DNA of 59,517 nt from an uncultured Gemmatimonadota bacterium (GTDB lineage: Bacteria; Blakebacterota; Blakebacteria; Blakebacterales; Blakebacteraceae). This document shows, in pieces, positions 1 to 59,517 of this stretch. The notes beneath the pieces are model-generated. The model made no database searches, was not told the origin of the DNA, and saw only the letters and a list, made by a program, of their open reading frames with translations. The translations under genes and the position numbers were made by a program. How positions within the stretch are numbered: the stretch's first letter is position 1; every line of letters starts with the position of its first letter. The stretch is taken from positions 1 to 59,517 of the forward strand of contig CAZNUA010000021.1 in assembly GCA_964576115.1 (NCBI GenBank), given 5' to 3'.

Positions 1-162
1 ACGATCGAATCAGCTGCATCCGCTCGGCGCTCAGCAGCTCCTTCTCACGCAGGAAAAGGTGTGCTGGAACTCCTCTTCATACACGCCGAGGAAGGACTCC
101 CAGTGATCCTGGAGGAGCCGGTAGAGGGGGCTTTTCGTGAAACTCCGCGGGCGATACGCCAC
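1..162 (-). mobile_element. IS91-family transposase remnant (internally deleted, frameshifted; runs off window edge)
   Basis: Manual translation from GTG 162 gives MAYRPRSFTKSPLYRLLQDHWESFLGVYEEEFQHT, resembling IS91-like Tnp N-termini. A second frame gives LFLREKELLSAERMQLIRS, resembling the segment that precedes the W-x-HSGF motif. The intervening Zn-finger/HUH part is absent. Confidence 0.6.
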
Positions 163-246
163 GATCGCATGGGCGGGGGCCGGGTGGCGGGAGGCGGTGA
201 GTCAGGGGAGGAGCACACAGGGGGATATTCTTGCACGAGGAACAAC

Positions 247-276
247 ATTCTGGCCACGGACTCTCGTCTCTGTCAA
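247..276 (-). promoter_or_regulatory. putative sigma70 promoter of the transposase remnant
   Basis: Minus strand TTGACA (276-271), 18-nt spacer, CAGAAT (252-247). Confidence 0.35.
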
Positions 277-371
277 GCCCCCTCCGCTCGGTGCGGGAAC
301 GGCTGCCGCATGCCTCCCGCTGGTCGACTCCGGGTCCTGCGATCCAGAACGACACCTTCGGCTGCCTCGAA

Positions 372-470
372 GTGCCCGACGACGAGCGCTGGATGCGCCA
401 GGCGTTGCGTGAGGTTGCCCGTGCGGCCGAAGAGGGGGAGGTGCCGGTCGGGGCGGTCGTCGTCCATCGG
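372..470 (+). pseudogene. tadA: 5' fragment of tRNA adenosine deaminase
   Basis: VPDDERWMRQALREVARAAEEGEVPVGAVVVHR matches the TadA N-terminal helix and EVPVGAVVV motif. Similarity stops at 470; the HAE and PCxxC motifs are missing. Confidence 0.75.
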
Positions 471-482
471 TTGCGTCTGCTG

Positions 483-546
483 TTCCCCCTCAACATTTCA
501 GGGAAAGATCGTAACTTTTTCTTTCCCCTCAACGTTTCATGGGAAA
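483..546. promoter_or_regulatory. tandem palindromic operators upstream of padR (putative autoregulatory sites)
   Basis: TTCCCCCTCAACATTTCAGGGAA (483-505) and TTTCCCCTCAACGTTTCATGGGAAA (522-546); core CCTCAA-N3-TTCA(G/T)G in both. Confidence 0.65.
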
Positions 547-592
547 ACCGTTTGAGAGACCGATCAGAAACTCGACCGATCGGAGACAACGC

Positions 593-940
593 GTGAGCGA
601 AGAACTCCCCCTGCTGCAGGGCACCCTGGATGTGCTCGTCCTCAAGGCTCTCCTCTTCGGCCCCCGGCACGGGTACGCCGTGGCCCGCTGGATCAGGGAG
701 ACGGCCGAAGGTTCGTTCCAGATCGAAGACGGCGCCCTCTACACCGCCCTGCACCGGATGGAGAAGAAGGGCTGGATCGAATCGGACTGGGGTCTGTCCG
801 AAAACAACCGGAAGGCGAAGTACTACCAGCTCACCCCGGCCGGTCGCAAACGGCTCTCAACCGCCTCCAAAGACTGGTCCCGGTATGCCGAAGCGGTCTT
901 CAAGGTTCTGGGCGCTACTGAAGGAGAGGCCGAACAGTGA
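593..940 (+). CDS. PadR-family transcriptional regulator (acidobacterial type)
   Basis: GTG 593 after GGAG; LLQGTLDVLVLK, HGYAVARWI, GALYTALHRME, SENNRKAKYYQLT. Confidence 0.95.
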   Translation: MSEELPLLQGTLDVLVLKALLFGPRHGYAVARWIRETAEGSFQIEDGALYTALHRMEKKGWIESDWGLSENNRKAKYYQLTPAGRKRLSTASKDWSRYAEAVFKVLGATEGEAEQ

Positions 941-3333
941 CGCGCCTGTTCCATCTCGGCCGCTTCCGTCCCGATCCGGAGCGGGACCTGGACTCAGAAC
1001 TCGATTTCCACTTCCGCGAAACGTTCGAAGAACTCGAACGGCAGGGTCTGAGCCCGGACGACGCCCGGGCCGAAACCGAGCGGCGCTTCGGAAATCTCCG
1101 GGGACACCGAGCCGGGCTCGAGCAGGTCGACCGGGATATGGTGCGCATGAACCGGCGACAGCAGTTCTTCTCGGCCTCAGGGCAGAATCTCACCCACGCC
1201 CTGCGTTCCCTGCGACACGCACCCGGCTTCTCTCTGACCGTCATCGGCATCCTGACCCTGGGAATCTGGGCCAATGCCGTCATGTTCGGCATTCTCGACC
1301 GCATCCTGTTCCAGCCTCCGGCCCATATCGAGGAACACCAGCAACTCCGCAGGGTCTTCCGCACCCGTCCGGTATCGAACGGAGCTCCGGACCTGAGCAT
1401 CTCGCTTTCCTATCCCGATTATGAAGCAATGAAGACCGTCACGAGCTTTGCCGGCGTAGCCGCCTACTCCTCGATCGAGGATGTCACCCTCGGCCGGGGG
1501 CGCGAAGCTGACCGGGCGCGGATGAGCACCACCACTCCCGGATTCGCCCCCCTTCTCGGGGTGGAACCGATCCGGGGACGGTTCTTCGCCGCCGCCGACG
1601 ACGAACCGGGAGTTCCTCTGACGGCAGTGATCAGCTACGGCTTCTGGCGGCGGCATTTCGGCGGCGCCCCCGATGTGCTGGGCCGCACCATCGACCTGGG
1701 TTTCGGCGGCTTCTTCGGTGGCGGCGCAACCGTTACCGTGATTGGAATCATGCCGCAGGGCTTTACAGGTCTCGATCTGGAACGGATCGATCTCTGGCTC
1801 CCGCTCACGGCCACCCAGGATCTGCGGGTGGGAATACCGCGCTGGAGAGACACAGCGGGCTTCTCGTTCCTGCGCATCGTGACCCGCCTGAAACCGGGTG
1901 TGACCGATGACAGCGCCCGCACTGAAGCAGACCACCTGTACCGGAATCTGCACCGTGATGTGAGCCGGCCGGACGACATCAACGCCCGTTCGGAGCTGCT
2001 GCTGGGATCGGTGATCGCCGCCCGCGGGCCCGATTCCACCCGGGAATCGATCGTAGCCCACTGGCTGGGAGGCGTCTCCCTGATCGTCCTGCTCATCGCC
2101 TGCATCAACGTGGTAAATCTCACTCTCGGGCGAGCGGTTGACCGCCGTCGGGAGATCGCCGTCCGNNNNNNNNNNNNNNNNNNNNNNNNNNNNNNNNNNN
2201 NNNNNNNNNNNNNNNNNNNNNNNNNNNNNNNNNNNNNNNNNNNNNNNNNNNNNNNNNNNNNNNNNCGCAACCACCTGGTCGAAGTCATGCTCGAAATGGA
2301 TGATATCAGTCCGGAGGCCGCGACGATCAGAGAGCGCTATGACGACGCGGCCCATCGGGTGAGCCGTATTCCTGAAGTGGACGGGGTAACGATCACCACT
2401 TCGCCTGTCGGCTGGGGATTGGGGCTCGATATCTCTATCCCCGGTCTCGATTCCCTGCCCGAGACCGCGTACGGGCCGCCCATGGTGCATTTCGTCAGTC
2501 CCGGTCATGCCCGGGTTCTCGGTCTGCGCCTGATCAGCGGCCGGTATCTCGCAGAAGGCGACGGACCTCACGGCAATCGGGTAATGATCGTCGATGCACT
2601 GATGGCTCGAAAGATCTGGCCCGACCGGGATGCGGTCGGACAGCAGGTCATCGTCAACTCACAGGGCGATGATTCCGAAACCGGGATTCCGCACACTGTC
2701 GTCGGGGTGGTCGAGAACATGAGCAATGGCGAGCTGATCGAGGCTCCGGCGATGATGTTCTACCTGCCCCTGGAGGAAGCGCCTGATTCCCACACAGCCC
2801 GGGCACTCTATGTGCGCACGACCGGCGATCCGGTCCCGGCTCTGTCAGCAATTCAGCGGGCAGCCGTGGGAAATGAACCCGGATTGCGTTATGCCGGAAT
2901 CCGGACGGTCAGGGAGATCTTCGATCCCGAGGCCCGGGCCTGGTCGCTGGGAGCGACGATGTTCTCGGCCTTCGGTTTCCTGGCCCTGGCGGTCGCTTCC
3001 GCCGGTCTTTACAGCCTGCTGGCGTTCGATATCGCCCGCCGCACCCGCGAGCTGGGCATCCGCACCGCCCTGGGGGCCGACCAGGGCATGTTGATCAGGC
3101 TGGTCATACGGGAAGGGCTCCGGCTGACACTCATCGGTCTGGGGCTCGGCTTCACCATCGCCCTGGTTGCGGCCCGCTTTGTTCAGCCGCTGCTGTTCGA
3201 GGTTTCGGCCACCGATCCGGTGGTCTACGGCACGATCACGGCAACCCTGATCCTGACCGCGCTGGCGGCCGCCGCCGTACCCGCCTGGCGGGTGAGCCGG
3301 CTCGATCCGGTCACGGCCCTGCGCGTCGAGTGA
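937..3333 (+). CDS. ADOP-type duplicated ABC permease (MacB/FtsX domains); spans N gap
   Basis: Permease-prefix ELDFHF...RFG, LLIACINVVNL, RTRELGIRTALGA, C-terminal RLDPVTALRVE. GTGA overlap with padR stop. Confidence 0.9.
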   Translation: MTRLFHLGRFRPDPERDLDSELDFHFRETFEELERQGLSPDDARAETERRFGNLRGHRAGLEQVDRDMVRMNRRQQFFSASGQNLTHALRSLRHAPGFSLTVIGILTLGIWANAVMFGILDRILFQPPAHIEEHQQLRRVFRTRPVSNGAPDLSISLSYPDYEAMKTVTSFAGVAAYSSIEDVTLGRGREADRARMSTTTPGFAPLLGVEPIRGRFFAAADDEPGVPLTAVISYGFWRRHFGGAPDVLGRTIDLGFGGFFGGGATVTVIGIMPQGFTGLDLERIDLWLPLTATQDLRVGIPRWRDTAGFSFLRIVTRLKPGVTDDSARTEADHLYRNLHRDVSRPDDINARSELLLGSVIAARGPDSTRESIVAHWLGGVSLIVLLIACINVVNLTLGRAVDRRREIAVXXXXXXXXXXXXXXXXXXXXXXXXXXXXXXXXXXRNHLVEVMLEMDDISPEAATIRERYDDAAHRVSRIPEVDGVTITTSPVGWGLGLDISIPGLDSLPETAYGPPMVHFVSPGHARVLGLRLISGRYLAEGDGPHGNRVMIVDALMARKIWPDRDAVGQQVIVNSQGDDSETGIPHTVVGVVENMSNGELIEAPAMMFYLPLEEAPDSHTARALYVRTTGDPVPALSAIQRAAVGNEPGLRYAGIRTVREIFDPEARAWSLGATMFSAFGFLALAVASAGLYSLLAFDIARRTRELGIRTALGADQGMLIRLVIREGLRLTLIGLGLGFTIALVAARFVQPLLFEVSATDPVVYGTITATLILTALAAAAVPAWRVSRLDPVTALRVE
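2166..2265. other. scaffold gap, true size probably about 430 bp
   Basis: The paralog has about 427 bp (4644-5070) between the equivalent flanks REVAVR and VNRLAMV. Confidence 0.75.
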
Positions 3334-3366
3334 GCGATTTGAGCTGGAGAATGGTGATTATCAAAC

Positions 3367-6147
3367 ATGGGAAAACCTGACATGAAACGACTCCGTTCAC
3401 AGCCGCCCTTTCATGGCCTGAAACGCCTCTTCCATCTCGGCCGCTTCCGTCCCGATCCCGAACGGGACCTGGATTCAGAACTCGATTTCCACTTCCGCGA
3501 AACGGTTGAAGAACTCCAGCGGCAGGGAATGAGCCCCGGCGAGGCCCAGGCCGAAGCCGAGCATCGCTTCGGTGACCGTGTCGGCCATCGGGCCCGCCTC
3601 GAGCACATCGATGCCGGGCAGCTCCGTATGCGTCGTGCAGAAGAGTTCTTTTTCATCCTCCGGCAGAACCTCTCTCACGCCCTGCGTTCTCTGCGACGCT
3701 CCCCCGGCTTTGCCGCCGCTGTCATCTCCATTCTGACCCTGGGGATCTGGGCCAACGCGGTCATGTTCGGTATCCTCGACCGGATCCTGTTCCAGCCGCC
3801 GGCCCACATCGAAAACCATCAGCAGATCCGCCGGGTCTACAGCCGGTTCAATTTCCAGAATCAGATCGTTACCAGCAATACGATGTCTTACCCGGACTTC
3901 GCCGCCCTGAAAGACATGCGGGCTTTTACATCGGTGGCCGCTTATACCGGGCTGTCCACTGCCACCGTCGGCCGGGGCGAGGACGCCCTGCGCGCCATGA
4001 TGATCACAGCCACGCCCGAGTTCATGTCCCTGCTGGGTGCAGATCTTTTCCTGGGGCGGTTCTTTTCTCCTGCTGACGACAGCATCGGGGCCCCCCTGAC
4101 GGCCGTAATCGGATATGGTTTCTGGCGGCGTTGCTTCGGTTCCAATCCCGACGTCATCGGGCGAACCATCGACCTCGGCGTAAGCGGCTTCAACGGCGGC
4201 AGTGCCCCGGCCACGATCATCGGGGTGACCCCGGCGGGTTTCACCGGTGTCGGTCTGTCACGTATCGATATGTTGCTGCCGGTGCAACCCACCCGGGTTC
4301 TCGAAACCGGACGAAGCTCCGGCGTCATGCATCCCGGTCTCTCCTGGCTGCAGATAGTGGCTCGCCTGAATCCGGACCAGACAGAGGAAACAGCAGCCCA
4401 TGAGGCGTCTCTCCGGCACCGTCAGGCCCAGCAGGCAGAGATCGATGCCGGCCGCTGGGATGCCGAGGCCCGTATCGTTCTCGAACCGCTCATCACCGCT
4501 CGCGGCACCCGGGCTTCGCGCGAGGTGATGGTGTCCCGCTGGCTGGCCGGGGTGAGCCTGATCGTTCTCCTCATTGCCTGCGCCAATGTCGCCAACCTGA
4601 TCCTGGCCCGGGCCGAGGACCGGAGGCGGGAGGTGGCGGTCCGCCTCTCCCTGGGTGTGTCCCGCAGCCGGTTGATCGGGCAGATGATCACCGAAAGCCT
4701 GGTGCTTTCCTTCCTGGCCGGGGGACTCGCCCTGGTGCTGGCGGGCGCCAGTGCCGGCTTTATCAGAAATATCCTCCTGCCTCATGTGTCCTGGCCGCAT
4801 TCACCCGTGAACGGCCGGATCATCGCCTTTACTCTGCTGGCCGTGCTCGTCTCCGCGGTGGCGGCAGGATTTCTTCCCGCACTGCAGACTGTCCGACCTT
4901 CTCTGAGCGATGCCCTCAAGGGCGGTGAACGGAGCAGCTCAGGCCGGCGTTCCCGATTGCGATTCATGCTTCAGACGGTACAGGGAGCACTGTCGGTGAT
5001 CCTGCTCATCGGAGCGGGTTTGTTCCTGCGAAGCCTCGAGCACGTACACACGCTTGACCTGGGACTGGATGTCAACCGGCTGGCCATGGTGACACTGGAG
5101 ATGGAAGAGGTCGATGCTTCCAAGACAATCCTGAATCACCGCTACGAGCATGCGGCCGAACGCATCCGCCGAATCCCCGGGGTTGAGGGGGTCGGGATCA
5201 CCTCCACCCCCTTCGGATGGAGAGTCGGTTTCCCTGTCACCGTACCCGGTCGGGATTCCGATCCTAACCAGAGCGTTGATCGGCCCCAGGTGAACTTCGC
5301 GAGTCCCGGCTACTGTCGCGTGCTCGGACTCCGCTTCCTGAGCGGTCGGGGGATCCGGGCCGGTGACGGGCCGGGAGGTGAGAGGATCCTTGTTGTCAAC
5401 GAACTGCTGGCCGAAACCCTGTGGCCGGGTGAAAACGCGGTCGGCAGGCAGGTGCTCATCGGCGACCCGGACAGGGGACCGACACCTCTTCTGACGGTGG
5501 TCGGAGTCGTGGAGAATGCGACCAATGAAGGCCTGACCTGCGAGTCTCTCCAGCAGTTCTATCTCCCCCTGGCCGAGGCACCCGATTACGCCACCGGCTA
5601 TTCCTATCCCGCCGCGGCTCTCTATGTCCGTTCCCGCTCCGATCCCCGTGTCCTCTTCCCGCAGATACGACGGGAAGCCAGTGCGGCAGATGACAACATC
5701 AGGTATGCGGAGATCGAGGGGGTACGGGAGATGCTTGATTCGCAGGCCCGTTCGTGGAGACTGGGAGCCACCCTTTTTACGGCTTTCGGATTGCTGGCAC
5801 TGGTGGTGGCGGTTCTGGGACTCTACAGCACGCTGGCCTGCGATATCGCCCGCCGCACCCGCGAGTTGGGCATCCGCACCGCTCTTGGAGCCGATCGGGG
5901 CAGCCTGATCGGTCTGGTCATGAAGATGGGACTTCGTCTGACGCTCATCGGCCTGGGATTGGGCTTCGCCGTCATCCTGGCTGCGGCCCGTTTCGTTCAG
6001 CCGCTGCTGTTCGAGGTTTCGGCCACCGATCCTCTGGTCTACGGCGCTATCGCAGCAACCCTGATCCTGACCGCCCTGGCGGCCGCCGCCATACCCGCCT
6101 GGCGGGTGAGCCGGCTCGATCCGGTCACGGCCCTGCGGGTGGAATGA
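3367..6147 (+). CDS. ADOP-type duplicated ABC permease, tandem paralog (start 3367 or 3382)
   Basis: LLIACANVANL, REVAVRLSLG, RTRELGIRTALGA, RLDPVTALRVE. Confidence 0.93.
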   Translation: MGKPDMKRLRSQPPFHGLKRLFHLGRFRPDPERDLDSELDFHFRETVEELQRQGMSPGEAQAEAEHRFGDRVGHRARLEHIDAGQLRMRRAEEFFFILRQNLSHALRSLRRSPGFAAAVISILTLGIWANAVMFGILDRILFQPPAHIENHQQIRRVYSRFNFQNQIVTSNTMSYPDFAALKDMRAFTSVAAYTGLSTATVGRGEDALRAMMITATPEFMSLLGADLFLGRFFSPADDSIGAPLTAVIGYGFWRRCFGSNPDVIGRTIDLGVSGFNGGSAPATIIGVTPAGFTGVGLSRIDMLLPVQPTRVLETGRSSGVMHPGLSWLQIVARLNPDQTEETAAHEASLRHRQAQQAEIDAGRWDAEARIVLEPLITARGTRASREVMVSRWLAGVSLIVLLIACANVANLILARAEDRRREVAVRLSLGVSRSRLIGQMITESLVLSFLAGGLALVLAGASAGFIRNILLPHVSWPHSPVNGRIIAFTLLAVLVSAVAAGFLPALQTVRPSLSDALKGGERSSSGRRSRLRFMLQTVQGALSVILLIGAGLFLRSLEHVHTLDLGLDVNRLAMVTLEMEEVDASKTILNHRYEHAAERIRRIPGVEGVGITSTPFGWRVGFPVTVPGRDSDPNQSVDRPQVNFASPGYCRVLGLRFLSGRGIRAGDGPGGERILVVNELLAETLWPGENAVGRQVLIGDPDRGPTPLLTVVGVVENATNEGLTCESLQQFYLPLAEAPDYATGYSYPAAALYVRSRSDPRVLFPQIRREASAADDNIRYAEIEGVREMLDSQARSWRLGATLFTAFGLLALVVAVLGLYSTLACDIARRTRELGIRTALGADRGSLIGLVMKMGLRLTLIGLGLGFAVILAAARFVQPLLFEVSATDPLVYGAIAATLILTALAAAAIPAWRVSRLDPVTALRVE

Positions 6148-6209
6148 GGTTTTGACCTGGACGATCATTTCCTTCACCCTGGCCCTGCCGACTCGCGTGC
6201 GTCCCGCCG

Positions 6210-6239
6210 TTGACCTCCCCCCAGACCTTCCCGTAGGAT
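6210..6239 (+). promoter_or_regulatory. putative sigma70 promoter
   Basis: TTGACC, 18-nt spacer, TAGGAT upstream of the GTG at 6292. Confidence 0.4.
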
Positions 6240-6291
6240 GGTGAGCGGATCGGTATCCTTTCGTCACACAGAGAGGGGTCGGGAGGTGCCC

Positions 6292-8496
6292 GTGGGTCAC
6301 GGTTCGTCCTGTCGCCGGCGGTGTCTTCTGCTGCCCTTCTCGTGGGTGTGTCTCGTCGCCCTGCTGGCCACCTGCGCCTCGCGGCAACAGATGGTTTTGC
6401 CCGAGGATCGACCCGAGCCTGAGCGTATCGTCACCGACGCCGACCGGGCCGATATCGTCCTGACCGCGGCCATGCTGCCCGAACGGCAGCGCCGCACCCT
6501 CTTCTCGGCTCCCGATCCGGTGGCCTGGCTCATAGACTGGTGGATCGAACGCGATCCCACCCCCGGCACCACCCGCAACGAAGCTCTCGATATCGCCCGC
6601 CTGCGCGCTGAAGCTCTAAGCTACCGCTATCCCGAGACGCCCCTGACCGACCTGCTGGAACCGTGGCTCACCCTGCTCAAATTCGGTCACTGGGATAGGA
6701 TACAGAACGCGGCTCTGCCGGTCTCCCTGCGCTACCCCGAGACTCTGAGAATGCCTCAGGGTTTTGCCAACCGGAGCGGCACCCACGTTCTGATCTGGGA
6801 CGGACGCAAGCCTTTCTCGGCGGCGCTCAACGGCAATTGGATGGTCCTGCCCGAGGATATCCCCCGACCTCCCTCCCTGGTCGGTGCCTGGGCAGCGGTC
6901 GAAGATGCGTCTGCCCCGATCGCAGAGCGAACGTCTGCTCTGCTGGCGCTGAGCGACTACGAGCTGCCCGAGGTAGCCGAACGCCTGCTCGACCTGCCCG
7001 CTTCCGTGCGGGAAGGTATCGAACCGGCCTGGGAGGCGGCCCTGGAACGGCTGGCGGTGCGCCGGGCGATCTGCCTGGACGATGAGAGTGTGCGCCGCCT
7101 GGCCGCCCTGCGGGCAATCGGCGCTCCGGCCAGCCTGCAGCTCGAACGCACCCTGCCCGAGTACTACCCGCCCGAACTCTTCGCCTCCGATCTCGATTCA
7201 CTATACCACCGCCGTCGCTGTGAAATCCTCGAAGGCGAGCGCGGGCCGCACCCTTCCCTCGCAATCGCCCCCGAGGGCTTCCTGAACGGCCTGACCGAAC
7301 TCTTTCCCTCCTACCTGAACCTGACCGGCTGGAACTGGCGTGGGGATCTGTACCTGCAGTGGGGTCCGCCCCGTACCTGGAGCGACCGGTCCTGGGATGT
7401 TCTCTACGTGCACGGCTACCCGGTCGCGATCGCCGTCCGTTCGAGCCTGCTGGGCAGAATCGACCCCTGCATTCTCTTCAACCCCCTCGAAGAGGGTCTG
7501 CGTAACTTTTCATCCGAGGCCGACGTGGCAACCCGGCGCGAGGATATCATCGCCCGGCTGGCAGGAATGATCCCCGATGCGGTTCGGACCGACGAATCGC
7601 TCCTGGGGCATCTGCACCGCATCCTGCCGCTCGAGGTCAGACGGGTTGATTCGATCGTAGGCGCCAACGCCCTGAATGTTCTGGCCGACGTGGTGGCTTT
7701 CACCGATCCGGACGGTGAATTCGATATCATGGTCAGCCTGGGGATCCCCTTTACCGATGTCGGGCGCGAGCAGGTCGCCGGGGGCTTCACCACCCGTCTT
7801 GAAACGGCCTGCCTGCTGCTCGATGAAGAGAAGCGCACCGTCTGGAGCGAGTGGCACGACGAAGGTTTCTCCATCAACAATCCCCGCGGCGACCTGCAAA
7901 CCCTGTACCTGGTCGACGGCTTCCGGGTCAGGACCGTGCCCGACACGAGCATGATCTACTGCTCGGTCTTCGATCCCGAGACACAGAAGTCGGCCGCCCT
8001 GCTTTTTCAGCCCCGGATCGAAACGGTCAGCGGACCGGGTCCCTTCATCTCCCCGATCGCCCTGGCGGACACCGTCAGTTCGGGAACCCCGGTCGAGGAC
8101 GATCCCCTGCAGGGCACTTTCACGCGCGGCGAATACCGCCTGCTCCCGTATCCAGGTCGCAACCTGCTCTACGGCGAAGACATCTGGCTCTATTTCGAGA
8201 TCACGGGCCTGACGAGATCCGAATATCTCGATTACGCCTGGGAGGAATCGTACTACCTCATCCCCGACCTGCCCGACCAGGGTATCGTCCGCATCCCCGG
8301 CCTGACCCAGAGTTCGATCCAGCCCCGGGCCCAGCGCCAGATCATGATCGATCTCTCGATGCTGGAACACCATTTCACCGGTCCGCTCTATATCGCTATC
8401 CTGATCCGCGATACCGTCTCCGGGCGCGAGGCGGTCGGCGCCACCCGCTTCACCATTCACCAGACCCCGCCTCCGCCGCAGCAGCACTCTCCCTGA
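6292..8496 (+). CDS. divergent GWxTD-domain-like exported protein (possible lipoprotein)
   Basis: GGAGG RBS then GTG; hydrophobic leader ending LLATC; WWIERDPTPGTTRNE and GWNWRGDLYLQWGPP motifs; C-terminal LYFEI Ig-like domain. Confidence 0.7.
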   Translation: MGHGSSCRRRCLLLPFSWVCLVALLATCASRQQMVLPEDRPEPERIVTDADRADIVLTAAMLPERQRRTLFSAPDPVAWLIDWWIERDPTPGTTRNEALDIARLRAEALSYRYPETPLTDLLEPWLTLLKFGHWDRIQNAALPVSLRYPETLRMPQGFANRSGTHVLIWDGRKPFSAALNGNWMVLPEDIPRPPSLVGAWAAVEDASAPIAERTSALLALSDYELPEVAERLLDLPASVREGIEPAWEAALERLAVRRAICLDDESVRRLAALRAIGAPASLQLERTLPEYYPPELFASDLDSLYHRRRCEILEGERGPHPSLAIAPEGFLNGLTELFPSYLNLTGWNWRGDLYLQWGPPRTWSDRSWDVLYVHGYPVAIAVRSSLLGRIDPCILFNPLEEGLRNFSSEADVATRREDIIARLAGMIPDAVRTDESLLGHLHRILPLEVRRVDSIVGANALNVLADVVAFTDPDGEFDIMVSLGIPFTDVGREQVAGGFTTRLETACLLLDEEKRTVWSEWHDEGFSINNPRGDLQTLYLVDGFRVRTVPDTSMIYCSVFDPETQKSAALLFQPRIETVSGPGPFISPIALADTVSSGTPVEDDPLQGTFTRGEYRLLPYPGRNLLYGEDIWLYFEITGLTRSEYLDYAWEESYYLIPDLPDQGIVRIPGLTQSSIQPRAQRQIMIDLSMLEHHFTGPLYIAILIRDTVSGREAVGATRFTIHQTPPPPQQHSP

Positions 8497-8566
8497 TTGC
8501 GCAAACGGCACCCCAACCCCACATTGAACAGTCACAGAACCTGCCCCCCGCGTGATGGAGGATCCG

Positions 8567-11500
8567 ATGATGTCCCTGCGTCGAGGCACGCTCCTGCTCT
8601 CTCTGATTCTGCTGGCCGGTCTCACAACTGCGGTATCCGCCCAGGATGAGGCCCGGTTGCTCAGATTTCCCCATATCAACGGCAATCGGGTGGTTTTCAC
8701 CTATGCCGGCGACCTCTACACCGCCCCGCTGTCCGGTGGCGAAGCGAAGCGGATCACCTCCCATGTGGGACTGGAATTGTTCGCCCGCTTCAGCCCCGAC
8801 GGCGAATGGATCGCATTTTCCGGCGAGTACGCCGGCACGCGACAGGTCTACCTGATTCCAGCCGAAGGCGGAGTTCCCCGGCAGCTGACCTATTACCCCG
8901 ACGTCGGACCGATGCCTCCCCGGGGCGGGTTTGACCATCTGGTGCTTGACTGGACCCCCGATGGGGAAAAGATCCTGGTGCGCGCCAACCGGACTCCCTT
9001 CGGCCAGAGGATCGGCCGGTACTTCCTGGTCGATCCGTGGGAGAGCGGTCTCGAGGTACCGCTCGAGATTCCGGAGGGTTCCTCGGGTGCGACGTACGAT
9101 CCGACCGGCACGAAGATCGCCTACACCCGCAAGTCGCGCGAGTGGCGCCACTGGAAGCGGTATACCGGCGGATTCCAGCAGGACATCACCATTTACGATC
9201 TCGCGGCCCATGACAGCGAGCGGATCACCGATTGGATCGGAACCGACGTCTACCCGATGTGGGTCGGTGACCGCATCTACTTCGTGAGCGACCGGGAGGA
9301 AAGCCTGAAGCGGAACCTCTGGGTCTACGACATCGGTTCGGGCGGTATGAGTCAGGTCACCACGCACGACGAATTCGACGTCAACTGGCCGAGCCGCGGA
9401 GAAGGCGGGATCGTCTACGAGAACGGCGGCTGGCTCTACCATCTCGATCCCGCCACCAACACCTCCCGCCGGATCCCGATCACGATTCACAGCGACCAGC
9501 CCTACACCACACCGTACTGGACCAATGTCTCCAATCGAGTCGACGCCTGGGACATCTCCCCCGGCGCAAAACGGGCGATCTTCGCCGCCCGCGGCGACCT
9601 CTTCTCGGTCCCGGCCGAGCACGGCGACATCAGGAACCTGACGACGACCCCCGCAATCCGGGAGCGGGACGTCACCTGGTCGCCCGACGGGAAGTGGATC
9701 GCCTACATCAGCGACACCACCGGCGACTACCAGCTCTACCTGATGCCCGCTGACGGCTCGGGAGAAGCGGTCCAGCTCACCGACGATCAGGAGATCTGGA
9801 TCCTCACCATGAGCTGGTCCCCCGATTCGAAGTGGATCGGGGTAGCCGACAACCGGAATCGTCTCCGGGCAATCAATATCGAGAACCGCCGGATAACCGA
9901 GATCGCGACCGGGAGCAAGGGTCCGCTCGGCGACTTTGCCTGGTCGGGCGATGCTTCCTGGATCGCCTGGACCATGACCGGCGACAACTGGATGGACTCG
10001 GTCTGGCTCTACAGCTTCACGAGCGGCGAGGCGGCCATGGTCACCGGCCCCATGACCGACGAGGCCAACCCGACCTTCGATCAGTCTGGCCGCTACCTCT
10101 ATTTCGTCTCCTTCCGCGATTACAACCACGGCCAGGAGGGATTCGACGCACGCATCTACGCCGCCACTCTGCGGGCCGACCTGCCCCATCCCTTCCCGCC
10201 CCGCAGCGACGAGGAACCGTCCGGTGAACCGGCCCCAGAGGAGAGCGCCGAAGAAGAGAGCGGTGAGCAGGAAGGATCCCTCGTTATCGATCTCGATGGT
10301 TTCGGTGACCGGGTGGTGGCCCTGCCCGGCATCAGGCCCGGTTTCTACGCCGGCCTGGTGGGACTCTCAGACGGGCTCCTCTACTTCGGCGACGGCGCCC
10401 TCAGGAAATACTCCCTCGATTCGCGGGAGTCGGAGACGATCATGGAGGGGGTGCAGGGGTACGCCGCCACTCCCGACTTCTCGAAGATTCTGTACCGGCG
10501 GGGGAACACCTTCGGCATCGCGCCCCTGCGACCCGGACTGCAGGGCACGCCCGGCCAACTCGATCTCGACGCAATGGAGATGCGGATCGATCCGAAGGTC
10601 GAATGGGCCCAGATCTTCCACGACACCTGGCTGGTAATGCGGGACTGGTTCTACGACCCCGGTCTCCATGGTCTCGACTGGGAGGCCATCTACGAGCGCT
10701 ACGAACCGCTGGTCGCGCACCTGGCGCACCGTTTCGACCTCGACTATCTGCAGACCGAGCTGGTGGCGGAGATGAACGTCGGTCATGCCTACGTCAACTC
10801 CTCCCCCGAGATGCCCCGCCCCGACCGGGTCGAGGTCGGCCTGCTCGGGTGCGAGTTCGCAGCCGATGGACGCTACTACCGGATCGCCAACATCTTCCCC
10901 GGCCAGAACTGGCATGAAGAGTTCCGTTCCCCGCTGACAGAGCCGGGAATCGAGATCGAAGAAGGGGAGTACCTGATCGCGATCGACGGCGAAGAGGTGA
11001 TGACCGACACCAACCCCTACTCCTATCTGGTCAACAAGGCCGACCGGACGGTGGAGGTCACCGTCAACAGCCGACCGCGTCCGCAGGGGGCGCGCACCTA
11101 TCGGGTTCGCCCCGTGCGGAGCGAACAGGGTCTGCGCTACCAGGAGTGGAGCGCCGAGAACGCCCGGCTCGTCGACGAACTCTCCGACGGCCGGATCGGC
11201 TACATCCACCTGCCCAACACCGCCATCGAGGGGCACCGCGAGCTCTTCGAGGGCCTGCTGCCCCTCTCCACCAAAGAGGCCCTCATTCTCGACGACCGGT
11301 ACAACGGCGGCGGTTTCATTCCCGAGGAGATGGCTTTCATGGTGGGCGGCCGCCTGCTCAACTTCTGGTCCCGTCGTTACACGGATATGACCAGCCAGCC
11401 CTTTGTCATCCATACCGGTCCGAAGGTGGTACTGATCAACGGGCAGGCCGCCTCGGGCGGGGACGCCTTCCCCTACTACTTCCGCAAGCTGGGGCTCGGT

Positions 11501-11803
11501 ACCATCATCGGCGAGCGGACCTGGGGCGGGCTGGTGGGCATCAGCGGCAATCCCGGATTCGTGGACGGCAGTAGCATCTCGGTACCGCGGTTCGCCTTTG
11601 TGGACACCGACGGGAACTGGGCGGTCGAGGCCGAAGGGGTCTCACCCGACATCCGGGTCTGGGACACCCCGCACCTGATCGCGCGGGGCGAGGAGCCGAT
11701 GATCGAGCGGGCGGTGGCGCACCTGCTCGAGGAACTGCAGAAGCCTCAGTACCGCCGGCCGGGTACGCCCCCCGGACCGATCCGTCGTCCCCCGCCGGAG
11801 TGA
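8567..11803 (+). CDS. tricorn-type S41 protease
   Basis: Signal peptide, LLRFP..VVFTYAGDL, PD40 repeats (FSPDG, WSPDG), PDZ domain, GRIGYIHLP, DDRYNGGG, AASGGDAFP, GERTWGG. Confidence 0.95.
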   Translation: MMSLRRGTLLLSLILLAGLTTAVSAQDEARLLRFPHINGNRVVFTYAGDLYTAPLSGGEAKRITSHVGLELFARFSPDGEWIAFSGEYAGTRQVYLIPAEGGVPRQLTYYPDVGPMPPRGGFDHLVLDWTPDGEKILVRANRTPFGQRIGRYFLVDPWESGLEVPLEIPEGSSGATYDPTGTKIAYTRKSREWRHWKRYTGGFQQDITIYDLAAHDSERITDWIGTDVYPMWVGDRIYFVSDREESLKRNLWVYDIGSGGMSQVTTHDEFDVNWPSRGEGGIVYENGGWLYHLDPATNTSRRIPITIHSDQPYTTPYWTNVSNRVDAWDISPGAKRAIFAARGDLFSVPAEHGDIRNLTTTPAIRERDVTWSPDGKWIAYISDTTGDYQLYLMPADGSGEAVQLTDDQEIWILTMSWSPDSKWIGVADNRNRLRAINIENRRITEIATGSKGPLGDFAWSGDASWIAWTMTGDNWMDSVWLYSFTSGEAAMVTGPMTDEANPTFDQSGRYLYFVSFRDYNHGQEGFDARIYAATLRADLPHPFPPRSDEEPSGEPAPEESAEEESGEQEGSLVIDLDGFGDRVVALPGIRPGFYAGLVGLSDGLLYFGDGALRKYSLDSRESETIMEGVQGYAATPDFSKILYRRGNTFGIAPLRPGLQGTPGQLDLDAMEMRIDPKVEWAQIFHDTWLVMRDWFYDPGLHGLDWEAIYERYEPLVAHLAHRFDLDYLQTELVAEMNVGHAYVNSSPEMPRPDRVEVGLLGCEFAADGRYYRIANIFPGQNWHEEFRSPLTEPGIEIEEGEYLIAIDGEEVMTDTNPYSYLVNKADRTVEVTVNSRPRPQGARTYRVRPVRSEQGLRYQEWSAENARLVDELSDGRIGYIHLPNTAIEGHRELFEGLLPLSTKEALILDDRYNGGGFIPEEMAFMVGGRLLNFWSRRYTDMTSQPFVIHTGPKVVLINGQAASGGDAFPYYFRKLGLGTIIGERTWGGLVGISGNPGFVDGSSISVPRFAFVDTDGNWAVEAEGVSPDIRVWDTPHLIARGEEPMIERAVAHLLEELQKPQYRRPGTPPGPIRRPPPE

Positions 11804-11967
11804 TCGGGCGGGNNNNNNNNNNNNNNNNNNNNNNNNNNNNNNNNNNNNNNNNNNNNNNNNNNNNNNNNNNNNNNNNNNNNNNNNNNNNNNNNNNNNNNNN
11901 NNNNNNNNNNNNGCCGGGTACGCCCCCCGGACCGATCCGTCGTCCCCCGCCGGAGTGATCGGGCGGG
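11758..11967. other. scaffold gap with duplicated 55-bp flanks (assembly overlap artefact)
   Basis: 11758-11812 is identical to 11913-11967 on either side of 100 N. Confidence 0.9.
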
Positions 11968-11980
11968 TTCAGATCGTGCC

Positions 11981-13444
11981 TTAGCCTTTGATATTGCCAA
12001 TCGGGCGCAGGCGGGCCACCGGCCGCACCAGGCCGGCTCCGGTGACCACATCGACCACCTCGGCCACGTCCTTGTAAGCCTCGCTGGCTTCCTCGGCCAG
12101 CACGCGGCGCGATTCGGCCCGCACGTAGATGCCCCGGTCGGCCAGTTCGCGGTCGATCTGCCGTCCCTTGAGGTCTTTCCTGGCCCGCGAGCGCGATTTG
12201 AGCCGCCCCGCTCCATGGCAGGTGCTCCCCCAGCTCTCCTCCATGGCCCGGTCAGCCCCGACCAGAACGTAGGAGTAGCGCCCCATGTCGCCGGGGATGA
12301 GGACCGGGTGTCCGACCGCGCGGTAGCGTTCGGGCACCTCGGGATGGTGAGCCGGAAAAGCCCGGGTGGCACCCTTGCGGTGCACGCAGACCTGCCGGGG
12401 TCGGCCCTGCCAGGTATGCTCCTCGATCTTGGCGATGTTGTGGCAGACGTCGTAGACCACCGCCATACCGAGGTCCTCTTCTGAGCGGCCGAGCACCCTG
12501 CTGAAAGCCTCGCGCGCCAGGCAGGTGATCATCTGGCGGTTGGCGAAGGCATAGTTGGCCGCGGCCCGCATGGCCCCCAGGTAGGTCCGGCCCTGTTTCG
12601 AAGCCACCGGAGCGCAGACCAGCTGCGGATCGGGCAGGTCGAGACCGTGGCTGTCCAGGGACGAGCGCATCGTCTTCATGGCGTCATCGGCGACCTGGTG
12701 GCCCAGGCCGCGGCTGCCGCAGTGAATGAAAAAGACGATCTGGCCTTCTTCCAGACCGAATATGCCGGCTGCAGTCGTGTCATAGATCTCTTCGACGACA
12801 TTGATCTCGCCGAAGTGGTTGCCGCTGCCCAGGGTTCCGACCTGGGGCAGACCGCGTTCGATGGCGCGCGCGCTGACGGCATCGGGGTTGGCCCCGGGCA
12901 GACAGCCGTGGCTTTCGAGGGCATCGAGATCGCCTGTCCACCCCCAGCCCTGCTTCACCACCCAACCCGCTCCATGGGCCAGCAGGTCGCGCAGCTGCGA
13001 CTTCGAGAGCCGGTACCGCTGCCGGCTGGCACCGACTCCGGTGGGGATCTCGCTGAAGAGAGTATCGACCAGTTTTTTGAGGCGCGGGACGACCTCGTCT
13101 TCTGAGAGGTTCGAGCGCAGCAGGCGCACCCCGCAGTTGATGTCGTACCCCACTCCGCCGGGGCTGACCACACCCTCGTCGACATCGAAGGCCGCCACCC
13201 CCCCGATCGGGAAACCGTAGCCGAAATGGATGTCGGGCATGGCCAGAGCCGGTCCGACGATCCCCGGCAGACAGGCGACATTGGCCACCTGTCGGGGGCT
13301 GTCGTCCCCGACCAGATGCCGTTCCAGACGCGTATCGGCGTAAATCACCCCGTCTGTACGCATCGGCCCGGTGCGGGGGATCCGTATCCGGTAGTCGTCG
13401 ATCCGTTCCAGACGCAGCGGTTCCGGCGGCTTCACGGTCAGCAC
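11981..13444 (-). CDS. rtcB: RtcB RNA ligase (long, archaeal/eukaryal-like type)
   Basis: MPDIHFGYGFPIGG, GYDINCGVR, GTLGSGNHF, HCGSRG, YDVCHN, HRKGATR, PGDMG, STCHGAGR. Confidence 0.97.
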   Translation of the reverse strand: MLTVKPPEPLRLERIDDYRIRIPRTGPMRTDGVIYADTRLERHLVGDDSPRQVANVACLPGIVGPALAMPDIHFGYGFPIGGVAAFDVDEGVVSPGGVGYDINCGVRLLRSNLSEDEVVPRLKKLVDTLFSEIPTGVGASRQRYRLSKSQLRDLLAHGAGWVVKQGWGWTGDLDALESHGCLPGANPDAVSARAIERGLPQVGTLGSGNHFGEINVVEEIYDTTAAGIFGLEEGQIVFFIHCGSRGLGHQVADDAMKTMRSSLDSHGLDLPDPQLVCAPVASKQGRTYLGAMRAAANYAFANRQMITCLAREAFSRVLGRSEEDLGMAVVYDVCHNIAKIEEHTWQGRPRQVCVHRKGATRAFPAHHPEVPERYRAVGHPVLIPGDMGRYSYVLVGADRAMEESWGSTCHGAGRLKSRSRARKDLKGRQIDRELADRGIYVRAESRRVLAEEASEAYKDVAEVVDVVTGAGLVRPVARLRPIGNIKG

Positions 13445-13537
13445 CCCCCGAGGACAATTCCACCCACCGGCACGGCGGGGGTGCCTCCCATTCTACTCCC
13501 TCGCACGCCCCCGCTGCACGCCTCGCCCGGAGGGACG

Positions 13538-13565
13538 CCCGGGATCGGTGCTGACCGGTCCCGGG
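13538..13565 (-). terminator. GC-rich hairpin downstream of trpB2 (no U-tail)
   Basis: Plus-strand CCCGGGATCGGT-GCTG-ACCGGTCCCGGG, about 45 bp after the trpB2 stop. Confidence 0.4.
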
Positions 13566-13608
13566 AATTACCCCGTCAGCTATTTCCCGTCAGCACTGTT
13601 CCCGATCG

Positions 13609-14970
13609 TTACTCCACGAGCGGGAGCTCCGCGAGGGCCTTCTCCACCAGTTCACGCGGATAGGCGTAGTCCTCCAGCTCGCCGCTGAAGTACTTCTCGT
13701 ATCCTGCCAGATCGAAGTGCCCGTGCCCGCTGGCGTTGAAGACGATGATCTTCTCTTCGCCCGTTTCCCGGCAGGCCAGCGCCTCATCCATGACCACCCG
13801 TATGGCATGAGCCGTCTCGGGGGCGGTAATGTGCCCCTCGGCCCGGGCAAAACTCACCGCCGCCGCGTAGGCGGGATTCTGGTGAACGGCCGCAGCTTCG
13901 ATCTCGCCCAGTTCCAGCAGATGGCAGATGATCGGCGACATACCGTGGTAGCGCAGTCCCCCTGCATGGATCGGTGCCGGCACGAAAGAGTGGCCCAGGG
14001 TAAACATCTTGAGTAACGGCGTGGTCGCGGCGGTATCGCCGAAATCGTAGCGGTAGAGACCTTTTGTCAGAGTCGGGCAGGCTTCTGGTTCGACCGCCAC
14101 GATCCGGGTTCCCTTCCCTTCTGTCAGGTTGTCGCGCACGAAGGGGAGCGCGAAACCCGAGAAATTGGATCCGCCCCCCACACAGCCGACGACCACATCT
14201 GGGTACTCCCCCGCCTTTTCGAACTGCCGCACGGTCTCGAGTCCTATCACGGTCTGATGCAGCATGACGTGATTGAGCACGCTGCCCAGGGCGTATTTGG
14301 TGTCCTCGCGCCCCACGGCGGCCTCGACCGCCTCGGAGATGGCGATTCCCAGCGAGCCGGGCGAGTCGGGATCGGCTTCGAGCACCCGCCGGCCGGCCAC
14401 TGTTTCGGGACTGGGGCTGGGCACGCAACTGCCGCCCCAGGTCTCCATCATCAGCCGCCTGTAGGGCTTCTGATCGTAACTGATTCGTACCATGTAGACG
14501 CGGCACTCCAGGTCGAAGAGGTTGCAGGCGAAACTGAGCGCACTGCCCCACTGCCCCGCCCCGGTCTCGGTGGTCAGGCGCTTGACCCCTTCCTGCTTGT
14601 TGTAGAAGGCCTGGGCCACGGCGGTGTTGGGTTTGTGGCTCCCCGGCGGACTCACTCCCTCCCACTTGTAGTAGATTCGGGCCGGGGTATCGAGTGCCCG
14701 CTCCCAGCGCCGGGCCCGCACCAGGGGTGAGGGACGCCAGATCCGGTAAACCTCCCGGACCTCCTCGGGGATATCGATATACCGCTCCTTGCTGACCTCC
14801 TGCATGATCAGGGCCATGGGAAAGAGCGGGGCCAGATCGTCGGGGCTGATCGGCTCTTTGGTACCCGGATGCAGCACGGGAGGCAGGGGCTTGGGCAGAT
14901 CGGCCTGGATGTTGTACCACTGCCGCGGCAGCTCGTTTTCTTCCAGCAAGATCTTGGTCGGTTCCATCAT
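13609..14970 (-). CDS. trpB2: TrpB2 tryptophan synthase beta-like PLP enzyme
   Basis: [14 protein letters not shown]-terminus, GSHKPN (PLP Lys), [46 protein letters not shown]. Confidence 0.96.
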
Positions 14971-15039
14971 CTCACTCCTTTCTCATCATCAGCCGGTGTC
15001 GCGGCCGTTGTCATCGATATCGGACTCCTGCTTCGGACG

Positions 15040-15876
15040 TCATTCGTCGAAGAAGAAAGTCGGTTCGCGGTAAAAGCGGATCGCCTTGGCGGCGACCCGG
15101 GTTCTGATGTCCTCCTGCAGCCGGATTTCCTTCTCGTCCAGGGGCAGATCGGAACGAAGCAGGTCGAGGGGCAGGTTCAGACGCAGGGCCCGCTTGGGCA
15201 GGATCACCCGGGTGATACCGCTGGGTATCAATTGTCCCGCCCCGGTGGCGTCGATCAGGTCCTGCATGGTGAACGGGTCAAAGGATATCAGGGCTGTGAA
15301 ATCTGGGTAGTTGCGCTCCAGGTCCCCGGGATCGGTGTAACTGACCCGGTCGAACAGAGTGGCCCGGTGGTAGATCCGGGTGAAGCGCTGGAGCTGATCG
15401 ACACGTTCCGGGAGATCTTCTGAGCCCCGGAATGAGACCTCATGACCATCGCGGAAGCGAATCCGTATCAGCGCGTCGTCATGCGCACCGGGGAATTCAT
15501 CGAATCCGGGCACGGCCCGAGCTGCGGCCAGCAGTTCGTCGGCTTGCATGTGCTCGACGGCATGATGCCAGCTCTGCAGGGAAAACCCCTCCTCCAGTAC
15601 GTCAATATCCTGAACCACTACATGAGGTATTCCCATTTTCTTTAATGCTGTCATGCGATTAGCACCGTCTAAAACAATTCGTCTTCCGGTTCCGTCAACC
15701 GGTGCGACGACCGGCGGGTTCTTCAGGATCCCGTCGGCAGCAAAGCGTTCGACGAGCCGGCCCACCCGTTCGTCGTCATGGGCTTCGTGCAGTACGACCT
15801 CCTCGATCGTCGCCATTCGCAGCACGGGCAGTTCCCCGATCTTCAGCCAGCCGTTGTCTCGTCTGTCGTTGCTCAT
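15040..15876 (-). CDS. SbnI/SerK-like free L-serine kinase (ParB/sulfiredoxin fold), 278 aa
   Basis: VVLHEAHD, KNPPVV, IVLDGANRMTALKKMG, SWHH, GQLIPSGITR...RALRLNLPLDLL and RFYREPTFFFDE are collinear with S. aureus SbnI motifs as I recall them (LHE, DGVHR, WQH, VPAGVTR, CLNLQVPL, RCYTEK). No HTH. Confidence 0.8.
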   Translation of the reverse strand: MSNDRRDNGWLKIGELPVLRMATIEEVVLHEAHDDERVGRLVERFAADGILKNPPVVAPVDGTGRRIVLDGANRMTALKKMGIPHVVVQDIDVLEEGFSLQSWHHAVEHMQADELLAAARAVPGFDEFPGAHDDALIRIRFRDGHEVSFRGSEDLPERVDQLQRFTRIYHRATLFDRVSYTDPGDLERNYPDFTALISFDPFTMQDLIDATGAGQLIPSGITRVILPKRALRLNLPLDLLRSDLPLDEKEIRLQEDIRTRVAAKAIRFYREPTFFFDE

Positions 15877-15912
15877 TTCCCTGGTCCTTCTCCTGGATGC
15901 CCTTCCCTGCAC

Positions 15913-15947
15913 AAAAAAAGGCCCGCCGCAGGTGTCTGCAGCGGGCC
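15913..15947 (-). terminator. attenuator intrinsic terminator (3:4 hairpin)
   Basis: mRNA GGCCCGCUGCAG-ACAC-CUGCGGCGGGCC-UUUUUUU: 12-bp stem (one G-U) plus U7, ending 36 nt before the kinase ATG. Confidence 0.92.
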
Positions 15948-16007
15948 CGTTTGTGGCCTTGTGTGGGATCGGATCAGGTCATGGTACAGCTGCACTCCGC
16001 CCGCTGC
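15938..16007 (-). promoter_or_regulatory. antiterminator (2:3 pairing)
   Basis: GCAGCGGGC (16007-15999, 13 nt after the last Trp codon) is perfectly complementary to GCCCGCUGC (15946-15938) in the 5' arm of the terminator. Confidence 0.85.
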
Positions 16008-16056
16008 TCTGTTCCGAGCGCCACCACCAGTGGCTGCGGGTCAAAGGTGCGTTCAC
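15979..16056 (-). CDS. trpL: trp leader peptide (25 aa, Trp10-Trp11-Trp12)
   Basis: GTG AAC GCA CCT TTG ACC CGC AGC CAC TGG TGG TGG CGC...TGA gives MNAPLTRSHWWWRSEQSSGRSAAVP; upstream GAGGA/AGGA; directly upstream of the terminator. Confidence 0.88.
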   Translation of the reverse strand: MNAPLTRSHWWWRSEQSSGRSAAVP

Positions 16057-16128
16057 GATCCTGTCCGTTCCTCTCGCGATCTCTCCGGTGCGGACCGCCG
16101 GCCGGGCGATCCGCCAATCGCAGGCCTT

Positions 16129-16157
16129 TGTGTACACGATCCCCGAATGGGAGTCAA
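16129..16157 (-). promoter_or_regulatory. putative sigma70 promoter of the trpL-kinase-trpB2 unit
   Basis: TTGACT (16157-16152), 17-nt spacer, TACACA (16134-16129). Confidence 0.55.
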
Positions 16158-16317
16158 GCCCTCTTTCTTCTTTGTTCCCGGTTCTCGACACAGAGTGGAA
16201 TAAACACCCCTTGCTCACAGATCGTTCCGTAGATGCAGCAGCCACACGTCCGGTATCGAGAGAGGGGTCAGAGAAACGATACCTGCAGCCCGAGGTCGAC
16301 CGGATTCTTCCACCGGT

Positions 16318-17556
16318 TCACCGGTTGCGGAGCACTACCGGCTGAGTCCAGGCCTGCTCGGGAGCCTCTTCGCCGGCTGCCGGGTGGGCCTGCATCCGGA
16401 TCGAGACGACTCTGGCACGGACATAGAGTTCGTCCCCGTCATACCGGTAGACGGCGGGATTGGCCGTGGTTTCATGCAGCACGATCCCCGGTTCTCCAGG
16501 ATCGTCGCCTCTCATCCGGGTGCCGATGAAACGGGTGGTGTAGCTCACCCCATCTTCGACGGCCATTTCGACCAGATAACGGTTTCGCCCCCGCTGCACG
16601 TCCAGTAATTCGACCCCGGTCGAGGCATAGAATTCTCCGGCCCGCATGGCATCGAGAACGGCGTCGGTTTCCAGGACCGGGGTCCGGACCACGATCCAGC
16701 CCCGGCCGGGATGGTGGACCTCCGGATTGACGGCGAAGTAGTTATGCGTGTCGTCGGTGGCCACCCCGTAGAGCGGTCCCAGACCGAGCCGTGTCAGACG
16801 CAAGGTGTTGGCGATGTCCCAGACCTCGTCCATGCCCGGGTGGGTCTCGTCGCCGTAATTGTTACATCCGGTGCTGCCGTTATAGACCTCGAAGAGATGG
16901 GTTCCCTGCATCGAAGCCAGTTCTTCGGCCGTGAGGGCCCAGCGCCAGTTGGTGTGATTGATGTGGGCCAGCAGGTTTCGTCCCGTCGTCGCTGCCTGCT
17001 CGTTGATCGCCTGCAGATCTCGCTCGACGGTCTCCATGATCGTCTCGCCTCCCTGAATCGGGATGTGCTCGACGGGATTGAAAACGTTGATGTGCAGGGG
17101 CTTGCCGGCGCAGTAATCGCTGATCTCCTCGCCTTCGATGAGCAGGAAAGCGCCCGGAACCTCGAATCTCTCCCGCAGTTCGGCGAGCGTTTTCAGCCGC
17201 ATCCGCTCACCCTCTTCGTCGCGACGCGTTTCGATCCACTGCGGTCCGAACGTCCGGCGCAGGTCGCCAAGCCGCTCGGGGGTCAGGGGGCCGGCCTCTG
17301 AAACCCGGTACCAGCGCTCCCCGCGCTGCAGGACGTCGTGATCCGTCAACGACAGGAAATCGTATCCGTGATCCCGATACCACTGCACGACCGCCTCGGG
17401 GGCGGCGTCACCGTCGCTCCACAGGCTGTGGGCGTGGGTATTGCCGCGATACCACTGACCGGACCTGGCTCCGGTACAGGCCATGCTCACCAGGGACAGA
17501 TACCCTGTCAGCAGCAACACCGCAGTTGGCAGGACGACCCGTAGATATCTCTTCAT
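16318..17556 (-). CDS. PHP-like (CehA/McbA-type) metallohydrolase, probable lipoprotein
   Basis: WYRGNTHAHSLWSDGD, TDHD, GEEIS, HINH, EVYNG, ATDDTH; signal peptide ending SMAC. Confidence 0.85.
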   Translation of the reverse strand: MKRYLRVVLPTAVLLLTGYLSLVSMACTGARSGQWYRGNTHAHSLWSDGDAAPEAVVQWYRDHGYDFLSLTDHDVLQRGERWYRVSEAGPLTPERLGDLRRTFGPQWIETRRDEEGERMRLKTLAELRERFEVPGAFLLIEGEEISDYCAGKPLHINVFNPVEHIPIQGGETIMETVERDLQAINEQAATTGRNLLAHINHTNWRWALTAEELASMQGTHLFEVYNGSTGCNNYGDETHPGMDEVWDIANTLRLTRLGLGPLYGVATDDTHNYFAVNPEVHHPGRGWIVVRTPVLETDAVLDAMRAGEFYASTGVELLDVQRGRNRYLVEMAVEDGVSYTTRFIGTRMRGDDPGEPGIVLHETTANPAVYRYDGDELYVRARVVSIRMQAHPAAGEEAPEQAWTQPVVLRNR

Positions 17557-20093
17557 TTTTCCGCTCCCGCTCCGTTCATGACGACATCACCCCGCTCCAG
17601 ACTCCAGTCGGGTCCGAAGAAACCGATCGCCCGCACGGCCTCCGAACCCGCCCTGAGCATGTCGGCGCCAAAGATCAGCAGGTCGGGAAAGCCCGCGCCC
17701 GAGACGAAATACTGCCCCGCCCCGGCCGTGATCCGCCCCGCCCGCCCCGTCCAGGCTACGGCGCCGACCGAAGCCGTATCGCTGTCGGGACGTGGCCGGA
17801 TGACATAGCAGCCCAGATCGTCGCCCCGGTACTCCCGTTCGCCGACTGCAATCACCCCCCGGCGCACCTGGACCGGACTACCGCCCAGCAGGGTCCGCCA
17901 GTGGGCGTTGGTGTCTGCACGGCCGTAGAGGACGACGTTGCGGTCGGGATCGGAGCCCGGGTCGAAATCGACATCGGCCACCACATCAATCCCGCCATTA
18001 CCTCGGTACCAGAACATCTCGGCATCAAAGCGCGCTTTGGCGAAGGCTGCCCGGTCTTCCTCGCGACTGCCCCCGGTGCCGTAGACCAGCACCACCCGGT
18101 TGCGGAAGGCATCCTTGAACGTCCCCGCCCGTCCGGGCCGCTTGTATCCGGCGGGGGGCGCATCGCAGGTACGCCAGAGGGCCCCGTTCCGTTCGAGATA
18201 GAGGGTTTCGGTGGCCTGCGTCACCCTGCAGGACAGTTCGGTTCCGTCCAGTTCGATACGAACGGTATCCCCCGTCGCAACGGCGTGAAGAGCGAGTGAC
18301 ATCACGGCGACATTGTCGGTGGTGCCGGAGTACTCCCTGCCGTCCTCGCTACGCTCGATCGTCACCCTGCTGATCTCGAGCGGGTGAAGCTGGGTATGGA
18401 TGGTGAGCCAGTGAGAGCGGGCGGAGATTCCCGGATCAGCGGTTCTGAACTCGATCGTGAGGACGTCATCGTCTCCGGGACGTTCGTGCCAGCGGAAAAA
18501 AGCGAACAGCGGGGGCCAGTCGACGCACTCGTCCCCCCACCAGTGCTCGGCCCCGGGCCTCTCGTAGTAGCTGAAATCGGCGTGAAAGCCGGCCAGCAGC
18601 TCGCGCATGAATCGGGCTTCGCTCACCGGCACGTTCCGGTCGCGCTCGCCGTGCAGGATATAGACGCCGTGATGCAGGTAGTTGCGCGCCAGTGCCTCGG
18701 TGCGGCCGGGACTGGCGGCCCGCTCCAGCATCGCTTCGACCGGTGTCGGATCCTCATACCGCATGCCGCCGCCATAAGAAGAGAAACTGCGCCAGCCCGC
18801 GCTCGGTCCGATGGCGGCCCAGCGGTCGGGGAAAGTCACGCCCAGATGCCAGGTGCCGTGGCCCCCCATCGAATGACCGGTCAGATAGGTATGAGCCGGG
18901 TCGGTGCCGAAGAGTCGTTCGGCCTCGGCCAGGACTTCGAGGGCGTCGAGGCGGCCCCAGTCCTCCCAGTCGAAACCGTAGGGACGCCGGTTGGTGGCGG
19001 CCACGACCCAGCCCCACGACTTGGGATCGTAGGCCCGGGCCTGACCGATCGCCTCGACTCCGGCGCCGTGCACGGTCAGGAACAGGGCCGGCCGGTTCCC
19101 CTCGCCCGGTGTCTTGTCCCCCGTCCAGGGGGCCACACCGTAGTACTGAACGCTGCCGTCGATGGCGCTCACAAAGGTCCGGGAGTGGTGCGCATTCGGC
19201 TCGACCGCTTCCAGTGCGAAAGTGAACAGTGGAATCTCATCCCAGCGTCGGCCGCTGCGGCAGCGGGCTTCCAGCGTGATCTCGACCGGGCCCGGTTCGG
19301 CCGGTGGCTCGAACTCGAAAGGCACGGCCATCTTGCGGGTCATGAGCGGCGGCACACCCCCGACCGGGATCCACTCATCGCTCTTCGCCCCTGCCGCGAG
19401 CCGGACCTCGACCGATTCGAGCCGGCGGTCGGTGGTGTTGACCAGGCGCAATCCGGCCCAGATCCGGCCCGGTTCTCCGATAACCAGGTCGGGCAGAGTC
19501 ATATCCGAATCAGTGAAGAAGACCGGGGCGGGCGGGGTGAAGAAGCGGGCCCGCAGACGGCCCCGTTCGACCCGGAAGAGAAAGGTGTTCCGGCCCGGCG
19601 CGAGCCTGACCGGATGGCGAACCCAGTCATAACCGTATTTTTCGCCTCCCCTCGGCTCGCCGTTGACATAGACGACATAGTGACCGGCAGCCTCGAGTAC
19701 CATCGTCCGCTCTGTCTCCGAATCCACCACCGCCCAGATCCAGCCGCCCCGCAGGGCCCGGTGCTGCAGCCACCCCTCCTCGTTGGCCGCGACTTCGCTC
19801 CAGACCTGTTCCCGGCCTCGCTCATCGGTACCGAACACCTCACCAGCCGCCGGTTCGACGAAGGTCCCGGTCGCCAGCTGATGGACGAGCAGATCGGTGT
19901 AGATCGCCGAGCGCCCGTAGGAACCGATCAGACCGACTGCTAATCCCCCGGCCAGGATAAATTCATCTGTCCCGGCCTCGATTTTGAGAACCGGAGCGGA
20001 CTGGGCCGGTACAGCCGGAGGAGCCAGGTTGCACAACAGAACGATCAAGGCTATGAGGCTTCCGACACGCCGGAGGGAAGGAACGGGGTGCAT
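17553..20093 (-). CDS. secreted alpha/beta hydrolase (S9-like peptidase/esterase)
   Basis: Signal peptide; LTVHGAG, YLTGHSMGGHG nucleophile motif, LHGERDRNVP, EHWW; AAGGAG RBS before ATG 20093. Confidence 0.85.
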   Translation of the reverse strand: MHPVPSLRRVGSLIALIVLLCNLAPPAVPAQSAPVLKIEAGTDEFILAGGLAVGLIGSYGRSAIYTDLLVHQLATGTFVEPAAGEVFGTDERGREQVWSEVAANEEGWLQHRALRGGWIWAVVDSETERTMVLEAAGHYVVYVNGEPRGGEKYGYDWVRHPVRLAPGRNTFLFRVERGRLRARFFTPPAPVFFTDSDMTLPDLVIGEPGRIWAGLRLVNTTDRRLESVEVRLAAGAKSDEWIPVGGVPPLMTRKMAVPFEFEPPAEPGPVEITLEARCRSGRRWDEIPLFTFALEAVEPNAHHSRTFVSAIDGSVQYYGVAPWTGDKTPGEGNRPALFLTVHGAGVEAIGQARAYDPKSWGWVVAATNRRPYGFDWEDWGRLDALEVLAEAERLFGTDPAHTYLTGHSMGGHGTWHLGVTFPDRWAAIGPSAGWRSFSSYGGGMRYEDPTPVEAMLERAASPGRTEALARNYLHHGVYILHGERDRNVPVSEARFMRELLAGFHADFSYYERPGAEHWWGDECVDWPPLFAFFRWHERPGDDDVLTIEFRTADPGISARSHWLTIHTQLHPLEISRVTIERSEDGREYSGTTDNVAVMSLALHAVATGDTVRIELDGTELSCRVTQATETLYLERNGALWRTCDAPPAGYKRPGRAGTFKDAFRNRVVLVYGTGGSREEDRAAFAKARFDAEMFWYRGNGGIDVVADVDFDPGSDPDRNVVLYGRADTNAHWRTLLGGSPVQVRRGVIAVGEREYRGDDLGCYVIRPRPDSDTASVGAVAWTGRAGRITAGAGQYFVSGAGFPDLLIFGADMLRAGSEAVRAIGFFGPDWSLERGDVVMNGAGAEK

Positions 20094-20313
20094 CAGGTCA
20101 TTCTCCTTGCGGGGGACCATGGGCTCCGACCGGAGTATCGGTCACTCCCGGGACGGGCACAACCATCAGCAACGGTTATGGGAGGACCTTGGTACCTGAC
20201 CGTATGCGAGAACCACTCGCTCTCAGGTGAGGGATATTTCGATCTGCCAAAGGGGAGAATCCGCTGGAGTGTGTTCCGCGCCGGTGATGAGGAAAGTAGA
20301 TACCCTGAGCCGG

Positions 20314-20763
20314 TCAGTTCTTTCCGTTCGACTCCATTTCGACCTCGTTCTTGAGATCGATCAGCCAGCCTTCGAGGCTGGTTTCGAGTTTGCGGAGCGC
20401 CCCGCCCTTCATGAGACCGACCATCATACCTTCGAGGGATTCCTCGGTCTTGAGAACGACCCCCTCGCCGTTCGGTTCGATGGTCCAGGCATGGATCGCC
20501 GAGGCACCGCCGGCTTTGCCGCTCCAGACAATGCGCCGGTTGGGCTCGAGTTCGCGGATCGTGGAGGTGATTTTCGTGCCGCGCGACTTCCAGTTGAAGA
20601 CGGCTCCGACCGCCAGCTCACCCTCGAGTTTCGACTCCGACACGTCGGGATGCCAGTGCTTCCAGCCGGTGATGTTGGTGTGGATTCTCCACACTTCTTC
20701 GGCGGTCGCCCTGATCTTGATCTCCTTGCACACCACTACCGGCGCGCTTGTGTTGATCTCCAC
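20314..20763 (-). CDS. SRPBCC (polyketide cyclase/dehydrase-like) protein
   Basis: GTG after AGGAGG; IKIRATAEEVW..HTNITGWKHWHP, GAVFNWK, IVWSG, HAWTIE. Confidence 0.85.
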   Translation of the reverse strand: MEINTSAPVVVCKEIKIRATAEEVWRIHTNITGWKHWHPDVSESKLEGELAVGAVFNWKSRGTKITSTIRELEPNRRIVWSGKAGGASAIHAWTIEPNGEGVVLKTEESLEGMMVGLMKGGALRKLETSLEGWLIDLKNEVEMESNGKN

Positions 20764-20956
20764 TGTGCCCTCCTGCTGACCGGCCCCAAGCCGGTTGCTC
20801 TCACGTCCGTATCCGCTTCGATCCGTACCGACCGGATCTGGTGTTGTATACCTCACACTACTACTGACGGGTCGAGATTGTTTCACGTTGTCTGGAAAGA
20901 AAACGTCTTTTCAGCAAAAAAGTTACGTGTAACCGTCCTGAAGCACCGCAGAAGAA

Positions 20957-23900
20957 TTACAGCGGTACCGGTACCCGCCGGCCGGCCGAAAGAGCCCAGA
21001 TCTCGGCCGTGACCCGATGACCGGCAGCCTTGCCCAGCAAAGCCGCATAGGCCGTGAGTTGATCGGCATAGTGATCTATCAGAACGTCGTCCGACGCTGT
21101 CCCTGTCTTGTAGTCGACCACTCTCACGTCACCGTCGTCGGCCTGCAGAACGAGATCGGCGGTGCCGGTCAGAACTCTCGTGCCGGCCGGCACCGTATCG
21201 GGCAGTTCGGCGGCGGGATCGGCCATGAGAAGCGGCCACTCGGCGCCCGCGATCCGCCATCCTTCCGTACGAACCTCTTCGAGCAGGGCGACCCCCTGTT
21301 CTACGAGTCCGACCAGTTCCTCCCTCATTGCCGGCGGATCGCCCGGAACCCACACTGCCCGGCAGGCTTCATCGACCGGATACGCGAAGGCGACCACGAG
21401 TTCCATGGCTTCGTGCACCCGGGTGCCCCGCAGCCGGGCATACCGCGAACCGCGTATCTCTTCGGGTACAGTCGCTTGCTGTCCTTCCCCCCTCTCCTCC
21501 CCCCGCCCTCCGGCTTCGCGACGGGGATAGCGGATCCCGAAACCGTTGAGACGCGAGGCGCGGAGCATAATCGGCCGCCGGGCTTCGGCGATCCCTGCCT
21601 GCCAGGCCGCCAGCGCGTCATTGCGGCTGTCCAGAGCGGCCGCAATCTCCTCGGGGGCGGGCTCGCTGAAAGTGCGGGGAAGCCGGTGAAGCCGTCCGGT
21701 ACGCTCCTCGACCGGCCCCGGTGTCACCCACACCGCCAGCGGTCGGGCCTGCTGAACCGGCCCGCCTGCCGGGGACCGAGCAGTCTCGCCGGAATCCGCC
21801 AGACCGCGCACAACCTGCTCGAGCGGAGCCAAAAATGCTTTCTCCGGTACGGTCGCCGAGCGGGGCGAGGCGAGCACAACGTGATCACGGGCCCGGGTAA
21901 AAGCGACATAGAGCAGGCGGCGGGCTTCCTCGTCCTGTCGAACCCGCTCCGCTTCCCTGCGTTCCTCCCATTCGAGGGGCTCCAATCCGGGAGTCGACAG
22001 GTGAACCACGCCTTGCTCCCGATCGGGAATCGCCCGATCGCGGAACGTGGCTGTGTAGGCCCGATCCAGGATCGCCACGACGGGGAATTCGAGGCCCTTG
22101 GCGGAATGGATGGTCATGATGGTAACGGCCTCGTCTCCTTCTCCGGCCGGAACGGACTCTTCTTCTGCTGCCGCCTGACGCTGTTCTTCGAGCCAGGCGA
22201 CGAACCCCGCCAATCCCGGGGGCCCTGACGTCTCGGCGATTCCCAGGGCGGCTTCTTCCCAGGCCAACGCCATATCGAGGAGCTTGAGCAGGTTCGCCAT
22301 TCGACGCTCGCCGTCGGGTTTGAGGGCGTGCAGGGGAATGACCCGGGTGAGATCGTACAGGTGCCTGACCACCCCCGAGGGGGGGAGCGAGACCGCTTCG
22401 GCATGCAGGGTCGCCAGGATTGCGAAGGCCCGCTCCAGATCGCCCTGCTCCGCATTGCCTTTCGATACGGCCGAATCCGCGTCGCCGACCGGGTCCAGAT
22501 AGCAGAAGGGACGACCGGCGGCGGCGTGCCGCACCAGGGTTTCGTCGCTGATTCCGAAACAGGGCGAGCGGACCGCACCCACGACCGCGACACCGTCGCC
22601 CGGGTCGGCGATCGCACGCAGAACCGGCAGGGTCTGGGCGATCTCGAGACGCTGGAAAAAGGCCCGTCCCCCGGCGACCCGGTAGGGTATGCCGCAGGCC
22701 TCGAGTTCGTCCTCGATGACCGGAATACCGGTATAGGTCCGTACCAGGACGGTCATATCGGCCCAGGTGAGGGGCCGCAGTTCGCCCGAATCCGGATCGG
22801 CCACCATCCGGGGCTCTCCGCGCACGGCCTGCAGCCAGCCCGCCAGAGCCCGGGCCTCGGCTCGTCTGACGGTTCCGGTCGACACCTTCTCGTCCTGACC
22901 GGCCGTCAGTTCGGCCAGAACGGGATCGAGATCGAGCAGAGTGACCGCCGCTCCGTCCGGATCGCCGGTCCGGTGCGGCTCGAGCGGGCTGTACGCGTCT
23001 GCCGGCAACAGGTCTGCGAAAATTCTGTTGGCCGCGGCCACCAGGGCGGGCGAGGAGCGGAAACAGACCCCCAGGCGGGCCTCTTCACCGGTCGCGAGAA
23101 CCCTGTCGCGAGCCCGGGCGAAGACATCCAGGTCGGCTCTGCGGAAGCGGTAGATGCTCTGGTTGACGTCTCCGACGATGAAGAGCCGGCCGGGTGCCGG
23201 CGGTGCATCCCCGGTCCCTTCGGCCTCTGGATCGCGGGCCAGGTTCAGAACGATCTCGACCTGGACCGGATCGGTATCCTGAAACTCGTCGATCAGGATC
23301 CGGTCGATCCCGCGGCGGATGCTTCGGGCGGAACCGGGCTGCCGGAGCAGATCCCGGGTCCTCAGCAACAGATCGTCGAAATCGAGCGCGCCCATTTCCC
23401 TTTTACACCGGGCATAATCGTCCAGCACCTCGCCGGCCAGGTCGAGCAGGTGACCGAACTGCCGGGCGCGATATTCGGCCAGAGCCCGATCGCGGCTCTC
23501 GTGTATGTCGCTCCAGGCCGCCTTGAGTTCGTCAAGAACGGCCGCCGAGGGCCAGTTTTTCCTGGCTCCTACCCGGCGATGAATGACCAGGCTATCCAGG
23601 AGCAGGGCCAGGTCGTGGTCATCCGCCGGCCGGTACGAGCCGGCCGCGGCTGCGAGCACGTCCCGGGCCTGCCGCACCAGAGTATCCTCCGGCGCCGTAT
23701 CGGCTGCGCCGGCGATAATCCGGCGCGCCGTCTCGCACACCCGGTCCAGAATCGCCGCGAGGGATTCGACCGGTTCGACGGGCCCGGCGGGCTCGAGATC
23801 GGGGAAACGCCGCCTGGCCCGCACCAGTTCGCGCAGATCGGAGGTCCGGCCTCCGGCCAGCAGAATCCCCTCGAGGGTCTCCGCATCGGAACGTTGTATC

Positions 23901-24355
23901 CGGTCTATGTGCTCGCGCAGGACGGTTTCGAGCAACAGCTCGGCCTCCAGAGCGTCAAGGGTCCGAAAACCCGGACTGACCCCCGCCTCGATCGGCCGAC
24001 CGCTCAACAGGGAGCGGCAATAGCCATGGATGGTTGTCAGCGGTGCCAGATCCACGATCTCACGGGCCGCCCGGCGCCGCCCGGCGATTTCTTCACCCTC
24101 CTCGTCCGGTTCCCTGTCAAGTTCGCGCCGCACCCGCTCTCGCAGCTCGGAAGCCGCCTTCTCGGTGAAGGTGATGGCCACGATCCTGTCGAGTGGAATC
24201 CCGGCGTCGACGAGTCCGGCGATCCGGTCGACCAGAACCCGGGTCTTTCCCGAACCGGCCCCGGCTCCGACCGCGAAGCCGGTCGCCAGATCGGTTGTGA
24301 GCCGCTCGCGGACCGCCTGGTCGCCGGGCGTCGTTTCCCGGTCTGGCCCGTTCAT
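20957..24355 (-). CDS. addA: AddA-like UvrD helicase-nuclease
   Basis: AGAGSGKT, ITFTEKAA, TIHGYC, IDEFQDTDPVQ, VGDVNQSIYRFR, MTIHSAKGLEFP, LYVAFTRARD, C-terminal GTADLV..VVDYKTG. Confidence 0.9.
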   Translation of the reverse strand: MNGPDRETTPGDQAVRERLTTDLATGFAVGAGAGSGKTRVLVDRIAGLVDAGIPLDRIVAITFTEKAASELRERVRRELDREPDEEGEEIAGRRRAAREIVDLAPLTTIHGYCRSLLSGRPIEAGVSPGFRTLDALEAELLLETVLREHIDRIQRSDAETLEGILLAGGRTSDLRELVRARRRFPDLEPAGPVEPVESLAAILDRVCETARRIIAGAADTAPEDTLVRQARDVLAAAAGSYRPADDHDLALLLDSLVIHRRVGARKNWPSAAVLDELKAAWSDIHESRDRALAEYRARQFGHLLDLAGEVLDDYARCKREMGALDFDDLLLRTRDLLRQPGSARSIRRGIDRILIDEFQDTDPVQVEIVLNLARDPEAEGTGDAPPAPGRLFIVGDVNQSIYRFRRADLDVFARARDRVLATGEEARLGVCFRSSPALVAAANRIFADLLPADAYSPLEPHRTGDPDGAAVTLLDLDPVLAELTAGQDEKVSTGTVRRAEARALAGWLQAVRGEPRMVADPDSGELRPLTWADMTVLVRTYTGIPVIEDELEACGIPYRVAGGRAFFQRLEIAQTLPVLRAIADPGDGVAVVGAVRSPCFGISDETLVRHAAAGRPFCYLDPVGDADSAVSKGNAEQGDLERAFAILATLHAEAVSLPPSGVVRHLYDLTRVIPLHALKPDGERRMANLLKLLDMALAWEEAALGIAETSGPPGLAGFVAWLEEQRQAAAEEESVPAGEGDEAVTIMTIHSAKGLEFPVVAILDRAYTATFRDRAIPDREQGVVHLSTPGLEPLEWEERREAERVRQDEEARRLLYVAFTRARDHVVLASPRSATVPEKAFLAPLEQVVRGLADSGETARSPAGGPVQQARPLAVWVTPGPVEERTGRLHRLPRTFSEPAPEEIAAALDSRNDALAAWQAGIAEARRPIMLRASRLNGFGIRYPRREAGGRGEERGEGQQATVPEEIRGSRYARLRGTRVHEAMELVVAFAYPVDEACRAVWVPGDPPAMREELVGLVEQGVALLEEVRTEGWRIAGAEWPLLMADPAAELPDTVPAGTRVLTGTADLVLQADDGDVRVVDYKTGTASDDVLIDHYADQLTAYAALLGKAAGHRVTAEIWALSAGRRVPVPL

Positions 24356-27300
24356 GTCTCGTTCTCCGGTGCCGTGCGCATGCTCGATCGGACCCGATTG
24401 AGGGGATGCAGGCGGTCGTGGCGCAGATGCCGGACCGATTCGGCGATATGCCAGGCCCGGCAGATCGAGGGAGTGGGACAGCCGGTGCAGAGTCCGGTCC
24501 GGCTGTCGGTGCCTTTTTCGTGCGGCAGACGCAGGAATACCCCCGACTCGATCGACGCGATCAGGTCGTCGATCAAAACCCCGAGACGGGTCTCCCCCGG
24601 ACCGATCAGGGTGCCAGGCCAGGTAACCGCTTTGGGATCGCCGCGGGGAGTACGGGGATCGAGTTGCAGGAAGACTCCCCCGGCAATTTCGCCGACACCG
24701 TCCCCGCTGCCCGGGCCCGAACCGGCGAAGTGCTCCCGGGCCGCCAGCAGGTAGAGGAGCATCTGCAGCTGCAGACCGCCGACCAGATCCCCGGCTTCGG
24801 GTGGGCGGGCAGCGCCGGTCTTGTAGTCGAGGATACGCAGACGTCCGCCGGCATCTCGATCGACCCGGTCCCAGCGCCCCTGCAGGAACAGATGCCGTCC
24901 GGCGACGGGCAGGGGAATTTCGAACTTCTCTTCACAGGCCACGACCTCCCAACCGGCGGCGGCCGGCGCCTCGAGCGTCACCTGATGTCCGGACGGCGGC
25001 GCCCGATCGGATTGCGCGCCGGCTTCCCATTTGAGCCAGGCTCCGAGACGGGCCAGCACCCGCCGTGTGTCGGCTCGCTCGAAAGCTGGAGAGGAACCTC
25101 CCCGGCGCCGGTAAGCCCGCCTCACTTCCCGCGCGGCGAACTCCTCCAGAGCGGCATTTCCTTCCGTCAGGGCATCGGGTGGCGGAGGCCACGCCTGTGT
25201 CTCGTCTGCGCGGGTGACGAAACGCTGCAGTACGTCATGCAGCACGCTGCCCGTCTCGGCGCCGTCCAAAAGTCCGGTCGGCTCCTCGTCCTCTTCTTTG
25301 AGTCCGAGCACCCGTTTCACGAAAATTTTCCATGGGCAGGCCGCGTATTCCTGAAGCAGGGTGGCCGAAACGCGGCCGCCTTCGGCCAGACCGAGACGTT
25401 CCAGGGCCTGCCTGCGCACGTTCGGGTCGATCAGGCAGCCCGACCAGGGCCCCGGCTCACCTTCCCAGCGGCTGCGCTCGGCCCGCCAGCCAGCCGCGAA
25501 GGTCGGCGCACCCCAGAGCACGGGCAGCATCGCGGCCCCGTTATGCAACCCGCCCGTATCCTCCCCCGCCCCGGCAGCGAGGGCCGCTCCGGCTGCGGCC
25601 AGATCGCGGTCGAACTCGCCGAGCAGAGGCTCGCCCGGTCGCAGGCGTATATCGCCCAGGGTACGTGAATCGCGCGCTGCATACCGTTCCGGATCTTCGC
25701 TCTCGCCCGACAGGTCCCCGCTCGTGCGCAGCAGATCGCGCACGAAGGGACTCATCCGGCGCGTTCGCCCCGCTTCATCGAGCCGGGGATACAGCAGTAC
25801 CACCCGGCGACCGCTCTCGAGCAGAAGCCTGAAGAGTAGCTTTTCCTCCAGCATCCGCCGGCGCTGGGTGGCCAGCAGCCACCTGCGCTCCCCCGCCAGT
25901 TCGCGTCGGTCCTCGTCGAGCAGAAGCGGATCGGGTCCGGGACGCGAGGGAATCGTACCCTCGCCCAGACCGAGAGCAATGACCACGTCCCAGGAGCCGC
26001 CCCTGATCTCCATGACACTGGCCAGCTCAACCGGTTCGGCCCCCGCGGCCGTACCCCGGGCGTACCCCGAAGCGTGCCGGAGCCGACCGATGATCCAGAG
26101 CAGATCGCCGCTCCGGTACTCCTTTCCCAGGGCCTCCACCGGTCTCACCTGGTCAATCAGCTCGAGCAGGGTTTCGGTCTGATCGGAGGTGAGCCGGGGC
26201 AGAATGGCGTCGGCCAGGTTTTCGAGGCGCCGTACCGCTCCTCCCCCTTCAGCCAGGATCGCACTCAGGGGTAACAGCTCGTCGATCAGATCGGCCGCCT
26301 CCCGCAGGATCAGAGCCTTCGATTCATCACCGGCTTCCAGTTCCACCGCCCGGTCCCGCATGCTCCCTCCCCAGGCGGCGAGCGATCCGGACGGCCAGCG
26401 TCCGAGGCCGCGAACCGCACCCGGCAGGGGCAGCAGGGGCCGGTCGAGCAGGAGGGCGGCGCTCTGCAGCAGATCAAAGAGCGTGCCGGCTTCGATCTCG
26501 CCTTCGGCACCGAGGGCCAGGGATCGCAGGAAACCCGTCAGCAGGGCGGCCTCTCGTTTCGGCACACCGAAACCGGCCGAGTCCGCCTGCTCGCAGAGCG
26601 ATCCGCGATAGGTTTCGGGAGCAAAGGCGGTAACGATCGTTTCCTCCCTCCGCCGACCTCCCCGCCAGGCCAGGGCCAGCAACCGCAGAGCGGCATCGAC
26701 CTCCCGCCCGCGGCCGGGGTGGGAGGCGACCGTCACGCTGCGACCCGGTCCGGGGGGCGGTCCCGGTTCACCCCCGCTGCGATCCGCATCGCGAGCCAGG
26801 TCGGACCAGAGCTCACCGAGAGAGAGCAGCGTCGGCGGCTCGAGGTCATCGGCACCGGTGAGCCGTTCTTCCGCCCGCTCCCGCCACCCGGCGAGCAGCT
26901 CTGATGAATAGATCTCTGTCTCGGGATACCAGGGGACCGCAATCACGGTCTCGAGAGCGTTACTCAGGGCCTCGATGAGTTCGGCCTGGCTGCCGGTCAG
27001 ATCGTAGAAACCGTAGCCGATGAAGAGTCGGGCCGGCAGGCCGAGCCCGTTCCGTACCGCTTCGGCCGCCCGGCGCAGGGCGGCTTCGGAGTCGGGTACC
27101 GCGAGACGATCGAAAGCCTCCGTGGCGGCGTCGTGCAGACCGGCCAGGGATTCGAGCCTCGACCGTGCCCGGCCCCGGCGTCGAGCGGCCAGATCTCTGA
27201 GCGCCTCGGCGTCGATCCCCGCCTCGCGCAGATCGCACAGGGTCTTGATTGCGGCCTGTTCGAAGGCCGGCGTGCGCAGGGTATCGGTCTCGAGGATCTG

Positions 27301-27630
27301 CGCCAGCCGGGGCAGTTCGTCGGCGATGACCCGGTGGAGCAACAGATCGCGCGCCAGGCGGTCGAGTATGGTCCCCGAACCGGTTCGTCCGAACAGCAGG
27401 ATACGACGGGTGAGTTCGGAGAACTGCATCACCCGAACGCCCTGGACCGCTCCGAGCGAACGGGCCAGGTGTCCCTGCAGGTGACGGGCCAGGCGGGGAC
27501 CGGCGGCGAGCAGCCAGCATTCCTTGCACGGGCTTGCCCCCTCCCCGTTCAAACCCGTTTCCCGCACCCGATCCGTCAGCGTCTTTTCCAGGAAGTGCCA
27601 CGGACCTTCTGCCAGCACACGGATTCCCAT
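24352..27630 (-). CDS. addB: AddB-like PD-(D/E)XK nuclease with 4Fe-4S staple
   Basis: SATLLQEYAACPW, GSVLHDVL, GRWDRVD..ILDYKTG, LQMLLY, CTGCPTPSIC; ATGA overlap with addA. Confidence 0.85.
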   Translation of the reverse strand: MGIRVLAEGPWHFLEKTLTDRVRETGLNGEGASPCKECWLLAAGPRLARHLQGHLARSLGAVQGVRVMQFSELTRRILLFGRTGSGTILDRLARDLLLHRVIADELPRLAQILETDTLRTPAFEQAAIKTLCDLREAGIDAEALRDLAARRRGRARSRLESLAGLHDAATEAFDRLAVPDSEAALRRAAEAVRNGLGLPARLFIGYGFYDLTGSQAELIEALSNALETVIAVPWYPETEIYSSELLAGWRERAEERLTGADDLEPPTLLSLGELWSDLARDADRSGGEPGPPPGPGRSVTVASHPGRGREVDAALRLLALAWRGGRRREETIVTAFAPETYRGSLCEQADSAGFGVPKREAALLTGFLRSLALGAEGEIEAGTLFDLLQSAALLLDRPLLPLPGAVRGLGRWPSGSLAAWGGSMRDRAVELEAGDESKALILREAADLIDELLPLSAILAEGGGAVRRLENLADAILPRLTSDQTETLLELIDQVRPVEALGKEYRSGDLLWIIGRLRHASGYARGTAAGAEPVELASVMEIRGGSWDVVIALGLGEGTIPSRPGPDPLLLDEDRRELAGERRWLLATQRRRMLEEKLLFRLLLESGRRVVLLYPRLDEAGRTRRMSPFVRDLLRTSGDLSGESEDPERYAARDSRTLGDIRLRPGEPLLGEFDRDLAAAGAALAAGAGEDTGGLHNGAAMLPVLWGAPTFAAGWRAERSRWEGEPGPWSGCLIDPNVRRQALERLGLAEGGRVSATLLQEYAACPWKIFVKRVLGLKEEDEEPTGLLDGAETGSVLHDVLQRFVTRADETQAWPPPPDALTEGNAALEEFAAREVRRAYRRRGGSSPAFERADTRRVLARLGAWLKWEAGAQSDRAPPSGHQVTLEAPAAAGWEVVACEEKFEIPLPVAGRHLFLQGRWDRVDRDAGGRLRILDYKTGAARPPEAGDLVGGLQLQMLLYLLAAREHFAGSGPGSGDGVGEIAGGVFLQLDPRTPRGDPKAVTWPGTLIGPGETRLGVLIDDLIASIESGVFLRLPHEKGTDSRTGLCTGCPTPSICRAWHIAESVRHLRHDRLHPLNRVRSSMRTAPENET

Positions 27631-27735
27631 ATCAAACAAGGAACGCGACCGGTGCGACACCGGGCCCGAACGGAAACCGAAAAGGCCTGGCAGCCAACGC
27701 ATGCAGAGCCAGTATCAGGTCAGGAAAGGAAGCTC

Positions 27736-28353
27736 ATGAAACCTGTCTGCCACCTTCGGGCTCCGATTCTCGCAACCGCGCTGTTCTTCACGATCCCCCG
27801 TACCGCTTCCCTGCCCCAGGAGCCCCCCGATCCGCTTGCTCCCCTGCTCGACGAACTCCAGGAGATCCGGCGGCAGGCCGGTCTGGAGGCTCTCGAACGC
27901 CGGGTCTTCGACGAGATCAACCGGATTCGGCGCCGCAAGGGTCTGCGCCGCCTGCGCTGGCACGACGAACTGGCCGCCGTGTCCCGGGCTCACAGTGCCG
28001 ACATGGCCGACCGCTCCTATTTCGATCATTTCTCGCCCGAAGGCCGGAATCCCGCCGATCGGACCACTGCCGCCGGGATCGAGTTCGCACGTATCGCCGA
28101 GAACATCGAGTACAACCTCAACGCCCCCGATCCCGTTCTCAAAGCGGTCCAGGACTGGTGGGACTCGCCTGGGCACCGGGCCAACATCGTGGCAGCGGAG
28201 TTCTCCCACACCGGCGTCGGGTTGGCTGTCGATGCCGAGACGGGTCTGTATTTCACCCAGCTTTTCATGCGTCCGCCCGCTCCGGAACAAGATCGTTCCG
28301 GAGGAGGGAACGATGAAGATGCCGGTATTGCAGCCGGTATCGGGTATGAGTAG
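27736..28353 (+). CDS. CAP/SCP-domain protein
   Basis: INRIRRRKGL, AHSADMADRSYFDH, AENI, WWDSPGHRANI, YFTQLF. Confidence 0.92.
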   Translation: MKPVCHLRAPILATALFFTIPRTASLPQEPPDPLAPLLDELQEIRRQAGLEALERRVFDEINRIRRRKGLRRLRWHDELAAVSRAHSADMADRSYFDHFSPEGRNPADRTTAAGIEFARIAENIEYNLNAPDPVLKAVQDWWDSPGHRANIVAAEFSHTGVGLAVDAETGLYFTQLFMRPPAPEQDRSGGGNDEDAGIAAGIGYE

Positions 28354-28400
28354 ACTCCACCCCTGATGACCGGCCTGACACCCTGACACGGAGTAGAACC

Positions 28401-30479
28401 ATGCGGCGCTACCGGATCCTCTCCGCCCTGCTGGCTGTTGCCCTGCTTGCCCCCGTCGCTCTGGCCCAGAACCAGATCGAGAACATGCCCGGCTACGAGC
28501 GCTACAACTGGATGAGGCAGAACTCGCGCAGCCTCGTCTCCGGCGGTACGGTTGATAATGTGATCTGGTCGGAGGACGGCCGGGCGCTCTTCTTCACCCG
28601 CGGAGAGGAAACCATGCGGGTGGACCTGCGCTCCCTCGAGATGAGAACCGCCACGCCCGATGAAATCCCGACCGTTGAGCGACCCGAGCGAGGCCGGCGC
28701 CGCAGTGCCGGACGAGCCCGGCAGCTGACTGACGCTCCCTCCCCCGACGGGGTCTGGACCGCCCACTACCGCGATTTCAACGTCGTCCTGGTGAACAACG
28801 AGACCGAAGAGGAAGTTCCGGTCACGACCACCGGTTTCGAGCGCTTCCGCTACGGCACCGCCTGCTGGGTGTACGGTGAGGAACTGAGTCAGAGCGATGC
28901 CATGTGGTGGTCCCCCGATTCGAAAAAACTGGCCTTTTACGAGATCGACGAACGGCACTGCAAGGTCTTTTATCTGGCCGAGTCGCTGATCGAGACCTAT
29001 CCCACCCTGAACACCGAAAAGTACCCCAAGGCCGGCGAGGACAACCCGATCGCCGGTATCCTGATTTACGACATGGCCGATGGCACCCTGACCCGGGTGC
29101 AGGTCGGCGGCGATCCCGAACAGTATGTGTACGGTGTCTCCTGGTCACCCGACGGCAGCGAGCTGATCTACCACCGGACCAACCGTCACCAGAGCGTGCT
29201 CGAGATGATGGCCGCCGATCCCTCTGACGGCAACGTGCGCCTGATCGTGCGCGAGGAACAGGCGACCTGGCAGGACAACCATCCCACCATGAGATTTCTC
29301 GAAGACGGTCAGCACTTCATCTGGGAAACCGAGCGCAACGGCTGGCGTAACTATGAACTGCGCCATCTCGACGGCCGGCTCATCAATCAACTGACCGCCG
29401 CCGACGGCTATCCCTGTTCAGGAATCGCCAAAGTGGACGAAGAGGCGGGACTCTTCTTCTATTCGGCCCGCAGTACCGATCACCCCTACTGCGACCAGCT
29501 CCACCGGGTGCGCCTGAACGGCCGCAGCGACACCCGCTTGACAACTCGCGACATGTACTACAGCGGTTTCAACATCTCCCCCGACAACAGTTTCTTCGTC
29601 GCCACCTTCCAGGCCGCCGAGATCCCGCCGGCCACCGCCCTGTACAATGACAAGGGCGAAGAGGTCCTGCTCCTGGCCGAGAGCGACATGACGGCTTTCG
29701 AGGAAGCAGGGTGCGTCCTGCCCGAGGTCTACACCTTCACCGCCGAAACCGGTGAAACCCTCTACGGCATCCTGCACAAACCTTCCCACTTCGACCCCAA
29801 CCGCTCTTACCCGGTCATCGCCAGTATCTACGGCGGCCCCGGGTCGAACGGGTTCAGCAACCGGTTCGGGGGAGTAGATGCACTCTGTGAATTCGGCTTC
29901 ATCACAACCAGCATCGATTACCGCGGCGCCTCGGGACGGGGCAAGGAATTCCTCGGCCTGGGGTACATGAAGCTCGGCATCAACGAGATCAAGGATCACG
30001 CTGACGCCATCACCTGGCTGGCGGAGAACAAACCGTACGTCGACGGCGACCGGGTCGGGATCTACGGCCACTCCTACGGCGGCTACATGACTGCCTTGGC
30101 CCTGTGCAAGTATCCCGAGGTCTTCCATGTCGGCGTTTCCGGCGCCCCGGTGACCGACTGGAAGAACTACGACACCATCTACACCGAGCGCTACATGCGC
30201 ACCCCGCAGGAGAATCCCGACGGCTACCACGACGGCTCCTGTCTGACCTGGGCCCACCAGTTGACCGGTCACCTGCTGATCGTGCACGGGTTGATCGACG
30301 ACAACGTGCATCCACAGAACAGCTTCATGCTGGTCGAGGAGTTCCATAAGAACAACATTCCCTTCGATATCCAGATCTTCCCGACCAGCACGCACGGGAT
30401 AAGGTACAGCAGCTATTACTCCAACCTGCGGATGGAGTACTTCATCACTCACCTGAACCCCGAGCCGATCTTGCCGTAA
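28401..30479 (+). CDS. S9B dipeptidyl peptidase IV
   Basis: Signal peptide, WVYGEE, WWSPDS, YPKAG, YGGPG, GHSYGG, DDNVH. Confidence 0.95.
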   Translation: MRRYRILSALLAVALLAPVALAQNQIENMPGYERYNWMRQNSRSLVSGGTVDNVIWSEDGRALFFTRGEETMRVDLRSLEMRTATPDEIPTVERPERGRRRSAGRARQLTDAPSPDGVWTAHYRDFNVVLVNNETEEEVPVTTTGFERFRYGTACWVYGEELSQSDAMWWSPDSKKLAFYEIDERHCKVFYLAESLIETYPTLNTEKYPKAGEDNPIAGILIYDMADGTLTRVQVGGDPEQYVYGVSWSPDGSELIYHRTNRHQSVLEMMAADPSDGNVRLIVREEQATWQDNHPTMRFLEDGQHFIWETERNGWRNYELRHLDGRLINQLTAADGYPCSGIAKVDEEAGLFFYSARSTDHPYCDQLHRVRLNGRSDTRLTTRDMYYSGFNISPDNSFFVATFQAAEIPPATALYNDKGEEVLLLAESDMTAFEEAGCVLPEVYTFTAETGETLYGILHKPSHFDPNRSYPVIASIYGGPGSNGFSNRFGGVDALCEFGFITTSIDYRGASGRGKEFLGLGYMKLGINEIKDHADAITWLAENKPYVDGDRVGIYGHSYGGYMTALALCKYPEVFHVGVSGAPVTDWKNYDTIYTERYMRTPQENPDGYHDGSCLTWAHQLTGHLLIVHGLIDDNVHPQNSFMLVEEFHKNNIPFDIQIFPTSTHGIRYSSYYSNLRMEYFITHLNPEPILP

Positions 30480-30536
30480 CAGGGGGAAGAGTCGTGTCGA
30501 CTATCCGGGAGCAGGCCGCTATTCGGGAGTAAGCCG

Positions 30537-30875
30537 ATGGGAATGGTGAGAACCGATCTGCTGCAGGGCACGCTTGACATGCTCATTCTCAAGACCGTGG
30601 CCCTGGAGCCCATGCACGGCTGGGGTATCTCTCAGCGCATCCAGCAGATCTCGCGGGACGTCCTGCAGATCACGCAGGGTTCGCTCTACCCCGCCCTGCA
30701 CCGGCTCGAACATCAGGGCCTGATCGCAGCTGAATGGGGCACCTCTGAAAAGAACCGCCGCGCCAAGTACTACCGTCTGACCCGGGCCGGAGCCCGACAG
30801 CTCGACGCCGAAACCGAAAGCTGGGACCGTCTGACGGGCGCCGTCGGCCGGGTACTGAAAGAAGCCGGAACGTGA
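30537..30875 (+). CDS. PadR-family transcriptional regulator (acidobacterial type)
   Basis: DLLQGTLDMLILK, HGWGISQRIQQIS, QGSLYPALHRLE, NRRAKYYRLT. Confidence 0.96.
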   Translation: MGMVRTDLLQGTLDMLILKTVALEPMHGWGISQRIQQISRDVLQITQGSLYPALHRLEHQGLIAAEWGTSEKNRRAKYYRLTRAGARQLDAETESWDRLTGAVGRVLKEAGT

Positions 30876-30912
30876 GGGCTTCATTCCCAAACCGCAAACC
30901 AAGGAGGCAGGC

Positions 30913-31437
30913 ATGAACTGCCCGGCCTGCGGGAACGAACTCACCACCCTCGAGGTCAAGGGGATCACCGTGGAGGCCTGTGTGGGAGGCTGCGGCGGTC
31001 TCTGGTTCGATCAGCTCGAACTGCGCAAGTTCGACTCGCCCCTGGAAGGGGGTGAAGAACTGCTCGAGATCGAACGCGATCCGGCGGTCGAGGTTGACCG
31101 TACTCGACGCCTCGAGTGCCCGAAGTGCAGCGGGATCGTCATGATGCGCCATTATTTCAGTCCCCTGCGCCAGGCCGAAGTAGACGAGTGCCCGGCCTGT
31201 GCCGGTTTCTGGCTCGACCCCGGCGAACTGGCCCTGATCAGGAGCCAGTACGAAACCGACCGGGAACGCGAAAAGGCCGCCGAGGAGTATTTTGACGATC
31301 TTTTCGACGACGACCTGGATCGGATGCACGACGAGACCGAGGAGAAACTTGCCCAGGCTCGCCGCTTCGCGCACGCCCTGAGGTTCATCTGCCCCAGCTA
31401 CTACATCCCCGGCAAGCAGAAGTGGGGGGCGTTCTGA
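30913..31437 (+). CDS. double zf-TFIIB zinc-ribbon protein
   Basis: CPAC..CVGGCGGLWFD and CPKC..CPACAGFWLDPGEL; AGGAGG RBS. Confidence 0.88.
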   Translation: MNCPACGNELTTLEVKGITVEACVGGCGGLWFDQLELRKFDSPLEGGEELLEIERDPAVEVDRTRRLECPKCSGIVMMRHYFSPLRQAEVDECPACAGFWLDPGELALIRSQYETDREREKAAEEYFDDLFDDDLDRMHDETEEKLAQARRFAHALRFICPSYYIPGKQKWGAF

Positions 31438-31438
31438 T

Positions 31439-32590
31439 GTGAGCGCGGACATCTACCGCCGGCTGGCTTCGCATCTCGACAATCTGCCCGGCGGCTTTCC
31501 CCCCACCGAAAGCGGGGTCGAGCTTCGTATCCTCGAGCGGCTCTTTACCCCCGAAGAAGCCGAACTCGCTCTGCACCTGCAGCTGGTGCCCGAACCGGCT
31601 CGTGTCATCGCCCGCCGGGCCGGACTCGACCCCGAAGACACCGCCCGCCGCCTGCTCGAGATGTCCCGCAAGGGGCTGATCTACCGCCGCTACCGCAAGG
31701 GCGAGCCGCACTACCTGGCCCTGCAGTATGTCATCGGCATCTGGGAATTCCACGTCAACGATCTGGACGTCGAACTGATCCGCGACATGAACGAATACCT
31801 CGAGCAACTCTTCGAACCAGACCTCTGGCGCCGGGCCCCGCAGTTACGGACCATCCCGATCAGTGAGGATATCGAGGTCGAACACGGCGTCCTGCCCCAC
31901 GAGAACGCCGCCGAACTGATCCGCTCGAAAAAGCGGATAGCGGTCGCCCCCTGCATCTGCCGCCGGGAGCGACGCATGATCGGCGAAGGCTGTGACAATC
32001 CCGAAGAGGCTTGTCTGGTCTTCAACTCCGCCGCCGATTACTACGTCGAAAACGAGATCGGCCGCTACATCACGCTCGACGAAGCGCTCGATCTCCTGAA
32101 GGTGGCCGAGGAGAACGCCCTGGTACTGCAACCCGGTAACGCCGTGCGGGCAGCCAATATCTGTCTCTGCTGCTCCTGCTGCTGTCAGGTTCTGAAGTTC
32201 ATGCAGAGGCACCCCGAGCCCGCCACCCTGGCCGCCTCGGCTTTCCGGGCCCGCCTCGATCCCGAACTGTGTACCGCCTGCGGAGTATGCGTGGAGCGCT
32301 GTCCGATGGATGCCCTGACCCTGCCAGAGGGAGCCGAGGCCGTCGAACTCGACCTGACGCGCTGTATCGGCTGCGGCAACTGCGTCACCCGCTGCCCGCC
32401 CGAAGCGATCGTCCTGGAACGCAAACCGGAAGCCGATCAACCCGAAGTCCCCGCCACCGAAATGCGCAAGCACCTGGCCGTGGCTCGCGCCCGTGGCAAG
32501 CTCGGTACAACCGAGATCGCCGCCACCGCCCTGCGCTCGGGCCGTGACCGGCTGCTGAGCCGCAAAGCCCGCCCCGATTCAGGCTCCTGA
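31439..32590 (+). CDS. 4Fe-4S dicluster protein with N-terminal wHTH-like region
   Basis: LFTPEEAELA, CICR, ICLCCSCCC, CTACGVCVERCP, CIGCGNCVTRCP. Confidence 0.9.
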   Translation: MSADIYRRLASHLDNLPGGFPPTESGVELRILERLFTPEEAELALHLQLVPEPARVIARRAGLDPEDTARRLLEMSRKGLIYRRYRKGEPHYLALQYVIGIWEFHVNDLDVELIRDMNEYLEQLFEPDLWRRAPQLRTIPISEDIEVEHGVLPHENAAELIRSKKRIAVAPCICRRERRMIGEGCDNPEEACLVFNSAADYYVENEIGRYITLDEALDLLKVAEENALVLQPGNAVRAANICLCCSCCCQVLKFMQRHPEPATLAASAFRARLDPELCTACGVCVERCPMDALTLPEGAEAVELDLTRCIGCGNCVTRCPPEAIVLERKPEADQPEVPATEMRKHLAVARARGKLGTTEIAATALRSGRDRLLSRKARPDSGS

Positions 32591-32620
32591 TCCCGCCTTC
32601 CTCAGCAGAACGGTCTCAAC

Positions 32621-33826
32621 TCACGGCCAGATGACCTCGTATCGGATGGCGGTATTGGTCTCCGAGGCTTCGAGCATCCAGAGATCGCCGGCGGGATCGA
32701 ATTCGATGTCACTTATCCGGCCGTCGAGCGGCAGGGCGCCCAGCAGTTCGCCCTCGGGACTGAACACCTCGAGCCGCAGCATTCCCTCCCACTCTTCATT
32801 CTCCTCGGCCGCCTCGGTCGCCTCCTGATCGAGAATCCGTGTGATCACCCACAGCCGTCCTTCGGGATCACAGGCGGCGTCTATGGTGATCTCGTCGGCA
32901 TCCTGTTCGAGACTGATATACACCGAGCTGCCGTCCGGGCTGGCGTTGCGCTTCATTTCGATCGAGGGATCCTTCGGCCGGAAGGCGGTCTCGCGGGTAA
33001 CGATCTGAACCAGTTCCCCGGTGTAGTAGTCGAATATCTCGATTTCGGGACGGTAATCGTAGGCCACCGCCACCCGACCGTCGGGCAGGTACGCCAGCGA
33101 GGCACGGTTGAGCAGGTTGGCAACGTGGGTGTCCTCGTGTTCGATCCGTTCGCCGAAGGAGCGCACGACCTCACCGTCATCGTTGAGGATCTCGACCAGG
33201 GGAGGCATCTCGGGCATCCCACCCGAAGCGCCCTCGCCAACCGAATACGTCATCATCACAACCCCGCCCCCACCCCGTCCGGCCCGAAGATATTCACCCT
33301 CGATGGTGGGCACGTTGGCCGGACCGATGACGACCATGCCCCCGTCTTCACCCTGTCCCTCACTGCGCAGGAATTCACCGTCCAGACCGAAGTAGGAAGT
33401 CCGCTGGTTCTGCGGGTCGGGAACGATCAGTTCACCGGCCCACGAGATGTAGGCTCCGGCCGGAATCTGGATCTCACCGGGGCCCGCACCCTTGCTGCCG
33501 ATCCGCCGCAGGAAAGCACCGTCGCGCCCGTAGACCATGACACAGCCGTTGCCCCAGTCGGGGATGTAGAGGTTCCCCTCGGTATCGAAGAACATGCCGT
33601 TGGGGCGGAAGAGCATGGCTTCCTCGGATCCCTCGGCCCCGGCGACGGCGGCCTGTTCGAGCTGGGGCCCGCGCCTCATCCGGGGGCGAAAGCGGTTTTC
33701 GACGGTCGGGACGTCCTGGGCACTCACTCCGGCTGCCCCGATCATGGTCAGGCTGAGAAAGAAAAAGAGAAAGAAGCCGGCGGTACGGGCGGAACGGTTG
33801 AATTCCGATCTGCAGTCGCGATTCAT
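32621..33826 (-). CDS. exported NHL/6-bladed beta-propeller protein
   Basis: Signal peptide; GNLYIPDWGN, IGSKGAGPGE, DPEGRLWV, VFSPEGELL. Confidence 0.85.
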   Translation of the reverse strand: MNRDCRSEFNRSARTAGFFLFFFLSLTMIGAAGVSAQDVPTVENRFRPRMRRGPQLEQAAVAGAEGSEEAMLFRPNGMFFDTEGNLYIPDWGNGCVMVYGRDGAFLRRIGSKGAGPGEIQIPAGAYISWAGELIVPDPQNQRTSYFGLDGEFLRSEGQGEDGGMVVIGPANVPTIEGEYLRAGRGGGGVVMMTYSVGEGASGGMPEMPPLVEILNDDGEVVRSFGERIEHEDTHVANLLNRASLAYLPDGRVAVAYDYRPEIEIFDYYTGELVQIVTRETAFRPKDPSIEMKRNASPDGSSVYISLEQDADEITIDAACDPEGRLWVITRILDQEATEAAEENEEWEGMLRLEVFSPEGELLGALPLDGRISDIEFDPAGDLWMLEASETNTAIRYEVIWP

Positions 33827-34030
33827 CCTGTGAACTCCTCGTGATTTTTCTCACCGGGTGTTTCCGGTCGTTGCTGATTAAACTGGTGCTGTCTTGTGGG
33901 ACTTGAACGAGGCAGGGGTTAGATGGTTGAGATATCCCGTAAAAAAACTCACCCGTCACTGCGGGCCGTGACCGGACAGACCCTCATCGGGGGGATCTAT
34001 GCCAATCCGATCCTGTTATTTTTGCAACAC

Positions 34031-34070
34031 TTGACAGAGGAAAGCGTATTATACATAGAACATCTAGGTA
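34031..34070 (+). promoter_or_regulatory. -35 box and 19-bp palindromic operator
   Basis: TTGACA at 34031-34036; TACATAGA-ACA-TCTAGGTA at 34052-34070 (7 of 8 pairs) overlapping the expected -10 region. Confidence 0.7.
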
Positions 34071-34128
34071 GGTTCCATCCGGAAGATCAGGATGGGCACG
34101 AATGTGGTTCCCGTCACTGGAGATGACC

Positions 34129-36777
34129 ATGCTCGACCGCTGGATCCGCCTGAAATCCCTCCTGAGCCGCCGTCACCTCGAAAGCGAGGTGGACTCCGAA
34201 CTCGAGCACCACATCGAGATGCTGGCCCGCCGTTACCGCGATACGGGCTATGAGCCCGACGAGGCGGTGCGCCAGGCCCTGCAGCGTTTCGGCGACCGCG
34301 AACGTATCCGGGATCAGGCCCTGCATATCGAAGGCGATCGGCGCCGTTCCCGGCGCCGAACCCTCTTTGTCGGAAGCCTGGGACACGATCTGCGTTTCGC
34401 TCTACGCACCTTCCGGCGCAATCCCGTCTTCACCCTGGCGGCGGTTATGAGCCTGGCGATCGGGATCGGAGCCAATACCGCCGTGCTGGTATTCGTGCAT
34501 GAGTTCCTGTTCGATCCCCTCCCCTTCGAAGACGCCTCCCGGATCGTCTCGATCAATTGCAGCGCTCCAACCCTGGGCATCGAGAACCATCACATGACCT
34601 TCGCCGAGCTGGAGTACTTCCGGACCCATGCCCGGACCCTTGAAACGGTCGCAGCCAACGAACTGACCGACGTGACCATCACCGGCGGCGAGGAACCCGA
34701 GCGGATTTTCGCCCTGCGCACTTCGACCAATTTCTTCGATATTTTCGGCGTCCCCCCCCTGTACGGCCGTACCTTCATCGAAGAGGATGGCCTGGCGGGT
34801 GCGTCCGGAACGGTCGTGCTCGGATACAACATCTGGCAGCGTCTCTTCGGCGGCGATCTCGATCTGCTGGGGCATACCGTCCGCCTCAACGAAGAGAGCT
34901 TCACCGTGATCGGGATCATGCCTCCCGATGTGACCATCCCCTACCGGACCCAGATCTGGATGCCCTTCCGGGAAGACCGACTGCAGGAAGTCATTCTCGT
35001 ACGGCTCCGCTTTAACGGTCGTATAGCCGCGGGAGCCTCGGTCACTAGCGTGCGGGATGAGCTCGACGCCCTCTTCGTCCAGCTGGGCGAACTGTACCCC
35101 GAGGAGAGCACCGAGAAACGGGCCACAGTCACAACGCTACGGGCCGGCACCCTGCAGAGCATGCAGGAGTCGGTCCTGATCTTCTACGCCGTCGTCTCGC
35201 TCCTGCTGCTTCTGGTCTGCGCCAATGTAGCCAACCTCCTGCTGGCCCGCGGCTCGGCCCGCGAGCGCGAGCTCGCCGTGCGCTCCAGCCTGGGTGCGGG
35301 GCGGGGGCGGATCGTGCGCCAGCTCTTCACCGAAAGTCTGTTGCTCGCCCTGACCGGAGGCGCAATCGGCCTGCTGCTGGGCTCGTGGGGCCGCGATCTC
35401 TACCTGGCCGGCACCAACATGGTACTACCGAGTTATCTCGATTTCTCGATCGACCTGGGCTTCATCGCCCTCCAGCTGGCCATCACCCTGGCCGCCACCC
35501 TTCTCTTCGGTCTGGTGCCCGCCCTGGTCACCACCCGTTCCAGCCTGGGAGGGATCCTGAACCGCAGCTCGACCCGGGCCGGGACCGATCGCAGCCGCAG
35601 CTGGCATCAGAGTCTGCTGGTCGGCCTCGAGATCGGCCTGGCGACCATGGTCCTGATCGCCGGAGGACTCATGCTCAAGAGCTTCATCGGCATCCAGGGA
35701 GTCGAGCTGGGCTTCGAACCCGAGAACGTGGTGCACATGGAGATCACGCTCGACAGCCTGCCCGAGATGACACCGCTCGAAAGGATCCGCTATTACGACG
35801 ACCTCATCGCCCGGATCGAAGAGCATCCCCTGGTCGAGAGTGCCGCAGCCGGCAATCCCCTGCCCTACATCTCCTGGGAAAGCTCCTATGAGGCGGAGGG
35901 GGGTTCCGCACCCGAAGACGGGGTGATGCGCACCGCCATGGACGGCACCGTCACCCCGGGCTTCATGGAAACTCTCGGTGTGCCCCTGGTTCTGGGACGG
36001 GATTTCTCCGAACTCGATTACGGTCAGGAGATGAACGTCGTACTCGTCAGCGAGCGGCTGGCCGAGATCAACTGGCCCGGCGAGAACCCGCTCGGCAAGC
36101 GCATCAGGTATGTCAGCTCATCGGGCCGGGAGTATCCCTGGATGGAGGTGATCGGGATCGTGGGCGACACCCGGGCAGGTACCTTCCAGCCCGACGGGGG
36201 CTGGTTCTGGGTCGTGAACGGTCAGGTGGCGGCCTATGAACTCATCGTGGTGGCCCGGGTCCGGGCCGACGCGCAACAGGTCCTGACCGACATGAAGCGG
36301 ATGGTCTGGGATGAGAACCCCGAGCTGGCTCTGGCCTGGTCCGGCCTGCTGGCCGAAACCGTCCAGGATCGATGGTACGACTCACCCCGGCTCTACTCCA
36401 CCCTGTTGAGCCTGTTCTCGATCATGGCCCTGCTCCTGGCTTGCGTCGGAGTCTATGGTGTGATCAGCTACACCGTAACGCGCCGGGGCCGGGAATTCGG
36501 CATCCGGCTCTCGATCGGGGCCCGGCCGGTGGACGTGATTCGCCGGGTGATGCTCGAGGGTGGACGGCTCGTTCTCTTCGGCCTCGCCGGCGGTCTGCTC
36601 GGAGCGATCGTGCTCACCCACCTGGCGGCGAGCATCTTCTTCGGGGTTAACCCGCACGATCCGGTCATCTACGTGCTCTGCACCCTGGTCCTGGCGGTGA
36701 CCGCCCTGCTGGCCACCTGGCTGCCGGCCCGCCGGGCGGCCCGGATCGATCCGGTCGAGGCCCTGCGTACCGAGTAA
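34129..36777 (+). CDS. ADOP-type duplicated ABC permease
   Basis: ELEHHIEM..RFG prefix, LAIGIGANTA, LLLVCANVANLLLAR, REFGIRLSIGA, RIDPVEALRTE; GGAG 6 nt before ATG 34129. Confidence 0.94.
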   Translation: MLDRWIRLKSLLSRRHLESEVDSELEHHIEMLARRYRDTGYEPDEAVRQALQRFGDRERIRDQALHIEGDRRRSRRRTLFVGSLGHDLRFALRTFRRNPVFTLAAVMSLAIGIGANTAVLVFVHEFLFDPLPFEDASRIVSINCSAPTLGIENHHMTFAELEYFRTHARTLETVAANELTDVTITGGEEPERIFALRTSTNFFDIFGVPPLYGRTFIEEDGLAGASGTVVLGYNIWQRLFGGDLDLLGHTVRLNEESFTVIGIMPPDVTIPYRTQIWMPFREDRLQEVILVRLRFNGRIAAGASVTSVRDELDALFVQLGELYPEESTEKRATVTTLRAGTLQSMQESVLIFYAVVSLLLLLVCANVANLLLARGSARERELAVRSSLGAGRGRIVRQLFTESLLLALTGGAIGLLLGSWGRDLYLAGTNMVLPSYLDFSIDLGFIALQLAITLAATLLFGLVPALVTTRSSLGGILNRSSTRAGTDRSRSWHQSLLVGLEIGLATMVLIAGGLMLKSFIGIQGVELGFEPENVVHMEITLDSLPEMTPLERIRYYDDLIARIEEHPLVESAAAGNPLPYISWESSYEAEGGSAPEDGVMRTAMDGTVTPGFMETLGVPLVLGRDFSELDYGQEMNVVLVSERLAEINWPGENPLGKRIRYVSSSGREYPWMEVIGIVGDTRAGTFQPDGGWFWVVNGQVAAYELIVVARVRADAQQVLTDMKRMVWDENPELALAWSGLLAETVQDRWYDSPRLYSTLLSLFSIMALLLACVGVYGVISYTVTRRGREFGIRLSIGARPVDVIRRVMLEGGRLVLFGLAGGLLGAIVLTHLAASIFFGVNPHDPVIYVLCTLVLAVTALLATWLPARRAARIDPVEALRTE

Positions 36778-36875
36778 CCCATTATTGACAGCGCCGGAAC
36801 CGTACCGGAGACGCACCAGTCACGAAACAGTCCTGTTCAAAAAGGTCGGACACGGGGGGGAGGTGCGATGATGTC

Positions 36876-37673
36876 TCAGACGAAGGGGAAGGTGTCGTCC
36901 AGGGGCTCGGTCGCCAGTTCGACGAGGAACTCGCTCAACCGCTCGGCGATCACTTCCATCAGCCGCTCTCCCTTTTCGGCCGTGGCGGCATGCGGGTTTC
37001 CCGCTCCGGCGTTGGCGGTCAGCAGATGCCAGGGACGGGTGATCGAAACCCATCCCTCGGTCAGGGCTCGGATTCGGAAGGGGCGCATCGAGCCGTCGTC
37101 GGCCGGCAGGGTTCCGTCGGGATTGCGGTCCACCAGGTCGGGCCAGTAGGCCAGGGCGAGCGACGTCTCCATTTCCCCTGCATGATCATCGGGCTCATCG
37201 AAGATTTCGCCGTAGACATCATCGACCATCCGATACCAGTCGCAGAGGAACAGGTGCACCCCGGTCGAACCGTAGAGTTCGCGCAGCACCGGCTTGAGGT
37301 CGTTACCGCCATGGGAATTGAGCAGGAGCGCCTTGCGGATACCGCTGGATTCGAGTGACTCGACCAGGTCGGCTATCACCGCTGTGAGGGTCGAGGGATA
37401 GAGGTTCATCGCAAAAGGGAAGGCACGCAGGTTGGTCTCGGTCCCGTAGGGGATGGTCGGCAACAGCAGCACCCGCGCTCCCCGCTCCCAGGCTTCGGCG
37501 CAGATCCGCTCGCCGATCAGATCGGCCTCGAAGGCGTCCATGCCGTACGGCAGGTGCAGGTTGTGCGGTTCGGTCGCCCCGAAAGGCAGGACCGCCGCCT
37601 GCCAGTCGACTGTCTGCACCCGGCCCCAGGTCGTCGCACTCAGCTTCCACGGTTGGTGTACGTTCTCGCTCAC
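36876..37673 (-). CDS. creatininase-family amidohydrolase
   Basis: GATEPHNLHLPYGMD, NSHGGN, DHAGEMETS, ATAEKG. Confidence 0.92.
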   Translation of the reverse strand: MSENVHQPWKLSATTWGRVQTVDWQAAVLPFGATEPHNLHLPYGMDAFEADLIGERICAEAWERGARVLLLPTIPYGTETNLRAFPFAMNLYPSTLTAVIADLVESLESSGIRKALLLNSHGGNDLKPVLRELYGSTGVHLFLCDWYRMVDDVYGEIFDEPDDHAGEMETSLALAYWPDLVDRNPDGTLPADDGSMRPFRIRALTEGWVSITRPWHLLTANAGAGNPHAATAEKGERLMEVIAERLSEFLVELATEPLDDTFPFV

Positions 37674-38887
37674 CGGCTTCTCACCTCCTCCAGCAGCTGC
37701 CAGCAGTAGAGCTGCATGCGCGGCAGGTGGAAAGGTCCCTTCCAGAGATTGCCCTTCAGGGTCAGGGCTATCTCACCGTCGCGATGCAGGTAACCGAACC
37801 ACTCCCCGAACTCCGGATCGGGGAAATGGGCGTAGGCCCAGTCGTGTACCAGGGCGTGCCGCTCGGCCCAGCGCTCCTCACCGGTCAGATACCAGGCCAG
37901 CAGGGTGGCGATGACGGCTTCGTTGTGCGGCCACCAGAACTTCATGTCGTGCCACGGTTCCTGTACCGGCCGGCCGTCGAGGTCGACCAGGGAGAGAATC
38001 CCTCCATATTCGACATCCCACCCCCGTTCCCACATCCAGTCCAGCATCATCGTGCCCAGGGCGATGAGATCGGGATCATGGCCCCGGATCCGGGCCTGGT
38101 GAAGAACGAACCAGGCCGCCTCGACGGCGTGCCCGGGATTGAGAGTGCGGCCGTCGAAGTGGTCTATGACCTGCCCCCGGGGACCGACCGTTTCCAGAAC
38201 CGCCCCGAGGTTGGTCTTGACGAAATCGCGTTCGATCTCCGCGATCGCCTCGCCGGCGATCCGGTCGGCATCGGGATCGCCCAGAGTCTCACGCAGGACC
38301 TGGGCCAGCCCGAGGGCGATCATCGGTACGCCCAGACTTTTCATGGGACGCGTTCCGATATCGATCTTCGGTTCGGTCCGGCCCGGGGTACGGGTGTCCT
38401 CGAGGTAGATGCGGGTCAGCACCCGGGCCAGGCGGGCGATCTCGTCATCCCAGGCCGCGGCCCCGTATGCGGCCAGAGCCATGGCTCCGAAGGCTTCGGT
38501 GTAGCGGTAACGCCTCCGGCGCAGGGGCCGTCCTTCGCGGGTAACCTGGAAGGCCATCCGGCCATCCTCGCCGATCCCGAAGCGGGTGATGAAATCCGCT
38601 CCGTGTTGGGCCAGACCGAGCCAGTTCTCGTCGCTGCCGACCCGGTTGTGCAGGGTCGCCAGCAGCCAGGTGAAACGACCCTGCTGCCACATCCCCTTGT
38701 CGTCATCGAGCACGCTTCCGTCCCGATCGAGCGCGGTCAGAAAACCACCGCGGTCGATATCGACCCCGTTGCTGAGCCAGAAGGGCAGCGTGTCCTCGAG
38801 CAGGCCGTCGCGGTAGAGGGCAATCAGCGCGTCGATGCGCTCAGGGGTCAGGTGACCGGACGTTTTCGGCTCGGGTTCCGCTGACAT
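37670..38887 (-). CDS. N-acylglucosamine 2-epimerase (AGE family)
   Basis: DKGMWQQGR, NPGHAVEAAWF, KFWWPHNE, EWFGYLHRDG, KGPFHLPR. Confidence 0.93.
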   Translation of the reverse strand: MSAEPEPKTSGHLTPERIDALIALYRDGLLEDTLPFWLSNGVDIDRGGFLTALDRDGSVLDDDKGMWQQGRFTWLLATLHNRVGSDENWLGLAQHGADFITRFGIGEDGRMAFQVTREGRPLRRRRYRYTEAFGAMALAAYGAAAWDDEIARLARVLTRIYLEDTRTPGRTEPKIDIGTRPMKSLGVPMIALGLAQVLRETLGDPDADRIAGEAIAEIERDFVKTNLGAVLETVGPRGQVIDHFDGRTLNPGHAVEAAWFVLHQARIRGHDPDLIALGTMMLDWMWERGWDVEYGGILSLVDLDGRPVQEPWHDMKFWWPHNEAVIATLLAWYLTGEERWAERHALVHDWAYAHFPDPEFGEWFGYLHRDGEIALTLKGNLWKGPFHLPRMQLYCWQLLEEVRSR

Positions 38888-38889
38888 GA

Positions 38890-39831
38890 TCAGGCTCCCG
38901 GTGCGCGCAGGGGGCGGTTAAAGAGAGTCCGGCCGCTCATCTCTTCCAGAGACCGCAGGTCCTCGTACAGCGCTCTCCTTTCTCCGGCCGAAAGCTGACG
39001 CAGCGGCGAGCGGGGAGGACCGCAGTCGATCCCGAGCAGACCCATGATCTCCTTGCCGGCCCGCAGGACGCCGAAACGGGACAGGATTTCAACCAGGCGG
39101 ACAGAAACATGCTGAGTCTCTCTAGCGTTCTCCTCATCGCCCGCTTCGATTGCCTCGAAGAACGGCCGGTAGAGAGGAGCGGCATAATTGTAGGTACTCC
39201 CGACCGCCCCCCGCACGCCGGCCGCCAGGGCGGTGCTGAGCTGTTCATCGATCCCGAAAAGCACCTCGAAACGGCCCCCATCCAGGTCCAGGCAAGTCCG
39301 CAGCAGCACCGGATCGTCCCGGGCGAATTTCACCCCGGCCAGATTCGGGATGCGCTCGGCTGCGACTGCCAGGAATTCATCTGTCGGCAGATCGACCCCT
39401 GTTAGGGCCGGGATGTCATAATAGTAGAATGGCAGATCGACGGCCGCGGCAGCGACCGGAGCCAGGAAACCGACCAGGTCGGCGACTTCTTCGGGCCTGA
39501 AGAACGGGGGCGCCATGGCCGCGACGGCATCGGCGCCGGCGCCGACCGCGTGCCGGGCCAGTTCAGTTGCCTCGGGCCGGCTTGGATGGCCGACGTGAGC
39601 GATGACTGTCAGACCGCTGCCTTCCGCCGCGCGACACCAGGTTTCGAGCAACTGTTGGCGTTCCACGACCGAGAGGGAGAGGCTTTCACCGGTCGTGCCG
39701 GCTACGAAGACCCCGGTCAGTCCCGTCTCGCTGAAAAGAGCCGCCTGTTCGGCAACAACCGGCAGAGCGAGTTCCCCCTCTACTGTGAGCGGAGTGTGGG
39801 CGGCGGCGATGAGACCGGTGAGGTGCGACAC
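38890..39831 (-). CDS. nanA: N-acetylneuraminate lyase (DHDPS family)
   Basis: GTTGES, YYYDIP, GVKF (Schiff-base Lys), GIDE, GAVGSTYN; adjacent to AGE epimerase. Confidence 0.85.
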   Translation of the reverse strand: MSHLTGLIAAAHTPLTVEGELALPVVAEQAALFSETGLTGVFVAGTTGESLSLSVVERQQLLETWCRAAEGSGLTVIAHVGHPSRPEATELARHAVGAGADAVAAMAPPFFRPEEVADLVGFLAPVAAAAVDLPFYYYDIPALTGVDLPTDEFLAVAAERIPNLAGVKFARDDPVLLRTCLDLDGGRFEVLFGIDEQLSTALAAGVRGAVGSTYNYAAPLYRPFFEAIEAGDEENARETQHVSVRLVEILSRFGVLRAGKEIMGLLGIDCGPPRSPLRQLSAGERRALYEDLRSLEEMSGRTLFNRPLRAPGA

Positions 39832-39865
39832 GCAGGCTCCTTCCCTGCAGGGGGCCGGACGGGAA

Positions 39866-40315
39866 TCAGCCGGAAATACCCATGATCCGCAGTGCGTCCT
39901 CGTCGGTGGCGACTACGTCGAAGGCCGAACCGAGTTCGTCCGGGATCGGGATGGCTTTCCCGGTGTCGAGGTCGATACAGGCCCACATCGTCTCGGCCCG
40001 TGCCAGGATGACTCCGTCGGCCGAACGGACGAAGACGTACCGCCGGGGTGAGGTACGCTCGTTCATGGCCGCGACCCAGGTACCGATCTTCATCTCGTCG
40101 CCGGCAAAGCCGGGCTCCAGGTAGTCGATCGTATGAGAGCGAATGAACCACGAAACCCTCTCCCTCATATACCGTTCGACACCCCATCCCTGGGCGGTCG
40201 AATGCTCGATGGCGATTTCCTGCATCCACTTCACGTACTCGAGATTGTTGATATGACCGTGCACGTCGACGGCCTCATCGGGAACGATGAACGTCTTCTC
40301 ATAGACAGCCGGCAT
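39866..40315 (-). CDS. acyl-CoA thioesterase (4HBT/YbgC hotdog fold)
   Basis: VDVHGHINNLEYVKWMQE, HTIDYL; GGAGG RBS. Confidence 0.9.
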   Translation of the reverse strand: MPAVYEKTFIVPDEAVDVHGHINNLEYVKWMQEIAIEHSTAQGWGVERYMRERVSWFIRSHTIDYLEPGFAGDEMKIGTWVAAMNERTSPRRYVFVRSADGVILARAETMWACIDLDTGKAIPIPDELGSAFDVVATDEDALRIMGISG

Positions 40316-40370
40316 GCGCTTCCTCCCGTCAGGGTCTGTTCCTGGAAGCCGCCTCTGCTTCGACCAGCGC

Positions 40371-41891
40371 CTACTCCAGGCTTCCAACCGCCTCTTCGAC
40401 CGCCTCGAGGATCTCGCACGAGGCGACGACCTCGGCCATGCGGGTGTGATCGGGGTACAGCGGGCGGTCCTCAGCCAGGTAATCGACGTATTTGCGTATC
40501 ACATCGTGAGCGACCTGCACTCCCCGCCCCATTCGGTGTCCGCGGATATCCAGTGCCTGAGCGGCTGCGATCATCTCGATCCCCAGCACGCCCCAGGCGT
40601 TCTCCAGAATCTGGGCGTTCTTTAGAGCGGTGTTCATGCCCATGCTGACGAAATCCTCCTGGTCGGCCGCGGCAGGGATCGAAGCGACGGCGGCCGGAGC
40701 CGAGAGCATGCGCTGCTCGACGATCAGCGAGCAGGCCGTGTACTGACTGAGCATGTGCCCGCTGTACAGGCCCGGTTTTTCGGCCAGGAAGGCAGGCAGT
40801 CCGACCGAGAGAGCTGGATTGAGCAGGCGGTTGAGCCTTCGTTCGGAGAGCACTGAGACCATTGTGACAGCCGAGCCGACGTTGTCCATGGGCAGCGACA
40901 CCGGCGAGCCCTGGAAGTTGGCCCCCGTCAGCACCCGGTCTTCGTCGACCAGGAAGATCGGATTGTCACCCACCCCGTTGAGCTCGATCTCGACCTGACT
41001 GCGGGCCCAGCGTACCGCATCGTGGGCCGCCCCGATCACCTGTGGGGTGCTGCGCATCGAGTAGGCGTCCTGGACCTTTTTCTGTCCTTCTTCGAGGACC
41101 TCGCTCCCCTCGATGCACTTCATCAACGCCCGGGCCGAGCGCACGGCGCCCGCAAATCCGCGAACCTCGTGCAGACGCTCATCATACGGTTTCATGTTGG
41201 CGTTCAGAGCTTCCAGGGTCATGGCGGCGGCGATCTCGGCCTGCTTGAGCCAGCGATTGATGTCATAGAGGTGCAGGGCGTTCATGCCGTTGAGGAAGTT
41301 GGAGCCGTTGATCATGGCCAGACCGTCGCGGGCCTGCAGAACGACCGGTTCCAGACCGGCTCGGCGCAGGGCTTCATCGCTGGGGAGCAATTCGCCCTCA
41401 TACCACGCTCTCCCCTCGCCGATGACCGCCAGGGCGATCTGCGACATCGGAGCCAGGTCGCCGCAGGCCCCCACTGAACCCTTCTGGCAAACCTCGGGTA
41501 CGACGCCCCGGTTGAGCATCTCCACCAGCTGGCGGGTCATCTCGAGCCGCATGGCCGAGTTCCCCTTGGCATGCACGTTGACCCGGCTCAGCATGGCGGC
41601 CCGCACGTATTCACGGGGAGCGGGGGCACCGATGCCGGCGGCATGGTTGTATATCAGATAGCGCTGGAACTGTTTGGTATCCTCTTCGCTCAGGATCGTT
41701 TCGGAGAACTCGCCGATGCCGGTATTGACCCCGTACATGATCTCCCCGGCCTCGAGTTTTTTCTCGATCATCCGGCGGCAGGCGCGGATTCGCTCCTCGG
41801 CGTCGGGATGCAGTTCGATCGACTCGCCCTCGCGGGCGACAGCGACCACCTTTTCGATGGTCAATCCTGTTCCGTCGATGGTCAGTGGCAT
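40371..41891 (-). CDS. MIO-type aromatic amino acid/histidine ammonia-lyase with Ala-Cys-Gly motif
   Basis: YGVNTGIG, GSVGACGDLAP, GLAMING, VQDAYSMR..PQVIG, DNP, QEDFVSMG. Confidence 0.9.
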   Translation of the reverse strand: MPLTIDGTGLTIEKVVAVAREGESIELHPDAEERIRACRRMIEKKLEAGEIMYGVNTGIGEFSETILSEEDTKQFQRYLIYNHAAGIGAPAPREYVRAAMLSRVNVHAKGNSAMRLEMTRQLVEMLNRGVVPEVCQKGSVGACGDLAPMSQIALAVIGEGRAWYEGELLPSDEALRRAGLEPVVLQARDGLAMINGSNFLNGMNALHLYDINRWLKQAEIAAAMTLEALNANMKPYDERLHEVRGFAGAVRSARALMKCIEGSEVLEEGQKKVQDAYSMRSTPQVIGAAHDAVRWARSQVEIELNGVGDNPIFLVDEDRVLTGANFQGSPVSLPMDNVGSAVTMVSVLSERRLNRLLNPALSVGLPAFLAEKPGLYSGHMLSQYTACSLIVEQRMLSAPAAVASIPAAADQEDFVSMGMNTALKNAQILENAWGVLGIEMIAAAQALDIRGHRMGRGVQVAHDVIRKYVDYLAEDRPLYPDHTRMAEVVASCEILEAVEEAVGSLE

Positions 41892-41930
41892 GATCAGCTC
41901 CCTCAGAAGAATTCCCGGTGCTTGTCGTGA

Positions 41931-44555
41931 TCACCCGCCCGACTCGCCGCGCGCTCCCTTCAGGGTTCGCCAGGTGAGCCCCTCGATGTCTGTCCGGGGC
42001 CGGCCCAGAACGAGGCTGGCCAGATAACCGACCATGACCGCCGTGCCGATCCCGATAACCGCGTACAGATAGAAGTTAATCGCCGTGAACTGGGTCACCC
42101 ACACCAGAACGGCCAGGCTCACCAGTGCTCCGGTCAGTACCCCGGACGACGTGCTGCGCCGGGTGAAAATGCCCAGAATGAAGATGCCCACCAGTCCGCT
42201 GCTCACCAGCCCCAGCATGGTCTGGAAGAAGAAGAACAGGGAAGAGATGTCGAATCCGGCCAGTATCGATGCCGTCACCGTGGCCAGGGCCCCCATCGCC
42301 ACCACGATCCAGCGGGCCAGCCGCAAACAGGCGGCATCTGACGCCGCCGGCCGCCAACGGCGGTAGAAATCGGTCGTCACAGCGGTCGAAATGCTGTGCA
42401 TGCCCGAATCCAGGCTCGACATTGAGGCTGCGAAGACCCCCGCGATCACCAGCCCCGACACCCCCGCCGGCAGCTGTTGGGCGACAAAGAGGGGAAAAAT
42501 CTGGTCGTTCTGCATCCCCAGCGAGAGCAGTTCGGGGTTGTGCTTGAAAAAGACGTAGAGCGAGGTGCCGAGAATGTAGAAGAAGAAGAGAAAAGGCAGG
42601 GACATCAGACCGTTCATCCAGATTCCCCGGGCCGCCGAGCGCTCATCCTTCGTCGTCAGGTAGCGCTGTACGATCGCCTGATCGGTGGTGTAGGGCCCGA
42701 ACTGCAACATCAGCGAACCCAGCATGAGCGACCAGGTAGCAAGTTCGGTGGCGCTGGTCGAGAAATCGAAGGCCTTGAGTTTGCCGTCGGCTGCTGCGGT
42801 CCGGAAGACCTCCCCCACCCCGCCCACGTCGCCCACCGCGATCGCCAGACCGACGATCACGCCGCCGAGCAGGACCACCGACTGGATCACGTCGGTCCAG
42901 ATCACCGCTTCGATCCCACCCAGAACGGTATAGAGAGTCGAGAGCACCCCCATGATGAGAATGCAGAGAAAGATGTTGATTCCGGTGATGGCCGCCAGGG
43001 CCAGGGCGGGCAGGTAGAGAATGATCGCCATCCGGGCCAGCTGGTAGGCGATGAAGCACCCCGACCCGAACAGGCGCACGCCGCCGCTGAAACGCTTCTC
43101 GAGATATTCGTAGGCGGTGGTGACGTTCAGGCGCCGGTAAAAAGGCAGGTAAAAGGCGATCACGATCGGCGCCATCATCAGGATCACCGTGGCCGAGGGA
43201 GTGACCAGCCAGTCGGTGGCATAGGTCAGGCCCGGAGTGGCGATGAAGGTGATGGCGCTGAGCTGGGTGGCATAGATCGAAAGCCCGGCGGCCCACCAGG
43301 GGATGCGTCTGCCGGCCAGGAAGAAATCGTCGGTCCCCTTTTCGCGCCGGGAGAAGTAGAACCCCATCCCGACCAGCAGGCCGAGATAGAGAACGAGCAC
43401 AACGTAATTGATGAATCCGAACGGCACCCGCGGCGGGTGCAGGGTGACTGTCTGCACCCGGGGAGTGCGGACACCCGGTCGTGTTTCACCGCTGGGCAGA
43501 ACCGGCGAACCGCGCCAGCGCACGGCCGTGGTCGTGACCACGCCCTCGGCCAGCTCCCCTGCTTCGACCCAGGTATCGGTGATGGTGTGATAGGCCAGAA
43601 TAACAGGGGTGAAAGGAGGATGGTCCTGAGCCGGATCGGTCACATGTCGCCCCGTCGAACCGCTGAAGACCAGAACATGTGACTGCCCCTCGGGCAGAGC
43701 CGTGGCGGCGGCCACCGGTTTCGGCAGATCGCCAAGCCTTCTCCATGTCGGCTCCCCCTCCTGACCGAGCCGTCGGGGATCCAGGCGCCAGGCATCGTTC
43801 AGGTAACGATACTGTAAGGCCCCGTCCGCACCCCGACTCGGCACTTCCCCGCTGAAAAGATAGAGGAAGCGCGGGTCGCCCCCCCCGCTCTGCACCGCGC
43901 TCACGGCCTTGATTCGGGCCGGCCCCGGCGCGGTACCGCAATCGATCCACTCCCGCTCACCCTCCGGGGCGTCGAGGTCGAGACACCAGACCCGGCCGAT
44001 GAGATCGGCCGGATCGACCGACCGCTGGCCGGCCACGACATAGATGGTGCGGCCGTACAGGGCGGCGGTATGAAAGGCGGAGGGTTCGGGCAAGGAGGGA
44101 AGGTCGTGAAAAACGATCCGGTCGCCGGCCGGATCCCATTGCATCAGCCGGACGGCGTCGCTGCAGGCCAGCGCATCGCACCCGCCGATGAGAACGACCC
44201 CCTCGGGTAATGTAATCGAGGCCCCGTAGGCGAGCGGACGGGGAAGCCGCGGCCCGGTCCGCCAGGCGGTCTCTCCTTCGACCAGCACCCGGATGTCGTC
44301 ATACCAGACCTTCTCGCCGCCCTCCCACGGCGGCCCGAGGGGGAAGGCGGCTCCGCCGGCAACGAATAGAGCCCCGTTATGGATTCCCGCGAAAGGACCA
44401 CCCACTCCACGCGTACCTGAGAGAGGAGGTAGCGTTGAAGCGTCGACGGAAAGGGTCTCGGCGGACTGTTCCCATCGGGCGGGTGCGGTACAGGCTGTCG
44501 CCGCCAGCAGGATCACCAGGCAGCCGAGGAGAACGTGTCTTCTCCGTCCCCGCAT
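41931..44555 (-). CDS. Kelch-repeat (NanM-like) domain fused to SiaT-like sodium:solute symporter
   Basis: Lipoprotein-like leader ending AATAC; LFVAGGAAFP..GGEKVW, PRPLAYG, YHTITDTW, SGETRPGVRTP; then FFLAGRRIPWWAAGLSIYATQLSAITF, DQAIVQRYL, FAASMSS. Confidence 0.92.
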   Translation of the reverse strand: MRGRRRHVLLGCLVILLAATACTAPARWEQSAETLSVDASTLPPLSGTRGVGGPFAGIHNGALFVAGGAAFPLGPPWEGGEKVWYDDIRVLVEGETAWRTGPRLPRPLAYGASITLPEGVVLIGGCDALACSDAVRLMQWDPAGDRIVFHDLPSLPEPSAFHTAALYGRTIYVVAGQRSVDPADLIGRVWCLDLDAPEGEREWIDCGTAPGPARIKAVSAVQSGGGDPRFLYLFSGEVPSRGADGALQYRYLNDAWRLDPRRLGQEGEPTWRRLGDLPKPVAAATALPEGQSHVLVFSGSTGRHVTDPAQDHPPFTPVILAYHTITDTWVEAGELAEGVVTTTAVRWRGSPVLPSGETRPGVRTPRVQTVTLHPPRVPFGFINYVVLVLYLGLLVGMGFYFSRREKGTDDFFLAGRRIPWWAAGLSIYATQLSAITFIATPGLTYATDWLVTPSATVILMMAPIVIAFYLPFYRRLNVTTAYEYLEKRFSGGVRLFGSGCFIAYQLARMAIILYLPALALAAITGINIFLCILIMGVLSTLYTVLGGIEAVIWTDVIQSVVLLGGVIVGLAIAVGDVGGVGEVFRTAAADGKLKAFDFSTSATELATWSLMLGSLMLQFGPYTTDQAIVQRYLTTKDERSAARGIWMNGLMSLPFLFFFYILGTSLYVFFKHNPELLSLGMQNDQIFPLFVAQQLPAGVSGLVIAGVFAASMSSLDSGMHSISTAVTTDFYRRWRPAASDAACLRLARWIVVAMGALATVTASILAGFDISSLFFFFQTMLGLVSSGLVGIFILGIFTRRSTSSGVLTGALVSLAVLVWVTQFTAINFYLYAVIGIGTAVMVGYLASLVLGRPRTDIEGLTWRTLKGARGESGG

Positions 44556-44765
44556 ACCCGACTCCGATCTCCTCTGCGCCCGCGGCAAACATCGGGGATG
44601 GACCTTCCACCCGCTCCCGGCTGATGAAAGCGACGAATGACGCTGCACGCAAGCCGCCTTTGCGGCTACTCTCAGACCGTTCGACCACGTCAGAGCCCGG
44701 GACCGGTATGCCGTTCGGAACTCCCGGCGTCAGAACCGGATCACACAGACCGGGAGGATGAGACC

Positions 44766-45464
44766 ATGAACTTCCGCAGCACCGACCTCTACCTGCACGA
44801 AGAGATCACTCTGCTCGCCTTGAAGGACCGTGAGGGCACCTTTTACATGCGCAACTATGCGCCGGCCATTGCCGGTGCCATCCTGGCCGAGATGCTTCTG
44901 ACCGGACGCATCGCTCTGGACGAGGGCAAACGCAAGCTGGTCAACCTGGTCCGAGACGAGTCCTTCGGTGACGACGTGCTCGATGAAGCCCTCGGAAAAA
45001 TCCGCACGGCCAAACGCCGGGCTGACATGCGTACCTGGGTCCAGCGCTTCCAGATGCTGCCGAAACTTTCCCACCGCGTGGCCCAGGGCCTGTGCCGGCG
45101 GGGGGTACTGCGCGAGAATGAGCAGAAGATCCTGCTTCTCTTCAAGCAGAAGACCTATCCCGAGCTGGATCACGGCTTTGAACAGCGTACCATCTGGAAG
45201 CTTCAGGAGGCGATCTTCGGAGCCTCGCTCGAGATCGATCCGCGGGTGGTGGTACTCGTGGCTCTGGCCCGGGCCGCAGATCTGTTGAACCTCAATTTCG
45301 ACCGCCGCGAACTGAGGGAGAAACGAAAGAGGATCAAGACCATCATCACCGGAAACCTCATCGGCGAGGCCACCAAAGAGGCCATCGACGCCGCCCATGC
45401 AGCCGTTGCCGTGGCCGCCATGGTCCCGATCATCGCCGCCACCGCTTCCACTTCCTCCCACTGA
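44766..45464 (+). CDS. GPP34 (GOLPH3-like) family protein
   Basis: LHEEITLLALKDREG, AGAILAEMLLTGRI, LCRRGVL..KILLLF..YP; GGAGG RBS. Confidence 0.88.
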   Translation: MNFRSTDLYLHEEITLLALKDREGTFYMRNYAPAIAGAILAEMLLTGRIALDEGKRKLVNLVRDESFGDDVLDEALGKIRTAKRRADMRTWVQRFQMLPKLSHRVAQGLCRRGVLRENEQKILLLFKQKTYPELDHGFEQRTIWKLQEAIFGASLEIDPRVVVLVALARAADLLNLNFDRRELREKRKRIKTIITGNLIGEATKEAIDAAHAAVAVAAMVPIIAATASTSSH

Positions 45465-45475
45465 GGCAGACTGTC

Positions 45476-47197
45476 ATGACCCACACGCGTAGAAAGCGAG
45501 CCCCCGCAAAGGCGGTACCGACGATCCGTCATCGTCCGCTGTTGCTCCTGTTGCTCCCTCTTCTGGTCGCGGGCTTTACCCTGAAGGGCTCGACTCCGGA
45601 AGGAGAGCCCCTGCCCGATTACGATTCCTGCACCGACATCGTGGTGGGCAAGATGGCTTCAGCCGACGGTTCGGTCATCACTTCGCACACCGGTTGCTGT
45701 GCCGAATGCCGGGTGCATATCGTACCGGCTGCCGACTGGCCCGCCGGCGAACTGGCCCCGGTCCATTACGGCATGCAGGACGTACGCACGTCCCTGGATC
45801 ACTACGGTGACGTGCTCGGGTACATCCCGCAGGTCGAGCATACCTACGCGTACTTTCACACCGGCTACCCGCAGATGAACGAGCACCAGCTGGCCATCGG
45901 CGAGAGCACCCTGAGCCAGCGTGAAGAACTGCGGGTCGACCGGGGCTTCGGCGAGCAGATCATGACCATCGAACAGGCCCAGCTCTTCGCGCTGCAGCGC
46001 TGCACCAGAGCCCGCGAGGCGGTCGAGCTGATCGGCTCGCTCCTCGATGAATACGGCTTCCTGCCCTCCTGCGGCCCCGAATCCGAAGCCCTCTGCATCG
46101 CCGACACGAAAGAAGTCTGGATCTTCGAGACCTTCAGCGTGGGACCGGGGTGGGAACGCGACAGCGGTGAACCCGGCGCCATATGGGCCGCCCAGCGCGT
46201 GCCCGACGATCACATTGCGATCGTACCGAACTGGAGTGTCATCAAGCAGATCGATCCCGATGATCATGAGAACTTCATGGTCTCGGGGAACTGGATGCAG
46301 GCTGCCGTGGACCGCGGCTGGTACGACCCGGACTCGGGCGATCCCTTCATCTGGCAGGAGGTCTACAGCCCCCTGCCGCGCGAGTGGGCGGTCGGCCGTT
46401 TCTGGCTCTTCTTTTCCACCTTCGCCCCCAACTCGGGGCCCTGGCCCGACAAGCGCCTGCACGGCGCCCACACCGGCTATGACGCCTACCACCAGTACAT
46501 CGAACCGCTTAGCCTCTACCCCTTCTCGATCAAGCCCGAGCGGCCGGTTTCGGTCCAGGATGTGATCGCCTTTCAGCGTTCGGTCTTCCCCGGCACCATC
46601 TACGACATGACGGCCGATCTGGACTGGCAGGTCCCCGACGGCAGGGGAGGCATGCAGCTGAGCCCGCTCGCGACCCCCTTCCCCACCCGGGCCATGCGCG
46701 AACTGCTCGACATCACCTACCGCCGCATGGTCTCGCGCGGCGGCTACGGCATGGTGGCCCAGCTGCGCGACTGGCTCCCCGATCCGATCGGCGGGGTGTA
46801 CTGGTTCTACCTCGACAACCAGCACGTGAGCACGTACGTGCCGATCTATGCCGGGGTACGCGACACCCACCCTCTCTACCAGGTTTGGGATCCCGATGAA
46901 TTCAGCGAGGATTCGGCCCGCTGGGCGATCGACTTCGTGGATAACCTGCTCTACCTGCGCTGGCAGGACGCCATCGAGGACCTGCGGGCGGCACGTGACC
47001 CTCTCGAAGCGCGCTTCTTCGACGAACAAGAACGCATCGATGCCGAAGCCCTCGAGCTCTATGAGCAGGATCCAGGAATAGCCCGCGACTTCCTGACCCG
47101 CTACACCCGTGGCACCATGGAGGAAACGGTCGAGATGTACCGCGCTCTGCGCAACCTGCTCATCACCAAGTACACCAACAACAAGCAGGGAATGTGA
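45476..47197 (+). CDS. peptidase C69 family dipeptidase
   Basis: Signal peptide then CTDIVVGKMASADGS, IPQVEHTY, MNEHQLAIGEST, ALQRCTRAREA, WAAQRVPDD. Confidence 0.92.
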   Translation: MTHTRRKRAPAKAVPTIRHRPLLLLLLPLLVAGFTLKGSTPEGEPLPDYDSCTDIVVGKMASADGSVITSHTGCCAECRVHIVPAADWPAGELAPVHYGMQDVRTSLDHYGDVLGYIPQVEHTYAYFHTGYPQMNEHQLAIGESTLSQREELRVDRGFGEQIMTIEQAQLFALQRCTRAREAVELIGSLLDEYGFLPSCGPESEALCIADTKEVWIFETFSVGPGWERDSGEPGAIWAAQRVPDDHIAIVPNWSVIKQIDPDDHENFMVSGNWMQAAVDRGWYDPDSGDPFIWQEVYSPLPREWAVGRFWLFFSTFAPNSGPWPDKRLHGAHTGYDAYHQYIEPLSLYPFSIKPERPVSVQDVIAFQRSVFPGTIYDMTADLDWQVPDGRGGMQLSPLATPFPTRAMRELLDITYRRMVSRGGYGMVAQLRDWLPDPIGGVYWFYLDNQHVSTYVPIYAGVRDTHPLYQVWDPDEFSEDSARWAIDFVDNLLYLRWQDAIEDLRAARDPLEARFFDEQERIDAEALELYEQDPGIARDFLTRYTRGTMEETVEMYRALRNLLITKYTNNKQGM

Positions 47198-47295
47198 TGG
47201 CGGGATGTCATCCCGTCGCCGGGGTAAAGCACCGGAATGAGCCACAGGGGCAGTTAACAACAAGATAATAATCACCGGTACTCATATACACTGCT

Positions 47296-47331
47296 TTGTA
47301 GTGGAAACATATATACGATATAATTCGTATA
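47296..47331 (+). promoter_or_regulatory. sigma70 promoter with the -10 box enclosed by a perfect inverted repeat
   Basis: TTGTAG (47296-47301), 17-nt spacer, TATAAT (47319-47324); TATACGA-[TATAAT]-TCGTATA at 47312-47331. Confidence 0.75.
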
Positions 47332-47474
47332 CTAGTCGAGAATCACGACCGATGAGAAAGGCCGTCACCAATCACTCTGAAATGTACCCGTTGACACCTG
47401 GACATCCGGCCGACTGACGCCGACATAACGAAAATGAACCGTTCCCGATTGGGAACTAGTTGGGAACACCATCC

Positions 47475-50189
47475 ATGAAGCACAACCATCCCCCTCGCCT
47501 GGCGACCGCCCTTCTCCGGATTCTCCTCTCCCGCCCTGATCGCGAGTTCATCCTCGGCGATCTCGAGGAACAGTACCTGCAGCGATCACGACAGCGACGC
47601 CTGCGCGCCTGGATGTGGTACTGGGCTCAGACCATCCGTTCCTGCCTGGCAGCGTCTTTTCTCCGCAAGCGACCGAGCCGTCTCGAACTCGGACGCCATG
47701 ATCATGCAGGTATTGAGGATGTATCGGGTTCCCGTCACGGTCGAGCGCGGGCATTTCTGGAGGGTCTGTTCCAGGATTTCCGGGTGGCCATGCGTCAATC
47801 CCGAGCCCACCCTCTGCACACCCTGACGATCATCGGTACCCTGGCGATCGGTATCGGTGCCACCACCATCATCTTCAGCGTGACCGACACCGTCCTTTTC
47901 CAGAAACTTCCCTACGAAGAATCAAACCGTCTGGTCGCACTCTGGCTGACCAACCCGAGGTGGCAGGAATCGGATATTGCAAACCTGAATGCAATGTGGG
48001 ATAGGTATCCCTTCTCCTATCCCGAATACCGGGACCTGGTGGAATCGACTACGGTTTTCGAATATCTGGGCATCTACGACGGGGACCGTCACATCCTCGG
48101 TACCAGCGCTCAACCTGAAAGAATCATGGTGATGCGAATGACAGCCGGGGTGTTCGACATGCTCGGGGTATCAGCGGCGCTCGGGCGTACACTCGGGCCT
48201 GACGCCGACCAGATGGGTGCCGACGCTCAGGCGGTATTGAGCCACGAAACGTGGCGTCAGCGATTCGGATCAGACCCGACTGTTATCGGTCAGACAGTGA
48301 CTCTCGACGGGACGTCGTTCACCATCGTCGGGGTCATGCCGCCCGGGTTCTCCTTTCCCGATCACCCCCCGCTCTGGACCAACTTCAACGACAGTGACCG
48401 GCAGCAACCGCGGATCGACCATTTCCTCCGGGTAGTCGGTCGGCTCAAACCCGGCCGCACTATCGCTGACGCCCGTCAAGAGATGGATCGTATGTCCCTG
48501 CGTCTGGCGGAGGCAAATCCGGAAGGGAACGAGTACGGACTCCGGGTCATATCGCTCAAAGAAGATATGATCGGCGACACCCGTAAGACGCTCATGCTGC
48601 ATGCCGCAGCCATCATCGTGGTTCTGCTGATCGTCTGCGTCAATATCGCCATCTTCGTTCTGAGCCGGGCCAACGAGCAGAGCAGAGAACTGGCCGTTCG
48701 GGCCGCCCTCGGGGCGGGCAGGGAACGTCTGATGGGACAGTTCGTGAGCCGGACCGTCCTGTTATGCCTGGTTGGCGGAGGCGTCGGCTTGGGTGTCGCA
48801 TGGGTGGGGCTCAAGCCCTTTCTCACCCTTCTCCCCCCCGACTTGCCGCGCCTATCTGAGATTACCGTGAGCGGCCGCATGCTCGGCTATGCCATAGCGG
48901 CCTCACTCCTGACCGGCCTCGTGGTCGGATTGCCCCCCGCCCTTCTGGCCGGACGCACGCGTATGATTTCCCTGCTTCACGAGGCCGGACGAGGTCTCTC
49001 CGGGGGCAGGAATCGACTGCGCCTGCAGGAATCGCTCGTCGTCGGCGAGGTTGGCCTCACCGTTGTGCTCCTGGTGTGCGCCGGATTGCTCGCCCGGAGC
49101 CTTTTCCTCCTGCTGTCGGTGGATTGCGGCTTCGTACCGGAAAATGTACTCACCGTGAGTATCGACGCCCGGAATACGCGCTACACCTCACGAGATCAGA
49201 TCAAAGAACTCTATCGCGACCTCTTCGAGCAGCTGGAAACGATCCCCGGCATTCAGGCGGTGGCCGGTGCCAACTCGATGCCCTTTATGGGCGGTTGGCG
49301 CCGGACCGGCATCACCCTGGAAACCCACAGCGGTCTGATTCCCGAAACCTTGGCGTACAGCATTATCGCGGGTTCGTACTTCCCGGCGATGGAAATTCCT
49401 CTGCTCTCCGGGCGCGCCTTCACCGCCGAAGATGCAGACTCACAACATCGAGTGGCTATCGTTAGTAAATCCGCTGCCGAAATATATTGGCCGGGAGAAG
49501 ATGCCGTCGGACATCGGCTCAAGTCGGGAGGCGTCGCGAGTGACTCACCGTGGATCACTGTCGTTGGGGTTGCCGCGAATGTCATCCACCAAGGTCTCGA
49601 TGTCGACCCGGATCCGAAGTTCTATCTCCCCTTCGGACAGCGGCCGAGTGCCGCCATGACGATTATCGTGAAGACCGCAACACCTCCGGCACCTTTCATC
49701 GAATCGGTTCGAGAGATCCTCCGCAGCCAGGCCCCGGAAGTACCGATCATCCAGATCTCTTCCCTGGAGGATCTGATTTCGGAATCGATCGCCGGTCCGC
49801 GGTCCCGGGCCTTTCTGTTGGTTTCGATGGCGGTGCTGGCAGCCATACTCGCCTTTGTCGGCATCTCCGGTGTTCTTGCCTACGCCGTATCGCAGCGCGT
49901 GCGTGAGATCGGAATCCGGATGGCGGTCGGAGCCACTCAAAGGAAGGTCGCCGGCCAGGTTCTTCGCCGTGGCATGACCCTCAGCGCAGTGGGCCTGGGT
50001 ATCGGGATGATCTTCTCTGCCGTCGCGGTCGGTTCACTCGAAGGCATCCTCTTCCAGACCGATCCCGTCGATCCGCTTACCCTTGGTTTGGTCACGGTCC
50101 TTGTCATAGCGGTGGCAATGACGGCCAGCTATATCCCCGCGCGGCGGGCGGCGTCGGTCGATCCCATGCAGATTCTGCGTCGCGAATGA
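47475..50189 (+). CDS. ADOP-type duplicated ABC permease (PP..GDLEE prefix type)
   Basis: PPRLA..ILGDLEEQY..WYWAQ, LAIGIGATT, RELAVRAALGAGR, REIGIRMAVGA, SVDPMQILRRE. Confidence 0.94.
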   Translation: MKHNHPPRLATALLRILLSRPDREFILGDLEEQYLQRSRQRRLRAWMWYWAQTIRSCLAASFLRKRPSRLELGRHDHAGIEDVSGSRHGRARAFLEGLFQDFRVAMRQSRAHPLHTLTIIGTLAIGIGATTIIFSVTDTVLFQKLPYEESNRLVALWLTNPRWQESDIANLNAMWDRYPFSYPEYRDLVESTTVFEYLGIYDGDRHILGTSAQPERIMVMRMTAGVFDMLGVSAALGRTLGPDADQMGADAQAVLSHETWRQRFGSDPTVIGQTVTLDGTSFTIVGVMPPGFSFPDHPPLWTNFNDSDRQQPRIDHFLRVVGRLKPGRTIADARQEMDRMSLRLAEANPEGNEYGLRVISLKEDMIGDTRKTLMLHAAAIIVVLLIVCVNIAIFVLSRANEQSRELAVRAALGAGRERLMGQFVSRTVLLCLVGGGVGLGVAWVGLKPFLTLLPPDLPRLSEITVSGRMLGYAIAASLLTGLVVGLPPALLAGRTRMISLLHEAGRGLSGGRNRLRLQESLVVGEVGLTVVLLVCAGLLARSLFLLLSVDCGFVPENVLTVSIDARNTRYTSRDQIKELYRDLFEQLETIPGIQAVAGANSMPFMGGWRRTGITLETHSGLIPETLAYSIIAGSYFPAMEIPLLSGRAFTAEDADSQHRVAIVSKSAAEIYWPGEDAVGHRLKSGGVASDSPWITVVGVAANVIHQGLDVDPDPKFYLPFGQRPSAAMTIIVKTATPPAPFIESVREILRSQAPEVPIIQISSLEDLISESIAGPRSRAFLLVSMAVLAAILAFVGISGVLAYAVSQRVREIGIRMAVGATQRKVAGQVLRRGMTLSAVGLGIGMIFSAVAVGSLEGILFQTDPVDPLTLGLVTVLVIAVAMTASYIPARRAASVDPMQILRRE

Positions 50190-50317
50190 CCGCCACGTTC
50201 CCAAAACGGGAACTCGAGCATCACCATAAAATCATATGCATCTTCGGGACTGATGCGTCTTACCTGCAAGACGTTCGTTTTCTCCACCGGTGCTATCTGA
50301 ACGCGGCATTTTTCCGT

Positions 50318-51263
50318 ATGAATCGATCCTCATACCAGCCACTGATCTCTGCCCTGCTGATACTCTCCTGCACCTCTCGGTCCGATGAATCGGACCATTC
50401 ATTTCAACAGTACACAGAGTACGGCATCCATATCGCTGAAACGTCAGGCGGCCCAAAATACGATGGGGAGATCTTCTCCTTCCGGGAAGAGTGCACCATC
50501 AAGGATGATGACGATAATCCGGAATCAATCCTGTATCGACCCGGTGACGGCGCTGTCGGCCCCGGCGGAGAGATCTTCATCGCGGACGAAGGGAACCGGC
50601 GTATTGCGGCCTTCGATCCCGACGGGTCGTACCGTTCGAGTTTCGGTCGAGAAGGAAACGGCCCCGGTGAATTTCAGGCTCTGCGTATCCTGCGTGTCGA
50701 TGCTGACGGTATCGTTGCATTCGATTACATGCTCAGTCGCACGACCGTGTTCCGCCCCGACGGCTCTCTGGCACAGACACTCTCTGCATCAGATGACCCC
50801 AACCTGGCCTGGCATTCCCTTGATGGTGAAATCGCTCGGATTCTGAGACTGGACTTCCGTCGTGAACCTGTCACTGACACTGACCAGGCCAATCACCACG
50901 CGTGGTGGCAGGCGCGCATCCGACGCGAGGAAGAGGAACGTGTCAGACAGTTCTATCGGGAATATGAGAAGCACGAGACATTCCCGAAGGACAAATCACT
51001 CTGGGGCTGGATCACGGTTGATGATGCCGGATTCATCTGGATGCAGGATCACTTCGATTATTCCGGTTCAGCCGATGTCCCCGGGGCTACTACCTACAGG
51101 GTCTTGAGCCCCGAGGGAGAGTACCTGGGTACGGCAGAATGGCCAGCACAACGTGGCTTCATCCAGAACGGGCACTTCCTCTCCCGGATCGAGGATGGCG
51201 AAAATGGCTCTATATCCTGGTATTCCCGACGAAGAAGGGTTACCCATGCAGACAGGGAGCTGA
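50318..51263 (+). pseudogene. 6-bladed beta-propeller lipoprotein, apparently internally deleted with a disrupted 3' end
   Basis: LLILSC leader, IFIADEGNRRI, FGREGNGPGEF, VDDAGFIW, YRVLSPEGEYLG. The middle is short relative to 55214-56395 and the frame runs unstopped about 130 bp into the next gene. Confidence 0.55.
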
Positions 51264-51329
51264 TCACGACGCGTTCTCTCGGTACAACCTTCCCCGAGGA
51301 CGACCATGGAGTAGAAGGAAGAGGCGGCA

Positions 51330-52181
51330 ATGGACATCTCGCTCGACTGCATTCCCTGCATCGTGGACAGCTACACCCGCCTGGTCCGGGCCGGGATGCT
51401 GCCCGAGGAAGCACACGAAGCGGGCATGCGCCGCCTGCTGGATTTTCTGGCCGGGGCTGATTACCGGCAATCGCCGCCCGTTCTGGGGCGCGAGTTACAC
51501 CGGATGATCCGCTCCGAACTGGACGATCCCGATCCCTACCGGGCGATCAAGGATGAATCCAACCGCCTGATGCTCGAGCGGTATGCGGACTTCGAAGCCC
51601 TGGTCACAGGCTCCGACGATCCCTTCGACACAGCCCTGCGCCTGGCCATTGCAGGCAATGTCATCGATTTCGGTCCCCGGCATCAGTACGATGTCATGGA
51701 AACCATTGAACGGGTCCTGACGACCCCGTTGGCGATCGACGATTCGCAGGCTCTCCGTCACGATCTGGCCTCAGCCGATACACTGCTCTACATCGGCGAC
51801 AATTGCGGCGAGATCGTCCTGGACCGATTGTTCCTCGAACATATCGATTGTCCCGAAAAATACTTCGCGGTCCGCGGCGGACCGGTGATCAACGATGCCA
51901 CCATCGAGGACGCCCGTAGCGTCGGCATCGAGGACGTGGCCCGGATCATCACCACCGGCGACGACAGCCCCGGTGTAGTTCTCGAGACCGCCTCTGATGA
52001 ATTCAGGCATATCTTCGACACAGCGGATGTCATCATTGCCAAAGGCCAGGGGAACCTGGAAGGACTCCTCGAAGTGAACCGGAATATCTATTTTCTGCTG
52101 ATCACCAAGTGCGATCTGGTCGCCGGACGGGTGGGCACGCGCCGGGGGGAATTCGTGGTGAAAAGAGCGCGGAACCGATGA
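51330..52181 (+). CDS. DUF89/ARMT1-like damage-control phosphatase
   Basis: CIPC, DPYR..K, AIAGNVIDFG, DNCGE, PVINDAT, KGQGN, KC. Confidence 0.93.
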   Translation: MDISLDCIPCIVDSYTRLVRAGMLPEEAHEAGMRRLLDFLAGADYRQSPPVLGRELHRMIRSELDDPDPYRAIKDESNRLMLERYADFEALVTGSDDPFDTALRLAIAGNVIDFGPRHQYDVMETIERVLTTPLAIDDSQALRHDLASADTLLYIGDNCGEIVLDRLFLEHIDCPEKYFAVRGGPVINDATIEDARSVGIEDVARIITTGDDSPGVVLETASDEFRHIFDTADVIIAKGQGNLEGLLEVNRNIYFLLITKCDLVAGRVGTRRGEFVVKRARNR

Positions 52182-53124
52182 CAGTGCCGATACGGGAAGA
52201 AGACGTCCGTGCGGTCGAGGACTGGTTTGACGACTACGTGCAGTCGTTCAAGACCGGCGATGATGAAGAACAGCGGAACATCATCCTCAAGGAAGAACAC
52301 ACCCGGCGGGTTTGTGACGAGATCGGCAGTATCGGTCGCCGGCTGGACCTGGACGAGTGCGAGCTGCTCCTGGCCGACGTCATCGCCCGCCTGCACGATA
52401 TCGGCCGTTTCGAGCAGTACGCCCGCTACGGCACCTTCGTTGACCGCGACTCGGAAAATCACGCCGAACTCGGTCTTTCAATCCTGGAGCAACACGACGT
52501 TCTGCACCGGTTCGAGTCCGGGGTACGCGACCTGATCGTCCGCGCCATCCGCTACCACAACCGGGCTGTCCTGCCCTCGCAGGAGTCAGAGGCGGTCCTG
52601 TTCTTCTCGAAACTGCTGCGCGACGCCGACAAGCTCGACATCTGGCGGGTGGTCATCGAGTACTATCATCGCGACAACGGCCGGCGGAACGATGCCCTCG
52701 AACTGGGCCTGCCCGATACGCCCGGTGTCTCGGAGGCTGTCTNNNNNNNNNNNNNNNNNNNNNNNNNNNNNNNNNNNNNNNNNNNNNNNNNNNNNNNNNN
52801 NNNNNNNNNNNNNNNNNNNNNNNNNNNNNNNNNNNNNNNNNNAACGATGCCCTCGAACTGGGCCTGCCCGATACGCCCGGTGTCTCGGAGGCTGTCTGTG
52901 AGGACCTGCGGGAGCGCCGGATCGTGGATATAGCTCATGTGAAGAATCTCAACGACTTCAAGCTGCTGCAGGTCGGCTGGATCTTCGATATCAATTTCGC
53001 CCCGACCTTCCGGGACATCCGGGAGAGACGCTACCTGGAGAGAATCCGGTCGGTCCTGCCCGAATCGGAACAGATCGATACGGTCTTCTCAGTGATCAGC
53101 GCTTACCACAACGAGCAGATATGA
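52178..53124 (+). CDS. HD-domain phosphohydrolase (single gene of about 263 aa once the gap artefact is collapsed)
   Basis: KEEHTRRV, LHDIGRFEQY, NHAELG, YHN, RDADKLDI. 52688-52742 is identical to 52843-52897, and joining them gives EAVCEDLRERRIVD...NLNDFKLLQVGW. Confidence 0.9.
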
Positions 53125-53159
53125 TTCAATCTGTCACTCACAGCGAACCGGCCCCGCTG

Positions 53160-54563
53160 TCACGCTTTTGATTCGGTAACCTTATTCCGCTTCATCCCGC
53201 GCAGGTACAAAACGTAATCGCGATTGATTTTTTTCCACCGCCTGATAATGACCTTGGCCTGCAGCGTGATGACAGAGTCGCGCATCGACGGGACCCGGAA
53301 TCCCGAGATAAAAGACGTGGCCACACTACGGGCGGTCTCGAAAAAGATATTGAGCGCATTGTTCATCAGACTGAAGTAGGAATAGAAATCCTCGAACGCC
53401 GAAACGGCACCGTCCTGGAGTTCAGCCGGTGTGAAATTCCGGGGTTTGAAGACCGCGTGCATGCCGTCGTAGTACTGCCACATGCGATGCAGCAGCCGGT
53501 TCTCGCGCTCCATTCGTTTGTAGAAACCCGTTCCCGGCAAAGGGGTGAGAATCATGAACTGGACCGAATTGATCCTGTTCCTGCGGCAGAAAGCCGCAGT
53601 TTCGCGGAAAACCGGAGTCTGATCCTCGTCGCTGCCGAACATGAACATGCCGTGGATGCCGATGTCGTTGTCCCGGAAGACGCGGATCGCCTGGCGGACA
53701 TCTTCGGGGGACTGTTTCTTCTCGAGGCCCTCCAGGGTCGCCGGATTGATCGATTCGAATCCGATGTATACCCGATGGCAACCGGCCTGCTTCATCTTCG
53801 CAACGAGTTCGGTATCGCGGGTCACATCGGCCCGGACCTGGGTAGACCACTTGAAGGGCAGCGAAGCCTCGATCATCCTGTCCAGCAGTTCGTGGGTCCG
53901 CTTCGGATTGGCCGCGAAATTGTCGTCGTAAATGAACGCCCGCCTGGTCCGGATTCGCCCGAGTTCCTCCATCACCCGCTCGATCGAGTGCATCCGGTAC
54001 CCGCGACCGAACATCTCGGTGACCGCGCAGAAGTTGCAGCCGAAGGGACACCCCCGTGACGTCATGGTGGGTGTGATGCGCAGCTTGCGCCGGTTCACCA
54101 GAAGATCGAAATCGGGTATCGGTACACTTTCCAGATCAATGAGTCGCGGGGCGTTGACGATTTTCTCGTCACTGCCGTTCCGGAGCAGATCGACAATGAT
54201 TTCCTCGCCCTCGCCTGTTACCACGTAATCGGCGCACTCGGCGGCTTCTTCTGGCAGAAAGGAGGGATGGATACCCCCGATGACCGTCACGGCACGGGGA
54301 TTGAGGGTGCGAAAGGTGCGGGCGATCTCATAGCCTCGTTCGGCGGTCGGCGTCAACAGGCTCAGCAGCAGGTAGTCGGCCTCGAGCTCGCGCAGGGCCA
54401 CGTCACGGCCCAGGAAATTCTCGTTCAGAATCCTGACCTCATAGCCCGCCTCTTTGAGGATCGTGCCGAGATAGAGAGTGCCCATGAGCGGCAGGTTGAG
54501 GTAATCGGCGAAGACGTTCGCCCGCCCGCCCCGCGGTTCGATGATGATGACTTTTTTCTTCAT
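53160..54563 (-). CDS. B12-binding-domain radical SAM protein
   Basis: LPLMGTLYL, IGGIHPS, GEGE, TSRGCPFGCNFC, DDNF, IGFES, LTPLPGT. Confidence 0.95.
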   Translation of the reverse strand: MKKKVIIIEPRGGRANVFADYLNLPLMGTLYLGTILKEAGYEVRILNENFLGRDVALRELEADYLLLSLLTPTAERGYEIARTFRTLNPRAVTVIGGIHPSFLPEEAAECADYVVTGEGEEIIVDLLRNGSDEKIVNAPRLIDLESVPIPDFDLLVNRRKLRITPTMTSRGCPFGCNFCAVTEMFGRGYRMHSIERVMEELGRIRTRRAFIYDDNFAANPKRTHELLDRMIEASLPFKWSTQVRADVTRDTELVAKMKQAGCHRVYIGFESINPATLEGLEKKQSPEDVRQAIRVFRDNDIGIHGMFMFGSDEDQTPVFRETAAFCRRNRINSVQFMILTPLPGTGFYKRMERENRLLHRMWQYYDGMHAVFKPRNFTPAELQDGAVSAFEDFYSYFSLMNNALNIFFETARSVATSFISGFRVPSMRDSVITLQAKVIIRRWKKINRDYVLYLRGMKRNKVTESKA

Positions 54564-54617
54564 TTTTGATCACAATCCGTTTGGCAGTACGGCCGGCACC
54601 CCCTACCGGCCGATGAA

Positions 54618-55115
54618 TCACATGTATGTCAGCTTCTCTTGCGCCCGGTCGTAGCGGTTGATGATAAGCAGGCTGATCCCGAACAGGACGAGCGTAGCGG
54701 GCCAGAGCCGTGGATCTATGGTGAAGACGAGCAGGAAGGCCGCTCCCAGGATGATGAGAATAATCGCCAGGGGGACGAATACTCCCCGCTTCCCGACCCA
54801 GAGAACCGGGGCCAGAAAAGAGAAGCCCAGGAACAGGACGAACAGCGGCCAGAGATCGGCCAGCAGACGCCAGGCGGTGAAGTTGAGGAAAAAGAACAGC
54901 AGGCTGACCCACACCAGGAAGGTTCCGATGATCAACACGGTAATATCTGATCGCTTGCGTGCGAACAGAAGGATGAAACCGATCCCGAGGATGCAGGGAA
55001 AAACCGGCCACAAACGGGAGATGCCCTCGACGATGCCATAGCTCTCCAGCAACAGGATTACACCGGACAGGATGAGCAGGATCGAGAGGATCCACGTTGT
55101 CGGACGGGTTTCCAT
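54618..55115 (-). CDS. LiaF/DUF5668-like membrane protein
   Basis: About six hydrophobic segments with repeated LWP motifs. Confidence 0.75.
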   Translation of the reverse strand: METRPTTWILSILLILSGVILLLESYGIVEGISRLWPVFPCILGIGFILLFARKRSDITVLIIGTFLVWVSLLFFFLNFTAWRLLADLWPLFVLFLGFSFLAPVLWVGKRGVFVPLAIILIILGAAFLLVFTIDPRLWPATLVLFGISLLIINRYDRAQEKLTYM

Positions 55116-55213
55116 GACCACCGCACGGTCCAGAGGGTACGGAAGGAAACGTACTCTCACTCCCGGTGAAAAGCAACCCGACCGGATTTCACCCTCAGCC
55201 GGACAGACCGGCC

Positions 55214-56395
55214 TCACCGCTCCCGGACGGTCCTCTCGAAAGGATAGAACCTGATGACCGGTTCGCCGGCCTCGTTCTCCTCATTGCGGTAGAAACCGTC
55301 GCCCATGACGGCAGCAGGACGATCGGGCAGGACCTGGCTCGCCACCCACTCCCCGGCGGCGGTGAAGAGGTTGTAGTGCCGACCCTCCTCCTCGCCCGGC
55401 ACAGGCGTGTGATCCTCCACCCACAACCTGCCGTCTCCGGCCCATACCATCCAGCGGATGGCTGCCTTGCGGTCGGGGAACTCGAGGTGGCGTCGGGCGG
55501 TCTCTTCGTTGCCCCGACGCCGGTAACGGGCGATCTCCGTCTCCTTTTCCTCATCGGTCACAAGGGGTCCTTCAAGAGGGAGTTCGACCGCGAGGGAGTC
55601 CTGACCCTGCAGGGGGATGAAATCGATCCGATAGCGGTCGGTCCACCCGAGTGCCAGCGGGCGATCGGGAGCGACCGCCCAGGGGGGAAAGAGCGGCTGC
55701 AGGGGCTGCAGGTTAAAACCCTGACCGATCCAGAAACCCTCCCCCTGCCCTTCCCGGTAGAGCAGGGTATCGCTCCGGGTCAGCTCCGTATTCACCTGGA
55801 ATACCCCGTACCTGACAGTAGCGGTTTCAACTCCCGTATAGGGCATCATCAGCGAAGAGTAGAGGGTGATATACTCAGACCCGGCTGTACCGCTGACCGG
55901 CACCGGAGCGGAACCGATGCGCACCTCGCAGTGTCGGCCCTCCAGGAAGGTGCCGCCGGACTCGAAGCGCAACAGGCGCTGGTTCGCCGGCACCCAGACC
56001 AGGATTTCGTCGCCGACCACAACCGGTTGGGGAAACCGACCGAACTCCTGCGGTCCCGGCCCCGGGCGACCGAAAGAACCCAGCCAGCGGCCGTCGGGGG
56101 CGAAACGATGCAGGCATCCTTCGCGCAGATCGGTGACGAGGACGACACCGTCCGGCAAACGGCCCGCGAAACCCGCCGAGCTGAGCAGATAGGTCTCTTC
56201 GGATTGTCCGGACCCGTAGGTTATCGGGTCCCCGACGGTATAGGGATTCACCACCGGCGGGATCGGCTGAGTGTAAGCCCGGACCCGTACCCCGTTCTCG
56301 AGGCGTTCTTCAAAGGGTGCTGAGCTTTGCTGCGCGCAGGCAGTCAGAAACAGAACCGTCATACACCCAACAAGAACGATACCGGGATAGCGCAT
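55214..56395 (-). CDS. 6-bladed beta-propeller lipoprotein
   Basis: FLTAC lipobox, ENGVRV, FGRPGPGPQEF, FPDRKAAI, DGRLWV. Confidence 0.85.
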   Translation of the reverse strand: MRYPGIVLVGCMTVLFLTACAQQSSAPFEERLENGVRVRAYTQPIPPVVNPYTVGDPITYGSGQSEETYLLSSAGFAGRLPDGVVLVTDLREGCLHRFAPDGRWLGSFGRPGPGPQEFGRFPQPVVVGDEILVWVPANQRLLRFESGGTFLEGRHCEVRIGSAPVPVSGTAGSEYITLYSSLMMPYTGVETATVRYGVFQVNTELTRSDTLLYREGQGEGFWIGQGFNLQPLQPLFPPWAVAPDRPLALGWTDRYRIDFIPLQGQDSLAVELPLEGPLVTDEEKETEIARYRRRGNEETARRHLEFPDRKAAIRWMVWAGDGRLWVEDHTPVPGEEEGRHYNLFTAAGEWVASQVLPDRPAAVMGDGFYRNEENEAGEPVIRFYPFERTVRER

Positions 56396-56571
56396 AGTCG
56401 ATATCACCTCCGTCATCAGCCCGTTCAGCCGGTCACCTGCCCGTGGGCATTACTTCCCGCCGACGGTCACGAACGGAAGAGATCCGTCATGTACGTCGGG
56501 ACCTCATACCGTACCGTTTCTGGCGCCCTGAGTCACAAGCTGTTTTTTCAGCCAACTCACGCCCCAAGGCA

Positions 56572-58857
56572 CTAGAACCGAAAGAGGTAGCTGGCTTTGA
56601 AGAATATGCTTCGCGATCGCTGGTAGAATGTCCGGCAGGCGGAATCATCAAGCCACTCGTCATCCCGCCATTCCAGGTTCTCGTGCAACGAACCGTATCC
56701 GAGATGCATGACCGTACCCGGGATCAGAGTGAATGAGGCCAGCAAATCTGTCAGTATCACCTCACGGTGGCTGTCGTAGTTGAACAGCGCGCGCACGAAG
56801 AAATATTCGTTGAACTGATAGGTCGTCCGCGACTGCAGGATGCCCACCGTGTACTGATTCCGCCCCGTAGCGGGATTTTCCAGCGTTTCATACACATAGG
56901 AAAAGAACTGATTGAAGTTCTCGGTCGGTTGGAGCGTCACCTGAAAGCGCCAGTTGATCGAGTCGCCCATATAATGATTGAGCGGATCGTAGAAGATCGC
57001 ATCCCCGATCCGGAAAATGGAGAAGACGTTCAACCACCGTGTGAACTGCACGCCGCTCCAAAAACGGTAGAACCGCTTGTGATAGACGACACCTCCCCAG
57101 CTCTCACCGTTGAGGTTGGCATCGATACGAAACCAGCCGTTCCAGGCCATGAACGGATTGATCACGATCTGGGTGAAGTACTCATTCAGCTCGCTCACCC
57201 GGTTATGACGGAAGAAGCCGTAGGTAAAAACACGCAGCCGTCGGATATGGGGGAAGACATCGGGATCGGGGTAGAAAAGCGGGCAGAGATAGTAATAGAG
57301 ATGAGAAAAGCCCGTGCGCCTGAAGTAGGCCGTATCCATGTCGAAATCGTCGTCGAAGTGCTCGAACATCAGCTGAGCCTCGAGCGGTTGCGAATAATAG
57401 TCCCAGGTGAAATGGAAGGCGCTCCCGTTGACGGCACTTTCAGCCATCGGGGCACGAGTGGTCGAATAGAGAACGTGGCTGTAAATGGTCTGGTACTCCC
57501 TGAAGCGGAGGAACAGGTCGGCCCCGAGAACCCGATTGTAGCTTTCTCCCCACTCCCGACCGCTGTAGAGTGCGCCGGTATAGTTCTCACCCCCCAGCGA
57601 GTGCTTGATCCGCCCGATCGTGAAATCGGCGTTCCGGCCGGGATAGGGATTGCTCCCGGCCTCGTACTCCCGGCCCGCTGATTCATCACCGGCGCCCAGC
57701 AGGGAAAAAGTGGTCCGGCCGGCTTCGCCGGTCAGTTTGGCGCCCCACTGCGGATCGACGATGTACCGCGTGTGAACGGTCGTCCGCATGTTGCTCTCTT
57801 CACTCGTGCCGGCGAGGTTGAAGAGATTGCCCGATTCCATGAAGAAGGGACGCTTCTCGGTGAAGAAGAGCGGGTAACGCTGGTTCACCTCGATCTGGAA
57901 GGCATCGCTCTCGACCTGGCTGAAATCGGGATTGAGGGTGGCTTCGACTGCCAGGGAGGAGGTGAGGTTGTACTTCATGGATACTCCGACCTCGTTGACT
58001 GTCTCCATCGACGACCAATGGTCGGGATCGAGCCGGTCCTGAATCGAACCGGACGTAAAGGCGGGCAGGATCTCGATCTTGCGCTGGTTGTTCAGTCCTT
58101 CATAGGCGATCACCTGCGTGTGCCCCAGAAAACCCTGTCCGACGGGTACTTCGGGCCAGGTTCCTTCCAGGTTCAAGCGGTTGATCCGCCGGAAAAAGAT
58201 CACTCCCATGCGGACTTCGTCACCGCTCTGAAAGCGGAGACTGCGCAGGGGAATCCTGATCTCGACGGTATACCCGTCATCGACGATTCGGGCGCCGCAG
58301 TACCACACCCAGTCGACCGAGGTATCGTTGACGCCGGTCGATGCCAGACAGAGCTGGTCTCCCTGGATTCCATTGGGGTTGACGTGAAACTGATACAGAC
58401 CCTGCCCGTTTCCGGCGGCATCGAGCCCGACACCGACCCAGTCTTCTTCCCAGATGTTATCCCGGCTGCGGACCGAGGTTGTCATCTGCCCCGGGGCGGG
58501 GTCGGAACAGGAGAAAGCGAAGTACAGATTATCGGCATCATATGCGGCCCACACGCGGGTACGATAGGGCAGGACCTCGCCCGACACCGTCCAGTACGAG
58601 ATGAAGTCCTCAGAACAGATCGGCGCCGCGGCCCAGGTCTCATCATCCAGTTCCCCGTCGAGAACGGGTGCGGAATCGATCCGTACCGGGTGCAGAAGGC
58701 GGGGATCGTCAACCTGTCCACTAGCGGTCAGCGGTGAAGAGAACGCGATCCAGACAGTCAGAACAGCAACCAGCGGAACCGGTACAGGGCAGGGATTGAA
58801 TCCTGCCGCCCGTGCCTTCCCGCGCACGCAGATATCCAGTGTCTCGTGAGAGTTCAT
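56572..58857 (-). CDS. CBM9-like/DUF5916 protein
   Basis: PVLDGELDD..W, YDADNLYFAF, FHVNPNGIQGD, EIRIPLRSLRF, NPDFSQVESD, EKRPFFME, C-terminal FFKASYLFRF. Confidence 0.9.
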   Translation of the reverse strand: MNSHETLDICVRGKARAAGFNPCPVPVPLVAVLTVWIAFSSPLTASGQVDDPRLLHPVRIDSAPVLDGELDDETWAAAPICSEDFISYWTVSGEVLPYRTRVWAAYDADNLYFAFSCSDPAPGQMTTSVRSRDNIWEEDWVGVGLDAAGNGQGLYQFHVNPNGIQGDQLCLASTGVNDTSVDWVWYCGARIVDDGYTVEIRIPLRSLRFQSGDEVRMGVIFFRRINRLNLEGTWPEVPVGQGFLGHTQVIAYEGLNNQRKIEILPAFTSGSIQDRLDPDHWSSMETVNEVGVSMKYNLTSSLAVEATLNPDFSQVESDAFQIEVNQRYPLFFTEKRPFFMESGNLFNLAGTSEESNMRTTVHTRYIVDPQWGAKLTGEAGRTTFSLLGAGDESAGREYEAGSNPYPGRNADFTIGRIKHSLGGENYTGALYSGREWGESYNRVLGADLFLRFREYQTIYSHVLYSTTRAPMAESAVNGSAFHFTWDYYSQPLEAQLMFEHFDDDFDMDTAYFRRTGFSHLYYYLCPLFYPDPDVFPHIRRLRVFTYGFFRHNRVSELNEYFTQIVINPFMAWNGWFRIDANLNGESWGGVVYHKRFYRFWSGVQFTRWLNVFSIFRIGDAIFYDPLNHYMGDSINWRFQVTLQPTENFNQFFSYVYETLENPATGRNQYTVGILQSRTTYQFNEYFFVRALFNYDSHREVILTDLLASFTLIPGTVMHLGYGSLHENLEWRDDEWLDDSACRTFYQRSRSIFFKASYLFRF

Positions 58858-58912
58858 AGCCCCGGTTTCGGATCAGAGGAATTCATCTCTGCCAGAGAGA
58901 TACGATACTATT

Positions 58913-58929
58913 GCATAGAAGTTCTAGGC
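58913..58929. promoter_or_regulatory. palindromic operator matching the 34052-34070 site
   Basis: GCATAGA-AGT-TCTAGGC; arms CATAGA and TCTAGG are identical to the site upstream of the 34129 permease; 55 bp upstream of ATG 58857. Confidence 0.65.
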
Positions 58930-59018
58930 CTGAGACAGGTATTCAGCTTGCCCTGAGCACAGACGAGGAGCGCCTGTCATCGCACCATGGTATCACGATT
59001 CCGTCACCCGATCTGTCA

Positions 59019-59517
59019 TTATCCTCCCTCGACCGACCGGAAATCCCAGGCCTGGATGACCGGAGTTCCATCCTCGAGCGAATCGCGGCAGTATACTCTC
59101 TCGGCGGTGATGAGCCACACTCCGGACGGGAGATCCTGTGTGAAGAGCCAGAGACCGTTGCGGGAGAATACCTGATACCGATCGGGTGCTCCGGTGATCG
59201 TCGGATCCGTGAATTCTCTGATCCAGAGTCGACCGGAGCGGTCCCAGTGCAAGGGGGTGTTCTCGATGAGGGCGGCATGTTCGGGGAACCGGATGTGGCG
59301 CCGCACCTGAGCCGCACGGTCCGGTTCGCGGATATGTTCGAAGTACCACTCCTTCATGGCAGAGGTTACCGGCACGGGATCGACCGGGATGAGAGTTGCC
59401 CACCGATCACCTGTCCGCACGTCATAGAAATCCACCCGGAATTCCTTCCCCCAGGACCAGGCGACAGGCAGGTCGGGAGCCAGGGCAACCTGGGGGCGCT
59501 GGATGGTAAAGGGTATT
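59019..59517 (-). CDS. 6-bladed beta-propeller protein, C-terminal part (5' end outside window)
   Basis: Open from the window edge: APDLPVAWSWG..RVDFY, FPEH, DRSGRLWI, YQVFSRNGLWL; paralogous to 55214-56395. Confidence 0.85.
   Translation of the reverse strand, partial: IPFTIQRPQVALAPDLPVAWSWGKEFRVDFYDVRTGDRWATLIPVDPVPVTSAMKEWYFEHIREPDRAAQVRRHIRFPEHAALIENTPLHWDRSGRLWIREFTDPTITGAPDRYQVFSRNGLWLFTQDLPSGVWLITAERVYCRDSLEDGTPVIQAWDFRSVEGG

Follow-up and report, generated by a model that had tools for sequence, protein, structure and literature searches.

A serine kinase-like gene paired with trpB2 behind a tryptophan-codon leader: a candidate O-phosphoserine-dependent route for indole salvage

TrpB2 enzymes are widespread, and a preference for O-phosphoserine has been reported for them without a clear physiological explanation or a known supplier of that substrate. 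Some trpB2 genes of the Sulfolobus/Thermotoga type lie inside or near trp operons, and an O-phosphoserine-dependent pathway to cysteine, CysM-CysO-Mec, is present in Mycobacterium. Such a preference has been reported in archaeal and Thermotoga members, which lie outside the clade treated here; in a passage of a citing paper TrpB2 enzymes are credited with high indole affinity, and Busch et al. 2014 is the work cited for their dependence on O-phosphoserine. No dedicated kinase was described beside the Sulfolobus/Thermotoga trpB2 genes in the literature examined, and clear homologues of the kinase SerK were not found in bacteria, according to PMC5120207. The conserved operon described below, in which a serine kinase homologue precedes trpB2 behind a sensor built of Trp codons only, offers both an explanation for the preference and a supplier. 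As the initial annotation had supposed, a literature search found no paper describing an SbnI-type kinase in Trp synthesis, and none linking a serine kinase to TrpB2.

The pair lies in the window, by which we mean the whole stretch of 59,517 nucleotides that was analyzed. Its features are as follows.

13609..14970, minus strand (14970-13609): trpB2, encoding a stand-alone TrpB-like PLP enzyme of 453 aa
14971..15039, minus strand: intergenic spacer of 69 bp between the kinase gene and trpB2
15040..15876, minus strand: gene for an SbnI/SerK-like putative free L-serine kinase, 278 aa from the ATG at 15876
15913..15948, minus strand: intrinsic terminator, a 13-bp stem (10 G-C pairs) with an ACAC loop and seven T
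15979..16056, minus strand: leader peptide ORF MNAPLTRSHWWWRSEQSSGRSAAVP, GTG start, 25 codons plus stop
16000..16007, minus strand: 5' strand of the antiterminator (GCAGCGGG), the complement of 15945-15938 in the 5' arm of the terminator
16029-16021, minus strand: sequence of the three Trp codons (WWW) of the leader ORF
16129..16157, minus strand: promoter-like site, TTGACT (16157-16152), a 17-nt spacer and TACACA (16134-16129)

The promoter-like site, leader, terminator/antiterminator, kinase gene and trpB2 are all on the minus strand, so that the co-oriented array claimed on first inspection is borne out, with each element at or within the coordinates first assigned to it. The gap between the genes (15039-14971) is indeed 69 bp, and a scan of it found no terminator-like site. 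Within the terminator, the stem occupies 15948-15919 and the T tract 15919-15913; an alternative GTG start at 15912, which would lengthen the kinase ORF, is unlikely because this position is inside the terminator tail. No RNA run was listed among the 8 that contain this stretch, of which 4 carry most of its words. Only L001 and L005, the closest relatives, share the neighboring genes, RtcB downstream and a PHP-domain protein upstream, which are therefore not counted in the system.

The reading that we favor, and regard as likely, is that TrpB2 draws its O-phosphoserine from the kinase, in what looks like an ATP-driven salvage of indole, and that the two genes form an operon under ribosome-mediated Trp attenuation. 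The checks made by computation all agree with the initial annotation. Transcription from the promoter-like site would enter a leader of 25 codons, three of which in a row specify Trp. With ample charged tRNA-Trp, the ribosome would translate through the GCAGCGGG segment, the CCCGCUGCAG/CUGCGGCGGG hairpin followed by the U-tract would form, and transcription would end before the genes. When charged tRNA-Trp is scarce, the ribosome would stall at WWW, GCAGCGGG would pair with the 5' arm of the terminator, and in the absence of the terminator hairpin both genes would be transcribed. The kinase, a protein of the SerK/SbnI fold, would convert serine and a nucleotide to O-phospho-L-serine, which TrpB2 would condense with indole to give L-tryptophan and phosphate. 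The phosphoanhydride bond spent in this process would buy a good leaving group and make the condensation effectively irreversible, a property that would suit the scavenging of scarce indole.

Evidence for the regulatory part of this model comes from the leader. The leader RNA folds far better than its shuffled versions (z = -6.3, with 0 of 200 shuffles as good), and its GTG start aligns with the ATG of related leaders. The WWW leader and attenuator of the initial annotation are confirmed, since leaders with a run of Trp codons (three or four in this type) stand upstream of the kinase gene in 24 of 40 related loci and the terminator and antiterminator pairs covary. In the 22 loci that have a run of five or more T, the distance from the leader stop to the T-run is 50-63 nt. 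No such leader was seen in the other 16 loci, mostly from Ignavibacteria and Zixibacteria, two of which have upstream sequence too short to judge. The alignment used for the leader (A2) holds the window and 20 of the 24 loci, leaving out two that have no run of five T (L003 and L006) and two that are too divergent (L034 and L036). Across relatives, 86% of cells in the terminator are paired and changes on both sides are seen in 7 of 12 pairs, a level of pairing and covariation reached by 0 of 500 shuffles; for the antiterminator helix 87% of cells are paired (21 sequences), as against at most 61% when the helix is slid. At an antiterminator position shared with the terminator, C:G has become U:A in 4 sequences, the antiterminator strand and both terminator arms changing together there. 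(An upstream 1:2 pairing was seen by eye and left uncounted, the alignment being out of register in that part.) At this locus a short ORF carrying tandem Trp codons thus precedes an intrinsic terminator, and a mutually exclusive, covarying antiterminator is present. The leader does not belong to the Rfam family Trp_leader (RF00513), for which it scores 15.1 bits (E = 3.6), short of the gathering score of 41; no Rfam gathering score was reached by the leader, the best match being ar14 at 16.7 bits, and nothing was found by Rfam in 18 loci, including those that have no W-run leader. As sequence elements, then, the parts of the attenuator exist and covary; their switching by Trp supply would follow from the classical attenuation model.

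The promoter that had been claimed upstream of the leader fares less evenly. A consensus promoter scan did not flag the TTGACT/TACACA pair, because TACACA matches the consensus at only 3 of 6 positions, but a CTTGAC element upstream of the leader is matched in 20 of 24 related loci, and in about 18 of these 20 a hexamer starting with TA, as judged by eye, lies 17-18 nt further on. This conservation supports a promoter role for the site.

The first gene had been described as encoding an SbnI-like kinase, and it is the fold and the catalytic motifs in this description, rather than orthology to SbnI, that hold. The 278-aa protein scores 78 bits with the NCBIfam SbnI model (NF033589, cut-off 350) and 38 bits with the SerK model (NF053625, cut-off 380); being below both equivalog cut-offs, it represents a separate subfamily and is an orthologue of neither. 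Pfam matched no family to it. Profile comparison with the PDB nevertheless retrieves SbnI (E = 1e-18) and SerK (E = 5e-5), and a Foldseek search with a structure model (pLDDT 85, pTM 0.81) places SbnI at the top (E = 1.9e-17, TM 0.76-0.79) and SerK/PF0380 next (E = 1.5e-14). These two are the only full-length fold matches (234-271 columns, TM 0.72-0.79), with ParB, Noc and sulfiredoxin (Srx) proteins matching only in part, over about 80-96 columns; the model thus predicts a two-domain fold composed of an N-terminal ParB/sulfiredoxin-like domain and the family-specific C-terminal domain. All 26 sequences compared have E31, D70, G71 and R74; E31 corresponds to the Glu of LHE in SbnI and of HE in PF0380, and DG..R to DGvhR and DGhhR, respectively. 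We take Glu20 to be the catalytic residue of SbnI, and the titles of PDB entries name E30A and E30Q mutants of SerK. The protein accordingly has the catalytic Glu (E30 in SerK) and the Asp-Gly-x-x-Arg nucleotide motif. The gene product is probably a free L-serine kinase making O-phospho-L-serine, an assignment of substrate and nucleotide drawn from homology to SbnI at about 21-23% identity; its specificity could differ from that of SbnI and SerK because its scores are so far below their cut-offs (78 vs 350 and 38 vs 380).

Might the protein instead be a regulator, or a non-catalytic activator of TrpB2 that stands in for TrpA? NCBIfam describes SbnI as a bifunctional transcriptional regulator and O-phosphoserine synthase, TrpB2 occurs here in a genome without TrpA, and the kinase-like protein ends in an invariant C-terminal tail, IRFYREPTFFFDE, whose low confidence in the model would be in keeping with a docking peptide. 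However, the catalytic Glu and DG..R are invariant in 26 of 26 sequences, which points to selection on catalysis; Pfam found no DNA-binding domain; and a regulator placed behind an attenuator within the operon that it regulates would be unusual. A regulatory or activating role is consequently improbable.

The assignment of the second gene is more direct. Its product is above the cut-offs of both TrpB2 models (748 bits vs 366 for NF009057 and 655 vs 519 for TIGR01415) and below that of the TrpB1 model (TIGR00263, 139 bits vs 392), and its best PDB matches are Sulfolobus TrpB2 chains (6hul_B, 4qys_B and 6hte_B, 387-446 bits). K113 and R340 are invariant in 25 TrpB2 sequences, and R340, within the motif AGGLRYHG, aligns with the Asp of the Pyrococcus TrpB1 motif APGLDYPG. 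The protein thus has the PLP-binding Lys and the class-specific Arg that replaces the TrpB1 Asp. We take this Asp to be the one that contacts the serine hydroxyl, and R340 to be the TrpB2 specificity residue. Judging from the alignment and from what is known of TrpB structures, R340 may bind the phosphate of the substrate, and its invariance fits a phosphate-bearing substrate. Prediction of a complex between the kinase and TrpB2, each given as an alignment, returned 0.00 in both runs; made without controls, these values are uninformative on binding or channeling.

The two genes travel together. A kinase gene followed directly by trpB2 on the same strand is found in 37 of 42 loci from other genomes. 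One further locus (L042) retains the leader and trpB2 but has only a scar of the kinase gene, consisting of its first and last codons; two are cut by a contig edge; and trpB2 is absent from another two, which are the most distant full-length kinase matches (38-39% identity). The synteny whose recurrence was to be checked is therefore present in 37 of 40 testable loci, in several phyla (by record title, Gemmatimonadota, Zixibacteria, Ignavibacteria, Calditrichota, Eisenibacteria, Marinimicrobia and others). A chance arrangement is excluded, as many other genomes have the gene pair and the leader as well.

This linkage bears on whether the kinase product has some other use, for instance in making cysteine by means of an O-phosphoserine sulfhydrylase or in breaking down serine via SerC/SerA, with TrpB2 using plain serine and adjacency reflecting shared regulation only. 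The domains SerA-type, PALP, ThiS and JAB are all partners in O-phosphoserine metabolism, and it is to these, not to TrpB2, that distant homologues of the kinase are fused: 14 of 19 longer homologues scanned carry D-2-hydroxyacid (SerA-type) dehydrogenase domains, one of the 14 also having a cysteine-synthase-like PALP domain, and the 19 include one ThiS fusion and one JAB fusion. These partners also agree with O-phosphoserine as the product of the kinase in the favored reading. The free serine kinases already known act in cysteine synthesis and in the assimilation of serine (PMC5120207). Set against this are the gene order, with trpB2 immediately after the kinase gene in 37 of the 40 loci that could be tested, in several phyla, the placement of the kinase gene behind a leader sensing Trp codons only in 24 of 40, and the invariant Arg340 of TrpB2, which fits a phosphate-bearing substrate; in addition, a response to tRNA-Trp makes no sense for an enzyme of cysteine synthesis or serine breakdown. 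Such another use is quite unlikely, and supply of O-phosphoserine to TrpB2 remains the preferred account.

The genomic setting is consistent with salvage. No other trp genes are present in the window, and profile searches of the whole assembly found none. As to the check for trpA and trpB1 that had been proposed, neither was found in the assembly (93.7% complete), nor were trpC, trpD or trpE, in searches that each matched all 14 control genomes; the only near-significant match to a TrpB model is the trpB2 of the operon. The genome thus shows no canonical TrpA-TrpB1 synthase. Because trpA, trpB1, trpC, trpD and trpE were not found, the operon would be the only Trp route of this genome, starting from indole that is taken up or recycled. 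Since these five genes are often clustered, they could all lie on a single contig missing from the assembly, although two close relatives likewise have no trpA. The proposition that the pair is confined to trp-less genomes was ruled out, with trpA above its cut-off in 20 of 42 carrier genomes.

The absence of another Trp route also bears on whether the pair makes something other than Trp, either because the kinase acts on threonine or homoserine, or because TrpB2 joins a non-indole nucleophile to yield a Trp analogue or other beta-substituted amino acid. The kinase subfamily is far from characterized members, the substrates of both enzymes are assigned here from sequence, and TrpB-type enzymes are considered promiscuous with nucleophiles. 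Yet control by tandem Trp codons implies a product that relieves a shortage of charged tRNA-Trp, the TrpB2 protein is above both TrpB2 cut-offs, and no other Trp route was found in the genome. Formation of a non-Trp product is very improbable.

Why a kinase should be present at all may be related to the serine pathway. The initial annotation had called for a search for serA and serC: profile searches of the genome did not find canonical serC or serB, and SerA-like dehydrogenases are present along with AGXT-type aminotransferases, one such pair being adjacent on contig 9. A SerA-like dehydrogenase acting with an AGXT-type aminotransferase could be a source of O-phosphoserine. Among the 42 carrier genomes, serC_1 is above its cut-off in one only, L042, in which the kinase is deleted. 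Replacement of a missing SerC by the kinase is suggestive at most, in a comparison among related genomes of uneven completeness, because canonical serC is uncommon in Gemmatimonadota generally (14 of 121 sampled genomes, one of them, G103, unpublished) and because the AGXT-type aminotransferases and SerA-like dehydrogenases might substitute. A broader scenario is offered tentatively, as one that may well prove wrong: the attenuator-kinase-TrpB2 module would be patchy and horizontally mobile, would constitute the sole Trp route in a trp-less group of Gemmatimonadota, Zixibacteria and Ignavibacteria using indole from neighbors or from their own tryptophanase, and would include the kinase for want of a SerA-SerC O-phosphoserine pool, the kinase being lost from genomes with a canonical SerC, as by natural deletion in L042.

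If this broader scenario is true, it would provide the first physiological explanation of the O-phosphoserine dependence of TrpB2 and an ATP-driven tryptophan synthase system that lacks an alpha subunit. On the favored reading, the roles of free serine kinases would include tryptophan synthesis beside cysteine and siderophore synthesis, and their distribution would reach beyond archaea and staphylococci into several little-studied bacterial phyla. The results suggest that some uncultured bacteria of sediment and seawater are unable to make Trp de novo and live on indole, a dependence that bears on cross-feeding and on the design of culture media. The kinase/TrpB2 pair could also be put to use in biocatalysis, for the irreversible conversion of indoles to tryptophan analogues.

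Several known systems resemble parts of the locus. One is SbnI-SbnA of Staphylococcus aureus (staphyloferrin B), in which the gene for a two-domain serine kinase derived from ParB/Srx likewise lies beside that for a PLP enzyme consuming O-phosphoserine, an activity that is predicted here. The present kinase shares with SbnI the full-length fold (TM 0.76-0.79), the LHE Glu and the DG..R motif, but it is only 21-23% identical, reaches 78 bits against the SbnI cut-off of 350, and belongs to a family with an invariant FFFDE tail; its partner is TrpB2, and control is by a Trp attenuator rather than by iron or heme. SerK of Thermococcus kodakarensis, which is ADP-dependent and feeds cysteine synthesis, has the same fold and catalytic Glu, and activates serine by phosphorylation for a PLP-dependent beta-replacement (PMC5120207), as is predicted here. 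However, SerK is archaeal, is 12-14% identical to the present protein, and its product goes to cysteine and 3-phosphoglycerate rather than to tryptophan. As in CysM-CysO-Mec, distant homologues of the kinase are fused to ThiS-like, JAB and (in one case) PALP plus SerA-like domains, which suggests that they likewise supply another PLP enzyme that uses O-phosphoserine; these ThiS/JAB/PALP fusions belong to different subfamilies (about 33-41% identity) that have no tryptophan link. Sulfolobus/Thermotoga TrpB2 is matched strongly (6hul_B, 4qys_B, 6hte_B), down to an identical AGGLRYHG motif, but here trpB2 is paired with a kinase gene in a genome without trpA. Finally, the leader is like the trp attenuator of Escherichia coli (RF00513) in its tandem-Trp leader ORF, its mutually exclusive antiterminator and terminator hairpins and its U-tract. 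Unlike the E. coli attenuator, it is not a member of RF00513 (15.1 vs 41 bits), has another leader peptide, and stands before a salvage pair instead of a biosynthetic operon.

The operon lies on the minus strand of the window, and its anatomy, which the initial annotation had described as a promoter, a WWW leader with attenuator and two genes with a 69-bp gap, all co-oriented, is borne out as written:

Features of the operon
16157-16129, minus strand: promoter-like site, TTGACT, 17 nt, TACACA (read from sequence)
16056-15979, minus strand: leader ORF, GTG start, 25 codons, MNAPLTRSHWWWRSEQSSGRSAAVP (ORF call and sequence)
16029-16021, minus strand: three Trp codons in the leader (sequence)
15948-15919, minus strand: terminator stem, 13 bp with 10 G-C pairs (terminator scan)
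15919-15913, minus strand: T-run of seven T (terminator scan)
15876-15040, minus strand: 278-aa ORF, the putative kinase, ATG start (ORF call)
15039-14971, minus strand: 69-bp spacer between kinase and trpB2, with no terminator-like site in the terminator scan
14970-13609, minus strand: 453-aa ORF, trpB2 (ORF call)

The promoter-like site at 16157-16129 was not flagged by a consensus promoter scan, because its second hexamer fits only 3 of the 6 consensus positions. A CTTGAC element is present 5' of the leader in 20 of 24 related loci, and about 18 of these 20 have, by eye, a hexamer starting with TA 17-18 nt farther on; given this recurrence, the proposed promoter is accepted as conserved. 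In the 5' UTR between this site and the leader ORF (16057-16128), the minimum-energy fold has a strong hairpin, GCGGAUCGCC...GGCGGUCCGC. (The operon is flanked by an RtcB RNA ligase gene [574 bits; 11981-13444, same strand, 164 nt 3' of trpB2] and, upstream, by a PHP-domain metallohydrolase-like gene [16318-17556], neighbours common only to the closest relatives, L001 and L005. Past the rtcB stop, at ~11750-11980, an ORF translation with 34 consecutive X points to a run of N in the window, hence an assembly gap.)

The folding energy of the leader region is -115.9 kcal/mol, whereas shuffled versions reach -90.2 ± 4.1 (z = -6.3). A short ORF with WWW or WWWW is found 5' of the kinase in 24 of the 40 loci examined, and L042, a locus with only a kinase remnant, has one too; in 22 of the 24, those with a run of at least five T, the leader stop and the T-run are 50-63 nt apart. 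The window and 20 of these W-run leaders were aligned, omitting L003 and L006 (no run of five T) and L034 and L036 (too divergent). In this alignment 86% of cells in the terminator helix are paired, versus at most 49% on sliding, and 7 of 12 pairs have changed on both sides, a result equalled by 0 of 500 shuffles. The antiterminator, GCAGCGGG with CCCGCUGC, is paired in 87% of cells versus at most 61% on sliding. In particular, four sequences have an A for a G in the terminator 5' arm together with a U at the partner position in both the 3' arm and the antiterminator strand; such an in-step change at a shared position is expected of two mutually exclusive helices that compete for a common strand. 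The Trp attenuator claimed for this operon is conserved and covaries. The minimum-energy fold and, by eye, several relatives also pair a CCCGC-like segment near the start of the leader ORF with the GCGGG segment; this helix was left uncounted, the alignment being out of register at that point. The leader is not a member of the Rfam Trp_leader family (15.1 bits versus 41). A W-run leader is absent in 16 of the 40 loci, mostly from Ignavibacteria and Zixibacteria (two have too short an upstream sequence to judge), and loci of this kind matched no Rfam family; among them are the Ignavibacteria and Zixibacteria carriers of the gene pair L026-L033, L035 and L041, some of which have terminator-like hairpins in front of the pair.

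The upstream protein is remotely homologous to free serine kinases, a relationship that automatic annotation has already noted in some source records of family members. It matches no Pfam family, and its NCBIfam scores, obtained with a longer 290-aa GTG-start ORF, fall far under cut-off (SbnI, 78 bits, E = 7e-22, residues 31-283; SerK, 38 bits). Run against the PDB, a profile of 26 family members picks out SbnI chains (E = 1e-18, nearly full-length), PF0380 (E = 3e-7) and SerK (E = 5e-5). With the AlphaFold model (pLDDT 85, pTM 0.81), the top nine Foldseek matches are SbnI and SerK/PF0380 (234-271 columns, target-normalised TM-score 0.72-0.79); ParB, Noc and sulfiredoxin come next, aligned over just ~80-96 columns. 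The SbnI-like protein could instead be a regulator or a non-catalytic partner, which we consider unlikely; all family members keep the LHE Glu and the DG..R motif unchanged, both align with the same residues in SbnI and PF0380, and SerK was deposited in the PDB as E30A and E30Q mutants in complex with phosphoserine. The C-terminal 13 residues, IRFYREPTFFFDE (window 15040-15080), are invariant or nearly so in the 26 members and are modelled at low confidence; this tail is a feature of the window's kinase family, whereas SbnI of S. aureus lacks it. The closest full-length database homologue, P0001 (60% identity, 343 aa), is extended by 45 residues at its N-terminus, which looks like a mis-called start reading through its own leader/terminator region.

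The assignment as a kinase is also supported independently of TrpB2, because the wider family is repeatedly tied to makers and users of O-phosphoserine. Among 1.84 billion representative proteins, all of them scanned, 960 are relatives at E ≤ 0.001. When 19 of the longer ones were scanned against Pfam, 14 proved to be fused to D-2-hydroxyacid (SerA-type) dehydrogenase domains (one, of 910 aa, being an N-terminal PALP domain plus dehydrogenase plus kinase), one to a ThiS domain and one to a JAB domain, and three had no Pfam domain; the fused homologues (P0160-P0265) are about 33-41% identical to the kinase. SerA is linked to phosphoserine via SerC, and the mycobacterial O-phosphoserine-dependent cysteine pathway comprises the ThiS-like CysO, the JAB peptidase Mec and the PALP enzyme CysM. 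In Desulfurococcales, serK genes adjoin SerA-like and aminotransferase genes, according to an excerpt of PMC5120207. Beside these ties stands the alternative, in our judgement improbable, that the kinase's O-phosphoserine serves another pathway; in the loci collected here, the usual partner of the kinase gene is trpB2.

A pattern-seeded search, with one genome per species, gave 42 loci, and the kinase-trpB2 synteny sought in other genomes is present in 37: the kinase is followed directly by trpB2 on the same strand, with gaps of ~20-120 nt. In one (L042) trpB2 stands behind a short kinase remnant only, two (L004, L024) stop at the end of the kinase, and two (L037, L038), which at 38-39% identity are the remotest of the full-length matches, lack trpB2 within 4 kb. 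Record titles place the carriers in Gemmatimonadota, Zixibacteria, Ignavibacteria, Calditrichota, Eisenibacteria, Marinimicrobia and several other groups. Within a single phylum the module is scarce: the kinase occurs in just 2 of 121 sampled Gemmatimonadota genomes, both already among the 42; in the window's own small phylum it occurs in 4 of 7 genomes. (At L039:4001-6254 both genes match in several shifted pieces, either pseudogenes or assembly frameshift errors.)

The downstream protein classifies by sequence as TrpB2, as first proposed. It scores 748 bits against NF009057 (cut-off 366) and 655 against TIGR01415 (cut-off 519), and just 139 of 392 bits with the TrpB1 model; its best PDB relatives are the Sulfolobus TrpB2 chains 6hul_B, 4qys_B and 6hte_B (387-446 bits). 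Its substrate loop reads AGGLRYHG, versus APGLDYPG in Pyrococcus TrpB1, and the class-specific Arg of this loop, R340, is invariant in 25 TrpB2 sequences from related loci, as is the PLP lysine K113. The TrpB1 Asp at the position equivalent to R340 hydrogen-bonds the serine hydroxyl; an Arg there would fit a phosphate. Busch et al. 2014, who reportedly describe the specificity residue, are cited in the literature for the O-phosphoserine dependence of TrpB2. That the substrates or the product differ from O-phosphoserine, indole and tryptophan is very unlikely in our estimate.

The assembly (144 contigs, 93.7% completeness, 0.04% contamination) has no match to trpA, trpD, trpC (IGPS) or trpE, and this trpB2 is the sole match to the TrpB model; every one of these searches matched 14 of 14 control genomes. 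The genomes of two close relatives (L001, L002) are missing trpA too, which makes a missing contig a less likely cause. Among the carriers trpA is over cut-off in 20 of 42 and not in 22; the module is therefore tied neither to the presence nor to the absence of the main trp pathway. The genome of the window further carries genes for a tryptophanase-family protein (contig 9, 60133-61512; L058:1134-2513; NF009709, 686 bits), which scores under the equivalog cut-offs of both TnaA and tyrosine phenol-lyase, and for a tyrosine phenol-lyase (contig 35, 15329-16714; L059:830-2215; TIGR02618, 750 bits, over cut-off). With these two genes, the organism may both release and recapture indole.

As to other sources of O-phosphoserine, searches of the window's genome turned up neither canonical serC nor canonical serB, but one candidate leaves another source possible. 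The Aminotran_5 family has 17 matches there, and the 12 scanned are cysteine desulfurase-like, class I/II aminotransferases and two of AGXT type. An AGXT-type class V aminotransferase gene adjoins one for a SerA-like short dehydrogenase (contig 9, 13842-15996; L055), a pair that could be a non-canonical serine or phosphoserine (phosphorylated) pathway. Only one of the 42 carriers has serC_1 over cut-off, namely the genome of L042 (G048), in which no trpA is over cut-off. At L042:3830-4115 just a scar of the kinase remains, its first ~17 and last ~14 codons (NGSLEIGELP joined to IRFYREPTFFFDE), with the WWW leader, terminator and trpB2 intact. This single case fits a kinase needed only where another O-phosphoserine source is absent, but canonical serC is uncommon in Gemmatimonadota generally (14 of 121 sampled genomes, one being the unpublished G103). 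Beside this leader, L042:1772-3589 (minus) holds an unrelated 606-aa ORF with a Pfam thiol-activated cytolysin domain (111 bits).

Taken together, these analyses describe an operon that is real, conserved and well defined, and the interpretation in the initial annotation is the best-supported one: a stalling-controlled operon whose kinase supplies O-phosphoserine to TrpB2 for indole salvage is, we think, probable. Ribosome stalling at WWW would free GCAGCGGG to pair with the terminator 5' arm, allowing transcription of both genes; the kinase would make O-phosphoserine, and TrpB2 would condense it with indole, the phosphate leaving group making salvage effectively irreversible at low indole. 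The operon is directly testable at the bench.

We found no literature tying a serine kinase (SbnI/SerK) to TrpB2 or tryptophan, subscription journals being thinly covered, and an earlier description elsewhere is possible. Among the matches listed, SbnI with tryptophan synthase returned a paper on SbnA inhibitors alone, and no free serine kinase title concerned tryptophan. In term searches of the text available, a ParB-CTPase fold survey (PMC12704722) and GapMind 2026 name SerK and SbnI, and neither tryptophan nor trpB; the excerpt of Makino et al. 2016 (PMC5120207) states that bacteria had yielded no clear homologues of SerK. Free serine kinases, O-phosphoserine-dependent TrpB2 and Trp attenuators are each already known; what seems to be new is their combination.
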